From: Marispirochaeta sp.
GTDB taxonomy: Bacteria; Spirochaetota; Spirochaetia; JC444; Marispirochaetaceae
Reading direction: 5' to 3'
Assembly: GCA_963676835.2 (NCBI GenBank)
Contig: CAXXFF010000001.1
Span: 1 to 64,000, forward strand
DNA length: 64,000 nt
This document shows positions 1-64,000 of the stretch, one piece after another; position 1 is the first letter of the stretch, and every line of letters begins with the position of its first letter. A program made the position numbers and the translations under genes. The notes under the pieces are model-generated. The model saw only the letters and a program-made list of their open reading frames with translations, did no database searches and was not told the origin of the DNA.

Positions 1-50
1 TATTGTTGTGAACTAAAAAGACCTCGTTTATTGTATGTTCTTGTGCAAAT

Positions 51-155
51 TGTGTACACCGGCCGAAAACGGACACCCATTCCGGAGGAAAGCGGACAGT
101 GATTCCGGGCAAAAACGGACACCTGTTCCGGCCGAAAACGGACAGTTTTTCCGGA
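51..155. repeat. IS21 left end with four ~23-bp tandem subterminal repeats (AAAACGGACA..TTCCGG)
   Basis: aaaacggacacccattccgg / aaagcggacagtgattccgg / aaaacggacacctgttccgg / aaaacggacagtttttccgg. Confidence 0.85.
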
Positions 156-248
156 GCGCCGGAATTGCTTTAACCTGAAATAAGAAATCCTCGATTAACA
201 CGAGCACTCTCGTCACAATAGCAAAACTACTATTTGACGGAGTACAGA

Positions 249-1798
249 ATGTCGAGAGCGAGGATTCATGTGAAACACATGCGTAAACTGCTTGCGCTCA
301 CGTACGAGAGCAAGCTGGGACTTCGGGATGTATCCCAACTGACCGGGAGTATCTAAAACCACAGTCAGCGAATATCTGGTGCGATTCCGCCGCACCGGGA
401 TCAGCTATGCAGCAAGCCAAAAGCTTACCGATGAGCAGCTGCTTGGCCTGTTCGAAGAGAAAAAGCAGGAAGAAAGTGAGCAGTATACACAACTAACGAC
501 ACTGTTCCCCGAGTACGCCAAACGGCTGAAACAGCGGGGGATGACGAAGCAGTTCCTATGGAAGGAATACCGTAGAAAGTATCCAAACGGATATAGATAC
601 AGTCAGTTCTGTCACCACTTTACGGTGTTTCTGGACTCCGGTGAGGTGACGATGCGTCAGCCCCCACGAGCCTGGAGATATGGCATATCTCGACTATGCC
701 GGAGAAACGTTCCCTTACTATCCTGATGGAGATGAGCAGCGGGCACAAATATTCGTTGCGGTACTCGGAGCAAGTCAGCTGGCCTATGTTGAAGCAAGTG
801 AGAGCCAGAAACAAGAGGCCTTTGTCCGCTCCACAGAACGGGCTCTGAGGTACTTCGGCGGGGTTCCGCGAGCTCTCGTCCCGGATAACCTGAAGGCGGC
901 CGTGCTCAGTGCGAGTAAATATGAGCCGGAGCTTAATCCGTTGTTCGATGATTTTGCCGATTACTACCGGACGACGATAATCCCCGCCAGGGCCTATAAA
1001 CCGAAAGACAAATCCCTGGCGGAGAATGCCGTCAAGTTAACCTATCAGCGGATATTCGCCCCGCTGTACGGCAAGAGGTTCCATTCGTTGGCTGAGCTCA
1101 ACCAGGCCATCGCAGAACTTCTTGAAGAACACAATACCCGGAAACTGACAAAGCTGCAAATCTCACGGCGTCAGTTGTTTGAAGAGATCGAACGGTCTGC
1201 GCTGAAGACGCTGCCGGGCGAACCGTATCCAATGAAATACTTCGAAACTCACAAGGTTGCACCGGACTATCACTTTATCCTGTCAAAAGATAAGCACTAC
1301 TACTCTGTTCCCTGGCAGCTGAAGGGAGAACAGGTCAAAGTGATCTTTGATGAGCGAATTATAGCGGTATATCACAAGAATGTACGCGTAGCCCAGCACC
1401 GCCGGAGCAGAAAGAAAGGACAATACTCCACACAGTCCGCACACATGCCCAGGCACCATCAGTTTGTTGAATCATGGTCGGCGGAGAAGTTTACCACCTG
1501 GGCTCAGTCGATTGGAGAAGAGACGTTCCTGGTGATTTCACATCTATTAAACAGCAAGCCACATGAGCAGCAGGCGTACAAATCCTGCCTTGGTGTGCTG
1601 AACCTGGCAAAGGATGCCGGATCACACCGGCTGAACTGGGCCTGCCAACGTGCGTTGAACTACTCGAGAATCAGTTATCGGGATGTTCGTGCATATCTGG
1701 ATGAAATCATGCGACAAGAAAAGGATGAACAGCAGAACAAACAGGTGTTTCTCTTCGCCGATCACAAGAACCTGCGGGATTCTGCAATCTACAAATGA
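249..1798 (+). pseudogene. istA: IS21 transposase IstA with two +1 frameshifts (real lesions or sequencing indels)
   Basis: ATG 249 (MSRARIHVKHMRKLL); removing one G from GGG at 345-347 restores LTGVSKTTVSEYL; removing one C from CCCCC at 661-665 restores MRQPHEPGDMAYLDYAG; downstream VPDNLK and KPKDKSLAE DDE motifs intact. Confidence 0.88.
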
Positions 1799-1806
1799 GG
1801 TAACCG

Positions 1807-2547
1807 ATGAATAATAATCAGGCGACAATCAACAAGATGACCGAGATGCGTCTCCACGGAATGGTACAGGCCTTCCGTACACTGCAGGAGACCGGACGCC
1901 ATATGGATCTTACGACCGATGAGGTTATCAGCTACCTTGTCGACTCAGAATGGGATGAGAAATACAATCGCCGACTGGCGCGCCTTGCCAATGCGGCCCG
2001 TTTTCGCTATAAGGCAGCGATTGAAGATATCGACTATACCTTCGACCGGAATCTGGACAAAAACCAGATCTTAAGACTTGCAGCCTGCTCCTGGATATCC
2101 CGGGGGCAGGACCTGCTCATCACGGGTCCGACCGGAGGAGGAAAAAGTTTTCTTGGATCGGCTTTCGGACATCAGGCATGTCAGTATGGGTATACCGTCG
2201 CTTACTTTTCCACAACGCGTTTATTCAATGAAATAGCGGCGGCAAGGGATGATGGAACCTACCTGAAGCACTTGTCACGCATAATGAAAAACAAGCTGGT
2301 CATTATCGATGACTTCGGTCTGGAACCGCTGGAGCATACTGCACGGATGGCATTTCTTGAAATCCTTGAAGATCGACACCGGAGAAAATCTACGATAGTG
2401 ATCGCCCAACAGCCGGTAGAAAACTGGCACAGCATTATCGGTGACCCCACGATTGCCGATGCCATAATGGACCGTCTTGCCTTTCATTCTCATAGAATTG
2501 TAATAACCGGGGACTCGGTAAGGAGGAAACTCTATGCTGTAGATTGA
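1807..2547 (+). CDS. istB: IS21 helper ATPase IstB
   Basis: Walker A GPTGGGKS, Walker B VIIDDFG, DPTIADAIMDRL motif. Confidence 0.95.
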   Translation: MNNNQATINKMTEMRLHGMVQAFRTLQETGRHMDLTTDEVISYLVDSEWDEKYNRRLARLANAARFRYKAAIEDIDYTFDRNLDKNQILRLAACSWISRGQDLLITGPTGGGKSFLGSAFGHQACQYGYTVAYFSTTRLFNEIAAARDDGTYLKHLSRIMKNKLVIIDDFGLEPLEHTARMAFLEILEDRHRRKSTIVIAQQPVENWHSIIGDPTIADAIMDRLAFHSHRIVITGDSVRRKLYAVD

Positions 2548-2599
2548 CGCAAAACGGACACCTGATCATACTGAAGACGAGGATTTACTTCCTTCAGGC

Positions 2600-2649
2600 A
2601 GCTGTCCGTTTTCCGCCGGAATCACTGTCCGAAATCATCGGAATACACA
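2600..2649. repeat. IS21 right end with inverted subterminal repeats
   Basis: ctgtccgttttccgccggaatcactgtccgaaatcatcggaatacaca is the reverse complement of the left-end repeat units. Confidence 0.85.
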
Positions 2650-2745
2650 ATTATAAATAACGCTACTGTAAGTAATTAGGGACAATTTAAGCCACTAAGG
2701 AAGTTCCTGGTAAAATAGGATATCTTTATAGCCTTAAGAAGGCAA

Positions 2746-2798
2746 TTGAAGTAGTTGCATAATGGTTGTATAATATGTGTATAAAGGACTACAACCAT
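2746..2798 (+). promoter_or_regulatory. sigma70-type promoter and probable autoregulatory operator of the TA operon
   Basis: TTGAAG(2746)-17 bp-TATAAT(2769); perfect inverted repeat ATGGTTGTA (2762-2770) / TACAACCAT (2790-2798). Confidence 0.65.
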
Positions 2799-3084
2799 GG
2801 CGAGTATAACTATACGAAATATACCAGATTCTGTTTTAAGTCGTGTAAGAACTCTTTCTGAGGTCGAAAAGCGCAGTATAAACAGTGAATTCTTGATACT
2901 TATTGAAAAAGCTTTAACAATAGAAATAGAAACCCGGAAGAGTACAAATACTCCAATATCAAAGGAAAACCAGATCAAAATGTGGGAATCTCTTATTGGA
3001 ACCTGGGAAGATGATCGATCTGCAGAAGAAATCATAAGCGATATATATAGTAGTCGCACAAAAGGGCGGGAAGTCGAGTTATGA
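2797..3084 (+). CDS. Arc/ribbon-helix-helix antitoxin (FitA/VapB-like)
   Basis: MASITIRNIPD...RSINSE N-terminus; C-terminal GTWED motif; 4-nt overlap with PIN toxin. Confidence 0.85.
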   Translation: MASITIRNIPDSVLSRVRTLSEVEKRSINSEFLILIEKALTIEIETRKSTNTPISKENQIKMWESLIGTWEDDRSAEEIISDIYSSRTKGREVEL

Positions 3085-3473
3085 TTCTTCTCGATACAGA
3101 TATTTGTGTTGAATTATTGCGCGGAAACTTGCAAGTAATAGAAAAAAGAAAAGAAGAAAACGATAGTATTGCAGTATCTTTTATGACTGCTTCGGAACTA
3201 TATTATGGAGCGTATAAGTCAAAAAAGCCGGCAGAAAACAGTTTACGCGTAGAAGAGTTTTTACTGACTGTTAATATAATCCAAAGCAATATAAGAATTG
3301 CAAAACTATTCGGACAGCTTAAAAGCAGATTACAGTTAAATGGATTTCCGATAGAGGATGCTGATATTTTCATTGCTGCTACGTGCCTTGAAGGATGTGA
3401 AAAACTGATAACCGGTAATGTAAAACATTATAATCGTATCGATGAGCTAAAGATAGAAAATTGGATACGGTAA
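3081..3473 (+). CDS. vapC: PIN-domain toxin, VapC family
   Basis: ILLDTDI, ELYYG, DADIFIAAT, LITGNVKHY motifs. Confidence 0.92.
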   Translation: MILLDTDICVELLRGNLQVIEKRKEENDSIAVSFMTASELYYGAYKSKKPAENSLRVEEFLLTVNIIQSNIRIAKLFGQLKSRLQLNGFPIEDADIFIAATCLEGCEKLITGNVKHYNRIDELKIENWIR

Positions 3474-3486
3474 CTACGTGAGAAAT

Positions 3487-3667
3487 ATATAACCAGCAAT
3501 TGGAACAGACAAAACCTATTGTCATGGGTATTTGCATTAGCATAACGGTCGTGGATGCTGTTTCTGGAATGAGAGTGTAAAATCGGTGGTATAATGAAGT
3601 TATTCAGGCAGCAAAAACACATGCCAATGCTTCCTGCCCGGCTTTGCAGCTCAAATGGATGTTATAT
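3487..3667 (+). repeat. attC-like site 1 (complete, 181 bp)
   Basis: ATATAAC (3487) ... GTTATAT (3661); arms CAGCAATTGGAACAGACAAAACC / GGCTTTGCAGCTCAAATGGAT form an imperfect hairpin. Confidence 0.8.
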
Positions 3668-3723
3668 AGGTATAGGGTATAAATGACAGAATCTCTCGTG
3701 AAAGGTTATAGAGGCATAATTAA

Positions 3724-4449
3724 ATGAAAATCTATGCAATCGGTGATATTCATGGAAATTACGATCTGTTAAAAAAGCTCTTTATGAAAATAACTGAAGA
3801 AATTCAACCGGAAGACAAAGTTGTTTTGCTTGGTGATATAATTGACGGTGGAGCAAAAACCAAAGAATGCATAGACTTGATTCTTGAGAAAAGTGATGAT
3901 TACAACATAATCGCATTGAAGGGAAACCATGAAGAGTGGATGTTAAACACGTTGAGAGATCATAGTAAACATTCCTGGATTATAAGCATGGAAGGTTTAT
4001 ACACTATAAAAAGTTATTCACAAACTGCTTAAGACGAAATAACTACAAAAGCAAAAAAGATAGGTCCAGAGTTAATTACAGATAATATTTCATTGCCATA
4101 TGATTCCTTCTTTAATGCAGTACCAAAAGCACATATCAATTTCTTCAATAATTTGAAGAACTATTACAAGGTAGGGAATTACATATTTACTCATGCTGGT
4201 GTTGACCCATTCGCTACAAATTTGATTGAGATGGAAGAACGTAAATTTAGATGGGGTTTTGATGGCTTTCCGGAAAAATATAATGGAACGAACGTGATTG
4301 TTTACGGTCATTTTAGTAATCTTGCTATTAAAACCGGAGACAGTATTAAACCGTATATCTGCAATAATACCATATGTTTGGACACTCAAAAATATGGCGT
4401 TCTAAGTGGCTTAAGAATACCTGGGAAGAAGTTAATACAAGTTTCATAA
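3724..4449 (+). pseudogene. Calcineurin-like Ser/Thr protein phosphatase (metallophosphoesterase) interrupted by an in-frame TAA at 4030-4032
   Basis: GDIHG, GDIIDGG, KGNHE in the 5' part and HAG, VYGH, LDT in the 3' part; both ORFs are in the same frame. Confidence 0.85.
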
Positions 4450-4469
4450 AGGTTAATCCTATTTCCAGA

Positions 4470-4560
4470 CGATTCCGGACTTAAAACGTAGTAAAATGCA
4501 GATGAGTTGCAGCACAAACAGCGCCAGCTTAACGGTTTACAGCTCAATTGGATGTTATGT
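4470..4560 (+). repeat. attC-like site 2 (right half only)
   Basis: GATTCCGG..CGTAGTAAAATG..CAGCACAAACAGCGCCAGCTTAACGGTTTACAGCTCAATTGGATGTTATGT matches the right halves of sites 3 and 5; no TAAC-CAGCAATTG left arm; left coordinate approximate. Confidence 0.75.
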
Positions 4561-4694
4561 TGACACAAATTTTATTGAATAGGATATTCATCAAATAAAG
4601 ATGCTTGGAAGCTAATTTTGAACAATTAGAGTGAAACAGTGAATAAAAAGATATTTCCAAAACCAATAAGCTCTTCACTGAAAAGTAGAACTAC

Positions 4695-5456
4695 ATGAAT
4701 ATTCTTGTGACAAGTGATTTGCATGGTAATATGGATGCCTTTAAAACCTTCTCTGAAATGATAAAAAAAAAGTATGATTACGGTATTATAGCTGGTGATC
4801 TACTTGAGGACTCTATAACTTTAAATGAAATGCAAAATGCTTTATCTCTGGAACCTGATGATTTACTAGAAGAACTATTCGATCCATATGATACCATTGA
4901 AGATCTTGAAGATCGGGTAGTTGAATATAAACTAAATCCGGACTCCTTACTATCAAAGACTCTTCAAGTGAAAGAAAATGATTACAGGAGTGTATTAAAT
5001 AGTGCACTCAAAACTATCTTCGTATTACGAGGTAACCATGATCGCTCAAAGTGGGAAAGCAGAGAGAATCTGTTTAACATTAACTTAAAAAGGTTTGAAA
5101 TTAAAAGTTATAATGTTGTTGGGTTTGAATATACTAGGCTTTTTACAACAGAAAAACAAGAAGAAGAGCTAATCCGACCACTCTATGAATTAGTTGACAC
5201 TAAAACTATTCTTGTTACACATGCACCTGCATATAATATGCTTGATAGAAACTATAGAGGTATACCAATAGGTAGTAAACCAATTGCAAAACTGGTTCAA
5301 AGATGCTGTCCTGCTGTACATGTATTCGGTCATGTACATGATTCTGCTGGTATACACGAGAACTTTGCTAACGTTTCATTCCCGAAGAGGAAAAGATTTT
5401 ACAAAGTTGTCGAACGACGATCAAAATTTAAGATTAAGCAAGTAAATCTTTGGTAG
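4695..5456 (+). CDS. Metallophosphoesterase (Icc/calcineurin-like)
   Basis: SDLHG, AGDL, RGNHD, THAP, GHVH motifs. Confidence 0.88.
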   Translation: MNILVTSDLHGNMDAFKTFSEMIKKKYDYGIIAGDLLEDSITLNEMQNALSLEPDDLLEELFDPYDTIEDLEDRVVEYKLNPDSLLSKTLQVKENDYRSVLNSALKTIFVLRGNHDRSKWESRENLFNINLKRFEIKSYNVVGFEYTRLFTTEKQEEELIRPLYELVDTKTILVTHAPAYNMLDRNYRGIPIGSKPIAKLVQRCCPAVHVFGHVHDSAGIHENFANVSFPKRKRFYKVVERRSKFKIKQVNLW

Positions 5457-5464
5457 TGGTGCAA

Positions 5465-5634
5465 ACATAACCGGCAATTGGAGCAGACAAACCTACTGTC
5501 ACAGTTTGTGCAGTAATTGAAACATTTAGATGTAACTTTAAGGTGTTTCCGAACTGGAATCGTAGTAAAATGCTTGTGAGCTACAGCACGAACAGCGCCA
5601 GCTTATCGGTTTGTAGCTCAATTGGATGTTATAT
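5465..5634 (+). repeat. attC-like site 3 (complete, 170 bp)
   Basis: ACATAAC ... GTTATAT; CAATTG(G)AGC..ACAAACC pairs with GGTTTGT.GCTCAATTG; further arm pairing GTTTGTGC/GCACGAAC. Confidence 0.82.
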
Positions 5635-5693
5635 ACACAAGGGTAAGAGATGTGTATAAAATTATAGTAAAATGATAATGTATTGAGGTCGTA

Positions 5694-6809
5694 ATGAATA
5701 GCGGTAAAATATCTATTGAATTACAAAGAAAATTGTTTGAAATTCCCGAATACAAAAAATACTTTAAATTAATGGGTGGTTACCAAGAAAATGGCTTATG
5801 GATACAGAAATATGATCTAATGACTGGAAACCCAGAGGATAATATACCAAAAAATATTTTGGATATATTTCTAAACGAGGTTGATGTAAAACATAAGATT
5901 CATATACGTGTTATTAGTGATCAACAAAATATATCTGACTTCATCATTAGTGATAAAATAAAGCGAATGGTTGATAAAGATATAATTTTTAGCCAAATCT
6001 CAATAGCTGAATTTAATATAGAGAAAAAGAATCGCCAACAAGAATCGGAAAGAAATAAGAGTTTTTATAGTTTCAACACTGAAGAACAAATAGAAGATGA
6101 ATTAGATTACAGATTTAATATAATTAAAGAGTTAAATAAAAACGAAAGGCTACTTGCAGCTAAAGTAAGCGATTTATTAAATGAAAAGCCAAAAGTAAAT
6201 AAAAATGAATTTATTACTGGTGATTTAGATTGTAAATATTTACAGAAAGCACCTGAAAATTGGCCTAACAAGATTGATCTTCCAGAATCAATAAAGAAAT
6301 TATTAGGTAAACAATATTCTAAGCATAGTCTTAAGTACGCAATAGATCATGGAGAAGAATTGTACAGTGATGAGGAGTTGGAAGAAAGAGTTGGTAATGG
6401 GAGAGCATGGTCTATGCCCATATTGCAAGATAAATTAATATATTTTGAAAATTATGAATCAATATGCAATACTTTAGAAACTTTTATTCAGAATTTAACT
6501 CAGTTACCTTTTGTATTATCAAAAGCTACCGGATACGGTGGGATTGGAATATACAGACATCTTCATACGGAGGCTGCATTAGCATTTAGAGAAGACCTAC
6601 CTAATATAATTTACCTGGAGTTGTATGGATTACTAAGAGCAGTAAATGGAAAAGATTTTTCTACGAAAGAATATGAAGAATATCTTGTAAGGAAGAAATA
6701 TTCTGAGGGGAAACTATTTATACCTGACGGCCCATTAGTTATTCAAATGCTAAATGCAACTTTATCTAATTACAGTTATCCGGGAGTTGGCGTGCCATTA
6801 TACCTATAA
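5694..6809 (+). CDS. Hypothetical protein (371 aa), cassette-borne
   Basis: Long AT-rich ORF with GAGG RBS, filling the interval between two repeats; no recognised motif. Confidence 0.75.
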   Translation: MNSGKISIELQRKLFEIPEYKKYFKLMGGYQENGLWIQKYDLMTGNPEDNIPKNILDIFLNEVDVKHKIHIRVISDQQNISDFIISDKIKRMVDKDIIFSQISIAEFNIEKKNRQQESERNKSFYSFNTEEQIEDELDYRFNIIKELNKNERLLAAKVSDLLNEKPKVNKNEFITGDLDCKYLQKAPENWPNKIDLPESIKKLLGKQYSKHSLKYAIDHGEELYSDEELEERVGNGRAWSMPILQDKLIYFENYESICNTLETFIQNLTQLPFVLSKATGYGGIGIYRHLHTEAALAFREDLPNIIYLELYGLLRAVNGKDFSTKEYEEYLVRKKYSEGKLFIPDGPLVIQMLNATLSNYSYPGVGVPLYL

Positions 6810-6847
6810 AATCAGAACAAATTGAAACCTCAACACGATGATAGAGT

Positions 6848-6905
6848 ACGTAACCAGCAATTGGAGCAGTCATGGCTACTGTCATGGTTCGTGTATTATT
6901 GGAAA
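6848..6905 (+). repeat. attC-like site 4 (left half only)
   Basis: ACGTAACCAGCAATTGGAGCAGTCATGGCTACTGTCATGGTTCGTG matches the left arms of sites 1, 3 and 5; no CAGCTCAATTGGATGTT follows; right coordinate approximate. Confidence 0.72.
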
Positions 6906-7188
6906 CCAGGTGATTGAAGATAGATGAATTGCAGAATACAGAAATTTTGTTAGAGAAGGAAATAAAGATCAAGAACTTCTTGAATATTGAAAATGGTTCA
7001 GTACAAGCGTATTGCTAACATCTGGCCAGGGATAGTGTGTACAATAATCTTGATAAACCCGATCTTCGTGGACTATCGTTTCATATTGAAAATGATACTC
7101 CCCCCTATGAACAGGATCATTCAAAAGGATTATCCCATGCATTTAATAACAAAAAAAATAATGGCTATGTCGTAAGGTCATTTCAAAG

Positions 7189-8733
7189 GTGGTAGCTTTG
7201 TCTATAACTCATATAGTGGAAGTGCCGATTATTGTGCTTCTTGTCATTGTAACCATAGCGATTCTGATAAGTGGTAAGCTGCTATTACGATTTATCCGGT
7301 TAAAGAGGGCTGTATATAGTGGGCTACAATTTATCAGGGACAATCCTAGCATATACAATTATAAGGAATTTGATGTCTCTAAATACACGGGTAAGGAACT
7401 TAACAACCTGGCTAAAATCATCAATTATCTGGTAAATAAGCTTGTACACGCAGGCTGCGAACATAAAGAGGTTATTGTTGCTCTATCAATACAGAAGACT
7501 TTCATGAACCCCATGTTGGAACGGTCTGAAGAAGGCAAGACACTCTCGACTGGAACTTTGGACAGTCCTCTCTTTAGGCTGTTCGGATATCATGAAAGTA
7601 TTGACCCTGTTTCTGGTGACTTTTTTAATTTTCTGAAACTGGACGAAAACCATTATGCAATGATCCAGTTAAATATATCTGGACATGGGATTAACGCTTC
7701 CATAATTAAGGCACAGATTGCAGCGCTGTTCGTAGACTATTTCATGAACGTGCGGAATATGGCCAGGAGCACAGGCAATTTACAATATAACCTCAGAGAA
7801 TTTGTTCTCAAGATCAATGAATTCTTCTATGAATTTGGATTCAGCGGTAGGTTCGCTGTTTTCAATCTTTTGGTGATAAATTTTCGTACAGGTGAGTACA
7901 AAAGAGTCATGGCCGGTAGTAATCCTATAAGGATTTATAAAGCAAAAGACCAGAAAATCAAAATAATACCTTCAAGCAGTCCCTCGGCAGGTACATTAGA
8001 TCCCAGTATATTTGACATAAAACCCACCATATGGAAGGTTACGAAAGGTAAGCTTAACAGTGGTGACATCCTATTTCTTTGCCGCGATGGGTTTGAGGAG
8101 TCTTACCGTTTCCTTCGAGATAAAAACTTTAACATGATTGAATATAAGGACACTGACCGGGAACTGAGAGAAAAAGACCAGTTATTGATCGATTCTTCTT
8201 ACGTAGAATCATCAAAGCCAGGTCACGAAGCTAAAGAGGTAAAAACAGCCACTCTTGATGAAAAAGTTGATATAGACATGAATGATCAGTTTCGAAAAAG
8301 TGTTGGCTTTTCAAAGTATAGACGGATACACGCTTCTGAAAACACAGAGGAGTTTGATGAAACCCGAATACACGATATCATTGAGAAGGTGATGAGTCGC
8401 GGGCAATACATCCTATACCGGAGGGTAGATGCTACCATAGATAAACCACTTCACTTCAACTTCAGTTCCCTTAAAGGTACAGGTGAGGAATGTGTACTTG
8501 CTTTGATTTCAGTGGAAAAAGTATTTCGAATAATACCAGATCGTTCAGGCGGGCACCGATCAAAGGTACGTGTAGACAAAAAAATCGACAGTTTCTTAGA
8601 AGCATGCTTTGTTGAGTTCAAAGAATTTTATAATAATCCTATACAGGAAGAACCGGGATATATCTACTACTCTCATCTCAGGGAAGATGATCAGAGCGAT
8701 GACTTATGTGTGTGGGCATACGAACAAAAGTAG
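7189..8733 (+). CDS. SpoIIE/PP2C-family phosphatase-like protein with N-terminal TM helix and HAMP-like linker; probably 5'-damaged
   Basis: VSGDFF, NISGHG (Asp replaced by Asn), GRFAVF, RDGFEES, QSDDL motifs. Confidence 0.75.
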   Translation: MVALSITHIVEVPIIVLLVIVTIAILISGKLLLRFIRLKRAVYSGLQFIRDNPSIYNYKEFDVSKYTGKELNNLAKIINYLVNKLVHAGCEHKEVIVALSIQKTFMNPMLERSEEGKTLSTGTLDSPLFRLFGYHESIDPVSGDFFNFLKLDENHYAMIQLNISGHGINASIIKAQIAALFVDYFMNVRNMARSTGNLQYNLREFVLKINEFFYEFGFSGRFAVFNLLVINFRTGEYKRVMAGSNPIRIYKAKDQKIKIIPSSSPSAGTLDPSIFDIKPTIWKVTKGKLNSGDILFLCRDGFEESYRFLRDKNFNMIEYKDTDRELREKDQLLIDSSYVESSKPGHEAKEVKTATLDEKVDIDMNDQFRKSVGFSKYRRIHASENTEEFDETRIHDIIEKVMSRGQYILYRRVDATIDKPLHFNFSSLKGTGEECVLALISVEKVFRIIPDRSGGHRSKVRVDKKIDSFLEACFVEFKEFYNNPIQEEPGYIYYSHLREDDQSDDLCVWAYEQK

Positions 8734-8838
8734 TAGTAGGAATCAAAATACGGACTATTCATTTCCAGAAATCAAAAAGCTGGTATTAGTTAAAGGCGTT
8801 CCATAAATTACCAAAGGCTGATTGTAAAGGGTATGCTA

Positions 8839-9010
8839 ACATAACCAGACTTTGGAGCAGTCAAATCCTTTTGTCATGGTTTGTGCAGCAAGGGAACACG
8901 ATGAATGTAAGTTTCATGTGATTCCGAGCTGATATTGTAGTAGAATGGATAAGTAGTTGCAGCACTAACCAAGCCAGCTTAACGCCACGCAGCTCAATTG
9001 GATGTTATAC
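8839..9010 (+). repeat. attC-like site 5 (complete, 172 bp)
   Basis: ACATAACCAGACTTTGGAGCAG ... GCAGCTCAATTGGATGTTATAC. Confidence 0.8.
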
Positions 9011-9062
9011 GGACAAAATTTTTGACAATTAAAATGTTTACAGACAATGAAATATATATTTT

Positions 9063-9689
9063 GTGAAAAGGTTAGAAATGAAAATAATATTAGCTGATAT
9101 TAACATAAACATGACAGACGCATGGACAAAAGAATTCTCTGGTTATAAAAACATTTCAATAGTTAACGATAGTATTTTTAACGTGAAAAGTGATGCAATT
9201 ATCTCCCCTGCAAATAGCTTTGGTATTATGGATGGAGGAATTGATGGCAAATTACGTGATTTCTTCGGGATATCGATTGAAACTGCTGTAAGAACTAAAA
9301 TAACACAAGAATATTGGGGCGAGTTGCCTGTCGGCAGTGCTATTATTGTTCAGACAGGCAATAATCAATTTCCTTATATGATTTCAGCACCAACCATGCG
9401 GGTTCCAGAAGAAGTTTATAATTCTCTTAATGCTTACTTAGCCATGAGAGCAATCCTTACTTTAGCACAAACAATTAAAGAAATAAACACAATAGCAGTG
9501 CCTGGATTATGTGCCCTTTCAGGTAGGATGCCTTATGAAATTGTTGCACGGCAAATGAGAGTGGCCTACGATAAAATCATTATTGGCAGTATACAATATA
9601 GCCATTGGAGAGAAGAAAAGCAGCTTCAGAGTTATTTGAAGTGTGAAACTGATCAGCTACCATATGATTTAGAAAAGCATAAGCATTAA
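9063..9689 (+). CDS. Macrodomain (ADP-ribose-binding/hydrolase) protein; ATG 9078 is an alternative start
   Basis: SPANSFGIMDGGID, APTMRVP, AVPGL motifs. Confidence 0.88.
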   Translation: MKRLEMKIILADININMTDAWTKEFSGYKNISIVNDSIFNVKSDAIISPANSFGIMDGGIDGKLRDFFGISIETAVRTKITQEYWGELPVGSAIIVQTGNNQFPYMISAPTMRVPEEVYNSLNAYLAMRAILTLAQTIKEINTIAVPGLCALSGRMPYEIVARQMRVAYDKIIIGSIQYSHWREEKQLQSYLKCETDQLPYDLEKHKH

Positions 9690-9808
9690 AGAAAAGCAAA
9701 CCTTGATAAGAAATTAAATAGTGGAGAATAGTTTATAAGGATATATGAAAACGATTATGCTATCGGACTCAAAAATTATTGCACTATTCTTTATATGGAG
9801 AGATAATT

Positions 9809-10060
9809 ATGGAAGTTCAGGATAACACCGTATATGTATTCAGATCGACAATAGGTGATTTTGTCATAAAGTATATTCCTTCTTCTAAAAAGTGGCTGCT
9901 TTCTGTTAATGACACCGGCTATGGATTATTTCCATCAGCAGCCGAAGCTGCTGATAGTGTTAACCGGCAAAAAAGCGGTTTTTACAAATGGGATGAACTT
10001 GAACAGATTTCAGAAACCGTCCCCTGTGGAATAGACCAGTGGGAAGTCTTTAATCCATAG
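9809..10060 (+). CDS. Small hypothetical protein (83 aa)
   Basis: GGAG RBS before ATG 9809; Trp/Gly-patterned sequence looks protein-like. Confidence 0.65.
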   Translation: MEVQDNTVYVFRSTIGDFVIKYIPSSKKWLLSVNDTGYGLFPSAAEAADSVNRQKSGFYKWDELEQISETVPCGIDQWEVFNP

Positions 10061-10081
10061 CCCGGAGACTGATAAATCTAC

Positions 10082-10864
10082 CTACCAGCCTCCGGAGGCG
10101 CCACCGCCGCCAAAACCGCCGCCACCGCCGGAGAAACCTCCGAATCCTCCGCCGCTGGAAAATCCTCCGGAAGATCTGCCGTAATGTCTCCTTGGTCCGC
10201 TCCCGAGCATGGCGCCCCATAGAAGTGCAGAACCAAAAGAACCGCCGCGCCTTCTTCTTCTGAACGCTGCACTTATCGCCAGTATCACAAAGAAAGCAAT
10301 AAAGTTAAAAGCTCCGCCGCTTGACGAACGGGAAGGCTGAGAAGACCGGACTTGTGAATCGGATATCTGAACCGTCCCGGCTATTATACCGCCAATAGCT
10401 TCAACCGCATTTGCTATTCCTGCATCAAAATTTCCAGCTTTGAATGCCGGCTGAATAATGGACCTGATAATATAGCCCGATTTCATATCTGTCAGTGTCC
10501 CTTCGAGACCATAACCCACTTCTATACGTATTTTCTTTTCACTTAATGCTATAAGAAGCAATACTCCATTATCCGAACCTGCCTGTCCAAGCTTCCATGA
10601 ATCAGCAACCTGGATGGAATAATCCTCAATAGTAGTACCCTGAAGACTCTTTACGGTCAGTACAGCTATTTGCGCTCCTGTCTTTTCTTCCACAGCAGTC
10701 AGATATTGATTAATGCTGCTCTCTGTTGATGAAGAAATTAAATTCGCATTGTCGGTAACCCGCTCATTGAGTGCCGGGACTTCGAGTGCAGTTATGGGTA
10801 CTGCCAGGAATAGACAAGCCAGAAAGGCCATAGGAATATATAGTTTTGATAGCTTATTTTTCAT
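10082..10864 (-). CDS. TPM-domain (YgcG-like) membrane protein with Gly-rich tail
   Basis: Signal peptide, VTDNA, QIAVLTV, IRIEVGYGLEG, GGGFGGGGASGGW. Confidence 0.92.
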   Translation of the reverse strand: MKNKLSKLYIPMAFLACLFLAVPITALEVPALNERVTDNANLISSSTESSINQYLTAVEEKTGAQIAVLTVKSLQGTTIEDYSIQVADSWKLGQAGSDNGVLLLIALSEKKIRIEVGYGLEGTLTDMKSGYIIRSIIQPAFKAGNFDAGIANAVEAIGGIIAGTVQISDSQVRSSQPSRSSSGGAFNFIAFFVILAISAAFRRRRRGGSFGSALLWGAMLGSGPRRHYGRSSGGFSSGGGFGGFSGGGGGFGGGGASGGW

Positions 10865-10867
10865 ATT

Positions 10868-11533
10868 TCAACTCAATTCCTGCGGACGATTGTCCAGTTC
10901 GTCAGTATCATCTTTCCTTCGCGTAATATGCTGTGTAAGAATTTTACCGCAATCTTCTACGCTTGCAATAATACCGTCTGTAAGTGCCCCATGAGAAATG
11001 GACAGGGTAAGATCATGAACAATTTTATCCCAGGTGCCGGGTTCAACCTTTTTATTTATACCCTGATCAGCAAGTATCACGGCCTTTCTTTCCAGCATGG
11101 ATATGAAAATGAGTATTCCCGTCCGATCCACTGTATCGCACGCACCGGATTCAATAAAATGAAGAAGAGCGCGTTTCTGCACTGCCAATTCCATTTTTTT
11201 TCGGGATACAATCAGTCGGTCAATAAAAGGGAATTGTGCAGCTGCGTATAAAAAAGCGCCTGAAATTATACCTGTCAAACCATATAAGAAGGGCAGCCGC
11301 GACGAATTGAATCCCCAGAAAATTCCAGACAGGAAATCTTCTATTGCTGATCCGGAAAGGACAGATATATTGAAAACCAGAAATCCACCGATTAAAGCAA
11401 AAATAATTTCATTGAATCCATAATCATCGGATTCAGCTATAACGGCAGTAACAATTTCTGCACCGGTTCCGGACTCAGCTTTTTCCACAGCTGAGCTTAT
11501 CCGTTCCTTGTCGTTTTCTGTTAAAATTGCCAT
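10868..11533 (-). CDS. TPM-domain membrane protein (LemA-associated)
   Basis: AVEKAESGTGAEIV, RTGILIFISMLERKAVILADQGI, DELDN. Confidence 0.88.
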   Translation of the reverse strand: MAILTENDKERISSAVEKAESGTGAEIVTAVIAESDDYGFNEIIFALIGGFLVFNISVLSGSAIEDFLSGIFWGFNSSRLPFLYGLTGIISGAFLYAAAQFPFIDRLIVSRKKMELAVQKRALLHFIESGACDTVDRTGILIFISMLERKAVILADQGINKKVEPGTWDKIVHDLTLSISHGALTDGIIASVEDCGKILTQHITRRKDDTDELDNRPQELS

Positions 11534-11540
11534 AGGCGTG

Positions 11541-12146
11541 TCAGAACTTTACTTCCGGTGCAGAATCCGCACCGCTGGCAGCTGAGAAATATGCTTTTTC
11601 CCTGAATCCAGTCATATTTGCAATAATCACCCGGGGAAACTGACGTATGTAGGTATTGTATCCCTGAGCAGACTCATTAAATCTTTTCCGTTCAACAGAA
11701 ATACGGTTTTCGGTGCCCTCCAGCTGATCCTGAAGTGCAAGAAAGTTCTGGTTCGATTTAAGATCCGGATAGTTTTCAGTCACCACCAGAAGCCGTTGAA
11801 GTGCAGATCCGAGTCCTGACTGTGCTTCCTGGAATCGGTTAAAAGCCTCAGGATTATCAAGGATTGATTCATCCATCTGCATAACTCCACCCGCTCTGCT
11901 TCTGGCTTCAGTAACAGCGGTTAATGTTTCCTGCTCCTGATTAGCATATCCTTTAACTGTCTCAACAAGGTTAGGGATCAAATCAAATCTTCTCTGGTAC
12001 TGATTTTCAACTTGTGCCCATGCTGATTTTACCCCCTCATCGAGGGTGACCATCTTATTATAGGTACCCTTAAAACTGCTGTAGGTTATGAAAATAAACA
12101 GCAGAATGATCCCGAGAATCACCAGCCATATTTTAGACTTCTTCAC
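11541..12146 (-). CDS. lemA: LemA family protein (GTG 12146 has the better RBS; ORF open to 12161)
   Basis: WAQVENQYQRRFDLIPNLV, ENYPDLKSNQNF, LEGTENRI. Confidence 0.95.
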   Translation of the reverse strand: MKKSKIWLVILGIILLFIFITYSSFKGTYNKMVTLDEGVKSAWAQVENQYQRRFDLIPNLVETVKGYANQEQETLTAVTEARSRAGGVMQMDESILDNPEAFNRFQEAQSGLGSALQRLLVVTENYPDLKSNQNFLALQDQLEGTENRISVERKRFNESAQGYNTYIRQFPRVIIANMTGFREKAYFSAASGADSAPEVKF

Positions 12147-12314
12147 CTTAATTGACCTCACTCTTGTAAAAATTAATCTCGATCAAATGAACCATCCAAC
12201 TCTTTTAAATGTACATGTATAATACTTATTATACCCGCCGCCGTCCATATTTTCAGACCTTGCTGTACGGTCAGGTTCTTGTAAATCTCCATAAGCTAAT
12301 TTATTATTGCCGGG

Positions 12315-13736
12315 ATGATTGATTTCAGTTCCCGGCAGAATGTTTACTGTGTCGGTATAAAAGGTACCGGAATGGCAGCTCTTGCAGAGTTCTGCCGCCA
12401 CGCCGGAGCACATGTGGAGGGTTCAGACGTAGCTGAACGCTTCTACACAGATGATATTCTTGAAAGCCTGGATATCCCTGTTCACACTCCTTTTAATGCG
12501 TCAAATCTGCCCGAAAAAATAGATTTTTTGTTTTATAGTGCCGCCTATTCTCCTGAAACAAATCCGGAGTTGAAAGAAGCAGCATCCCGTGGCGTTAAGA
12601 TGTACAGCTATCCTCAGGCACTCGGATTAATTTCTGCCGGCATCCCTGTCGCAGGTATCGCCGGGGTTCATGGAAAGACCACTACCACTGCATTGGCTGG
12701 AACAGTCGCAAAGGAAACCGGCTTCCCTGCAGCTGCCCTCGTCGGGTCTGCAGTTTCCAGTTTCGGCAACCGATCCTGTATGTTCGCTGGGGACAAAGCA
12801 CTTATAGCTGAGACCTGTGAGTACCGCAGACATTTCCTGAACATACATCCACGGTGGATCATTGTTACCAGTATTGAACCGGATCATCTTGATTATTTTT
12901 CAGGTTATGATGATATCTACAACGCATTTATGGAATATACCTTACAACTGCCTGAGGGAGGATCATTAATATACTGCGCTGATGATGCAGGTGCCACACA
13001 GCTCGCCGGTGAGGTTTCTACCAGGCGCTCCGATATCAGGCTCATATCATATGGATTTACTGCGAAGGGAGAGTACAGAATCACTGATAGGGTTCTTAAA
13101 AAGGAACGGCTTGTTATCAGACTGCAGGGTATAGAGCAGGAAATAAGGTTGAGGATCCCGGGAGATCATACTGCCCGTAATGCCGCAGGTGCCGCTGCCC
13201 TAATGCAGACCATGGCGGATGATCTGAAAATATCATTGGATAAATCATCTTTAGCGGAATCTTTTGAATCTTTCAGAGGCAGTAAACGGCGAAGCGAAGT
13301 GATTGGTGAGGCTGGGGGAATCCTTTTTATGGATGATTATGCCCATCATCCGACTGCCATAACAACTACACTGTCCGGCATACGCTCTTTTTACCCTGGA
13401 CGCCGGATTATCGTCGACTTTATGTCCCATACATACTCAAGAACTGAATCGCTGTTGCAGGATTTTGCCGCCGCCTTTTCCGATGCGGACATGGTTATTC
13501 TTCACCGAATTTATGCATCTGCCAGAGAGAAAAAGGGGAATATTACCGGGGAAACCCTGTATAATGAAACAAGAAAACATCATGACACAGTTATCTATAT
13601 TGCAAACCCCGATGATGCACATAAACAGCTCGTTGAAGTGTTAAAACCGGGAGATCTCTTCATTACCATGGGGGCCGGCGATAACTGGCATGTGGCCTAT
13701 AAACTGTATGATCTTATAAGATCAGAAGGGGAATAA
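12315..13736 (+). CDS. murC: UDP-N-acetylmuramate--L-alanine ligase
   Basis: GIKGTGM, GVHGKTTTT, DHLD, DDYAHHP, MGAG. Confidence 0.95.
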   Translation: MIDFSSRQNVYCVGIKGTGMAALAEFCRHAGAHVEGSDVAERFYTDDILESLDIPVHTPFNASNLPEKIDFLFYSAAYSPETNPELKEAASRGVKMYSYPQALGLISAGIPVAGIAGVHGKTTTTALAGTVAKETGFPAAALVGSAVSSFGNRSCMFAGDKALIAETCEYRRHFLNIHPRWIIVTSIEPDHLDYFSGYDDIYNAFMEYTLQLPEGGSLIYCADDAGATQLAGEVSTRRSDIRLISYGFTAKGEYRITDRVLKKERLVIRLQGIEQEIRLRIPGDHTARNAAGAAALMQTMADDLKISLDKSSLAESFESFRGSKRRSEVIGEAGGILFMDDYAHHPTAITTTLSGIRSFYPGRRIIVDFMSHTYSRTESLLQDFAAAFSDADMVILHRIYASAREKKGNITGETLYNETRKHHDTVIYIANPDDAHKQLVEVLKPGDLFITMGAGDNWHVAYKLYDLIRSEGE

Positions 13737-13737
13737 A

Positions 13738-14604
13738 ATGATAAGCATGACCGGATTCGGTTATTGTGAACTGGAAAAACCGGAATACTATCTTTCTGTA
13801 GAATTGAAATCATATAATAACCGATACCTGGATCTGCAGGTCAATTTGCCGTCATTTCTCAGTCCTCTGGAAGCGCGGGTGCGTGAGTTTGTCGCCGCAA
13901 GGGTCAGGCGCGGCCGTGTTGAGGTCTACATACGGCTTCGGGAACTTGAAGAATCAATCACAGTTCACCTTGATAACCAGGTGGCGATGGAATATACAAA
14001 AATTTTGCATGAACTCATCAATACTACCGGCATAAAAGATGAAGTTAAACTTCAGCATTTACTGCAGATGGATGGAATACTGAAAAGCACCAAGTCCAGA
14101 GATATCGACCAGGTCTGGAATAAAATAGAACCAGCCCTTGAAAAAGCTGTTTCAGACTTCAACACTTCCCGGGCGACAGAAGGGGCAGCAACTGAAGCCG
14201 ATATTCTCAGACAGCTTGCAGTAATTGAAAATTCCCTGGCGGAAATAACGGAGATGAGCGGAGAACTGGAAAGTTATTTCAGTTCCACTGTTCGGGAAAA
14301 ATTTCTTGAGGTTGTAGGAGATCAGATTGAAGAATCGAGGATTCTGACTGAAATAGCCGCTCTAATGGTAAAGTATTCCATCAATGAAGAGATCGTCCGC
14401 ATGGGTCAGCACCTGAAAAGTTTCAAAGAAATAACTTCTTCATCTGAAGGGTCGGGCAAGAAACTTGATTTTCTAGCCCAGGAAATACATCGGGAAATTA
14501 ATACAATCGGATCTAAAAGCATCAAATACGATATAAGCGAAAATGTTGTATCTATGAAAGATGCCCTTGAGAATATACGGGAGCAGCTGAGAAATGTCGA
14601 ATAA
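13738..14604 (+). CDS. yicC: YicC/YloC family endoribonuclease
   Basis: SMTGFG, NNRYLD, GKKLDFLAQEIHREINTIGSK. Confidence 0.95.
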   Translation: MISMTGFGYCELEKPEYYLSVELKSYNNRYLDLQVNLPSFLSPLEARVREFVAARVRRGRVEVYIRLRELEESITVHLDNQVAMEYTKILHELINTTGIKDEVKLQHLLQMDGILKSTKSRDIDQVWNKIEPALEKAVSDFNTSRATEGAATEADILRQLAVIENSLAEITEMSGELESYFSSTVREKFLEVVGDQIEESRILTEIAALMVKYSINEEIVRMGQHLKSFKEITSSSEGSGKKLDFLAQEIHREINTIGSKSIKYDISENVVSMKDALENIREQLRNVE

Positions 14605-15133
14605 GCGGAATATTATCGCAATTTCAGGTAAAAGCGGGTGCGGTAATACCACAGTCACAAACCTGGTAGCCGAAAAACTTGGATTCAGGGTTATAAACTA
14701 TACATTCCGTACCATGGCAGAAGAGAAAGGTTTGCCCTTTGAAGACATGTGTGCCCTGGCTGAACAGGATGACAGCTACGATCTCGATCTTGATGAAAAG
14801 CAGACCCAACTGGCGATGGAAGGAAACTGTGTTTTAGGATCCCGCCTGGCAATCTGGCTTTTAAAAGACAAGGCAGATCTTACTGTATTCCTCGATGCAA
14901 GTCAGGAGGTACGATCTAAACGTATCTCTGCACGGGAAGGAAAAACAGATATCGAAGCATTTGAAAAAACCGTAGCCCGGGATAAGCGCGACCATGAACG
15001 TTATAAACGAATCTATTCGATTGATAACGATAATTACCGGTTTGCAGATCTTATCATCGATTCCGGCAGGTACGATCAATACCGTATTGCAGAAATGATC
15101 ATTACCGAATTCCTTAATCGTTCGCAGGATTGA
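14594..15133 (+). CDS. Cytidylate kinase, type 2 (archaeal-like)
   Basis: IAISGKSGCGNTT, FRTMAEEKG, GSRLA, RYKRIY. Confidence 0.85.
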   Translation: MSNKRNIIAISGKSGCGNTTVTNLVAEKLGFRVINYTFRTMAEEKGLPFEDMCALAEQDDSYDLDLDEKQTQLAMEGNCVLGSRLAIWLLKDKADLTVFLDASQEVRSKRISAREGKTDIEAFEKTVARDKRDHERYKRIYSIDNDNYRFADLIIDSGRYDQYRIAEMIITEFLNRSQD

Positions 15134-15159
15134 TTTTTATATTAAACTCGGGATATAAT
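15130..15159 (+). promoter_or_regulatory. Putative sigma70 promoter upstream of rpoZ
   Basis: TTGATT-18 bp-TATAAT. Confidence 0.45.
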
Positions 15160-15188
15160 ACGGCCACATAAGAAAACAGGCGGGTAGA

Positions 15189-15380
15189 ATGATAATTCCA
15201 CTGGATTTACTGGTTGATAATACTGACAACGTTTATGAATTGACATGTGCTGCTATCAGACGAGCCGTACAAATTACTGTTACCGGCGAGGAAGAGATAG
15301 AAGCAAACGGCGGCAAAGTAGTATCCACTGCCATAGCACAGGTGCTTACCCAGACTGTACAGTACCGTCTTGAAGAATAG
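15189..15380 (+). CDS. rpoZ: RNA polymerase omega subunit
   Basis: NVYELTCAAIRRAVQI, KVVSTAI; position between kinase and miaA. Confidence 0.85.
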   Translation: MIIPLDLLVDNTDNVYELTCAAIRRAVQITVTGEEEIEANGGKVVSTAIAQVLTQTVQYRLEE

Positions 15381-16335
15381 CATCATCTTTCCAGAAGAAA
15401 TCATGCCACCGGTTTTGCCGGTGGTTTTTCTTTTTGGTCCCACCGGAGTAGGCAAAACAGATCTTATAGAAAACCTGTCAGGGTCTGCTTATGAAATTGT
15501 AAGCGCCGATTCCATGCAGGTGTATATAGGGATGGATATCGGCACAGCCAAACCTGAGCTGTCTTTACGGAAAAAAATCCAACATCATCTTATAGATATC
15601 TGTACTCCGGACATTCAGTTCCATCTGGGCGAATTCCTCCGCCGTGCAGACAAAGCCTGTTTTGAAATTTTAGGCCGTGGCAAGATACCGGTTATCTCCG
15701 GAGGTACAGCTTATTACTTTAAACATTTCCTGTTCGGCCTGCCGAACGCTCCTGAGTCTGATCCTGAAATACGTGATGCTCTGCAGGAAGAACTGAACTC
15801 CCGCGGCAGTCAGGTGCTGTTAAACGAACTTTCCAGTGTGGATCCTGTGTCCTATGAAAGAATAGCACCGTCAGATCACTACAGAATAATGAGGGCGCTG
15901 GAAGTTTACCGTGTTAGCGGAAAACCTCTCTCATCCTTTTCTGTCCCCGAGGTGCTCCGCGATGGGCTGAAACCTTTGATTATAGGTCTTCAACGCCCCA
16001 GGGAAGAACTCTACCGCCGAATCAATGAACGTGTTGATTCCATGTTCAGGTCAGGGCTTGTGGATGAAATCACAAGATTGACGAGTCAGGGATATACTTC
16101 GATCGATCCGGGTATGAAAGCCATAGGGTATAAAGAGTTTTTTCAATCAGAAAATGGATCCGGTGAATTTGACCTCAGCCTGGTTAAACAGGAAATACAG
16201 AAAAACAGCCGCCGTTATGCAAAAAGGCAAATCACTTTTTTCAAGGCAATCCCTGAAACCATGTGGATATCTCCGGAGAAACAAGAAGATATCATGAAAC
16301 TCATAGAAAACTTCAGGGAAGAAAACAGGTTATAG
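15370..16335 (+). CDS. miaA: tRNA dimethylallyltransferase
   Basis: GPTGVGKT, ADSMQVY, DIGTAKP, YAKRQITF. Confidence 0.96.
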   Translation: MKNSIIFPEEIMPPVLPVVFLFGPTGVGKTDLIENLSGSAYEIVSADSMQVYIGMDIGTAKPELSLRKKIQHHLIDICTPDIQFHLGEFLRRADKACFEILGRGKIPVISGGTAYYFKHFLFGLPNAPESDPEIRDALQEELNSRGSQVLLNELSSVDPVSYERIAPSDHYRIMRALEVYRVSGKPLSSFSVPEVLRDGLKPLIIGLQRPREELYRRINERVDSMFRSGLVDEITRLTSQGYTSIDPGMKAIGYKEFFQSENGSGEFDLSLVKQEIQKNSRRYAKRQITFFKAIPETMWISPEKQEDIMKLIENFREENRL

Positions 16336-16899
16336 CAGATCGGTTTCCGAAAATCGGGTTACCGTAAAGGACTGGTATCTGGTTTTTCCGTCTTTAAGAA
16401 TTTCCGGAGTTAGTCCTGCTTTAAAACATGTGTGCTCTACAAATTCCTTCACACCCCAGCCCTGTTCGCTAGCCACCTGGGGTAGTAGCACACCACTGTT
16501 TGGACCGTAAATAATATAGAGCCCGTGAATGCCGGGAATTATAGAAAACGGATCCTCAATAGTCTCCATTGGAGACAGCACTGAGATCTCTATTATGAGT
16601 TTATTAAGCTCTTCCTTAAGCACCGGTGAAAAGCGGGGATCATGAAAAGCACTCGATGCAGCCATGGCAGATACAGTCTCATGAAGGGGCAACCTGCCGG
16701 TCATTGTACCAATGCAACCTCTCAGGTTTCCGTTTTCTTTTAATGTTACAAATGCACCACAGACAATATGGAGGGCACTGTTTTCTGCTGCAGCGTCGGG
16801 AATAAGCTCCTCATCCTTGACAGGAAGATTCAAGTCCCGGCAAATACGGTTTCTGGCTATAGTTAGAAGCAGGATTTTTTCTTTATCTGAAATTTTCGT
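16330..16899 (-). CDS. AMMECR1-domain protein (AmmeMemoRadiSam protein A); likely start near 16899
   Basis: GAFVTL, LRGCIG, DPRF, EISVLSP, LLPQVA; frame stays open upstream of TTG 16833 with family-like EKILLLTIAR. Confidence 0.88.
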   Translation of the reverse strand, partial: TKISDKEKILLLTIARNRICRDLNLPVKDEELIPDAAAENSALHIVCGAFVTLKENGNLRGCIGTMTGRLPLHETVSAMAASSAFHDPRFSPVLKEELNKLIIEISVLSPMETIEDPFSIIPGIHGLYIIYGPNSGVLLPQVASEQGWGVKEFVEHTCFKAGLTPEILKDGKTRYQSFTVTRFSETDLL

Positions 16900-16977
16900 A
16901 GAACAACTCCTGTATATTCAATTCTACCAGTATATGTCCCGAATAGCAAAAAAAACGAGCAAAGATATTTTTGCGGA

Positions 16978-17574
16978 CTATTCGTCCAGGCCTGTTATAT
17001 AAAAGAGAAGCGGCTTGGGGGTAGAAAAAACAGTTGTTATTGTTTTCATTATAACTTTCATTAACTCGGTACTGCTGCTGCCCGTAATAATCGGAAGCAC
17101 GTCACCATAATACCCGAGAAAACCCAATATGGTCAGAGGAATATCAAAAGCCGGATCTTCTTCAAAACGAACACGGTCCGGGAGAAACAGAGTTGAAGCC
17201 TCTGTCATTCTGTTGACAATTTCTGTATTTATGGTAAATCGCCTAAACGGTGTATTGAATCCCCTGTAATCCGGAAGCCATATGTTCTCTTCTTCGTCCC
17301 TTAAACTTTGAGCAAGCATGATTATGCAAGGCACAGTCCCGAACATTGCGGACGCGTTTTTTAATACGGCGATGTTAGTTGGCCCTGAATATTTAAATGC
17401 CCCGCGTAATAATTTATTTTGCTGTTCTTTTGCTATGAGGGCCGCCCCTGAATTTTTTTCTGTATCTTTAAAAAGTTGTTCCATTTCTTCAGTTTCTTCC
17501 GGAAAAAACTGACCACGGGTTAAGAGGGGGCGGAATCCGTCCTCTGCGGCACTCAGCCTGTATTCAGTCATCAC
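16978..17574 (-). CDS. Divergent, shortened MEMO1-like protein (AmmeMemoRadiSam protein B-like)
   Basis: RPLLTRGQFFP N-terminus, F(N)TPF, adjacency to AMMECR1; metal-binding His residues not visible. Confidence 0.55.
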   Translation of the reverse strand: MMTEYRLSAAEDGFRPLLTRGQFFPEETEEMEQLFKDTEKNSGAALIAKEQQNKLLRGAFKYSGPTNIAVLKNASAMFGTVPCIIMLAQSLRDEEENIWLPDYRGFNTPFRRFTINTEIVNRMTEASTLFLPDRVRFEEDPAFDIPLTILGFLGYYGDVLPIITGSSSTELMKVIMKTITTVFSTPKPLLFYITGLDE

Positions 17575-19027
17575 TGATATCCCCGTCCAGTACCCGCGAT
17601 ATCCGGTTTGAGTCGAGTCTAATATCGAGATTTCTCTCCTGTGTCGGAAGCACGGTACCGGTTTTTCCCTCCCTGGGGCGGCGCAAATATTTCACTCTGG
17701 TGTAGTAGCAATCGGCTTTACCGTTTTTTCGTGCTTTACTGTAGTACACAGCAAGGTTTCCTGCATCCAGCAGCAAATCAAGAGAAGGCGTTTTCCCTTT
17801 TGGTCCTCTCAGGAATATATGTCCCCCTGGGTAATCCCGTGTATGTATCCAGTAATCATTCCCCCGGGCCCAGCTACGCAGGAGAACATCACTTTCAGTT
17901 GAATTTCTTCCAACAACAATCTGCCATTGCCCGGAAAGCAGGAACAGGCCTTTATGTTTCCTGATATTCGGCCCTGCGTCGCTTCCTTCTGAACCAGCCC
18001 GATCCGCAGGAACTGAAGGAATAACCTCAAGATCCTCTAGGGTAAGTGCGTCTTCCAACCTTCTGACAATTGTTCTGAATTTATTAACCGATGCTTTCTG
18101 AACTGAAAGTTCTTCCTGTGCATGCTCTCTTCGGCGTAATTCTTTTTTATTTTTCCTGTAATATTCCTGTGCATTTTCATTAATGGACAGAAGCGGATCA
18201 ATCTGGATTCTAAGGGTTTCCCCGGTCTCATAGTCTTCAACCTCTGCCCAGGAAGATCTTTCTGTTAAGATGTGACTGTTTGCCAACAAAAGATCTCCAA
18301 TATGTTTGAAGTTTGAGCTGCGATCGTCTTTTTCCCTTACGTCCAGAAGACGTCGCAATATGGTTTCCTGGCTGGTTAAATATCTTTTCCACGTTTTAAG
18401 TAACTCATTTTTTCTTTTTTTAAAAATTTCCGCGTATTCTTTATCGGCATAGAGTTTTTCTATGGTGCTGTTCATATCCTGTCCGGACTCCACACTGTGT
18501 GGCTGAAACCTTGAATCTGGTTCAGGATAGATCTCGTTTCTGGGGTCGAAATACTCACCGGTAATTTCGCCTTTTCCGGGTCTGCGGTAAAAAGCATCTA
18601 TTATAGTACCGGAATCCGCATCGCATAAAATGGCATTGGCAGCGTTCCCCCACAGGCGTAACCACAGGATACTACTGTCTCCTGTACTGCCTCCCTGGTT
18701 AAGCTGCATGCCTATTATTCTCTGGCCGGGGATCTGAAACACATTTAGAATCCTGCACCCCTTTATACGGCTTCGCAACAGCTGAGGAAAGCGCTGAAGT
18801 TTTATTTTTCGTGGAGGTTTATGACCCAAAGCATGCAGACGGGTACTGCCCGGATAAAAGCTTACCAGCAGGGGAAACCTGTTATAGCGGTGGTTCTCTT
18901 TTTGCCCCGGCCGGTAAATATCGAGAACAAGACTCTGGAAGTCAGGCTGTATTATATTCTGAATAAATGTGTCATTAAGGGAGAGTTCTTCCAGGATGAG
19001 ATCTATCTCACGCCAGTTAAGTGACAT
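17564..19027 (-). CDS. NFACT/RqcH (FbpA-like) ribosome quality-control protein
   Basis: MSLNWREI, ENAQEYY, VGRN, WIHTRDYPGGH, AGNLAVYYSKAR. Confidence 0.9.
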   Translation of the reverse strand: MSLNWREIDLILEELSLNDTFIQNIIQPDFQSLVLDIYRPGQKENHRYNRFPLLVSFYPGSTRLHALGHKPPRKIKLQRFPQLLRSRIKGCRILNVFQIPGQRIIGMQLNQGGSTGDSSILWLRLWGNAANAILCDADSGTIIDAFYRRPGKGEITGEYFDPRNEIYPEPDSRFQPHSVESGQDMNSTIEKLYADKEYAEIFKKRKNELLKTWKRYLTSQETILRRLLDVREKDDRSSNFKHIGDLLLANSHILTERSSWAEVEDYETGETLRIQIDPLLSINENAQEYYRKNKKELRRREHAQEELSVQKASVNKFRTIVRRLEDALTLEDLEVIPSVPADRAGSEGSDAGPNIRKHKGLFLLSGQWQIVVGRNSTESDVLLRSWARGNDYWIHTRDYPGGHIFLRGPKGKTPSLDLLLDAGNLAVYYSKARKNGKADCYYTRVKYLRRPREGKTGTVLPTQERNLDIRLDSNRISRVLDGDISDD

Positions 19028-19038
19028 ATTCCGCCTTA

Positions 19039-19608
19039 TTACCTGTTCTTCAGATCCGGTACAGCTTCAAGAAAAATATCCTTGTCCTTTTGACTGAAAA
19101 AAACAAGATATACCTGTTCGGGGTAGGAATTATCTGAAAGAAAGCTGGTAATAGTTGAAAACGCTATATCTGCAGCAAGAGGCTTCGGATATCCATAGAC
19201 ACCGGTAGAGATTGCAGGAAATGCGAGGGACCGAAATTTTTTATCCGATGCAATCTGAAGGCTGTTTCTATAGCCGTTTTTTAACAGTTTTTCAACTTCT
19301 TTGCTCTCTTTCTTATATATGGGACCAACAGTATGGATCACCCCTTTTATACCGTGGTGGGAAAGATTGCCGCTGGTGGTGATTACTGCTTCTCCGGCAG
19401 GCAGCCCCTGGGGATAGTCTGATTCACGAATTTTCTGACAGGCTGCAAGAATTGCCGAACCTCCTGCCCGGTGAATTGCACCGTCAACGCCGCCTCCGCC
19501 GAGCAGGCTTGAGTTTGCGGCATTGACAATGCCATCCACTTCTAAACAGGTAATATCACCGACAATAACTATAATCCGGTCCAAAACATCCAAAACAGTT
19601 TCCTTCAA
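19039..19608 (-). CDS. O-acetyl-ADP-ribose deacetylase (YmdB-type macrodomain)
   Basis: GDIT, VNAANSSLLGGGGVDGAIHRAGG, FPAISTGVYGYP. Confidence 0.93.
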   Translation of the reverse strand: MKETVLDVLDRIIVIVGDITCLEVDGIVNAANSSLLGGGGVDGAIHRAGGSAILAACQKIRESDYPQGLPAGEAVITTSGNLSHHGIKGVIHTVGPIYKKESKEVEKLLKNGYRNSLQIASDKKFRSLAFPAISTGVYGYPKPLAADIAFSTITSFLSDNSYPEQVYLVFFSQKDKDIFLEAVPDLKNR

Positions 19609-19629
19609 GCTCCATGACAGCTTTTCTGT

Positions 19630-20700
19630 TTATACAGGCATATTCCGCAGGGCTTTAATAAGCTCAACCATTTCGGCGGCTGTACCAATGGTTATTCTTA
19701 AATAATTACTTATCCGCGGTAATGAGAAATAGCGTACCAGGATACCCATTTCTTTCAGACGAAGATATATTTCTTCAGCACTTCTATCTGCCGGACTGGC
19801 AAAAATAAAGTTGGCATCGCTTGGAAGTACTGTCCAATTCAGGTTTTCAAGTTCCTTTGCCGTCCATTTTCTTATTTCAATAAGTTCATCAATTTTCTTC
19901 TGAAAATATTCAGCATCTTTAACAGCGGCAACGGCTAATTTCTGGCCGATCCTGCTTATCGGATAGGAATTAAAACTGTCTTTAGCCCGGTTAAGTGCTG
20001 CTATGAGTTCTTTGCTGCCTGCAGCGTACCCGATTCTCAGGCCTGCCAGGGCATAACTTTTACTCATTGTTCCGGTAATCAGCAGATTCGGATATTCAGA
20101 GGTAAGACCGACGGCAGAGACACCGCCGAAATCGATGTATGCTTCATCGACCACAATAACGCGGTTTGACGAAACAGAATCAAGCAGTTTTGTCAGGGTT
20201 TCCAGGGTTATTGACATTCCGGTAGGCGCATTGGGGTTTGCAAAGATAATTCCAGAGTAGGGATTTGATTGAGCATAGGCTATATAAAGGTCTATGTTCA
20301 GACTAAAATCGGCTTCCAGTGGAATCAACTTTTTTTCCAATTGATAAAAAGCACAATAAACCGGATAAAAACTGTAGGTAATATCGGGAAAAAGAACAGG
20401 ACCATTTTCCGGTCCGAAAAATGAATAAAAAATCAGAGATAATACTTCATCGGAGCCGTTTCCAACGTATAGGTTATCTTTTTCGAGTTGAAAACGTTCA
20501 GCAAAAGCCTCTTTGAGTTCAGTTGAATCCGGATCCGGATACAGGCGGAGTTCCTCAGCCTTATAATTATCAATCAAGGACTGGACGCCCGGAGCAGGCG
20601 GAAAGGGGTTCTCGTTTGTATTGAGTTTAATAAATTTCCGGTTACGCGGCTGCTCTCCTGGAACATAGGGAGTAAGCGCATGGAGGCGTTTGGAAAACAT
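19630..20700 (-). CDS. hisC: Histidinol-phosphate aminotransferase
   Basis: PYVPGEQP, KLNTNENP, GNGSDE, VDEAY, SKSYALAGLRIG. Confidence 0.95.
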   Translation of the reverse strand: MFSKRLHALTPYVPGEQPRNRKFIKLNTNENPFPPAPGVQSLIDNYKAEELRLYPDPDSTELKEAFAERFQLEKDNLYVGNGSDEVLSLIFYSFFGPENGPVLFPDITYSFYPVYCAFYQLEKKLIPLEADFSLNIDLYIAYAQSNPYSGIIFANPNAPTGMSITLETLTKLLDSVSSNRVIVVDEAYIDFGGVSAVGLTSEYPNLLITGTMSKSYALAGLRIGYAAGSKELIAALNRAKDSFNSYPISRIGQKLAVAAVKDAEYFQKKIDELIEIRKWTAKELENLNWTVLPSDANFIFASPADRSAEEIYLRLKEMGILVRYFSLPRISNYLRITIGTAAEMVELIKALRNMPV

Positions 20701-22007
20701 CAGGAAAACTCTCCTTTGCTGCGAAGATCACCCAGCAGATAAAATGAACCTATGACCAATATCGGTTCTTCAGTATCACAAAGGGCAAGAGCACGGTCAA
20801 GAGCCTCTATAGAATTGATAATAAGCTCTGTATCCGGGAACCGTTCCCGAAACACCGCAGCGACATTTTCAGGATTACTTTCCCGGAAACTACCGGGTTT
20901 GCTGACTATGACAGCAGTCAGATCTCCGGGGAAAATATCCCGGATACGCTGAACATCTTTATCTTCTGCAAGCCCCAGGATTACCACACCACCCGCCGGA
21001 TACAGATCCCGAAAAGTGGTAAAAGATGCTTTTATTGATGTAGGTGTATGGGCTGCATCGAAAACAATATCGTGTTCTCCATGCCGGCAGCGTTCGAATC
21101 TACCCGGGAGAGAGGCGAGGGAAAGTCCTCTTTCGATAACCGAAGGCTCTATTCCGGGGATTACCATATCTGCCGCCATGGCTGCGAGCAGTGCATTATG
21201 CACCTGGTGCCGGCCTATCATCCCCGGATATGGGTGAAGCTGTTTTCCACCGGGAAGCTTGGCAGTAAAAGATCTGCTGCTGTCTGATAATAAAGAAGCA
21301 TCGGCGTATTCCGATACCTCAGCTTTGCGCCGAGCCGCAATATCCAGTAAAACTTCATAAGCAGGGGAATCGATGCGGCCGAGTAGAATAGGGCGGTCGG
21401 GCTTGATTATCCCCCCTTTTTCCGCGGCAACCTCTTCGAGGGTATTTCCCAGTATCCGTGTATGTTCCAGCTCTATAGAGGTAATTACCGCAAGTTCAGG
21501 CAGAACAATATTTGTTGCATCAAGACGTCCACCCAACCCGGTTTCCAGGACCACCCATGTACAGCCGGCAAGCTGAAATCCAACAAAAGCGGAGAGTGTC
21601 AGGAGCTCAAAGGTTGTTGGTTCAGATCCGTCATCAAACCAGCCATCTTTAAAGGTCTCGCGAATTATTTGTATCGCTTCTATAAGGAACTGTTCCGGCA
21701 GCCATCCTCTGTTTAACAGAAAACGTTCACGGTAACTGTCAACGTGAGGAGAAGTGTAGATACCGCAGTCAAAGCCTGCTTCTGATAAAATGGAGCCGAT
21801 AAAGGCAGCAGTGGAACCCTTTCCTTTAGACCCGGCAATATGGATTATTTTATATTGCTTCTGGGGATTACCACATGCATCGGCAAGAGATTTCATCCGA
21901 TCAAGGCGGAAGGGTCGGAGACTGGATCCCGGGCGTTTCTCAAAGTTGGTAAAACTTTCTATCCACCCGAAGCCTTCCGCCAGAGGTGGGGAAAGTTTCG
22001 TATTCAT
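20700..22007 (-). CDS. folC: Folylpolyglutamate/dihydrofolate synthase
   Basis: IHIAGSKGKGS, YTSPH, ETGLGGRLDATN, DAAHT, GSFY. Confidence 0.95.
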   Translation of the reverse strand: MNTKLSPPLAEGFGWIESFTNFEKRPGSSLRPFRLDRMKSLADACGNPQKQYKIIHIAGSKGKGSTAAFIGSILSEAGFDCGIYTSPHVDSYRERFLLNRGWLPEQFLIEAIQIIRETFKDGWFDDGSEPTTFELLTLSAFVGFQLAGCTWVVLETGLGGRLDATNIVLPELAVITSIELEHTRILGNTLEEVAAEKGGIIKPDRPILLGRIDSPAYEVLLDIAARRKAEVSEYADASLLSDSSRSFTAKLPGGKQLHPYPGMIGRHQVHNALLAAMAADMVIPGIEPSVIERGLSLASLPGRFERCRHGEHDIVFDAAHTPTSIKASFTTFRDLYPAGGVVILGLAEDKDVQRIRDIFPGDLTAVIVSKPGSFRESNPENVAAVFRERFPDTELIINSIEALDRALALCDTEEPILVIGSFYLLGDLRSKGEFS

Positions 22008-23302
22008 GGCCGTTTACGTACTGCGTTACAGTGGGCCGGAAAGCCCTCATACTCTGCAAGGGTTGCAACGTGTTCTGCCATCAATGCTGCGCCGGCCTTG
22101 GTAGAGAAAATAACTGAAGAGAACTTCATAAAATCACGTACAGAGACTGGAGAATAGGTTCTGGCCCTTCCGCCTGTGGGCAGAACAGCGTTAGCCCCGA
22201 CCGCATAGTTCGCTGCGGAAAAAGGTGTAGTATCGCCGAGAATAATCTCTCCGGCATTGCGTATCAGCGGCAGAACATCAAAGGGTTCACTGCACTGAAT
22301 TTGCAGATGTTCCGGTGCATAAAGGTTGATGATATCCGCAGCCTCTTCAAGATTATCAGCAAGAAGGACTCCTCCGTAACCGGAAAAAACCTGCTGAACA
22401 AAACCTTTCCGCGGCTCAGGCAGATCATCTATCTCTTTTTCGAGCTGTTCCGCTGCTTCCCGGGCAATCCGGGCATCGGTACAGACCAGGATTGCAGAAC
22501 TGTCGGCACCATGTTCCGCCTCAGTAAGCAGATCCAGAGCCAACAGGTATGGATCTGCCTTGCTGTCAGCCAGGACTGCAGACTCCGATGGACCTGCAGG
22601 AAGTCCGACATCAACTCTGTTTGAAAGAATTCTCTTTGCTGCTGCCACATACATGCTGCCGGGGCCAACAATCTTTTCAACCCCGGGAACAGATTCGGTA
22701 CCGAGAGCCATGGCAGCTACACCATGGGCTCCGCCTATACGGTAAACATTTTCACAGCCGCATAATTCAGCAGCGACAAGACAGGCGGGATCCACGGATC
22801 CGTCCGGGTTGGGAGGTGTAAGCACTGAGAGTCTGGGGACACCGGCAATAACCGCAGGAACAGCGAGCATATAGAACATGGAAGGAAAGCTGCCTCTGCC
22901 TCTGGGAACGTAAAGGGCTGCTGACTCTATGGGAGTTGCCCGTTCTCCGGCAAAAACTCCTGGACGGATTTCAACCATTTCCATTGCCCGGGGTTTTTGT
23001 ATTTCATGATACTTCTGAACATTCTCAATACTGAAATGCAGAGCGTCTTTGACAGCATCATCTACCAGCTCCGCTGCGGCTTCAAACTCTTCAGGCTGAA
23101 CCTTTACAGGGAAATCATGAAGATCCACTCCGTCCAGTTTTAAACTGTACTCTTTTAAAGCCTTATCCCCATCTTTTTCGATGCGGCGGATTATTTCAAG
23201 AACAGTGTCATGTACTTCGCTGATGTTTATCTCGGAACGTTTAAGAATAGCTTCCTGTTCACTGCTGTTCAGCTCCCGCCATCGGCGGACGGCAATCTCC
23301 AT
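22004..23302 (-). CDS. hisD: Histidinol dehydrogenase
   Basis: YVPRG, GPGSMYV, PAGPSE, EAEH, APEHL; ATG 23302 with GGAGG RBS. Confidence 0.93.
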   Translation of the reverse strand: MEIAVRRWRELNSSEQEAILKRSEINISEVHDTVLEIIRRIEKDGDKALKEYSLKLDGVDLHDFPVKVQPEEFEAAAELVDDAVKDALHFSIENVQKYHEIQKPRAMEMVEIRPGVFAGERATPIESAALYVPRGRGSFPSMFYMLAVPAVIAGVPRLSVLTPPNPDGSVDPACLVAAELCGCENVYRIGGAHGVAAMALGTESVPGVEKIVGPGSMYVAAAKRILSNRVDVGLPAGPSESAVLADSKADPYLLALDLLTEAEHGADSSAILVCTDARIAREAAEQLEKEIDDLPEPRKGFVQQVFSGYGGVLLADNLEEAADIINLYAPEHLQIQCSEPFDVLPLIRNAGEIILGDTTPFSAANYAVGANAVLPTGGRARTYSPVSVRDFMKFSSVIFSTKAGAALMAEHVATLAEYEGFPAHCNAVRKRP

Positions 23303-23341
23303 GTGATCCTCCGGATTCAATGTAGTACATGCCAATTCCTC

Positions 23342-23370
23342 TGGTCAATACAGGACCTTTTTCATATAAT
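23342..23370 (+). promoter_or_regulatory. Putative sigma70 promoter for folP (near-leaderless)
   Basis: TGGTCA-17 bp-TATAAT, 7 nt before ATG 23378. Confidence 0.45.
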
Positions 23371-23377
23371 ATTCCCA

Positions 23378-24208
23378 ATGATAAAACACCCCTGCAGCCT
23401 GAAATTTGATGGATCGCCCATGATCATGGGGATTATTAACTGTACCCCCGACTCTTTTTTCTCCGCTTCCCGGGCAGAAGCTGTAAAGGATGCAGAGGAT
23501 AAAGCCCGTAAGCTGATTGATCAGGGAGCAGATATCCTTGACCTGGGGGGAGAATCCAGCCGTCCCGGTTCGGACTATATTTCAGAAGAGGAAGAGCTGA
23601 AGCGGGTTATTCCTGCGGTAGAGGCTATACGCAGTTTCAGTGATATACCCTTGAGTATCGATACTCGAAAGTCCGAGGTAGCCAGACAGGCACTGTTATC
23701 CGGAGCAGATATTATCAACGATATCTCAGCCCTGGAGGATGACCCGAAACTTGGTAAAGTGGCAGCAGATACCGGGGCTTGGATTGTGCTTATGCATAAA
23801 CGCGGCCGACCGGATACCATGCAGCTTAATCCCTCCTATAATGACACGCTTCAGGAGATCGAAAGCTACCTTCACAAGGCTGTCGCCAGGGCAGAAGCTT
23901 CCGGAATAAGCAGGGAGAGGATTATTCTCGATCCCGGTATCGGTTTCGGAAAACGCCATCAGGATAATCTGATGGTGCTAAAAGAGACTGGCTTTTTCCG
24001 GCAGATGGGGTATCCTGTTCTCATCGGTCATTCAAGAAAATCTTTTCTTGAAGTAATTACCGGAAGACAAGTACATGAACGGCTTGCCGGAAGTATCGCT
24101 GCCGGTGTACTTGCCCAGGTTTTTGGCGCCGATATCCTCAGAGTACACGATGTCGCGGAAACACGGGATGCCGTGCTGGTAACAGAAGCCGTCATCGGGG
24201 GCGATTAA
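23378..24208 (+). CDS. folP: Dihydropteroate synthase
   Basis: MGIINCTPDSF, GGESSRPG, DPGIGFGK, SRKS, LRVHDV. Confidence 0.95.
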   Translation: MIKHPCSLKFDGSPMIMGIINCTPDSFFSASRAEAVKDAEDKARKLIDQGADILDLGGESSRPGSDYISEEEELKRVIPAVEAIRSFSDIPLSIDTRKSEVARQALLSGADIINDISALEDDPKLGKVAADTGAWIVLMHKRGRPDTMQLNPSYNDTLQEIESYLHKAVARAEASGISRERIILDPGIGFGKRHQDNLMVLKETGFFRQMGYPVLIGHSRKSFLEVITGRQVHERLAGSIAAGVLAQVFGADILRVHDVAETRDAVLVTEAVIGGD

Positions 24209-24211
24209 AAA

Positions 24212-25012
24212 GTGGAGTGGCTTAATCAGATCTGGGTATTCAGAGAACTCTTTCGTCCTGTTCTGGATATCCTTATTCTTTCAGTTATAATTTATCAGAT
24301 TTACCAGATTCTGGTGCAGACCAGGGCAATTCAGCTCGTAAAGGGTGCTTTTCTTATGGCCCTTATTTACGTTCTGGCCTTTTTTCTGGAGCTTACAACC
24401 CTTTTATGGATTATGAACGGACTGGCCACTGTGCTGGTTATTATTATTGCAATCGTTTTTCAGCCTGAGCTTAGAAATATCTTTACCACCATCGGCCGCG
24501 GTGACTGGCTCAAGCTGCAGAACAGGGGTACATCCTTTCAGCTGGACAGTGTTTTGAATGCTGTCGAGGTTCTGTCCGGCAGACAACGGGGTGCTCTTAT
24601 TGTCTTTACCAGGCAGGTAGGCTTGAAGAATATAATAGAAACAGGCACCAGGCTCAGCGCGGCCATCAGCTCATCTCTTATTCTGACAATCTTTGGTCAT
24701 GACACTCCTCTGCATGACGGTGCAGTTATTCTGCAGGGCGGGGAGCTGTTGTCTGCAGGATGTTTCCTCCCGCTTTCCGAGCAGTCTGATATACGCCGCA
24801 GTTTCGGAACCCGTCACCGCGCAGCTCTTGGACTTGCAGAAGAGACCGATGCTGTGGTTCTTATAGTTTCCGAAGAGACGGGAGCAATTTCTCTTGCCTA
24901 CAATTCCAACCTGTATTACGACCTTACATTAAACGAGGTTCGTTCAACCCTGCGCCGCTTGTTGAGCATACATGAAGACGAAGCGCTTGAGGAGACAGGT
25001 CTTGATAGTTAG
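24212..25012 (+). CDS. cdaA: Diadenylate cyclase CdaA
   Basis: Three N-terminal TM helices, FQPELR, LHDGAV, GTRHRAA, VSEETG. Confidence 0.95.
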   Translation: MEWLNQIWVFRELFRPVLDILILSVIIYQIYQILVQTRAIQLVKGAFLMALIYVLAFFLELTTLLWIMNGLATVLVIIIAIVFQPELRNIFTTIGRGDWLKLQNRGTSFQLDSVLNAVEVLSGRQRGALIVFTRQVGLKNIIETGTRLSAAISSSLILTIFGHDTPLHDGAVILQGGELLSAGCFLPLSEQSDIRRSFGTRHRAALGLAEETDAVVLIVSEETGAISLAYNSNLYYDLTLNEVRSTLRRLLSIHEDEALEETGLDS

Positions 25013-25955
25013 ATCATTACTCGACAGACTTGCCCACAACTGGCCGGTAAAAGTTCTATCTGTAGTTCTCGCGGTTCTGTTGTTCCTGTTTCACCGAATA
25101 TCCAATCTTGAGGAGCGGTATTTCAGTGTTCCCCTGGAGGTAAGGGTAAGCGACACCTTTGTCCCTGCATCTTCCTACCAGCGAAACGCCCGGGTTACGA
25201 TCAGAGGCGACAGGGAGGTTATCTTCAATATCCTTGAAGAAGATATTGAAGTTTACGCAGATTTTACCCAGTACGATAGTGAGGGAATATTCAAGACGCC
25301 TCTTGATTATCATAAAACCGGTACTGCCCTTGGAGTGGATTATCTGGAGATCAGCCTCGAGCCTACAGAACTGCGCCTGGAAATACAGGAAAAGCAGACT
25401 AAGCAGGTTGATATTATTCCGGACATTCTCGGATATCCCGCCAGGGGCTTTGAGCTCGGACAGTACTACCTGACCCCGGAAAAGCTGACCATAACCGGTC
25501 CCCGTTCACAAATCGAGAATCTCAGAAGTCTTATGACAGAACCGGTTGATCTCTCCAATTTAAGGGATTCTCTGAGCCTGCGGGTAGGGCTGGTCGTTCC
25601 CTCTGAGTATCAGTTGAGTTTTCCCGAGGGAAGAAACATAGATTTTCGCGGGATTATTCAGGAAACCCTGCTGATCCGGACCTTTAGCGACATTCAGGTA
25701 AACCCGGTAAACCTTGCGGCGGGGCTGGAGCTTATAACTGAATTACCAATGGGGAGCATAAAACTGCAGGGAAGCCAGCTGCTGCTTGAGTCCACCAGTG
25801 CGTCAGATTTTACCTTGAGCATCGACTGCAGCACTATAGAGAATCCTGGTTATTACCGTCTTCCAATTGCAGCCTCCGCACCCAACGATTTTCTTGTTCT
25901 GCAGCATAATCCAGATGAAGCTGTCATTCAGGTAAGGCAGGGAACAGATCAATGA
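25002..25955 (+). CDS. cdaR: CdaR/YbbR-like regulator (ORF open from 24972)
   Basis: NWPVKVLSVVLAVLL anchor, YbbR-like repeats, directly after cdaA. Confidence 0.85.
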   Translation: MIVRSLLDRLAHNWPVKVLSVVLAVLLFLFHRISNLEERYFSVPLEVRVSDTFVPASSYQRNARVTIRGDREVIFNILEEDIEVYADFTQYDSEGIFKTPLDYHKTGTALGVDYLEISLEPTELRLEIQEKQTKQVDIIPDILGYPARGFELGQYYLTPEKLTITGPRSQIENLRSLMTEPVDLSNLRDSLSLRVGLVVPSEYQLSFPEGRNIDFRGIIQETLLIRTFSDIQVNPVNLAAGLELITELPMGSIKLQGSQLLLESTSASDFTLSIDCSTIENPGYYRLPIAASAPNDFLVLQHNPDEAVIQVRQGTDQ

Positions 25956-26332
25956 TACTCGGGATAGGAATTGATATCGTGCATGTAGACCGGATGGCGC
26001 ACTGGCTTGAAAACCCCAGGCTTACCCAGCGGTTTTTCCATGAAGATGAACTTCAGGAAGCCTTGAGCCGCGGAAAAACTGCTGCTCTTTCTCTGGCTGC
26101 CCGTTTTGCAGCTAAAGAGGCTTTTGGAAAGGCTCTGGGGACAGGTCTCCACGGTTTAAACCTGAAAGACATTCGTGTCGCAAATCAGAGAACCGGAAAA
26201 CCGGAGCTCATAGTTTACGGCACTGCAGATAAAAACTTCAGGGATATGGGTGGTGTGCGTATACACTTAAGCATGACCCATGAACAGGATAATGCAGTTG
26301 CCATGGTGGTAATTGAAGGAAATCGGCAATGA
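25952..26332 (+). CDS. acpS: Holo-ACP synthase
   Basis: GIGIDIV, ARFAAKEAFGKALGTG, HLSMTH. Confidence 0.96.
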   Translation: MILGIGIDIVHVDRMAHWLENPRLTQRFFHEDELQEALSRGKTAALSLAARFAAKEAFGKALGTGLHGLNLKDIRVANQRTGKPELIVYGTADKNFRDMGGVRIHLSMTHEQDNAVAMVVIEGNRQ

Positions 26333-27180
26333 CAAAAACATCATTTTTCAGTAAAAATCCTTTAACCTGCCCGGTATGTAACGCAAGCTTCCATAAAGAG
26401 GAAATGCTTACCGGAAGCGGCAGGTTAATAGCCGGAAACCTTACCCAGGAACTGCGCAGGCTGTATGAAGCCAATAAAAAATATGGAGAAGTTCACCCTC
26501 TCGTTTACCCTGTCACTGTCTGTTCATCCTGCTTCTATGCCGCGTATCCCAATGATTTTGATGTCATTGACGAAGAAGCAAAACAGCGACTGTCCGAAAA
26601 CAGTGAAAAAAGGGTAGCCACCATACGGCCCTTGTTCCCCGAACTTGAGTTCGCCGAACCCCGAGGATTGAAAGAAGGGATCGCAGCCTATTATTTCGCG
26701 GTAATGTGTTACGATTTCATGCCGAAATCCGTTGCTCCGACCATTAAGCAGGGAATTTCATCCTTACGGGCCGCCTGGCTATGTAATGATCTGCATGGAA
26801 AAATGCCTGCTGAAAATTACGATTACCTGGCAAAACTTTTTTATCGAAAAGCCCGGTTCTTTTATACACTGGCAGTTGAATATGAATCTGACGGCACCGA
26901 AACCATCGGGAATGCAGGGAATCTTGGTCCGGACCTGGATAAAAACTACGCCTATGACGGTGTTTTATATCTCGCCTCTATGCTTGAGTATCATTTCGGT
27001 CCCAGGGAAGATCCGGAAAAACGGAAAAAATCACTGCTGCTGGCGAAACGGATTGTTGCCCGTATCTTCGGCATGGGAAAAGCGTCCAAAAGCAAACCGG
27101 AAGCAATACTCCAGAGTTCCCGTGACCTCTACGATTCTATCAATACAGCCCTGAAAGAGTTCGGAGAGGGGGATGAGTAG
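26329..27180 (+). CDS. DUF2225-like Zn-finger protein
   Basis: CPVC and CSSC pairs, LRAAWL motif. Confidence 0.75.
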   Translation: MTKTSFFSKNPLTCPVCNASFHKEEMLTGSGRLIAGNLTQELRRLYEANKKYGEVHPLVYPVTVCSSCFYAAYPNDFDVIDEEAKQRLSENSEKRVATIRPLFPELEFAEPRGLKEGIAAYYFAVMCYDFMPKSVAPTIKQGISSLRAAWLCNDLHGKMPAENYDYLAKLFYRKARFFYTLAVEYESDGTETIGNAGNLGPDLDKNYAYDGVLYLASMLEYHFGPREDPEKRKKSLLLAKRIVARIFGMGKASKSKPEAILQSSRDLYDSINTALKEFGEGDE

Positions 27181-27925
27181 GATCCGGCTGGATCTGTCTT
27201 ACAGGGGAGGAGATTTCTGTGGATGGCAGCTTCAACCCAATGAACTTTCCGTACAGGGCGTACTTGAAGAGGCTGTAGAAAAAATAACCGGAACATTTTC
27301 CCGGGTTATCGGAAGTGGAAGAACCGATTCCGGCGTTCATGCCCTGGGTCAAACTGCCCATTTTGACACGGAATCCGCAATACCGGCAGAAAAGTTCCGG
27401 CTTGCCTTACAGAGTCAGCTCCCGGAAGGGGTGACTATTCACCGCAGTCTGGCTGTTGGGGAAGATTTCCATGCACGTTATTCCGCACAAAAACGGCTGT
27501 ACCACTACAAAATTATTGCAGGTTTTTCCTTTTCGTCTTTTCAGACCGATCGCTACTGGTGTATGAAGCGCAGACCCGATATCAAGGTGCTGAATAAACT
27601 GGCTTCAACACTGGTTGGTACTCATGATTTTACCACCTTTACCGCGGCGGGCGATGCATCTGAATCAAAGGTTCGCAATCTTGAATGCGCATCTTTTTTC
27701 CCGGTCGGGGAAGAATTGATTTTCCGCATAAGCGGAAATGCCTTTCTATGGCGGATGGTTCGTAGTATAGTCGGAACTCTTATGGAAGCCGAAAAGTCCG
27801 GGGAAACCCCGGATCAATTCAGAGAGAAACTAACATCCCGGGATAGAGCTATGGCGGGAACAACAGCGCCTCCCCAGGGCTTATATCTTTATAAGGTGTA
27901 TTATGAGCATAAATACGGCGGATGA
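27173..27925 (+). CDS. truA: tRNA pseudouridine(38-40) synthase
   Basis: GWQLQ, SGRTDSGVHA, FLWRMVR, TAPPQGLYL. Confidence 0.96.
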   Translation: MSRIRLDLSYRGGDFCGWQLQPNELSVQGVLEEAVEKITGTFSRVIGSGRTDSGVHALGQTAHFDTESAIPAEKFRLALQSQLPEGVTIHRSLAVGEDFHARYSAQKRLYHYKIIAGFSFSSFQTDRYWCMKRRPDIKVLNKLASTLVGTHDFTTFTAAGDASESKVRNLECASFFPVGEELIFRISGNAFLWRMVRSIVGTLMEAEKSGETPDQFREKLTSRDRAMAGTTAPPQGLYLYKVYYEHKYGG

Positions 27926-28598
27926 TTACTGGGACATTCTAAATAACTTTGAAGATTTGCTCCTTGGAGGATATTCCAGGAAACATGAAAACTTTATACC
28001 CGCTCCGCCTTCTGTGTCGGTTCGGGATGAAGCAGGAAACAATGATCTTGAAAGGATTTCCCAGGCAGTACACAAATGTACCAGCTGTATCCTGGGGGGG
28101 ATGCGAAAAAATCCCGTACCCGGTGAAGGATCGCCCCATCCGAAGCTTGTAGTGGTAGGAGAAGCTCCTGGAGGCAATGAGGATGCTACCGGACGGCCCT
28201 TTGTCGGCGCTGCCGGCCAGTATCTTGATAAATGGCTCAAGGCAATCGGATTATCCCGGGATGAAAATGTATTCATAGGAAACATTATAAAATGCCGCCC
28301 CCCGAATAATCGCGACCCTCACGAAGAAGAGATTCAAAGCTGTTTTCACTTTCTTGATGAACAGCTCACCCTGCTTAAACCTGAAGCGATACTTTGTGTG
28401 GGCCGTTTTGCCGGAAGAAAGCTGAGCGGACGGGAAACCAGCATGAATCAAATGCGCGGTGAAGTTTATTCCTACAACGGTATTCCCGTGGTGGTAACCT
28501 ATCATCCCTCAGCGGTCCTGAGAAATCCGGATCTGCGACGGCCAGTATGGGATGATCTGCAGCTGATCAGTAATGTACTTTCCGCGAATAAAAGCTGA
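27903..28598 (+). CDS. Uracil-DNA glycosylase family 4
   Basis: CTSC, GEAPG, GRPFVG, KCRPPNNR, YHPS. Confidence 0.93.
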   Translation: MSINTADDYWDILNNFEDLLLGGYSRKHENFIPAPPSVSVRDEAGNNDLERISQAVHKCTSCILGGMRKNPVPGEGSPHPKLVVVGEAPGGNEDATGRPFVGAAGQYLDKWLKAIGLSRDENVFIGNIIKCRPPNNRDPHEEEIQSCFHFLDEQLTLLKPEAILCVGRFAGRKLSGRETSMNQMRGEVYSYNGIPVVVTYHPSAVLRNPDLRRPVWDDLQLISNVLSANKS

Positions 28599-28615
28599 TT
28601 TAGCGGTTAAATTAC

Positions 28616-30577
28616 ATGGTATTTGTTGAAGTCGCCTTAAACCTCCCTCTGGATAAAACCTTCACCTATTCTGTTCCCTCAGAGATTATAGATCCTGCAA
28701 AGGTAAAACCCGGCTGCAGAGCTGAAGTTAAATTCCGGAACAGAAAAACCATTGCCTTTATTCTGAAAGTAAGTGAGACACGACCTTCAGGAGACTACGA
28801 AATCAAGGATATCCTGAAGATTATAGATGATGAACCACTCTTTGGTGAGGCTGAAATTGCCCTCTCGGAATGGACCGGCAGACGTTATTTCTGCTCCATG
28901 GGAGAAGTGCTGGGAACAATGCTTCCCGGGGGCAAGAGAGAAAGCAGCCTCCCTGCCATGTTCCCCGATGAAGAAGAGTACCGGGAAAACCTTGAGCTGT
29001 CCGATGAGCAGAGCGCCGCACTAAAATCAGTGCTCGAGGAAAACAGCACACCTGCGTATTTGTACGGTATTACCGGTTCCGGCAAAACAGAAGTCTACCT
29101 CAGAGCTGCACAAGTTGTGCTTGCCACGGGGAATGGCGTCATTTATCTGGTTCCGGAAATATCTCTTACTCACCAGATTGTTAAAGAAGCACGCCGGCGC
29201 TTTGGCGACACAGTCTCCGTCTGGCATTCGAAAATCACCCCCAGTCAGCGCTTATCAGAGTGGCGGCGGATACGCAAGGGAGAGGCTCTTTTTGTTATTG
29301 GGGCAAGAAGCGCCGTATTTGCTCCTTTAAAGAAAACAGGACTCATAATAATCGATGAAGAGCACGAAGGTTCATACAAGTCGGGATCAAGTCCCAGGTA
29401 TCATGCCCGGCAGGTAGCATTCTACCGTGCAGCCAGGGACGGAGGAAGGCTTGTCATGGGAAGTGCAACGCCTTCTGTCGAGGCAGTACATTTAATGCGG
29501 ACAGGAAAAATCCGTGAGTTGCGGCTTACACGCAGACTCGCCGGCGGTGCTCCACCGGAGATCCAGATAATCAACATGGCCGGGGAAAAAGGGATTATCA
29601 GCCGGGAACTGACAAAAGAGCTCAAACAAACCCTTTATGAAAAGCGTCAGGCGATTCTTTTTCTTAACCGTCGGGGCTACTCCTATTTCTTTCACTGCAA
29701 GAGCTGCGGATATGAAATGAAATGCAGAAACTGCTCAGTTTCTCTTACCTTTCATAAAAACCGCAACCGCATGCTTTGTCACTACTGCGGCTACCAGTCC
29801 GATCCGGTTCAGGTATGTCCCGAATGCGGCTCTCTGGATGTAGGCTATTCAGGCTATGGAACGGAAGGTATTGAAGATGAAATCAGGAATCTTTTCCCCC
29901 AGGCGGTTATTGAGAGGATTGATACAGATACGGTAAGCCGTAAAGGCAGTATGGAAAAAATACTCAACCGTTTTCATTCAGGTGCTATTGATATTCTTTT
30001 AGGAACACAAATGGTGGCCAAGGGACTGAACTTCCCGGGAGTAAAACTGGTGGGGATAATAATGGCCGACACTACTCTGCTGCTCCCGGATTTCCGATCA
30101 GCTGAACGAACATTCTCGCTGCTCACCCAGGTTGCCGGCCGGGCAGGAAGATTTCATCCCGATGGAAAAGTTCTGATACAAACCTTCCACCCCCAGTCTT
30201 CTGCCATAACTCTGGCTGCAGCAAACGATGATAAAACCTTCTACCGCAATGAACTTGAAGTACGCAGGATGCTGAAGTTTCCCCCCGCATCAAGACTCAT
30301 CCGTATTCTTTTTCGCGGAAAGGAGCGGGGCAGGGTAATTAAAGCTGCAGAGGAATTTGCCGCTGCAATCTCCCGGGATCTCCCGGAAGGAGTAGAACTT
30401 CTAGGTCCCGGAGAAGCACCCCTGGCGATAATTTCCGGCAACTTCCGTATGCATATGATAATCCGGGGCTCCGATGTTAAATCGATGCATAGTATCCTGT
30501 TGTTTTATACAAGGAAAATTGTACCCCCGTCAGGGACCTATCGCGAAATCGATGCAGACCCTGTCAGCCTGCTCTAA
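28616..30577 (+). CDS. priA: Primosomal protein N' (replication restart helicase)
   Basis: GITGSGKTEVY, IDEEH, GSATPS, four CxxC, QVAGRAGR. Confidence 0.96.
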   Translation: MVFVEVALNLPLDKTFTYSVPSEIIDPAKVKPGCRAEVKFRNRKTIAFILKVSETRPSGDYEIKDILKIIDDEPLFGEAEIALSEWTGRRYFCSMGEVLGTMLPGGKRESSLPAMFPDEEEYRENLELSDEQSAALKSVLEENSTPAYLYGITGSGKTEVYLRAAQVVLATGNGVIYLVPEISLTHQIVKEARRRFGDTVSVWHSKITPSQRLSEWRRIRKGEALFVIGARSAVFAPLKKTGLIIIDEEHEGSYKSGSSPRYHARQVAFYRAARDGGRLVMGSATPSVEAVHLMRTGKIRELRLTRRLAGGAPPEIQIINMAGEKGIISRELTKELKQTLYEKRQAILFLNRRGYSYFFHCKSCGYEMKCRNCSVSLTFHKNRNRMLCHYCGYQSDPVQVCPECGSLDVGYSGYGTEGIEDEIRNLFPQAVIERIDTDTVSRKGSMEKILNRFHSGAIDILLGTQMVAKGLNFPGVKLVGIIMADTTLLLPDFRSAERTFSLLTQVAGRAGRFHPDGKVLIQTFHPQSSAITLAAANDDKTFYRNELEVRRMLKFPPASRLIRILFRGKERGRVIKAAEEFAAAISRDLPEGVELLGPGEAPLAIISGNFRMHMIIRGSDVKSMHSILLFYTRKIVPPSGTYREIDADPVSLL

Positions 30578-30589
30578 AGACCCGCCGAA

Positions 30590-30618
30590 TTGACCCCACA
30601 GCCTCTTTTCGGTACTAT
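30590..30618 (+). promoter_or_regulatory. Putative sigma70 promoter for def (leaderless)
   Basis: TTGACC-17 bp-TACTAT, 6 nt before ATG 30625, no SD. Confidence 0.55.
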
Positions 30619-30624
30619 TTCAGC

Positions 30625-31119
30625 ATGATTGACATCGTAACTTTAGGCGCAGATGTTCTGCGCCGGAATGCTCAGAAAATTGACACATTTGATCAGAATC
30701 TCGTTGATCTTATTCAAGATATGAAAGAAGCCATGGATGGTGAAGGTATTGGCCTTGCTGCACCACAGGTAGGGGTAGCACAACGTCTGTTTATCTGTAA
30801 ACCCGACGGTCATGACCTCTACGTGTTTGTAAATCCTGAAATAACCATGACCTCCGAAGAGCTGACCGGCTACGAGGAAGGCTGCTTAAGCATTCCCGGC
30901 GTCTATGCTGATGTAGTTCGCCCGAGTATGATCCAGATACAAGCCTTCAATGAAAAAGGCCGGCCTTTCCGTATTGACGCCGATGGGATTCTTGCCAGGG
31001 TAATTCAGCATGAGCTTGATCACCTTAACGGTGTACTCTTTATTGACCACCTCTCTGAGAGAAAGAGGGACAAAGTGGTTAAGGAATATGAAAAGAAGCA
31101 GGCAAAAAGCAGTCGATGA
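30625..31119 (+). CDS. def: Peptide deformylase
   Basis: GIGLAAPQ, EGCLS, QHELDH. Confidence 0.97.
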   Translation: MIDIVTLGADVLRRNAQKIDTFDQNLVDLIQDMKEAMDGEGIGLAAPQVGVAQRLFICKPDGHDLYVFVNPEITMTSEELTGYEEGCLSIPGVYADVVRPSMIQIQAFNEKGRPFRIDADGILARVIQHELDHLNGVLFIDHLSERKRDKVVKEYEKKQAKSSR

Positions 31120-32057
31120 GGATTTTATTTGCCGGAACACCGGAAATCGCCGTTCCGTCCCTCAAGTTGCTGCATCAGAAAGGTTATGTGACAGCTGTGC
31201 TCAGCAGTCCCGATGCGCCGAAAGGAAGAAACAGGCAACTGCATCCCTGCCCGGTTAAAGAGGCAGCAGAATCTCTCGGTCTGAGTGTGCTTACACCGGA
31301 AAGACTCGATTCATCTGTCAGGGATGAAATTGCCGCTTTCAATCCGGAGCTCCTTGTAGTTGTGGCATACGGCAAGATCTTCGGCCCTAAATTTCTCTCC
31401 CTTTTTCCGGAAGGCGGGCTTAATCTTCATCCTTCACTGCTGCCGCTCCATCGGGGTCCTGCTCCGATTCCTTTTACAATCCTGAACGGGGATGCTGAGT
31501 GGGGTCTTACTGTGCAGCAGGTAGCGCTGGAAATGGATGCGGGAGATATTATTGTGCAGAGATCATTTCCCTGTGATGGCAGTGAAACCAGCGGCAGCCT
31601 GCTTGAAACTGCTGCAGAAACCGGTGCCTCTGCGGTACTTGAAGCGGTGGAACAGATTATCACAGGTTCTGCAGCTCCGATTTCCCAGGACCACTCGCTG
31701 GCAAGCTACAGCGGTATGATTTCCAAAACAGACGGATCTGTTGACTGGAAAGATTCTGCTGAGAAAATTGAACGTATGAGCCGTGCCTACGATCCATGGC
31801 CCGGTGCATACACCAGCTTAAATGACAAAAAACTTACCCTGTGGAAATGCAGGCTTTCAGCTTCAACAGACCCGTCGGACATTCCCGGAAAAATACTTTC
31901 CATAGACAGTTCCCATGGTATTCTGGTACAAACTGGTAAGGGTGTTCTGTCTGTGCTTGAACTGCAACTACAAGGTAAAAAGCGTCTTCCCTTTAAAGAG
32001 TTCATAAATGGAGTACGAGACCTCGAAGGCGCAATACTCGGAGGAACCAATGCTTAA
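31116..32057 (+). CDS. fmt: Methionyl-tRNA formyltransferase
   Basis: FAGTPE, VVVAYG, NLHPSLLP, MDAGDI; follows def. Confidence 0.96.
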   Translation: MRILFAGTPEIAVPSLKLLHQKGYVTAVLSSPDAPKGRNRQLHPCPVKEAAESLGLSVLTPERLDSSVRDEIAAFNPELLVVVAYGKIFGPKFLSLFPEGGLNLHPSLLPLHRGPAPIPFTILNGDAEWGLTVQQVALEMDAGDIIVQRSFPCDGSETSGSLLETAAETGASAVLEAVEQIITGSAAPISQDHSLASYSGMISKTDGSVDWKDSAEKIERMSRAYDPWPGAYTSLNDKKLTLWKCRLSASTDPSDIPGKILSIDSSHGILVQTGKGVLSVLELQLQGKKRLPFKEFINGVRDLEGAILGGTNA

Positions 32058-33081
32058 ATTCCTTGCTAAAATAAAGACTCTTCTGCCAAGTGAATACGAT
32101 TCGCCGGAACATCGTTACTTCAAGACAGTAATTTTCCTTGCGTTCGGCGCAATATTTCTTATGTTGCTCGCAGGCTTTATCGCCTTTACCGTTTCGATTC
32201 AGGGCAATGAACAGACAATGGTACCGAATATGATCGGCAACGACCTTGAAAACGCACTGGTTTCACTGCAGGAAAAAGAGCTTTACCCCCATGTTCAGCT
32301 GAGATACAGTTCCACCCCTGCAGACAAGGGTACTGTTCTTGAACAGGATCCCAATCCCGGAGCCATTGTTCGTGTAAAATCAAAGATTGTTCTGAAAGTC
32401 AGCAAAGGATCAATAATAGACCGGGTTGACAATTACATTGGCTGGAATATTGATGATCTCGAAATACATCTTAAGAGTCTGGTATCTGTACACGGGCCTC
32501 TGCTTAAAATTAAAGACCCCATTCAGCGGGTATTCAACGATCTGCCCGCAGGAACTATTATTTCTCAGACACCGGAACCGGGTACGGAGATAGCAGCAGA
32601 AACAGATCTTGAACTGATTGTCAGCCGCGGTCCCCAGACCGGAACAATAACTGTGCTGGATTATACGGACATGCCCTATATGGATGCTGTTAACAGCCTT
32701 ATCCGACAGGAGCTCTATTTTACCGTCAGCGCGAGGGATGCGGACAGTAATGAAGAACCCGGGATAGTTGCCAGCCAGAATCCGGCTCCTGAAACAGATG
32801 TCCCCAGAGGTTCTCTCCATCAGATTGTTATTACCAGACCGGAAGATATACCGGAAGGGTATGTGTTCGGTATTCTTGAAAAAAGTCTTCCCAATTATGC
32901 AGTACCGGCGTTGATTACAATTGATGCGGTCTCACCTGAAGGAAAGCGGGAAACACACTTGCAGCTGAAACACCAGGGAGGTCTCCTCTCAGTGCCGTAT
33001 CTGGAACCGGAGAACTCGGTACTGCTGGTGCTTATCGAAGGAACCGAAAAAATACGATTTACTGTAAAAAAGGAGCAGTAG
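32050..33081 (+). CDS. Membrane-anchored PASTA-domain protein
   Basis: TM helix then repeats VPNMIG..QDPNPG, QTPEPG, QNPAPE. Confidence 0.88.
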   Translation: MLKFLAKIKTLLPSEYDSPEHRYFKTVIFLAFGAIFLMLLAGFIAFTVSIQGNEQTMVPNMIGNDLENALVSLQEKELYPHVQLRYSSTPADKGTVLEQDPNPGAIVRVKSKIVLKVSKGSIIDRVDNYIGWNIDDLEIHLKSLVSVHGPLLKIKDPIQRVFNDLPAGTIISQTPEPGTEIAAETDLELIVSRGPQTGTITVLDYTDMPYMDAVNSLIRQELYFTVSARDADSNEEPGIVASQNPAPETDVPRGSLHQIVITRPEDIPEGYVFGILEKSLPNYAVPALITIDAVSPEGKRETHLQLKHQGGLLSVPYLEPENSVLLVLIEGTEKIRFTVKKEQ

Positions 33082-33084
33082 CAC

Positions 33085-33735
33085 ATGATACCCAAAATTG
33101 CGCCCTCAATACTGGCTGCTGATTTTACCAATATAAAAAAAGCAGTTGAGGATATCGAAGCCTCAGGTGCCGAATGGATTCATCTCGATGTAATGGACGG
33201 ATCTTTTGTCCCACCCATTACGTTTGGAAGTCAGATGGTACACGCCATAAGAAAGATTACAAAACTTCCCCTGGATGTTCATCTTATGATCAATGATCCG
33301 GATAAACATGTAGATGCATTTGCTGAAGCAGGTTCTGATTATATTACCGTACATGCCGAAGCAACCGTCCACCTGCACCGCGAACTTCAGAGAATTCGTT
33401 CCCTGGGTATCAAATCAGGCCTGTCAATTGTACCTTCAACACCGGTTGAAAGTATAATTGAAGTACTACCGGAAGTAGACCTCGTTCTGGTTATGTCGGT
33501 AAACCCGGGATACGGCGGACAGAAGCTTATCCCTGCCTGCGTAGAGAAGGTCAGAAAACTCGCATCTCTTAGAGAAGAACATGGGTATACATATGAAATA
33601 TCCATCGACGGCGGAGTAAACCGGGCCACCGTGTCCGAAATACGCAAGGCCGGGGCAGATGTTCTTGTAGCGGGGAGTGCTTTTTTCAATGCCGCTGATA
33701 AGACAGAAGAGGTAAACGCACTTAAAGGTGTGTAG
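33085..33735 (+). CDS. rpe: Ribulose-phosphate 3-epimerase
   Basis: IAPSILAADF, HLDVMDG, MSVNPGYGGQ, IDGG. Confidence 0.97.
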   Translation: MIPKIAPSILAADFTNIKKAVEDIEASGAEWIHLDVMDGSFVPPITFGSQMVHAIRKITKLPLDVHLMINDPDKHVDAFAEAGSDYITVHAEATVHLHRELQRIRSLGIKSGLSIVPSTPVESIIEVLPEVDLVLVMSVNPGYGGQKLIPACVEKVRKLASLREEHGYTYEISIDGGVNRATVSEIRKAGADVLVAGSAFFNAADKTEEVNALKGV

Positions 33736-33795
33736 ACACTAATATCACTCATGACTTAAGAGGTTTATGTCGAAAAGTATAGCGGGGGTTTATAG

Positions 33796-34767
33796 GTGCC
33801 TAAGTTCTTACGAAACAGCTTTTTACTGCTTCTATTACTCATTGTTTTTTCCCGGGGAACAATACTCATAGCGGAAGTTCCGACTGCCCTGCGCGATGGT
33901 ATAGGAGCATATCAGAAAGGAGATTACGAACAGGCTCTCCGCGACTTTAGATCCCTGATTACCGGTTCGGTTTCCGACAGATATCAGGGAGAGGCTTATT
34001 TCTGGGTAGGAAAAACATATCTGGCCATGGATGCATACGATGATGCTGCAGGGAATATAGAGTATTTCCTGTCTGCATACCCAGACAGTTTTCTTCAGGC
34101 AGAAGGTCTGTATCAGAAAGGCCGGCTGCATTACCTTCAGGGAGATTTTGAACCGGCAGTTCAGGTTCTTTATCTCTACGTAAAGGATTACCCCGAAGAT
34201 GTCTTTGTCCCTAACGCCTTTTTCTGGATCGGAGAATCTCTCTATAGTCTTGGGCGTTTCGAGGAAGCAGAGAAGGTTTTTCAGCATATAATAGAGACCT
34301 ATCCCGGCAGCTATAAAATTGAAGGAGCGAGATTCCGCCTTCAACTTATTCAGTTCAAGTACAGAGAAGATGAACTTGTAAGGCTGTTGAAAATCAGTCA
34401 TGAAGAGTACCTCGATACGGTCGAAGAGTTTATTCAGAGAGAAAAAGCCTACGAACAGGCCCTTATGGAATACCAGAAAAGACTGGCTGTGGTTCTCTCG
34501 GAAGACATGCAGGCAGAACTTGATGACCTCACTGCCCTGATAAAAGAGAAGAATATCGAAATCAGTCAGCTCGAAAGTGCCAACAGCCAACTGCGAAAAC
34601 AGCTTGAAGATGCCGGTGAAGCAGCCTCGGTTCAAGCCCAGCCTGCCGCCCGGATATCGCCGACCGATACAGACAGCGTGATGCAGCTTTTGGAGCTGAA
34701 AGCAGACGCATTGGAACTGAAAGAATTCTATCTTGGATTGATTGAGAACAGGGGAGCCGGAAAATGA
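33796..34767 (+). CDS. Exported TPR protein with coiled-coil C-terminus
   Basis: Signal peptide; repeated AYFWVG / AFFWIG...YP(D/G)S TPR patterns. Confidence 0.85.
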   Translation: MPKFLRNSFLLLLLLIVFSRGTILIAEVPTALRDGIGAYQKGDYEQALRDFRSLITGSVSDRYQGEAYFWVGKTYLAMDAYDDAAGNIEYFLSAYPDSFLQAEGLYQKGRLHYLQGDFEPAVQVLYLYVKDYPEDVFVPNAFFWIGESLYSLGRFEEAEKVFQHIIETYPGSYKIEGARFRLQLIQFKYREDELVRLLKISHEEYLDTVEEFIQREKAYEQALMEYQKRLAVVLSEDMQAELDDLTALIKEKNIEISQLESANSQLRKQLEDAGEAASVQAQPAARISPTDTDSVMQLLELKADALELKEFYLGLIENRGAGK

Positions 34768-35828
34768 CAAAAAAGATCCTGCTTTCATGTATCCTGTTCT
34801 TCACTTTTTCTTTAACCATTCCTCTCGCTGCGGAAGGAGTTAAAAACGGTCGGATTTCCATAAATTTTGCAGAAAAATATAAAAGTTTCACCTTTTCCTG
34901 GCTGAAGGAACTGGGAGGCCGTAGTTATTTGCCCCTTCTTTTTCCCGATGATCCACGGACAAGCAAATTCGACCTGCTTGTTAATAACCAGGTACATACA
35001 CCATCGGAAGATTATCAGTACTCGCCGGCATACAACCGGACAGAAAATGGCGGAAATTATACCTGGACGTCAAAGCAGCTGTTGGTAAATGAAAAGATTG
35101 AATTTCTTACAGCCCAGGGTTCACCTTTGTCAGATGGGCTTCTCATAACTTTTACTATAAAAAACATCAGTTCACAAAGACTGGTCCTCGGTTTGCGATA
35201 CCTACTGGATACCTATTTGGGTGAAGATGGTGATGTGCACTTTTTCGATGAATTCGGTTCTGCCATTAACAGCGAAACCGGTTATACCGCAGCAAACGCG
35301 CCCCGCTATCTCTTAAGTCCCTACCAGGGAAGCCGTACGGATGGGCTCATGATTATGCTCCGAAGCCCGGGGATAACCCTCCCTGATCAGATAACTCTCG
35401 CCAACTGGAAAAGAATCAGCGACAGCGCCTGGGAATATCAGATCAACACCACCAGGAACTTTTCACGTCCTCCATACAGTATTAATGATTCTGCTGTTCT
35501 GCTTTCTTACAAATCCCAGCCTGTTAATCCTGGCAGTACCCGGACTATAACCATAGCCATGGGGTATTATGCCCAGGGCGGATTCAGCCCTGAACTCAAC
35601 GAGGGCACTGAAAAGATCGGAAACCTGGTTGCAAGTCTTTCTGAAAACGAAACAGATGGCTCTTCTTCCGGAAGCACGCCGGAAGAAGAACTTGCTGCAG
35701 TCCGCGAGCTGATCAAGCAGATAGATGATATCCTTGAATTAGGTGAAGATATTCCTGAAGAGAAGATGATTTTACTCCATCAGCTAATGGACACGCTGAA
35801 ATCCAGGCAAGAGAACTTTATAGATTAG
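34764..35828 (+). CDS. Exported hypothetical protein
   Basis: Signal peptide, operonic overlap, LRYLLDTYLGE motif. Confidence 0.75.
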   Translation: MTKKILLSCILFFTFSLTIPLAAEGVKNGRISINFAEKYKSFTFSWLKELGGRSYLPLLFPDDPRTSKFDLLVNNQVHTPSEDYQYSPAYNRTENGGNYTWTSKQLLVNEKIEFLTAQGSPLSDGLLITFTIKNISSQRLVLGLRYLLDTYLGEDGDVHFFDEFGSAINSETGYTAANAPRYLLSPYQGSRTDGLMIMLRSPGITLPDQITLANWKRISDSAWEYQINTTRNFSRPPYSINDSAVLLSYKSQPVNPGSTRTITIAMGYYAQGGFSPELNEGTEKIGNLVASLSENETDGSSSGSTPEEELAAVRELIKQIDDILELGEDIPEEKMILLHQLMDTLKSRQENFID

Positions 35829-35837
35829 GCCCGTAAA

Positions 35838-36917
35838 ATGGATTCTATAATTTCCGGCGCAGAGAAACTCTTTCTACGCGGTAAATACTCCAAAGTACTT
35901 CGCATGCTGGAACCACAGGTTTTCCAGTATCGGGACAGTTACCGTTTTTATCTTCTTTTAGGCTATTCCTGCCTTTATACAGGAGATTTCGGTGGAGCAT
36001 ATTCCTATCTTCGCAGGGCAGAACAGTTGAGCCATGGTGACATTCCAGCAAATCTCGGTATAGCCCTTATACATTCCAAAAGGGGGGAGACCGAATCTGC
36101 TATTCGTATCTGGCTGGATATTCTCGAGCGGAACAATAACTCCCGTGAAGCTCAACGGGGCTTGAAACTTATCCGTGAATCAAGAGATTTCTCAGAAATA
36201 TCCCTTCGACTTGAAGATGGAAAACTCGACAGATTCCTTTACTATCCCCGCAGAAAAAAAACAGCCCGATATATGGCCGCTGCTGTAATTATTATTGTTA
36301 TTATTACAGCGGGCCTGTTCTATTTTCGCCCCTGGGATTTTAGAAAACCCGCACTTAAACGTCCGGAAATTGCACGAATCAATTTTTATGAAAACAGCGA
36401 TAATCAGGAATCCACCGCCGGTGTTTTAGTTCTCGACGAAAACGAAGTTGAAAAACTCACAGTAACTATTCTTGAGTTAATGGACGCCTACCGTGATAAT
36501 CTTGCCATGGTGGAAATAAACAGGCTGCTTTTGTCCAATGCACCGGATAATGTAAAAGATAAAGCCCTCTACCTCTCAGGCTTAATGAAGCCTCCGGATT
36601 TCGCAAACTTAAAAGACAACTTCAGTTATCGGGAAGTTGCAATGAACCCGCGGCTCTATTCACAATGTTATGTAATATGGCGGGGCAAGCCGGCAAACAT
36701 CAATATTCAGGAAGATACGATTACCTTTGACCTTCTGGTCGGATACGAGTCAGAAACCATTCTGGAAGCTATTGTACCGGTGATTCTTGATTTTCCCATT
36801 GAATTAACGGAAAACAGATCGCTTGAAATTCTTGGGCAAATAGAACTTCTGAACTCATCTACCTACGAATCTCCTGTTTCATTAAAAGGAATTTCAGTTC
36901 ACCAGCTTCTCAATTAA
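35838..36917 (+). CDS. TPR-containing membrane protein
   Basis: N-terminal TPR-like helices, central TM segment. Confidence 0.78.
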   Translation: MDSIISGAEKLFLRGKYSKVLRMLEPQVFQYRDSYRFYLLLGYSCLYTGDFGGAYSYLRRAEQLSHGDIPANLGIALIHSKRGETESAIRIWLDILERNNNSREAQRGLKLIRESRDFSEISLRLEDGKLDRFLYYPRRKKTARYMAAAVIIIVIITAGLFYFRPWDFRKPALKRPEIARINFYENSDNQESTAGVLVLDENEVEKLTVTILELMDAYRDNLAMVEINRLLLSNAPDNVKDKALYLSGLMKPPDFANLKDNFSYREVAMNPRLYSQCYVIWRGKPANINIQEDTITFDLLVGYESETILEAIVPVILDFPIELTENRSLEILGQIELLNSSTYESPVSLKGISVHQLLN

Positions 36918-36942
36918 AACCTATACTGGAAAGAAAAGATAA

Positions 36943-37392
36943 ATGCGGGCAGTTATACAACGGGTAAGTAATGCAGAAGTTAAAGTCTCAGGGGAAATTT
37001 CAGGACAGATAGATGAGGGTTTACTTGTTTATCTTGGGATCTGCAAGGGTGACTCTGAAGCTGATGCAGTCTATCTTGCAGAAAAAATAGCAGGTCTGAG
37101 GATATTTAAAGATTTAGAGGGCCGTATGAATCTGTCTGTTACCGATGTCGGAGGCAGTGCTTTGGTAGTTTCTCAGTTCACCCTCTGTGCTGACATACGT
37201 AAAGGAAAACGTCCTTCGTACAATATGGCTGCTGAGAATAATCTTGCCCGAAGTCTTTATACATTTTTCCTCGATCAGATTAAACTGCATATTGAAAATG
37301 TTCAGACCGGTATTTTTCAGGCTGATATGGAGGTAAACTCCATGAATGATGGTCCCGTCACAATCCTTGCAGATTCAAAAAAGGAATTTTGA
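36943..37392 (+). CDS. dtd: D-aminoacyl-tRNA deacylase
   Basis: MRAVIQRV, VSQFTL, NDGPVT. Confidence 0.97.
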   Translation: MRAVIQRVSNAEVKVSGEISGQIDEGLLVYLGICKGDSEADAVYLAEKIAGLRIFKDLEGRMNLSVTDVGGSALVVSQFTLCADIRKGKRPSYNMAAENNLARSLYTFFLDQIKLHIENVQTGIFQADMEVNSMNDGPVTILADSKKEF

Positions 37393-37429
37393 CTATTCTC
37401 ATTACACCGTTTTCGCATAATACCTTAGC

Positions 37430-37458
37430 TTGACGATAAAATAAGCTCCATATACTAT
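37430..37458 (+). promoter_or_regulatory. Putative sigma70 promoter of recA
   Basis: TTGACG-17 bp-TACTAT. Confidence 0.6.
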
Positions 37459-37510
37459 TGTTGAAATCAGAACGCAGCTTTCCCGGTTGTTATATCATGA
37501 GGAGGACTCA

Positions 37511-38674
37511 ATGGCAAAAAGATCATTACCTGAAACTAAACCGGCTCCGACCAACAGCGAAGAGCGACAAAAAGCGCTCGAAGCAGCCAGGCTCCAGATT
37601 GAAAAACAGTTTGGCAAGGGCTCACTTATGCAGCTGGGAAAAGAGAGACAAGACCTTAACATCGAGGCGATCCCTTCGGGGTCGATACTGCTGGACGATG
37701 CCCTTGGAGTAGGCGGGTACCCCAAGGGAAGAATCATTGAAATATACGGGCCCGAATCCTCAGGAAAAACTACACTTGCGCTCCATGGAATTGCAGAAGC
37801 TCAAAAAAAGGGCGGTATAGCAGCTTTTATCGATGCTGAGCATGCCCTTGATCCTGGTTATGCCCGCAATTTAGGGGTGAATATTGACGAACTATGGGTA
37901 TCACAGCCCGATACAGGAGAGCAGGCTCTGGAAATCGCAGAGTCACTGGTAAGATCCGGTGCGGTAGATATTATTGTAGTGGATTCCGTAGCTGCTCTTA
38001 CACCCCAGGCTGAAATTGAAGGTGAGATGGGTGATTCTCATATGGGATTGCAAGCCCGGCTCATGAGTCAGGCTTTGAGAAAACTTACCGCTACCATATC
38101 AAAATCAAATAGCTGTCTTATTTTCATTAACCAGATCCGTATGAAAATAGGTGTCATGTTCGGAAATCCGGAAACCACTACCGGCGGAAAGGCTCTGAAA
38201 TTCTACTCGTCAATGAGACTTGAAGTTCGTAAAATTGAAACCATTGCCAAGGGAACGGAAGATGCAATCGGAAACCGGGTGAGGGTAAAGGTTGTTAAAA
38301 ACAAGGTAGCTCCACCTTTCAGGAAAGCCGAACTTGAAATAATGTTCGGTAAGGGAATATCAGGTTCCGGCAGTCTTCTTGATGCAGCCCTTAAATTTGA
38401 GATGATCGAGAAAAGCGGAAGCTGGTACAGCTATGGAGAAGAGAGAATCGGTCAGGGACGGGAGAATGCAAAACTATTCCTAGAAAACAACCCGGACATA
38501 GCCAACGAACTGGAAACAAAATTAAGAAGCATACTGTTCCCTTCAAAAGATTTAACCGCTGCTCCAAAGGACGATAAAAAAACATCTGAACCTGCAGCAG
38601 GGAAAACGACAGATAAAGGGAACACCGGCGATAAAGCAGAAAAGAAAGGCGATTCCGGAGACGAACTCTTTTAA
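37511..38674 (+). CDS. recA: Recombinase A
   Basis: [41 protein letters not shown]. Confidence 0.98.
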
Positions 38675-38699
38675 ATATTTTTCGGGAGTTTAACTCAGA

Positions 38700-39224
38700 A
38701 TGGTAACAATACACCTGGGTATCGGGGGAAATATTGGAGATACAGAAGCCGAGATAGCTCGTGCATTTGAATTTCTGCAACTGTACCTGCATAATCCGCA
38801 AATATCCGGGATGTACCGTACCCTTCCCAGAGATGATATAGATCAGGCCCCTTTTATCAATGCAGTCATAAAAGGGGAGACAGAAAAAAGCCCTGAGCAA
38901 CTGCTTGATCTTCTTCAGCACGCCGAGAAAGTTTCCGGACGCGTCCGTGACCCCTTAAGGCCGAAAGGACCGAGATCACTGGATATAGATATGCTGCTTT
39001 TCGGACGCTCAGTTATTGAGACAAGCAGGCTTACAGTCCCTCATCCGAGGATGAACTTAAGAAAATTTGTACTGGTACCGCTTCTTGAGTTGACACCTGA
39101 TTTATCCGACCCGGCGACGGGAAAATATTACGCATCCATGCTTCAGAATCTGCCCGATCAGGGTATTTACTTCCTTACCATGAATGAATATAGTGGTAGC
39201 TTGTCCTGGGGGGATATAAGATAA
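38700..39224 (+). CDS. folK: 2-amino-4-hydroxy-6-hydroxymethyldihydropteridine diphosphokinase
   Basis: LGIGGNIG, FINAV, GPRSLDIDML, PHPRM. Confidence 0.93.
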   Translation: MVTIHLGIGGNIGDTEAEIARAFEFLQLYLHNPQISGMYRTLPRDDIDQAPFINAVIKGETEKSPEQLLDLLQHAEKVSGRVRDPLRPKGPRSLDIDMLLFGRSVIETSRLTVPHPRMNLRKFVLVPLLELTPDLSDPATGKYYASMLQNLPDQGIYFLTMNEYSGSLSWGDIR

Positions 39225-39228
39225 TTTG

Positions 39229-40071
39229 ATGGAAACGCAGGCTGAAACTGAAAAACAGCAACAAAAGGATGACGGCTACAAGTTCAAACTCAATCAGTTT
39301 GAAGGCCCCCTTGATCTGCTGTTATTTCTGATTAAAAAATCCGAAATAAATATCTACGATATCCCTATATCAGAAATAACCGAACAGTATCTTGAGTTTA
39401 TTGAATATGCAGCCCAGGTCAATCTTGACAACATTTCCGAGTTCTATGTAATGGCAGCAACCCTGCTTTATATAAAATCACGCATGCTGCTCCCGGTGGA
39501 AGTCGATTTCGAAGATGAACTGGAAGACCCTCGTCAGGAACTGGTTAACCGACTGATAGAGTATCAGAAGTTTAAGAAAATCTCTGATCTTATGATGGAT
39601 AAGGAAGAAGAAAACGAATGGGCTATTGAAAGGAAAAAAAAGCAGCGTATTCTTCCCTTCGACGAACAGGAAGATATGTGGGACCAGATTGACGTCTGGG
39701 AGCTCCTGAAAACATTTTCCTCCCTTATTTCATCGATTTCTTCAGAACGGGTAATCGATCTCTATGAAGAAGTTTCCATAAATGAGAAAATCAGCCTGAT
39801 AAATGAATTGCTTGAGGACAAGGAATATTGCCTTTTCACCGAACTGATTATCAAGGAACAGTCCATCATGGAGGTGGTTTGTGCATTCCTTGCTATTCTT
39901 GAAATGGTTAAGATGAAACGGATTAAAATCTATCAAAACAGAATGTTCGGTGATATCCGTATTTCTCCCCATCCAACCGGCCTGGCCGACGCATACGTTG
40001 AAGGTGAAGAGGCAGATTACGATACTGACAATCAGACAGAGGAGCCGGAAGGAGATGAATCTGGAACGTGA
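39229..40071 (+). CDS. scpA: Segregation and condensation protein A
   Basis: FEGPLDLLL, IKSRMLLP, FLAILEM. Confidence 0.95.
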   Translation: METQAETEKQQQKDDGYKFKLNQFEGPLDLLLFLIKKSEINIYDIPISEITEQYLEFIEYAAQVNLDNISEFYVMAATLLYIKSRMLLPVEVDFEDELEDPRQELVNRLIEYQKFKKISDLMMDKEEENEWAIERKKKQRILPFDEQEDMWDQIDVWELLKTFSSLISSISSERVIDLYEEVSINEKISLINELLEDKEYCLFTELIIKEQSIMEVVCAFLAILEMVKMKRIKIYQNRMFGDIRISPHPTGLADAYVEGEEADYDTDNQTEEPEGDESGT

Positions 40072-40597
40072 AGCCGCTATAGTCGAAGCCATACTCTTTC
40101 TTGAATCAGACCCGGTGGAAGTTAAAACCCTGGCAAAGATAAGCAGGCTCGATAAGGATATAATTGAAGGTGCCCTTGAGTACCTTGAGAAGCACTATAA
40201 TGAAGATGGACACGGTCTCTCTCTCCGTGAAATTGGCGGCGGATACCTTCTCAGTCCCAAAGAAGACCTGTGGGAGGACCTGAAAGAGCGTTACGGAAAA
40301 AAGAATGATGCCAGGTTATCCCGGGCTGCCATGGAAACACTTTCAATTATTGCCTATTCACAGCCTATTACCAGAGGTGAAATTGAAGGAATCCGCGGAG
40401 TAAGTGCCGACGGAATGATAAAACTTCTCCTGAGCCGAAACCTGGTAAAAGAGGTAGGTAAAAAAGACGCTCCGGGCCGACCGGTTCAGTACGGTACAAC
40501 CCGGGAATTCCTAAAAGTTTTCAGGCTGAGCAGCATCAGCGATCTGCCGAAGCTGGATGAATTAAATCAGGACAGGTTTGAACTTGATGGAAGATAA
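40055..40597 (+). CDS. scpB: Segregation and condensation protein B
   Basis: VEAILF, LSRAAMETLSIIAYSQPITR, GRPVQYGTT. Confidence 0.95.
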   Translation: MNLEREAAIVEAILFLESDPVEVKTLAKISRLDKDIIEGALEYLEKHYNEDGHGLSLREIGGGYLLSPKEDLWEDLKERYGKKNDARLSRAAMETLSIIAYSQPITRGEIEGIRGVSADGMIKLLLSRNLVKEVGKKDAPGRPVQYGTTREFLKVFRLSSISDLPKLDELNQDRFELDGR

Positions 40598-41327
40598 AAA
40601 AGACGACGAAGTTCGTTTGCAGGTATTTCTTGCCCGATCAGGGGCAGGCTCACGGCGCGGATGTGAAGAAATAATCCGCCAGGGTCGGGTAAAGGTTAAC
40701 GGCCGCGTAATTAAAGAGATGGGCCAGAAGGTCAGTAGTGATGACATTATCGAAGTGGATCATAAAAGGGTTTATCCCGATCGACGTTTTATCTACCTGG
40801 CATTGAATAAGCCCAAATTTGTTGTATCAGCAATGAATGATCCGGACGGACGTAAAACAATTGATTTCTTTATCAAAGGAAAATTTCCTTTCCGTCTGTT
40901 TCATGTCGGACGTCTTGACTACCTCTCCACAGGGCTCATGTTTCTTACCAATGATGGGAATTTCAGTAAACACATAACAGACCCTGCCCGGGGTGTTGAG
41001 AAGGAATACAAGGTAGATGTATCCCGTACTCTCTCTCCAGAGATGCTGGACGGTTTTGTCCGGGGGGTAGTGATTGACGGCGAAAAACTTTCTATCGATT
41101 CTTACCGTCTCACCGGCGAAAAGAGCGTGCATATAATCCTCAAAGAAGGTAAAAACAGGGAAATCCGCCGACTTTTTAATCACAACAAGATACGGATCAA
41201 GAAACTTCATCGCATCAGAATCGGCGGCATCCAGCTGAAAGGTATGGTACCGGGAGAGTACCGTGTCATGAACAGCAGAGATCTTGCACAGCTCGGATAC
41301 AAGGCAGAGGGGCGTATATGGTCATAG
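40587..41327 (+). CDS. rluB: rRNA pseudouridine synthase (RluB/RsuA family)
   Basis: S4 domain, NKP, VGRLD, EGKNREIRR. Confidence 0.88.
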   Translation: MEDKKDDEVRLQVFLARSGAGSRRGCEEIIRQGRVKVNGRVIKEMGQKVSSDDIIEVDHKRVYPDRRFIYLALNKPKFVVSAMNDPDGRKTIDFFIKGKFPFRLFHVGRLDYLSTGLMFLTNDGNFSKHITDPARGVEKEYKVDVSRTLSPEMLDGFVRGVVIDGEKLSIDSYRLTGEKSVHIILKEGKNREIRRLFNHNKIRIKKLHRIRIGGIQLKGMVPGEYRVMNSRDLAQLGYKAEGRIWS

Positions 41328-41989
41328 CTCTCGACGGCCCCGCCGGTGTCGGGAAAAGTACAGTATCCCGGAAACTTGCTGAATTGGCGGGTTTTCATAA
41401 TCTTAATTCAGGTAATTTTTATCGTGCTGTTACCTGGGGGGCCCTCAATAACAGTATTAATACGTCAGATGAAGATGAGCTTGCCGAGTATGCAGGGAAG
41501 ATTCCCCTTGAATACACCGACGGCCGGTTAAGTATCAATGGTGAGGACATTACTTCACATCTTCATTCCGACGGTGTAGATAAAAACGTGGCCCAGGTAT
41601 CTTCTGTGCGTAAGGTGCGTCTCTTTGTTAACGAATGGCTGCGCAAAGTTGCCATGAATACAGATATCGTAATTGAGGGACGTGACATAAGTACGGTGGT
41701 TTTTCCCGATGCAGAACTTAAGGTTTTTCTCGATGCATCTCCAGAAATTCGTGCCAGAAGACGCTTTGATCAAGGTGTAAGTGATCTCAGTGTTGAGGAG
41801 ATCGCCGATTCCATTCGAAAGCGGGATGAGATCGACAGGAACAAGGAATGGGGTAGTCTTAAATGTCCTGAGGATGCCTTTTATCTGGACACATCGGGCT
41901 TGACCATAGAAGAAGTTTGTGACAAAGTATTACGTAAAATTCGAGAGATAAAGCAGACGACCGAGGAGACCAAGTCAGATAATGAGTGA
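41318..41989 (+). CDS. cmk: Cytidylate kinase
   Basis: DGPAGVGKST, EGRDI, RDEID; upstream of rpsA. Confidence 0.95.
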   Translation: MVIALDGPAGVGKSTVSRKLAELAGFHNLNSGNFYRAVTWGALNNSINTSDEDELAEYAGKIPLEYTDGRLSINGEDITSHLHSDGVDKNVAQVSSVRKVRLFVNEWLRKVAMNTDIVIEGRDISTVVFPDAELKVFLDASPEIRARRRFDQGVSDLSVEEIADSIRKRDEIDRNKEWGSLKCPEDAFYLDTSGLTIEEVCDKVLRKIREIKQTTEETKSDNE

Positions 41990-43682
41990 TCGAGAGCCCA
42001 GCAACGGAGAGATGATGCAATCCGAACTCCAGGAAGAATATCTTAAGAGCCTCGATGAATTAGAAGAGGGCCAGCTTGTTGAAGGTACGGTGATTGAAAT
42101 CGGCCCTGAGCAGGTGTTTATAGATGTTGGATACAAATCAGAAGGGAAAATTCCTACTGATGAATTTGATGAAAAACCTGCGATTGGTGACACGGTTTCT
42201 GTAGTGCTCGTCAGCAAGGAAGGTAAAGGCGGACAGGTAGTTGTTTCCAAACGCCGGGCGGACATGATGTCCTTCTGGAAAGACCTGAAAAATGCATTTA
42301 CCGAAAAAGAACCTGTAGAAGGTACCTTTATCAAGGCTATCAAGGGCGGTTATGAAGTTGACCTTGGATACGGTATTACCGCATTCAACCCCCTTAGTCA
42401 GACAGATGTGCGCAGGGTCGAAGAACCTGAAACATTTGTTGGACAGAAATCCAAATTTCTCATAGAGCGTTTTCAGCGTGAGAAACGGGCAAGAATTGTA
42501 CTTTCCCGCCGTTCATGGCTGGAAAGAGAAATAGAGAGCAGTAAGGAAAACTTTTTCAACTCCGTTAATGAAGGAGACGAAGTTGAAGGTAAAGTAAAGT
42601 CATTTACCTCTTTTGGTGCATTCGTTGACCTCGGCGGATTTGACGGCCTTCTGCATATCAATGACATGAGCTGGGGACATGCAACCAGGCCCAAGGATTA
42701 TGTCAAAAAAGATCAGGACATTAAGGTTAAGGTCATCAAGATTGAGCCTGAAACCAAGAAGATAAATCTTTCCCTCAAACATCTTACCCCAGACCCCTGG
42801 ACAATATTTGAAAGCAAATATCATGTCGACGATGTGGTTAAAGGTAAGGTTACCAAGCTTGCAGATTTCGGTGCCTTTATCGAAATTGAAGAGGGAATCG
42901 AAGGCCTTGCCCACGTTTCAGAACTCTCATGGGTAAAACGGGTGAAACACCCGAAAGAGGTCCTCGCTATCGGTGACGAAGTTGAAGTAAAAATCCTCGA
43001 CTACGATCTGGAATCCGGCCGTGTTTCTCTTGGTCTCAAACAGGTTCTTCCCAATCCCTGGGACTCTATCGAAGAGCAGTATCCTGTAGGCAAGCGGATG
43101 ACCCTTACGGTTAAAAAGCTGACCAATGCTGGAGCATTTCTTGAGATTGAAGCGGGTATTGACGGCTATCTCAGCGTGGATGACCTTTCCTGGACCAAGA
43201 AGATCCGCAACCCCTCTGCAATGCTCAAAGAAGGCGATGAAGTTGAGGTTTCTGTTATTGAGCTTAACAAGGAAGACCACCGCATAAGACTCGGTGTAAA
43301 ACAGCTCAGCGACGATCCATGGCAGGCGCTCAAAACAGCTTTCCCCAAGGGAAGCAAGATTGAAGGTCCCGTTACCGGAATTACCGACTTCGGTGTGTTC
43401 GTTAAAGTACAGGGTGATATCGAAGGCCTTATTCCCCGGGCGCACTGTTTCGGCCCTGGCGAAGAACCGGTTGAAGATCTCAATACCGTCTTTAAAGAGG
43501 GGGACAAGGTTACTGCAGCAGTGATTGAAGTCAATACATCAACTCAGAGACTTGGTCTTTCCATCCGCGATCTGAAAAAGAAACAGCAGCGCAAGGAAAT
43601 GGCAAAATACATCCACGATGAAGAAGAAGAGTCTACCTTTACTCTTGGAGATTTTCTCAAAGATAAGGGAATTGATTCTTAA
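41982..43682 (+). CDS. rpsA: 30S ribosomal protein S1
   Basis: Six S1 repeats (FGAFVDLGGFDGLLH etc.). Confidence 0.97.
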   Translation: MSDREPSNGEMMQSELQEEYLKSLDELEEGQLVEGTVIEIGPEQVFIDVGYKSEGKIPTDEFDEKPAIGDTVSVVLVSKEGKGGQVVVSKRRADMMSFWKDLKNAFTEKEPVEGTFIKAIKGGYEVDLGYGITAFNPLSQTDVRRVEEPETFVGQKSKFLIERFQREKRARIVLSRRSWLEREIESSKENFFNSVNEGDEVEGKVKSFTSFGAFVDLGGFDGLLHINDMSWGHATRPKDYVKKDQDIKVKVIKIEPETKKINLSLKHLTPDPWTIFESKYHVDDVVKGKVTKLADFGAFIEIEEGIEGLAHVSELSWVKRVKHPKEVLAIGDEVEVKILDYDLESGRVSLGLKQVLPNPWDSIEEQYPVGKRMTLTVKKLTNAGAFLEIEAGIDGYLSVDDLSWTKKIRNPSAMLKEGDEVEVSVIELNKEDHRIRLGVKQLSDDPWQALKTAFPKGSKIEGPVTGITDFGVFVKVQGDIEGLIPRAHCFGPGEEPVEDLNTVFKEGDKVTAAVIEVNTSTQRLGLSIRDLKKKQQRKEMAKYIHDEEEESTFTLGDFLKDKGIDS

Positions 43683-43693
43683 GCAATCATGGT

Positions 43694-45220
43694 ATGTTCA
43701 ATAAGACGATTGATGCGGGTAAGTTTGAAACTTTCATTGAAATAAATACTCTTATCAACTCCGATTATTCGGACCCGAAAGCTCTGTTAACCCGGATTCT
43801 TGAATCCGCAACGCGCCTCACCAATGGTGAGGCGTCTTCATTATTGCTGGTTAATCCGGACAACAACAAGCTCTATTTCGAAATTGCCACAGGATCGAAG
43901 GGAGCTGAAGTCAAAAGATTTTCCCTCAATATGGGAGAAGGCATAGCCGGCTGGGTCGCACAGAATAATCGCAGCCTTATAGTCAACGATGCAGAAAATG
44001 ATGAGCGACATTTCGGTGACATCAGCAAACAGGTGGGCTATCATACCCGTTCCATCCTTGCGGTGCCCATGAGGGTCAAAGATAAATGTATCGGTGTAAT
44101 AGAGATCCTGAACAAAAAAAATGTCAGTCTCTTTGAACAGGAAGACCTTGAATGGCTGGAAATATTTTCCAATCAGGCGGCATTAGCTGTTGCTAACGCT
44201 AAAAGTCTCCAGAAAGTTCAGGAAGAGGTGGTTGAGCTCCGGGACCGGATTGATCAGAAAGAGTACAGTACCTTTATCGGTATTAGCCGGGAAATCGGGA
44301 TATGCCTTGATATTGCTTCCAAAGCAGCGCTTACTGACAGTTCCGTTCTGATTACCGGAGAAAGCGGTGTCGGTAAGGAACTCATAGCAGAACAGGTTCA
44401 TAAAAAATCCGGCCGAAGCAGTGGACCGTTTATCAGGGTTAACTGTGCTGCACTGCCGGAAGGTATAATTGAGAGCGAGCTTTTCGGTCATGTGAAGGGA
44501 GCCTTTACGGATGCGGCTCAGGACCGGCGTGGTCGTTTTGAACTGGCCGATGGAGGAACCATATTTCTCGATGAAATCGGGGAAGTTCCCCTGCCCATAC
44601 AGGCAAAGTTGTTAAGAGTACTGCAAAACCGCGTATTTGAACGGGTAGGGTCTTCGGAACCAAGAAAGGCGGATGTACGAATAATAGCTGCAACCAACCG
44701 GGATCTTGTTACAGGTATAGAAAAAGGGGAGTTTCGTCAGGATCTGTTTTACCGCCTGAACGTACTGCCCATCAATGTACCGCCCCTCAGATCGAGACCG
44801 GAAGATATACAGCCTCTGGCCGACCATTTTCTTAAGGTTTATGCCAAAGAGACCAAAAAGAAAATAAGCGGTTTGTCCCCGGAAGCTATGGATATACTGA
44901 TGCGTTATGAATGGCCCGGCAACGTACGGGAGCTGCAGAATGTTATTGAGAGAGCTGTCGTTCTTTCTACAAACAGCCTGCTTTCTCCGGTGGACCTGAT
45001 GCTTAATAACGGGCAGGATGACGGTTCTACCATTTATCGCGGAAGATCTCTGAAAGAAGCGATAAATCTGTTTAAACGGCACTTTGTCATAGATACATTA
45101 AGACGTTATAATGGTGTCCAGACTAAGGCTGCTGAAGAACTGAATATCCAGCGGACATACCTTTCAAGATTGATTAAAGAGTTAAACATAGATACGTCTA
45201 ACGTAAAAGAGGAGTACTAA
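43694..45220 (+). CDS. GAF-domain sigma54-dependent Fis-family activator
   Basis: GAF (GEGIAGWV), GESGVGKE, ESELFGHVKGAFTDA, WPGNVREL, C-terminal HTH. Confidence 0.93.
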   Translation: MFNKTIDAGKFETFIEINTLINSDYSDPKALLTRILESATRLTNGEASSLLLVNPDNNKLYFEIATGSKGAEVKRFSLNMGEGIAGWVAQNNRSLIVNDAENDERHFGDISKQVGYHTRSILAVPMRVKDKCIGVIEILNKKNVSLFEQEDLEWLEIFSNQAALAVANAKSLQKVQEEVVELRDRIDQKEYSTFIGISREIGICLDIASKAALTDSSVLITGESGVGKELIAEQVHKKSGRSSGPFIRVNCAALPEGIIESELFGHVKGAFTDAAQDRRGRFELADGGTIFLDEIGEVPLPIQAKLLRVLQNRVFERVGSSEPRKADVRIIAATNRDLVTGIEKGEFRQDLFYRLNVLPINVPPLRSRPEDIQPLADHFLKVYAKETKKKISGLSPEAMDILMRYEWPGNVRELQNVIERAVVLSTNSLLSPVDLMLNNGQDDGSTIYRGRSLKEAINLFKRHFVIDTLRRYNGVQTKAAEELNIQRTYLSRLIKELNIDTSNVKEEY

Positions 45221-45898
45221 ATGGATAATACTGAAGAAAAACAGGCACAAGGCATCAATAATGCCATTGCAGCATGGATTCAGAAAAACCGGAAAATTAT
45301 TATTATAGGATCACTCATTGTGCTGGCTGTGCTTATTATTCTTGGATTATTTTCCTTGTTTGGAAATTCAAAGAATGATAAAGCCACTGCGATGCTGACA
45401 GATTTTGAAGAAGCATATTACGAGTGGAGTTCTGTGGATGAAGCTGAAAAGGAAGCAAAAGTTACCGATCTCAAGACTATTTTCAGTAATCTTGAATCAG
45501 GTTACAGTTCCACCTATGCCTATCAGCGGGCTCTTTTTCTCATGGGTGATTTCTATTACTACAACGAAGAGTGGGATGATTCCATCTCATCTTTCACTAA
45601 AACAGCAGAACTGTTTCCTAAAAGCTACCTTGCACCAATAGCTCTTTTTAATGCAGCGGCAGCACGTGAAGAGACCGGAAACAGCAGTGACGTACTGACT
45701 CTCTATCTGTCCATAGCCGAAAAATATACTGAAAGCTCTCTCGCGCCCAGAGCCCTGTTCAGTGCAGGAAGAATCTCTGAAGGTGAAGGAAACGAAAAGG
45801 CATTGACTATGTATAACAGTCTCATAGAGGAGTATCCCTCAAGCAGTTGGACAAAGCTTGCCAGGAACCGTATAATTAAGCTTCAGACAGGCAAATAA
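45221..45898 (+). CDS. Membrane-anchored TPR protein (YfgM-like topology)
   Basis: N-terminal TM helix then TPR repeats. Confidence 0.8.
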   Translation: MDNTEEKQAQGINNAIAAWIQKNRKIIIIGSLIVLAVLIILGLFSLFGNSKNDKATAMLTDFEEAYYEWSSVDEAEKEAKVTDLKTIFSNLESGYSSTYAYQRALFLMGDFYYYNEEWDDSISSFTKTAELFPKSYLAPIALFNAAAAREETGNSSDVLTLYLSIAEKYTESSLAPRALFSAGRISEGEGNEKALTMYNSLIEEYPSSSWTKLARNRIIKLQTGK

Positions 45899-45918
45899 TA
45901 TTTGATCAGAGGTTTGGT

Positions 45919-48321
45919 ATGAAAAAAGACAGGAAGAGATTAAAGATTTTTGAAACGAAGTATTTCGGTCTTATCATCGGTCTTATTCTTTTCCTGCTTT
46001 TCTTTTTTATAAATGAGACAACTTCGGTATTTGAAAATATCGAAGAAAAAATGCTTGATGTCCATTTCAGCTTCAAGAACATCTCACAGAAAAAAAGTAT
46101 ACAGGAAGGGGTTAGTCAGGAAGTTCGCAACCCTAAGATTTCAGACGACATTCTTATTGTCGGTATAGATACCAATTCACTGACAAGATTCGGTAAGTGG
46201 CCTTTTCCACGATACCGCGAAGCAGATCTCCTTAACTCTCTGGCAAGAATAAAGGATCAGAATCAACGGGAAAGGTCAGTTTTTCTTGATATCTTTTTCA
46301 TTGAACCCGATGAAAAGGCCTACGATGATGTCCTTCTCCTTGATGCAATAGGGAAAAACGACCGGGTTTTTCTGGAAACTGTCCTGTCTGAATTTGCACC
46401 ATCATCCGGCAACTATGATGATTTCTTTGATAGGCAGGGTGCGCTGTATGAAACCTGGGGTAAAATTGAAAATATTCGCGGTGAATGGCAGAATATCCCG
46501 GCCTTTTATGGACTTGAACCGCCTTTAAAGCCCTTCGCTGAGGCTACCCGGGGTTACGGGCATGCCAATTTCAACACAGATACCGACAACATATACAGAC
46601 GTCAGCAGCTGATTGCAAAATCTTCACGTCTGCTTGATCTGTACCGGCTCAAGGACTTGAGTAATAAACTTCCCGTGGATGAATCTGTTTTCGAACGGCT
46701 TGAATGGGTAGATAAAAATGAACTATCCCATACAATACCTGCAGATCTCTCTGCAGAAGAGTTTGATGCTCTTAAAAAGAAAATTGCCGCAGAGGCACCC
46801 CTTAAATCTCTGGATACAGACAATGACGGTAAGGTTGATGATACCTTCTATCTTATCAGGAAGTATCAGGACAGTTTTATTCCCTCTATTACCTTAGCTC
46901 TTGCTCTGGACTATTTAAACAAAACCCCCGATGACATAGATGTTGTGCTCGGGGAATATATCCTTATTCCGGAACCAGAACAGTTTGACGTTGAAACAGG
47001 AAGCTGGAAGCCCTACAGCATTGTAGAAGTACCGGCAGAATACGATAAAGACGGGGCAGTTGTCAGCAAAGCTGAAATGCGTGTTCTTAAAGAAATACGC
47101 ATACCCATAGATAAAAACGGTAATATGCTTATTAATTTTATGGGTCCCAAATCTTTTGCAGATCCGGAAGGCCGAAAAACATATCCTGTCCGCTCTTTTT
47201 CCGGATATGCGGCCAATCCTCCCGGCATAGATCCCACGAGCTGGCCTGCAACTAAAGCCCTGGGCAATAAAATTGTCATGGTAGGGGCGTTTGCCCGAGG
47301 TATTGCCGATGATGAACGGCCGACTCCATTCGGGCTGATGTACGGAGTTGAGATTCACGCCAACGCTCTAAACACGATCTTAATGGACAATTTCCTTTAT
47401 TACGCCCCGGCCTGGCTTAATTATGCCATTTTGTTCGGTGTAATAATGATCATCTCATTCTTTACTTCGCGGACTCAAACACTCTGGGCTCTGGTTATTC
47501 TACTTGCAGGGATACTCGGGCTGTTCCTTACTATCTCAGTGCTTTTCGAGTCACAGAATACGGTCATTGATTTCAGTCCTCCAGCCTTCGCTGCCATAAT
47601 GGCCTTTCTCTCCATTGTTGCCTACCGGGTAATGACCGAAGAGCGGGATAAGCGAATGATACGCAACATGTTCGGTAAATATGTTTCTCCCGGTGTAGTT
47701 GATCACCTGATGAACTTTCCGCCGGAACTTGGAGGAGTAGATAAACAGCTAACCGTATTCTTTTCTGACATACGGGGATTTACCACATTATCGGAGAGTA
47801 TGACACCACAGGAACTGCTGAATCATCTGAATGTCTATTTCACCCGCATGACGGATATTATCCTCGATTACAAAGGAACCCTGGATAAATACGTGGGTGA
47901 TGAAATAATGTGCTTCTGGGGTGCTCCGCTTCCTCAGGAAGAGCATGCACTGCTTGCCTGTCAATGTGCCCTGAAGCAGCAGCAGGCCCTTGATGAACTT
48001 AATTCCACCTGGCCTGAGAATCGCCGGATTAATATCGGAATTGGTATAAATTCAGGCATTATGACTGTTGGCAATGTAGGCTCTGAAGGAAGAATGAATT
48101 ATACCCTCATGGGTGATCCGGTAAACCTCGGAGCACGCCTTGAGGGTACCAATAAGCAGTACGGCACCACCATTATTATCAGCGAATTTACCTATGGTCT
48201 TGTTCGTGACAGAGTCACCGTAAGAGAACTGGATAATATCCGTGTTAAGGGTAAAAACAAACCGGTACTTATCTATGAACTTGTGGACTGTGAAGATACT
48301 GTGCTGCCCGGCGACCAGTAG
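45919..48321 (+). CDS. CHASE2-domain class III adenylate/guanylate cyclase
   Basis: GKWPFPR, MYGVEIHAN, three TM helices, FSDIRGFT, DKYVGD, VNLGARLE, VKGK. Confidence 0.93.
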   Translation: MKKDRKRLKIFETKYFGLIIGLILFLLFFFINETTSVFENIEEKMLDVHFSFKNISQKKSIQEGVSQEVRNPKISDDILIVGIDTNSLTRFGKWPFPRYREADLLNSLARIKDQNQRERSVFLDIFFIEPDEKAYDDVLLLDAIGKNDRVFLETVLSEFAPSSGNYDDFFDRQGALYETWGKIENIRGEWQNIPAFYGLEPPLKPFAEATRGYGHANFNTDTDNIYRRQQLIAKSSRLLDLYRLKDLSNKLPVDESVFERLEWVDKNELSHTIPADLSAEEFDALKKKIAAEAPLKSLDTDNDGKVDDTFYLIRKYQDSFIPSITLALALDYLNKTPDDIDVVLGEYILIPEPEQFDVETGSWKPYSIVEVPAEYDKDGAVVSKAEMRVLKEIRIPIDKNGNMLINFMGPKSFADPEGRKTYPVRSFSGYAANPPGIDPTSWPATKALGNKIVMVGAFARGIADDERPTPFGLMYGVEIHANALNTILMDNFLYYAPAWLNYAILFGVIMIISFFTSRTQTLWALVILLAGILGLFLTISVLFESQNTVIDFSPPAFAAIMAFLSIVAYRVMTEERDKRMIRNMFGKYVSPGVVDHLMNFPPELGGVDKQLTVFFSDIRGFTTLSESMTPQELLNHLNVYFTRMTDIILDYKGTLDKYVGDEIMCFWGAPLPQEEHALLACQCALKQQQALDELNSTWPENRRINIGIGINSGIMTVGNVGSEGRMNYTLMGDPVNLGARLEGTNKQYGTTIIISEFTYGLVRDRVTVRELDNIRVKGKNKPVLIYELVDCEDTVLPGDQ

Positions 48322-48351
48322 GAAGCAGGGGAGCTTTGTTTTAATAATTCT

Positions 48352-49053
48352 ATGACTCGCGGCTTACTTTGTTTAATCTCTATGCTAATTTCTCTTCTGT
48401 ATACCTCCTGTGGTATACCATCAGATGCATATTTGTATCCGCCGACTGCAACAACAAACTTTGGACTTGAAGATGATTTAATGAAGTTCAAAAATTCCAC
48501 AGACAATGATTCAATGGATATCGAATTTGTAGGCTTCCTGCTTTTTTACCGCATGTACTCAGGGACATCCGAACTTGACCAGGATGAATATCAGGATTAC
48601 GGAGAGACATACCTAAGCAGCTCAATTATTAATAACTATTTTGACATTGAAAATGAGCAGGGAATATACAGTTCACAACGTATTTCACTGTTTAAAGTTA
48701 TAGAGGTTAACAATACATATGAAGATGAAGATTTTGTTGTTACCCTTGATTTTCAGGATATAGCAGCAAACAGTGGTGCCGACAATGATCTTACACTAGC
48801 TTATTCAGGTGGTGATGTCGTACTCAATCCGCTTTACCGCTCCTTTAAACGTTCCGATAGTTGGCAGATAGACTATTATTTCAATAATACCTTATCTGAC
48901 TACCAGTCCGGCGATACTGATCTTCCATCAGATTTTGCCAGCAATATGCGCTGTGTAATGTGGGTTGTAGGTTATGGTTATAATCTTTCAGAAAGTATCC
49001 AAAACATATATAGTGAACCAGTATACATTGGTAATTTTGATATAACTTTCTAA
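48352..49053 (+). CDS. Hypothetical lipoprotein
   Basis: Hydrophobic signal ending LYTS-C (spirochaete-type lipobox). Confidence 0.75.
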   Translation: MTRGLLCLISMLISLLYTSCGIPSDAYLYPPTATTNFGLEDDLMKFKNSTDNDSMDIEFVGFLLFYRMYSGTSELDQDEYQDYGETYLSSSIINNYFDIENEQGIYSSQRISLFKVIEVNNTYEDEDFVVTLDFQDIAANSGADNDLTLAYSGGDVVLNPLYRSFKRSDSWQIDYYFNNTLSDYQSGDTDLPSDFASNMRCVMWVVGYGYNLSESIQNIYSEPVYIGNFDITF

Positions 49054-49079
49054 TTTTTTCAGTAAAGGAAAATCATCAG

Positions 49080-49373
49080 ATGTTCAGTTACTACTTTAAT
49101 ATCGCTCTTGTCTATCTGATTATAGGTTTTATAACAGCCGTTTTTTTCTACTTCTTTTTAAAGAAAGAGATATTCGGCAAATTCTGGGGAGCCTTGCTTG
49201 TAGCCTTTATCGGTTCCTTTGCCGGCGGGGTATTCGGCTATCTGTTTGATGACATAATAAAAACCTTAACCCGGATAAACGGTACGGTTAATATATTCCC
49301 GCCGCTCATTACAGCTTTTATCTGCATCTGGGTCTTTTCAAACCTCAGTGAAAAACAGAAGAAAGATGATTGA
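49080..49373 (+). CDS. Small membrane protein (three TM segments)
   Basis: Hydrophobic, Gly-rich helices (IGSFAGG). Confidence 0.75.
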   Translation: MFSYYFNIALVYLIIGFITAVFFYFFLKKEIFGKFWGALLVAFIGSFAGGVFGYLFDDIIKTLTRINGTVNIFPPLITAFICIWVFSNLSEKQKKDD

Positions 49374-49436
49374 ACCCACGACCACAACTTCCGATAATGT
49401 ATATTCTGTCTACCTGAATGTGTAAGGATTTTTTGT

Positions 49437-50216
49437 ATGGAAAAATATCCCGACTCTTTTGATGGTCTTTATTCTATTGTAAGCAGATTACGTTCGCCCG
49501 AAGGCTGTCCCTGGGACCGGAAACAGACTTTGGACAGTGTGACCAGTGCCCTGGTTGAAGAAAGCTATGAAACCATTACATCCATCCATGAAGATGACTC
49601 ACCTGGAATATGTGAGGAGATCGGCGATGTTATGCTTATTGTTTCCATGCTTATGCGAATAGCGGAAGAGTCTGAAATCTTCAATCCTCAGGATGTTTTC
49701 AAAGGTATTAACGAAAAACTTATCCGGCGCCATCCTCACGTATTCGGGGAAGAATCAATTTCAGATGCTGATGATGTAAAAAAACGCTGGGATGAAATTA
49801 AAGAGACTGTAGAGGGACGCAAAAAGAAAAGCGGCCCGCATTCCGTATCACCCGGCTTCCCTCCCCTGGAAAGAAGTTTTAAAATCCAGAAGAAAGCGGC
49901 AAAGTTAGGTTTTGACTGGCCTGATACTGAAGGCCCCTATGAAAAAATCAAAGAAGAGATAATCGAAATCAAAGATGCGGTACAGAACGATCCGGATTCC
50001 GTTGAGGCAGAAATTGGTGATCTCCTGTTTTCCGTGGTGAACCTGTCCCGAAAATTAAAAATTGATCCTGCCACAGCGCTTCATCGAAGTAACGAAAAAT
50101 TTCTCAAGCGGTTTTCTTTCGTAGAAAAAGAGATGGAAAAAACCAATAAAGATATGCACCGGGATAATCTAACCCTTATGGATGAATATTGGAATCTGGC
50201 AAAGAGCAAAGAATAG
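49437..50216 (+). CDS. mazG: Nucleoside triphosphate pyrophosphohydrolase
   Basis: GCPWDRKQT, EEIGD, KLIRRHPHVFG, GFDW. Confidence 0.96.
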   Translation: MEKYPDSFDGLYSIVSRLRSPEGCPWDRKQTLDSVTSALVEESYETITSIHEDDSPGICEEIGDVMLIVSMLMRIAEESEIFNPQDVFKGINEKLIRRHPHVFGEESISDADDVKKRWDEIKETVEGRKKKSGPHSVSPGFPPLERSFKIQKKAAKLGFDWPDTEGPYEKIKEEIIEIKDAVQNDPDSVEAEIGDLLFSVVNLSRKLKIDPATALHRSNEKFLKRFSFVEKEMEKTNKDMHRDNLTLMDEYWNLAKSKE

Positions 50217-52677
50217 AATCTTTTTCCTTGTCATTATTCTTATCCATGAAATAGCTTTTTATCCGCTCTATCTCAATGGCTTCCAGGATGTCCGGATAAT
50301 TATCCCTTATCAGACGGCTAATTCCTTTGATTTCATTAAGACCATCTGGATAATAAAATGTATATGAAATATAATTATCTTTATGAATTGCAGCCCCCAG
50401 AAAGTCTTTAAAGAGCTCTTCAAGTTTCGTCCCAACATTTTTTATTCTGAATGTTTCTGTGTCCACCTTCAAACTGTAATCCGAGCCTGCATAATACGCC
50501 ATTATCGATTTAATCCCTTTCGGGAATTGTATAAACTCAGCACCGTTAATGTTCATACCTTCCGGCATGGAGCCGTTGCAGAGTTCTATGAATGTCTCCG
50601 GCAAGGCAGTTTCAGGAAGATAAATCATAGCTACCTCATGGAGAGATGAAACGCCAAGGGAAAGCGGGTTGGCAAACTCCATTTTGGGTTTGGGGTTGAA
50701 ACCTTCGGTATAACGGAGATCAATTTTCTGACGGGTGAATAATCGCTGAAATACTCCCACAAGGTTTTTATGGCTTAAAAACCTTGATGGACCTGTTTTG
50801 GTAAAACTGAAAACAAAGGGCAGATATACCATTTCTTCAGTTTCTTTATTCTCCAGACGCTGGTTAGCCGAATCGGATGGGTCTTTGAATTCATCGCTCT
50901 CTGTGCCTTGTTTTTTTCCATCAGCGAAATGTACTTGGGTATCGTCGTTACAGGCTCCGCAGTTGTGGCTGCAGGCGTCTTCACATGGGCTGGTAAGCTC
51001 ACCTTTTTCGGATTTGCGTTCTTCAGCTTTTGTGTAGCTTTTCCGGACCCCCATATCAACGCTATCCCAGGGAAGCTCTTCTTCCTGGCTGCGTTTCCTT
51101 GTAGCCAATGAGATGGGATCCCAGCTTTCGCTTTCCAGAATGGTGCGCCACATATCTCGGTCAAGGTGTTCCTCCCATGCGTCAAGGCGTGCGCCCTGGT
51201 TATAGGCCTTTAAAATAATGTCGCCTACCCTTTCGTCTCCGCGACTTATTACACCTTCGAGGATGGACGCAAAGGGTGAATGAAACCCGAACTTATACTG
51301 TCCTTTTTTCAGGTTGTTCTTAATGGAGTAGATGCGTTCAAGGGCATCCTGTTCGCTCAGCTGAAACGATCTTTCATATGGAGTATGCGGTTTGGGGATA
51401 AAGGTGTTCACCGTAAGGTGTATACGTATATTCGTGGCTTTTCTAATCTCTTCAAGGTAATCTACAATAGCTGCGGATGTATTTTCAGTATCGGTGGGAA
51501 GCCCCTGCATGAAATAGAATTTAGCATTTCGCCAACCATACTCTTTTGCTTCTCTGAGAATCTCGATGATGCGCCCTACAGGTACTTCCTTGTTTACTCC
51601 AAGCTGACTCTGCGTTTCCGGTGTCTCCACCGCAAAGGTAAGACCGCTTTTACGGACTTCGGAGATTTTATTCAGAATAGGCAGATTAAAACTGTTAACC
51701 CTCAAAGATGGAAGGCTGAAGGATATATGTCTTGATGAGAACTTGTTAGTGAGCCGGTTGACCAGTTCAGGTAATCTTGAATAATCTCCGGTGGAAAGAC
51801 TTGAAAGTGTAATCTCTCTGTACCCGTAATTCTGCCATAGCCAGTCTGCTTCCTGTTCAATATATGCTATCTCTTTTTCTCTGTGTGGACGGTAAATTAC
51901 ACCGGCATGACAGAAACGGCATCCATTGGGACATCCCCGCATAATTTCAATCACACCATGATCCTGTACTGCTGTCAAACCAGGCAGAGGATATTGCATC
52001 TTAAACGCTGAACAGGAAAAATCCTGCCAGACAGCTCTCCTTGCGGGGACAGATTTTCCGGGATACCAGATATGAGGGTTCTGATGTAATACCTCCATTA
52101 GCGACGATCTGTCTGCACCATTTTTTTTCATTTCTGCCATTTGAACAGATAAACGAAGCCATTCTCCCTCAGCTTCGCCAATAAACACCGCATCAAGAAA
52201 CTGTGAGAAGGGTGCCGGATTGGTTATGGCGCTTCCTCCGGCAATAACTATAGGATCAGCGTTGCTCCTCTCGGATGCAATCAAAGGAATCCCTGAGCTA
52301 TCAAGAACTGATAAAATACCCGTTGCGCTGAGTTCATATCCGACAGTAAAAGCAAGAATATCGAAATCTTTAACTGCAATGCCGTTTTCAAGGCTGTACA
52401 GCAGCTCTCCTTTATCCTTCAGCAGATTCTCAAAATCACCGGCGGGTGCGAAAACTCTTTCGCAGGAGATATCAGTTAGATTATTAAGCCTGGTATATAG
52501 AATACGCATGGCATAATTAGACATGCCGATTTCATATAAATCCGGAAACGATAAAGCAATCCGAAATCTGGTATCTACCGGTTTACGAACGATACCGTAT
52601 TCTCCGCCTGTATACCTTGCTGGTTTTTCAACACTGAGAAGAGAATTTCCCAAACGCTTAACTGGTTCGATAGTCAA
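50176..52677 (-). CDS. B12-binding radical SAM protein fused to a C-terminal radical-SAM-associated domain
   Basis: VEKPARYTGGE, FPDLYEIGMSN, RGCPNGCRFC, C-terminal FLSH..GFNPKPK. Confidence 0.9.
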   Translation of the reverse strand: MTIEPVKRLGNSLLSVEKPARYTGGEYGIVRKPVDTRFRIALSFPDLYEIGMSNYAMRILYTRLNNLTDISCERVFAPAGDFENLLKDKGELLYSLENGIAVKDFDILAFTVGYELSATGILSVLDSSGIPLIASERSNADPIVIAGGSAITNPAPFSQFLDAVFIGEAEGEWLRLSVQMAEMKKNGADRSSLMEVLHQNPHIWYPGKSVPARRAVWQDFSCSAFKMQYPLPGLTAVQDHGVIEIMRGCPNGCRFCHAGVIYRPHREKEIAYIEQEADWLWQNYGYREITLSSLSTGDYSRLPELVNRLTNKFSSRHISFSLPSLRVNSFNLPILNKISEVRKSGLTFAVETPETQSQLGVNKEVPVGRIIEILREAKEYGWRNAKFYFMQGLPTDTENTSAAIVDYLEEIRKATNIRIHLTVNTFIPKPHTPYERSFQLSEQDALERIYSIKNNLKKGQYKFGFHSPFASILEGVISRGDERVGDIILKAYNQGARLDAWEEHLDRDMWRTILESESWDPISLATRKRSQEEELPWDSVDMGVRKSYTKAEERKSEKGELTSPCEDACSHNCGACNDDTQVHFADGKKQGTESDEFKDPSDSANQRLENKETEEMVYLPFVFSFTKTGPSRFLSHKNLVGVFQRLFTRQKIDLRYTEGFNPKPKMEFANPLSLGVSSLHEVAMIYLPETALPETFIELCNGSMPEGMNINGAEFIQFPKGIKSIMAYYAGSDYSLKVDTETFRIKNVGTKLEELFKDFLGAAIHKDNYISYTFYYPDGLNEIKGISRLIRDNYPDILEAIEIERIKSYFMDKNNDKEKDSILCSLPDSNIHP

Positions 52678-52702
52678 AATACAATTCCTGTAGAAGTATT
52701 GT

Positions 52703-54016
52703 TCAGAAGTGATAACGGCGCTGATGAATGTTCAGCAGTATACCAATGGAAATCATTGCATTGAGCATAGCTGAACCACCGTAAGAAACAAAAAGCAGAG
52801 GAATGCCGGTAATAGGCATAATTCCCATGGTCATTCCGATATTAACAATCATATGAAAAAATATCATACCCAATATTCCGGCACCGACGATCATACCGTA
52901 TCGGTCCCTGGCTGTCCATATTATATATATTCCACGAAGCAATATAACCAGAAAAAGAGAGAGAATCAAAAAGCCGCCAAGAAATCCCCACTCTTCAGCT
53001 ATAATAGAAAAAATAAAATCGGTACTCTGCTGCGGAAGGAAACGATAATGGCTTTGTGTTCCCTGTAAAAATCCTTTACCGCTGAAACCGCCGGATCCGA
53101 CGGCCGTTATCGACTGAATAATGTGCCAGCCTGCTCCACGGGCATCAATTTCCGGATCCAGAAAAACAATCAACCGCATAATCTGGTAGTCTTTAAGTAC
53201 CTTCTGCATCAGAAAAGCTCCGATGAAAGAGAGCAGCAGGGCAACTGTAAAAAAAGCTATCCAGTAAAAATAGCTTCGCTTATATGAGATATAACCGATC
53301 ACAGCCAGCATGGCTATGATAAATATAACCATAAGAATGTAAGGCCAAAAATTGATATCGGTTAAAATCCTTAAAATAATAGAATCGCCATGAATAATGT
53401 AACTGTTCCATGCGGGTAATATTCCAAGCAGGATAGTACCGCTGCCGGCAAGGAAAAGAAACAGCAAAAAATTAAATGGGACCCCTGCGAGAAGACTGAT
53501 AAAGAAATATATGGGCAGATACACCAGAGCAGTTCCCATATCCGGCTGTACCAGAATAAGCAGCATAGGCAATGCTACTATGCCCAGGCTCATTCCCAGA
53601 GTGAGCACTTTATTGAGACTGTTCATATGGGTATCGTAAAAACGCGAAAGGTAGAGAATTGTAAATATTTTCATCAATTCACTGGGCTGTCCTAAATGTA
53701 CAGGCCCAATGGAAATCCATGACTTCGCACCGTTTACCAGTTTACCGAAAAAGAGTGTATAAATAAGAATAAAAACACCGGTAAGATAAAAATATATTGA
53801 CCATTCCCCGAGTCTGGAATAATTACCGAAACTGAACACAAGGCATAAAACAAGGCCGATACTGATGGATATTATCTGCTTGATATATTCCCGGGAAAAA
53901 ACAATACCGGCTGACGAAACTCCGGAACTGTAAATAAAGAGCACTCCGATAGTTAAAAGAGAAACTACCGCAAGAAAAATGAAAATATCAAAACCAAGAA
54001 AAGAACGTAGTTTCAT
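52703..54016 (-). CDS. rodA: Rod shape-determining protein RodA
   Basis: QPSELMK, QPDMGTA, TDFIFSIIAEEWG, TGIPLLFVSYGGS. Confidence 0.95.
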   Translation of the reverse strand: MKLRSFLGFDIFIFLAVVSLLTIGVLFIYSSGVSSAGIVFSREYIKQIISISIGLVLCLVFSFGNYSRLGEWSIYFYLTGVFILIYTLFFGKLVNGAKSWISIGPVHLGQPSELMKIFTILYLSRFYDTHMNSLNKVLTLGMSLGIVALPMLLILVQPDMGTALVYLPIYFFISLLAGVPFNFLLFLFLAGSGTILLGILPAWNSYIIHGDSIILRILTDINFWPYILMVIFIIAMLAVIGYISYKRSYFYWIAFFTVALLLSFIGAFLMQKVLKDYQIMRLIVFLDPEIDARGAGWHIIQSITAVGSGGFSGKGFLQGTQSHYRFLPQQSTDFIFSIIAEEWGFLGGFLILSLFLVILLRGIYIIWTARDRYGMIVGAGILGMIFFHMIVNIGMTMGIMPITGIPLLFVSYGGSAMLNAMISIGILLNIHQRRYHF

Positions 54017-55887
54017 CGACGGAATTCCTCGCGTAGATCGGGAAACATCCATTGCCATCTGAGAGCTTTAACAGCTTCGATAAAATTCTGATTGGCAAAA
54101 ATCCCCTGGTAGATAATATTGGCAGCCTTGGGTGCCCACCATTCCCATTCGTTAACCGCCTCGACATTCACAACAACTACCACCTGATCCTCTACGGGAC
54201 CATTATATGGCGCATATGATGCAAACCATGAACTCCACTGGTCAACATAACCTACTTCCCCGGTACCTGTTTTACCGGCAACTTCCGTAGCTTCTGTCGT
54301 CAATACAACCTTTGCAGTACCGTCAACTATTACCGTACGCAAAAAATCCTGCACCTGATCAAATACATTCGGGTTTATTCCACTGCGGTGAAGAACCTCG
54401 GGTTCAATTTTTCTGGTAACCAGACCGGAAACCGGATCACGTGTTTCTTTCAGAACATGGGGCTTATAGATGATTCCACCGTTGGAAACCATGGCAATCA
54501 TATTTGCCATTTGAAGCGGAGTAACCAGCAGGTCCCCCTGTCCGATACTTATATTGAGGGTATCACCCCCAACCCATTTCTGGTTGTATGTCTCTTCCTT
54601 CCATTGGGGAGTTGGAATAAGCCCGGCTGTTTCCCCTGGAAGGTCAATTCCTGTAGTTGTCCCGAGACCAAACTGCTGGGAAAAATCAACAATTAAATCG
54701 ACTCCAAGATAATTAAGACCGACAGTCCAGAAATAGACATCACAGGATTCTGCAAGGCCGTGTTCAAGATCCAGCGGACCATGGCCGGTCTTTTTATGAC
54801 AGTTAAAAGTACGATCTCCGGCCCTGAGGTATCCGGGGCAGTCAATTGTTTTATCTGCAGGAAAGGCGTCTTCCTCAAGTACTGCAGTGGTTAGAATTGT
54901 TTTAAACGTAGATGCCGGAGCATAACTTGACTGAACAGCCCTGTTTAAAAAAGGAAAGGTAGGATCAAGACTTACCCGGCGGTATTCCTCCACATTACGT
55001 TCTGTACCGAAAATATTGGGGTTGTACCAGGGATATGAAACCATTGCCAGCACTTCTCCGGTTGCAGGTTTAAGAACCACAACAGATCCGATCCGTTCGC
55101 CAAGAGCATCTTCACACAGCTTCTGTATGCGCCTGTCAATGGTCAGGACAAGGTTTTGTCCGGATTCCGGTGGCTGCTCCTGGGCTACAGGCTGGTTGAT
55201 TTTACGTCCTTTTACATCGACAGTGGAAAACCGTACACCCTCTGTACCACGAAGAATATCATCATAGATCTTTTCCACCCCGTTTTTCCCGAGGGAGGAA
55301 TAATTTGAGTATCCCTGATTATACAGTACCTGAAGTTCTTCCCGGGTTATATCACCGACATAGCCGATTATATGTGATAAAGATCCCGGGATCGTGTATG
55401 AGCGTATAGACTTATTGTTCCAGCTCACCCCGGGGAAATCCTGAATATGCTCTGCAATATAACTGATTTTTTTAAGATCAATCCCGCTGGCAATTTCTAC
55501 CGGCTGATAAAGATGGTTATATTCCGGAGGCAGTTTTTTTCTGATCTCATCTGTACTGACTTCGAGTATTTGAGCGATTCGCGGAAACATCTCTTCTTTC
55601 TGATCATCACTCAATTCCGCCGGTACCACATTTACGGCAAATGATGGAATGTTAATAGCAAGAGGGACATCAAAGTGGCGATCATAGATTTCACCTCTTT
55701 GTGCCGGAATTACCGAACTTCGCTGTGTAACCTCCACAGCTTTCTGCATGAATTCCGTGCCCCGGACGACCTGAAGATTGAATAGAATGAGCAGATAAGC
55801 GGCAACAGCTGCGATGGAGATAGCACCGAGAAGCAACACCCTGAAACGAATAGAGGTCTCTTTGCGTTCTGTGAAGCCGGTCTTCAC
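54013..55887 (-). CDS. mrdA: Penicillin-binding protein 2
   Basis: RGEIYDR, ASTFK (SxxK), SCD, KTGT; in mre operon. Confidence 0.95.
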   Translation of the reverse strand: MKTGFTERKETSIRFRVLLLGAISIAAVAAYLLILFNLQVVRGTEFMQKAVEVTQRSSVIPAQRGEIYDRHFDVPLAINIPSFAVNVVPAELSDDQKEEMFPRIAQILEVSTDEIRKKLPPEYNHLYQPVEIASGIDLKKISYIAEHIQDFPGVSWNNKSIRSYTIPGSLSHIIGYVGDITREELQVLYNQGYSNYSSLGKNGVEKIYDDILRGTEGVRFSTVDVKGRKINQPVAQEQPPESGQNLVLTIDRRIQKLCEDALGERIGSVVVLKPATGEVLAMVSYPWYNPNIFGTERNVEEYRRVSLDPTFPFLNRAVQSSYAPASTFKTILTTAVLEEDAFPADKTIDCPGYLRAGDRTFNCHKKTGHGPLDLEHGLAESCDVYFWTVGLNYLGVDLIVDFSQQFGLGTTTGIDLPGETAGLIPTPQWKEETYNQKWVGGDTLNISIGQGDLLVTPLQMANMIAMVSNGGIIYKPHVLKETRDPVSGLVTRKIEPEVLHRSGINPNVFDQVQDFLRTVIVDGTAKVVLTTEATEVAGKTGTGEVGYVDQWSSWFASYAPYNGPVEDQVVVVVNVEAVNEWEWWAPKAANIIYQGIFANQNFIEAVKALRWQWMFPDLREEFRR

Positions 55888-56390
55888 CTGTTATCTTCCC
55901 TGATATACTGGGGAACAATCCCGGATAAGCGTAACAAGCCGTAGCCGACCGGCGCAATAATGGCATTCATGAACAGCTGAATAAGCAGCCGGGTTGAGAA
56001 AATGGTTACAGATGTTTCTATACTGAAGAGAGAGAATATAAAAACACTTATCACCGAAAAGATAAAACTGGTAACTACCGCAAGAAGCATTGGTACAAAT
56101 ATGGGGTCAACAAATATTTTACCCCGCAGACTGCCCAGGATAAAACCAATGATACTGAGCCCGATTGATGTAACTCCGAGAGGAGAAACAGAAATAAAAT
56201 CAACTGCGAGGCCGAGGAAAAAACCGGTAACAATGCCGGAGATATCTTTCTGTGAATACGCAATAAATATAAAAAAGACAAAATAGATCGAAGGCCTGGC
56301 ATCCATGAAACTTATATTCTTGAGAAAGGTTGTTTCGGCAAGTAAAATCACCACCAGAAGTATGGTTTGTATAACAGGGTTTTTAATCAT
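55884..56390 (-). CDS. mreD: Rod shape-determining protein MreD
   Basis: Hydrophobic, GFFLGLAVD, between mreC and mrdA. Confidence 0.88.
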   Translation of the reverse strand: MIKNPVIQTILLVVILLAETTFLKNISFMDARPSIYFVFFIFIAYSQKDISGIVTGFFLGLAVDFISVSPLGVTSIGLSIIGFILGSLRGKIFVDPIFVPMLLAVVTSFIFSVISVFIFSLFSIETSVTIFSTRLLIQLFMNAIIAPVGYGLLRLSGIVPQYIREDNR

Positions 56391-57258
56391 TATCGCCGCC
56401 TGTTTTTTCCAGACCGGGAAGGTTATCTTTCAACACTACAACATACTGAAGTCTACTGAAATCCACGATAGGTTCAATTGAAAGTTCGAGATCCGGTTCC
56501 CACTCCCGACTGCCGATTGAGCGCACGCGTCCTACAAATATTCCCGAGGGGTATATGGAATCCATTCCTGAAGTCTCAATAAGATCTCCAAACTGGATAT
56601 CTTCTTTGGCGGTCTTTACCACGTAGCGCATCAATACAGGAGTATGAATACCTCCGCCTCCCTGAACAAGCCCTTCGTACATTGAACTTTGCAGCCGTGT
56701 GGCTATGAAACAATTGGCAGAGATTACCGGCAGTACTTTTGAGGTGTTAGGCCCGGCCTCAAGGATTTTTCCGACCACCCCCTGAAAGCCGTTCTGATAC
56801 GCTATGACGGGCATATTATTGCGAACACCGTTTCTGGTTCCTTTATCTATTGTAAAGGACAAAAAATAGGCCGATGGATCCTTGGCAATTATCTGTGATG
56901 TTACATGGGTATACGGAAGCTCTCTGGTAAAACCTATCAGTTTCTTCAGTCTCTCATTTTCACGTTTAAGATCAACAATATCCCGTTGTATAATCTGGTA
57001 CTCTTCTATCTTTTTCTGAAGGGCATTGTATTCAGTTTTGAGCTTTTTCAGCTCTGCAACGGAATTTACCGTGTTGCCGACAAGGTTGCCCACCGCACTG
57101 AATCCGCCCTGAAAGGTTGAAAAAACAGCAGAGCCTATCTTGGCGGGATTGAGCAAATACGCCCTGGTATCGATAACAAGAAGAAGTGTACTTAAAAGAA
57201 GCGCCGCAAAGAGGGTTACCCCCTTCCGGCGCTTGTATATAAAACTGTGTTCGTTCAT
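56383..57258 (-). CDS. mreC: Rod shape-determining protein MreC
   Basis: Coiled coil ENERLKKL, IDKG, TSGMDSIYPSGI. Confidence 0.94.
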   Translation of the reverse strand: MNEHSFIYKRRKGVTLFAALLLSTLLLVIDTRAYLLNPAKIGSAVFSTFQGGFSAVGNLVGNTVNSVAELKKLKTEYNALQKKIEEYQIIQRDIVDLKRENERLKKLIGFTRELPYTHVTSQIIAKDPSAYFLSFTIDKGTRNGVRNNMPVIAYQNGFQGVVGKILEAGPNTSKVLPVISANCFIATRLQSSMYEGLVQGGGGIHTPVLMRYVVKTAKEDIQFGDLIETSGMDSIYPSGIFVGRVRSIGSREWEPDLELSIEPIVDFSRLQYVVVLKDNLPGLEKTGGDND

Positions 57259-57261
57259 TAT

Positions 57262-58305
57262 TTACGAGTTAAGATTATTGTAGATAGTCTGGCTGCTTGC
57301 CATATCCTTGGTATGCTGAAAATACATTCCCGCACCGTTGGCCACACACAAGAGAGGATCTTCAGCAAGAATAACCGGGACGCCGGTCTCTTTGCTGATT
57401 AACTTCGGCAGGCCTTTCAAAAGAGAGCCGCCACCGGTCATAACAATACCACGCTCTACAATATCGGCAGCAAGCTCAGGAGGAGTTTGACCGAGGGTTC
57501 GTTTAATCTCCTCTATAACCGCGTTTATCGGCTCCTGAAGCGCTTCACGCACCTCGACTGAGTCTATTTCCAGCCTTCGCGGCAGGCCTGTTATAGCGTC
57601 GGTTCCCTTGATTTCCATTTTTTCAATTTTTTTATCAGCAATTGCATTACCGATTTTTATTTTAAGATTTTCCGAGGTTTGTTCACCTACAATGAGGTTA
57701 TGAACATTTCTGACATGCTTGATGATCGCCTCGTCAAACTCATCGCCGCCTATTCTGATAGCCTTGCTGACAACCATTCCGCCCAGTGAAATAACAGAAA
57801 TTTCAGTTGTTCCGCCGCCGATATCACAAATCATATGCCCTGCGGGTTCAAAAATAGGAATCTGTGCGCCGATGGCAGCAGCGAGGGATTCTTCAATTAC
57901 CTTGACCTCCCGGGCACCGGCTTTATAGGCCGCCTCTTCTACCGCTCTTCTCTCTACCTCGGTAATACAGGTAGGAACACCGATAACCATCCGCGGTTTG
58001 ACAAACCAGCGGCGGGGAATTACCTTGTTTATAAAATAACGGATCATTTTTTCCGTTGTTTCAAGATCGGCTATTACTCCGTCACGAAGAGGACGAATTG
58101 CAATAATATCACCTGGGGTTTTCCATAACATTCTTTTCGCTTCAACCCCAACGGCAACCACTTTTTTTGTGCCCCGTTCTACGGCAACAACGGAGGGTTC
58201 GGAAATAACTATCCCTTTCCCGCGAACATATATAAGGGTGTTACACGTTCCAAGATCTATTCCGATCTCAGTAGAAAAAGCATCAACTATATTTTTTACT
58301 CCCAT
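57262..58305 (-). CDS. mreB: Rod shape-determining protein MreB
   Basis: [26 protein letters not shown]. Confidence 0.98.
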
Positions 58306-58320
58306 TAGGAATCCTCCGCA

Positions 58321-59274
58321 CTAGTTGTATAATTTTTGACGCGCACCATGGTGCGTCGGATCAATTTCCAGGGCTTTTCGCCATTCTGCCCGTGCCTTGA
58401 TATTATCATTCAATTCAGCATATATCGACCCCAAATAGTAATGAGAATCTGCTGACCTCTGATTTTTTTTCAGAATTTCCAGATACTGATCTTCCGCTTT
58501 AAGAAACTCACCCCGGTTAAAATAAATGCGCCCTAACAGAAACCTGGCCTTCTGCAAGGTTCCGGGGTCATCCCCTGCGTTAATGCAGCGCATAAGTGTT
58601 TCCTCTGCCTTTACAAAATCTTCCATGGTAAAATAAGTCTGGCCAAGAACCAGGTACAGAGTGTCAGATTGTTTCTCTTCCAGAGCTTTTTCAAAATAGA
58701 TAACACTGTTTTCATATTCTGCCAATTCGGAATATGCAAGACCCAGGTACTCATAGCTGTCCTCGCCAAGATAACCAAGCTCTATAGCACTCAGCATGTA
58801 CTCTACAGACAGATCGGCATAGTATCTCCCTTTATGATAATAGGCTTTTGAAAGAATATATCTGACACTGCCTTTCAAGGGATAATCATCAGCGATATCT
58901 GCTTTACGAAGATTTTCTACGGCGAGGTTAAACAACGGGATTTTGTCTTCAAGGGTGAACTTTGCAATACCACGATAAAAATATGAGAAGCCGTTAAAGA
59001 TAAGAGCTTCCCGGTTGAGGGGCTTTTCCAGAAGAACAGGTTCAATTATCCGGTTTATACCTTCATAATCCATCTGACTCCACAATGTTGTCAGCTGCTC
59101 ATGCACGGTAACTTCAGAATCATTAACCTTTACAATCCGCAGAACAGAAAATACACCGATTGCTATGGAGAGAAAAATTACAAGAAAGGATACGATATAT
59201 TTACTGCGGCTTTTACTTCTGCCGTACCCCTGGTTTGAACGGGAAAAATGAAAACGGTCTTTTGGTAATAACAT
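58321..59274 (-). CDS. Membrane-anchored TPR protein
   Basis: TM helix plus multiple TPR motifs. Confidence 0.85.
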   Translation of the reverse strand: MLLPKDRFHFSRSNQGYGRSKSRSKYIVSFLVIFLSIAIGVFSVLRIVKVNDSEVTVHEQLTTLWSQMDYEGINRIIEPVLLEKPLNREALIFNGFSYFYRGIAKFTLEDKIPLFNLAVENLRKADIADDYPLKGSVRYILSKAYYHKGRYYADLSVEYMLSAIELGYLGEDSYEYLGLAYSELAEYENSVIYFEKALEEKQSDTLYLVLGQTYFTMEDFVKAEETLMRCINAGDDPGTLQKARFLLGRIYFNRGEFLKAEDQYLEILKKNQRSADSHYYLGSIYAELNDNIKARAEWRKALEIDPTHHGARQKLYN

Positions 59275-59297
59275 TTCCGCCCCGGATTAATTTAAAA

Positions 59298-59661
59298 GAA
59301 GCAGACCTGTAAGCCGGATTCTGTCTTGGACAGTCATCTATCTCAATTGCTCCTTGCAGAACAACTCAAGCAGCCTACCCGCAGAAATCGGGCGAACAAC
59401 CCTTCTGCTGTCTGGCTTTGCTCCGGATGAGGTTTACCATGCCTTTTGGATTTCTCCAAAAGCGGTGGTCTCTTACACCACCTTTTCACCCTTACCCAGC
59501 TACTAAATCAAAGATTTAATAGCTGGGCGGTCTGTTTTCTGCGGCACTTTCTGTGGCCACTGCCTCATAGAGGCAAAGGTCCCCGGGCGTTACCCGGCAT
59601 CCTGTTCTATGGAGCCCGGACTTTCCTCCGTAGGTTATACGGCGACTATCTGGTCTGCTTC
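59298..59661 (-). ncRNA. rnpB: RNase P RNA
   Basis: Minus strand carries GAGGAAAGUCCGGGCUC, GGUAAACC and ACAGAAUCCGGCUUA signatures; terminal P1 helix GAAGCAGACC / GGUCUGCUUC. Confidence 0.96.
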
Positions 59662-59668
59662 AAATATT

Positions 59669-60454
59669 TTATTCTTCAGAATCAATGAGATCAGCCAGAC
59701 TACCGGCATCCTCATCCTGGAAAAAATATGCATCTTCAGCAACATCTGCTTCTGCATAAAAAAGAATACGGCTGCAGTAGGGACAAAACAGAATAGACTC
59801 CCCGTTGCGGACATCGTTAACAAACTGTGCCGGAAGCTGCATGTGACAGCCGGTACAGACAGAAGATTTAACCGGGACTATACCAACACCGGATTTTGAA
59901 CGGATAATACGCTCAAACTTAAAAAGAATATCCTCGTCCAATCCAGGGATTACATCCTTTTCTTCCGACTCAAGCTGCTTTAAAACTGTCTCTTTAGCGG
60001 CACTTTCATTTTTGATCTTTTCCTGCTCGGCAGAAAGCTCTTCTTCCTGAATGCTGATCATGCTCTCTTCACGCTCAAGGGTTGCATTGATCTCTTCAAG
60101 ATCTTTTTCCTCGCGGATAATATCTTTTCTAAGCTGCTGTTCTTTTTCAGTAGCGTCACGGATTTCTTTATCCAGAGCTTCGTATTCCCTCTGGGTAGTA
60201 ATCTGGTCCATCTGCTTTTCATAATTCTCACGCTGGGTTTCAGCATCGGAAAGCTTTATCCGCAGAGATTTTATTTTGTCATTAATCCGTTCCCGCTTGG
60301 AGTTTTTCTCCACATAGGATTTCTTTAAACGGTTCAGAAGCTCCGTCTTGGTGGTAAGAGCCTTGGGAATATCATGAATCTCCTGCTCTATCTCATACTT
60401 CTGAGAAAGAATATCCTGAAGAGTCCTTAATTTGTCAAAAACCTCTGTCATCAT
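59669..60454 (-). CDS. Coiled-coil C4-type zinc-ribbon protein
   Basis: Long coiled coil, CTGC...CPYCSRIL. Confidence 0.9.
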   Translation of the reverse strand: MMTEVFDKLRTLQDILSQKYEIEQEIHDIPKALTTKTELLNRLKKSYVEKNSKRERINDKIKSLRIKLSDAETQRENYEKQMDQITTQREYEALDKEIRDATEKEQQLRKDIIREEKDLEEINATLEREESMISIQEEELSAEQEKIKNESAAKETVLKQLESEEKDVIPGLDEDILFKFERIIRSKSGVGIVPVKSSVCTGCHMQLPAQFVNDVRNGESILFCPYCSRILFYAEADVAEDAYFFQDEDAGSLADLIDSEE

Positions 60455-60487
60455 CTGCGTAATTTCCCCACTAATATATAAGCTGTA

Positions 60488-62458
60488 TTAATTATCAATG
60501 TAGTCTTTCAACCTGCGGCTTCTTTTAGGATGCCGCAAGCGCCTTAATGCCTTCGCTTCAATCTGCCGGATACGTTCTCTGGTAACATTAAAATAGAGTC
60601 CAACCTCTTCGAGGGTAAGACTGTACCCGTCTTCAAGACCAAAACGCATCTTCAGAACTTCCTGCTCTCTCGGAGGAAGTGTATAAAGAACATCCTGCAG
60701 CTGTTCCTGCAGAAGTTTGAATGCAGTCTGATTGGCAGGATTTTCAATGTCCTTGTCTTCAATAAAATCCCCGAGGAGTGAATCCTCTTCTTCTCCGATA
60801 GGGGTTTCCAGAGATATCGGCTCTCTGGCCACATTTTTAACAGATTTTACCCTTGCAACAGACCAGCCGAGACGATCTGCAACTTCCTCATCAGAAGGTT
60901 CCCTTCCCAGAATCTGCATAAGCTGCCGTGATTCGCGCACAACCTTATTGATCTGTTCAATCATGTGTACAGGAACACGGATTGTTCTGGCCTGATCAGA
61001 GATAGAACGTGTTATTGCCTGCCTGATCCACCAGGTGGCATAGGTAGAGAACTTGTATCCTTTACGGTACTCAAACTTTTCAACCGCTTTTATGAGACCG
61101 ATATTCCCTTCCTGCACAAGGTCAAAGAAGTGGAGTCCCCTGTTGGTGTATTTTTTTGCAATACTTACAACAAGACGAAGGTTGGCCTGAATCAGACGGT
61201 CCTTTGCTCCTTTCATCATATGCTGCCCTTTGGAAATACGGTCAGCATGCTCAAGGATAGACTCAATGCTCTCTTCAAAATCTATTTCAAGGGTTTTAAG
61301 TTTTTTCTCGTTTATCTGTATCTGCCTGATTTTCTCTTTGATCTCATCAGCAGAAAGCTCCAGTTCCTCTTCGATTTTCCGGCGCTGATCAGGAGTAGCA
61401 AGACCCCGGCCCATGGTGCGGAGTTCCCTGGAACTGTTTACCCTCAACCGGCGTTCAATCTTCTGCTGTTCCTTCCGATACCGTTTTATCTTTCTTTCCG
61501 CATTGGAAAATTTATCAGACAACAGAAGGATCTCTTCCTGATGCAGATCAATATCCGCTATTTTTTTAATCAAGACCTTCCGTTTATCATCAAGATCCTG
61601 ACTTTCAAGTACATTTTCGCCGAGATTAACAAGCTTCTGCTTTGCATCCATGTATTGACGGATCGTCGGGGCAAGATTTTTCAGAGGTTCACGGTAGAAC
61701 TGATTAAGTCTTCTCCGTTCAGCTAAAAGTTCGGAAATTTCCTTTTTGGAAAGATCCATCTCACGGGGATCAACCTTGGAAAAGGTCTTCTGAATGAGAT
61801 AGAAAATTTCAGGGATTATAAGCCCTGAGGCTTTTACCACCTGTTTGATGATATTCTCGCCTTCTTCCATCCGTTTGGAGAGTTCAACTTCCTGCTCAGC
61901 GGTGAGAAGGTTTTCTTTTCCGATTTCTCGGAGATAAAGACGAATAGGATCATCAACGGCAGAGTCCTTATCACCAAGGACAACACGTTTCTTACTTAAA
62001 CCTTTTGGTTTCTCTTCTTCGGCCTCTTCTTCATCAGAATCGTCTTCATCATCTTCTTCATCTTCTTCGTCTGAATCTTCATCATCTTCCAGATCATCAT
62101 CTTCCAGATCATCGTCATCATCAGAGGAGTCATCGTCATCATCGAGATTGTCATCGGAAGGGCCATCTTCTTCAAAGGCTTCTATTTCATCATCCGAGTC
62201 TTCGTCGCTGACGACTTCATCATCAACGTCTTCATCGTCTGTGTCGTCCTCGTCGGGCATGGGTCCGCCCATTTCAATGTTATCTTCTTCTATAACGACA
62301 TTGTTCTTTTCAAGAAGAGAAAATACATCTTCGATTTTCTCTGAGTTAACAATGTCTTCAGTAAGGAAGTCATTTACCTCTTCATAGGTAATTTTCTTCT
62401 TTTTCTTAGCATAATCCAATAGCTTGCTTACAGCAGGATCATTAAGCAGCTCCGTCAT
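60488..62458 (-). CDS. rpoD: Primary sigma factor RpoD
   Basis: Region 1.1, [42 protein letters not shown]. Confidence 0.98.
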
Positions 62459-63999
62459 TTGCGCCCCACCCTCAGTTTCTGCAATTCCTCGGTCAAGTAC
62501 ATTTTTTCAGTCAGTATATCTCGCAGCGTTTCGCCGGCAGCCCCGTTACGTTCTGCCCTCTTCAACTGTATTGAAACAGCCTTCTGCCGCTTCTCAAGAG
62601 AAGCAAGCCGGACAGCACGGAGAACATCTTTTATAACGCCCGCAGGATCTTCTCCAAACTCCCCGGAAAAAGCTTTTTCCAGTACCAGTTGACGTACATT
62701 CTCATTATCGACCTTTTGGACAATACTATTCATATCCAATTCATCCCGGCGGAAAGCATTTTCCAGTATAATATACAATTCCCGGGATCTCGGATCCACC
62801 AGATCGTCAGCAGTGATGTAGCTGCGGATGTTCTTAAACTGATCCGGATAAGCAGCAGCTCCTAACATGAGGAAAAGATCCGGACCTATCTGTTCCGGAT
62901 CTGAAACGTTTTCTCTAACGTGCTGAGTGCGAATAGTCTGGTTTGAAAGATCAGCTGTTATGGCTGTAACGTTTACCTCCAGGGTTTCTGAAAGACGCTT
63001 CATATATCCTTCCCGTTTAATCGCAGAGTCCTGGATTTCTATAAACGGTGAAAGTTCCTTTAATATACGATGCTTCCCTTCGGGAGTACCGGCATTAAAG
63101 CGCCCCATAGCCTTTTCAACAAGATAATCAAAGCTATTTATATTATATTTAAGGGAGTTTTGCAACGCCTCTTTGCCCTCTTTTTGCAGTATCTCTGCAG
63201 GGTCTTTTCCTCCCTCGGGTCTAACAACAAAAGTTTCCGTTCCCGCCTTTGCACAAATCATGATAGCCTTCTCCGCAGCCCGCTGTCCGGCTTCATCGGC
63301 ATCAAACAGCAGCATACCTTTATCGGCATACCGTTTTAAAAGCACCGCCTGTTCCGAGGTAAAAGAGGTTCCCAGGGGAGCAATGGCACTCTTAATGTCC
63401 GCCTGATGCAAAGCAATAACATCCATATATCCTTCACAAAGATAGAACTGACGCTCCTGGCGAATAGTTCTGGAGGCAAAGTTGAAACCGTATAGGGTTT
63501 TGCTTTTCTTGAATATTGGCGTTTCCGGACTATTCAGGTATTTCGGGCCGTCACCATTCAGCAGGCGACCACCGAAAGCTATAACCCTGCCCTGTGATGA
63601 ATAGATAGGGATCATCAGCCTGTCCCGGAATAAGGGAAAAGTATTGTTTCGTCTGCTGAAAAGACCGGATTGATTGAGAAAATCCGCTGAATACCCTTTT
63701 TTTCTTAAAAAAGAGAAGAGCCAGTCAGGGTCATCCGGTGCGTAGCCCAGGTTAAACTGTTTTATGGATTCTTCGCTAATACCCCGGTTGATCAGATACT
63801 GCAGGGCTCCTGTTCCGGAACGGCTTCGGGTAAGAAGATAGTTAAAGGTACCGCTCACTCTTTCGTACAGTTCATACAGGGCTGTAAGCTGGCTGTTCTG
63901 CCGTGATTCCTCTTCATTTTCAATAATTTCTATGCCGGCTTTCTGCCCCAGGAATTTAACCGATTCCGCGAAGGAGAGGCTTTCCACATCCATTATAAA
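62455..63999 (-). CDS. dnaG: DNA primase (5' end outside window)
   Basis: [31 protein letters not shown]; frame open at the window edge. Confidence 0.96.
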
Positions 64000-64000
64000 C

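Follow-up and report, generated by a model that had tools for sequence, protein, structure and literature searches.

The repeats at 3487-9010 in the 64,000-nt stretch of Marispirochaeta sp. DNA analysed here (the window) are almost certainly the attC sites of a sedentary chromosomal integron in a free-living spirochaete, seen here at its decaying distal end. The loop that accounts for their length is best read as a putative sigma70 promoter. Considered jointly, an integron end whose sites carry promoter loops is the probable account of this region. Sequence, conservation, covariation and synteny are the observations from which we infer recombination and transcription.

Repeats, cassettes and the integrase locus

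The array and its surroundings contain the following features (window coordinates, strand, description).

1..20, +, matches the reverse complement of the first 20 nt of contig C3 exactly; this 20-mer is confined to the two contig ends
51..2649, +, IS21-family element with istA in pieces and istB at 1807-2547; one of 9 copies
2650..3493, +, FitA-like antitoxin (2797-3084)/PIN toxin (3081-3473) cassette; a promoter-like site of its own lies at 2746-2774
3487..3667, +, full long attC, 181 nt; -10 box TATAAT with TG extension at 3590-3595; folds poorly
3724..4449, +, metallophosphoesterase cassette gene interrupted by a single in-frame stop (4030-4032)
~4450..4560, +, attC that has lost its left arm; retains -10 box TAAAAT (4492-4497), right arm and GTT core
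4695..5456, +, metallophosphoesterase cassette gene; cassette ends GTTATGT/ACATAAC complementary at 7/7
5465..5634, +, full long attC, 170 nt; -10 box TAAAAT at 5566-5571
5694..6809, +, orphan cassette gene, 371 aa; no Pfam or PADLOC match
6848..~6934, +, attC decayed to its left arm; partly mutated R'' core, 5/7 complementary to the cassette start
7001..7071, +, B-family site, weak right-half remnant (E 0.026; 0.27 genome-wide)
7189..8733, +, SpoIIE/PP2C-domain gene, 514 aa; 34% identity to a chromosomal paralog
8774..8836, +, B-family site, decayed left half immediately preceding attC 8839 (E 0.021; 0.21 genome-wide)
8839..9010, +, full long attC, 172 nt; -10 box TAGAAT at 8941-8946
9063..9689, +, macro-domain gene in the final cassette of the array, not followed by an attC
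9779..10060, +, 93-aa ORF of the chromosomal flank, not a cassette; G002:256087-259817 aligns to 9830-13571

The initial annotation had described five co-oriented copies of one repeat family, and all five are found where it placed them, three as full sites and two as half-sites. They are indeed longer than classical attC sites (170-181 nt for the full sites in the window, 168-185 nt across the family). The flanking TAAC and GTTAT that it reported hold for the full sites, while the partial copies keep one core each. These two copies, which were left out of the first build of the attC profile, are recovered by profile search with E-values of 2.5e-18 and 9.1e-7. Of the genes in this region, the macro-domain gene is without an attC and the ORF at 9779-10060 is no cassette; the latter is assigned to the chromosome because its G002 counterpart lies beside TPM/LemA genes, 75 kb from that genome's array. 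The cassette region has a GC content of 35% compared with 48% genome-wide.

The sites display the anatomy of attC: AAC/GTT cores, an unpaired central spacer, L boxes whose extrahelical bases fall at positions 16 and 23, and a variable terminal structure. In a hand-picked alignment of 28 sites the stem pairs over ~35 bp, 11 of the 35 pairs show compensatory changes, and 96.6% of alignment cells in the stem are paired, falling to 26-44% when the partners are slid. The paired arms noted initially are confirmed; the unpaired G sits on the top strand, and the recombining bottom strand carries an invariant C at position 16 (28/28 sites). Base 16 of the bottom strand is described as "usually a G" in the available part of PMC5027507, where no single bulged base is shown to be indispensable, and the C is therefore a variant rather than a reason for exclusion from the attC class. 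Folding of single sites gave a mixed outcome: z was -2.91 for site 5465 and -1.45 for site 8839, while site 3487-3667 (z +0.75) showed no hairpin in its minimum free energy fold. The bottom strand was more stable than the top in 22 of 24 sites from this genome. The extra length of the sites is a variable ~75-nt loop on a ~100-nt core hairpin.

The initial annotation left two options, the distal end of a sedentary chromosomal integron or an orphan attC cluster, and the first proved right. As it stated, the 64-kb window holds no intI; its advice to look upstream of base 1 leads to the adjoining contig C3, which carries the proximal remainder of the array and, ~31 kb upstream of the window's array, both IntI and attI. 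The intact IntI (C3:27840-29099), divergent from the cassettes, scores 355.7 bits against TIGR02249 (cut-off 265) and contains the integron-specific insertion together with the catalytic residues R218, K243, H350, R353, H376 and Y385. The predicted attI has its GTT core at ~C3:27655, between intI and the first cassette, and the attI-like motif preceding this core is conserved at the same place in G000, G002 and G004. A palindrome 118 nt before attI is not palindromic at the second locus of G002, where only its GAGTTATACTG half is kept. The genes behind intI are conserved in G002, the genome with which this locus was compared.

Far from being scattered, all 32 genome-wide profile matches lie in three stretches. 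The five congeners searched all have IntI and the same attC family with different cargo, consistent with the lineage-specific family proposed initially. Identical gene order across relatives, which would have spoken against an integron, is not found: cassette sets differ, the few cassettes in common occupy other positions, and some cassettes are duplicated. The cassette ends (R'/R'') are perfectly complementary in 49 of 57 units (11.5 expected; maximum 24 in 5000 shuffled pairings), and within a site only in 18 of 90. More general long pairing of cassette ends was not detected (-7.8 kcal/mol for own ends versus -7.1 for others, with background reached from position 10), and these energies give no support to a model of attC addition at hairpin tips.

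The join between the window's contig (C1) and C3 rests on 20 nt, and the sole sequencing-run contig over base 1 has a depth of 2.7 compared with 10-14. This thin overlap, and a flanking block inverted relative to G002, would suit a separate integrase-less cluster (CALIN) served in trans by the same IntI. We regard that arrangement as very improbable: the 20-mer is unique, GC skew is continuous and a cassette reading frame stays open across the join, and the array of G002 abuts the same 70-kb block. Moreover, an inverted IS21 copy at C3:727-3322 and the copy in the window bracket an inverted ~760-bp array block, and a 6-bp target duplication is common to, and swapped between, the two copies, pairing across the join. 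A CALIN is defined by having no neighbouring intI; overlap, skew and synteny connect this cluster to the C3 integron.

The FitA-like/PIN cassette has lost ~60 nt of its 5' end beside IS21, and its homologues in G002 and G003 share 89-94% amino acid identity. For the stop at 4030-4032, the sequencing-run contigs gave no alternative letter; they are probably the source data of the assembly and do not count as independent support. The 371-aa orphan found no homologue but itself among proteins of 204-650 aa. When a 333-nt gene-less cassette was read as a third split attC, the cores agreed in only 2 of 4 copies. Rfam models matched nothing in the window with an E-value of 0.1 or lower, and nothing in L001-L003 at the gathering score.

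The genome encodes lexA, and no box was common to the regions upstream of recA, lexA and intI. The motif GAAC-N4-GTTT, which G001, G003 and G005 carry in their intI leaders and in loops, was dropped as an operator or SOS box because it is absent upstream of recA and lexA. Joints between sequencing-run contigs were likewise set aside as a sign of IntI recombination, being explainable by similarity among the repeats.

A -10 box in the attC loop

While the length of the sites was recognized initially, the conserved box behind that length was missed. In the 28-site alignment, left unanchored, only five loop columns are conserved at 90% or above (G-16, T-12, A-11, A-9 and T-7 on the top strand), and together they appear to form a sigma70 -10 box facing the next cassette. 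Of 70 long sites, 59 have the pattern TA[ATG]A[AC]T in a fixed register, compared with one on the other strand and a mean of 2.0 (maximum 7) in shuffled sequences, with the caveat that the attC copies are related by descent. The 11 long sites without a box include both from the other family, G040. When loops were clustered (mean identity 47%), 10 of 14 clusters contained the box (0.2 expected). By contrast, it is found in 1 of 18 short A (IntI-type) sites, and sites of the B family show the same division (7 of 7 long, 0 of 12 short; the long ones amount to ~4 types). A TG extension accompanies 13 of 63 boxes. A relaxed -35 element accompanies 42 of 63, versus 11.6 in shuffles, by a rule set after the sequences had been inspected. 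The host recA promoter reads TTGAC-N17-TA.TAT in 6 genomes.

A generic sigma70 scan called none of the window's four boxes, because their -35 elements match at 3/6 positions or fewer. Genome-wide, intergenic DNA showed no sense-strand excess of the hexamer (2.18 vs 2.21 per kb), and a slight TTG excess 17 nt upstream was the only signal in that test.

In established integron biology, IntI folds the bottom strand of attC into a hairpin and recombines two attC sites to excise the cassette, which it then inserts again at attI. By extension, the IntI encoded here would treat these sites in the same way. The unpaired loop on the core hairpin would serve as a sigma70 promoter directed along the array, starting ~50-63 nt before the crossover and transcribing whichever cassette is next. 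On this reading, every cassette with a long attC would supply its downstream neighbour with a promoter, in which case distal cassettes, such as those of the window, need not be silent.

An unlikely, though not incompatible, explanation is that the conserved TAnAnT serves recombination, as a loop easily melted or opened by RNA polymerase that nucleates hairpin extrusion from double-stranded DNA. The poor folding of long sites on the leading-strand template would make such an aid necessary. The bottom strands here do lie on that template (skew maximum at C1:50216), where extrusion from double-stranded DNA is the only folding route according to the available part of PMC5371416, and the box is confined to long sites. 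Melting, however, calls for AT richness rather than strand-specific invariance of T-12, A-11 and T-7 in the direction of the genes. The two roles are compatible, not exclusive.

Slightly less probable still is a single origin of the long form, in which captured promoter DNA left the box as an inherited relic, or as the binding site of another protein, with no present role in transcription. The attI/Pc region is a possible source; one loop class has GAGTTATACTG in common with attI regions, and the negative promoter scan fits this idea. Yet adjacent loop columns have fallen to 47% identity while the box columns were kept, and an unrelated site family shows the same split into long sites with and short sites without the box. 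A mini-ORF, with the box as start codon (ATG/CTG at -8 to -6, the ending of 55 of 63 boxes) of a leader peptide coupling translation through the hairpin to the next cassette, is largely refuted and has a negligible chance of being right: the frame to the crossover is unconserved (22/17/24 over the three frames), a stop interrupts 32 of the 63 frames, and T-12/A-11 are left unexplained.

A second recombinase and composite sites

The putative promoter loops extend to a second integron-like system in this genome, with a short recombinase and different (B-family) sites. The 282-aa recombinase on contig C2 reaches 177.4 bits against TIGR02249 (cut-off 265) and is missing the integron-specific insertion; by these measures it falls outside the integron integrases, yet it heads a cassette-like array. 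Composite sites of ~350 nt join both systems. In the window, the B-left remnant at 8774..8836 is a weak match taken alone but occupies the same position as 8 other B-left matches; with attC 8839 it may be an opened B::A composite. Separately, a second attI, this one lacking an intI, is the attI-like site of a cluster on contig C4; G002 has this cluster at the same chromosomal place.

A tentative model, for which we would not yet claim even odds, treats long sites as promoter modules in two gene-capture systems, composites as two addresses and the second attI as fed in trans. The IntI system and the short recombinase would each use short promoterless and long promoter-bearing sites, and a cassette's expression would depend on the neighbour upstream of it, not on how far it lies from Pc. 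Nesting of an IntI-type attC in a B-site loop would give one cassette two addresses, allowing movement between systems.

Relation to known integrons

In the standard model, the array of a chromosomal integron is a low-cost memory: cassettes near Pc are expressed, those further out are mostly silent, and scattered cassette-borne promoters are the exceptions. A promoter signal in the attC loop lies outside this model. If true, a promoter built into an attC family makes expression travel with the recombination site, and gives a reason for very long loops that are otherwise a hindrance to folding. The new element would be the variable loop with its sigma70 -10 box as a family-wide part of attC. 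The composites bear on how cassettes obtain attC sites and cross between recombination systems; at ~350 nt they exceed 200 nt, the default attC limit of IntegronFinder.

The integron resembles the Vibrio cholerae superintegron with its VCRs in having a divergent intI, attI, one attC family, and toxin-antitoxin, unknown-function and gene-less cassettes. As in other sedentary integrons (25 of 30 in the part of PMC5371416 available), its bottom strands lie on the leading-strand template, and the extrahelical bases at 16 and 23 are those of known attC (PMC5027507, as excerpted). It differs from the V. cholerae type in the C at bottom-strand base 16, in cassette-end complementarity of up to 9 bp, in the loop -10 box and in length, 57-141 bp being quoted in the accessible portions of PMC5371416 and PMC5027507; the excerpted text of a 2026 preprint mentions attC of "more than 150 bp" (10.64898/2026.03.17.712381). 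The comparison with Treponema drawn initially is a loose one. A spirochaete host, strain-specific cassettes, and long and short attC in one array are shared, whereas in the available sections of PMC3607928 intI is co-oriented with the cassettes rather than divergent, attC sites measure 63-132 bp, and no attC promoter is described.

Promoter cassettes and cassette-borne promoters offer a parallel for the Pc-independent distal expression predicted here. In the parts of these reports at hand (10.1101/2023.11.21.568050; PMC6557892; PMC8876359), such promoters reside in gene-less cassettes, 5' leaders, IS elements and group IIC introns, and Blanco et al. considered some scattered starts, including in attC, possibly spurious; here the promoter would be a fixed, family-wide part of attC. 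Finally, taken by itself, the window would be classed as a CALIN, and so would the C4 cluster (PMC4889954, in the portion available). Unlike a CALIN, the window is joined to an intI locus and the C4 cluster has its own attI-like site.

An IntI-headed array probably spanning two contigs

Contig C1, one of four in the Marispirochaeta sp. genome under study (G000), begins its first 64 kb with an IS21 element. Behind it, GC content is 35% in the cassette stretch compared to 48% for the genome, and the co-oriented genes are punctuated by five copies of a single repeat family.

Repeat features of the window (C1 coordinates)
51-2649, IS21 element, upstream of the cassette genes
3487-3667, full attC repeat
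~4450-4560, partial attC, right part alone
5465-5634, full attC repeat
6848-~6934, partial attC, left part alone
8839-9010, full attC repeat

A repeat profile run over the whole genome gave 32 matches: five in the window, 19 at C3:622-26818 and eight at C4:336376-342088. Of the genome's eight tyrosine recombinases, one (C3:27840-29099) points away from the C3 array. It reaches 355.7 bits on TIGR02249, where the cut-off is 265, and has both the integron-specific insertion and the residues needed for catalysis. The initial annotation, which found no intI in the window, had proposed a sedentary integron as one option; this was borne out, with IntI on the adjoining contig heading the rest of the array. 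The putative join rests on 20 nt shared by the reversed C3 start and the C1 start, a string unique to these ends. GC skew is positive throughout the join and reaches its maximum at C1:50216, which therefore places the array near the terminus with bottom strands on the leading-strand template, an orientation reported for 25 of 30 sedentary integrons (PMC5371416).

An IntI relative was present in all five congeners searched (G001-G005), as were repeat matches, G005 giving one weak match and then a full site at site calling. The closest IntI among named genomes (67% and 50%) are both from Marispirochaeta, in agreement with the spirochaete host named at the outset. In G002 the same genes lie behind intI, and the far end of the array adjoins the same 70-kb block, inverted. 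This block (C1:9830-79960) surrounds the replication terminus, and one breakpoint of its inversion relative to G002 is the array end. Two inverted IS21 copies flank a 760-bp array block that has flipped, and DNA has been lost beside the window's IS21 copy. In the intI leader (C3:27800-27840), a ribosome-binding-like AGGAGG lies 7 nt 5′ of an ATC that is in frame with the gene and precedes its first ATG by eight codons; G002 has a same-spaced ATC. The start codon of C3 intI is possibly non-standard.

Site calling over the stretches examined yielded 91 sites with both arms, most of them either ~101 nt or 168-185 nt in length. For the comparison of cassette ends, units of 2.2 kb or more were set aside, leaving 57 that lie between neighbouring full sites. 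Start and end were complementary at 7/7 positions in 49 of these, against 11.5 (maximum 24) for shuffled pairings. Pairing continued at positions 8 and 9 (0.78 and 0.85, versus 0.32 and 0.34; 55 distinct units) and stopped at position 10, so that in all arrays it reaches 9 bp, two beyond the 7-bp core. The cargo (toxin-antitoxin pairs, Fic, phosphoesterases, macro domains, SLOG domains and orphans) is typical, and certain cassettes are duplicated, or common to congeners but at other positions. The array is a true sedentary integron, in itself unremarkable, whose long attC variant probably brings a promoter of its own.

Several further cassettes and elements were observed. A 333-nt gene-less cassette with long paired ends, for which an Rfam search gave no match, occurs in four copies that are 90-94% alike, two per array (C3:14060-14392, C3:24064-24395, C4:337708-338040 and C4:339154-339486). 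Another, of ~266 nt with a GC-rich core, is found in G001, G003 and G005, often first behind attI (comparison stretches L020:5503-6190, L037, L023 and L024). An IS3-like element (C3:14386-15790) splits one attC into halves from within. G003 has a far bigger array of the same attC family (C1:1691000-1799000 and C5:1-110000 in that genome, ~110 kb each).

The C4 cluster (C4:335390-342090) comprises an attI-like site and seven attC sites. At its start are repeated the attI motif and the motif 118 nt upstream of it, the two occurring at C3 and C4 alone; no intI remnant was found at the cluster. It has near-identical cassettes in common with the main array. G002 carries the same second attI behind the same gene at the equivalent chromosomal place, where the first cassette is a DRT2-type reverse transcriptase (comparison stretch L038:7329-9395; PADLOC 2e-137) with a ~360-nt non-coding leader.

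Fold of the attC family and a candidate promoter in its long loop

Single folds of the bottom strand gave z scores of -2.91 (5465-5634), -1.45 (8839-9010) and +0.75 (3487-3667); because of the last value, one of the three full window copies is a poor hairpin. The predicted fold is clear at family level, from an alignment of 28 sites hand-picked from five genomes (18 from G000). In it, the stem has 35 pairs, 11 with changes on both sides. Positions 16 and 23 are bulged, the spacer is 3x3 and unpaired, and a loop of ~75 nt is likewise without pairing. The unpaired G noted initially does exist, but on the top strand rather than the recombining one. Position 16 of the bottom strand is C in 28/28 sites, versus the usual extrahelical G (PMC5027507).

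Short attC sites close the stem with a small hairpin; long sites carry a variable loop at the same point. In an unanchored alignment, no more than five loop columns are at least 90% conserved, reading G-16, T-12, A-11, A-9 and T-7 on the top strand, an arrangement that matches a sigma70 -10 box. TA[ATG]A[AC]T, pointing at the next cassette, stands in fixed register in 59 of 70 distinct long sites, compared to one on the other strand and 2.0 (maximum 7) in shuffles. After clustering of loops at 65%, the box was present in 10 of 14 representatives (0.2 expected); among short sites of this family (A) it was present in 1/18. Four boxes lie in the window (starting at 3590, 4492, 5566 and 8941), the truncated attC at ~4450-4560 retaining its own. 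At recA, the host promoter has the canonical form across six genomes. Speaking against a promoter in the loop, a generic sigma70 scan called none of the four window boxes, a TG extension accompanies only 13 of 63 boxes, the relaxed -35 count (42 of 63, versus 11.6) comes from a rule set after inspection of the data, and a genome-wide hexamer test was flat, with no enrichment. On balance, the long attC loop more likely than not holds a sigma70 promoter. Reading the conserved box as a start codon fails. A GAAC-N4-GTTT-like motif is common to intI leaders and one loop class in G001, G003 and G005, and no copy of it was found at either recA or lexA.

A second integron-like system

A short tyrosine recombinase of 282 aa (C2:570374-571222; locus C2:545000-571222) stands at the head of a divergent array whose sites belong to another family, B. 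The enzyme is without the integron insertion and falls below the IntI cut-off; relatives occur in 5/5 congeners, the G002 copy carrying one stop. B right ends were matched 24 times, with both arms in 19. The top-strand -10 box is present in 7/7 long B sites (143-172 nt, about four types) and in 0/12 short ones.

Certain cassettes of the IntI arrays have a B right half at the start and a B left half at the end, right before an A site; an A site directly follows the B-left match in 9/10. In the excised circle of such a cassette, the A site would be nested in the B-site loop (bottom-strand z -8.3). An unopened composite within the short-recombinase array on C2 (C2:~568190-568430) consists of a B left half, -10 box, short A attC and B right half, with a damaged left core. 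A BrnT/BrnA cassette lies between plain B sites in the short-recombinase array of G002; in the IntI array of G000 it is an opened composite, 91% identical to the G002 copy. The SpoIIE unit in the window has weak remnants of the same layout. We infer that B/A composites may be sites with two addresses, and the sedentary integron has links to a second capture system.

Relation to known integrons

In the open-access literature, no description was found of a Marispirochaeta integron with these features or of a short-integrase system like that on C2; nor, supplements aside, of nested attC of this kind or such very long attC. The same literature yielded no description of a conserved promoter inside attC. 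Supplementary attC lists could contain similar long sites. Blanco et al. report scattered transcription starts, including in attC, thought possibly spurious. Already known are spirochaete integrons (PMC3607928), attC sites longer than 150 bp (10.64898/2026.03.17.712381) and internal promoters in arrays (10.1101/2023.11.21.568050; PMC6557892; PMC8876359).
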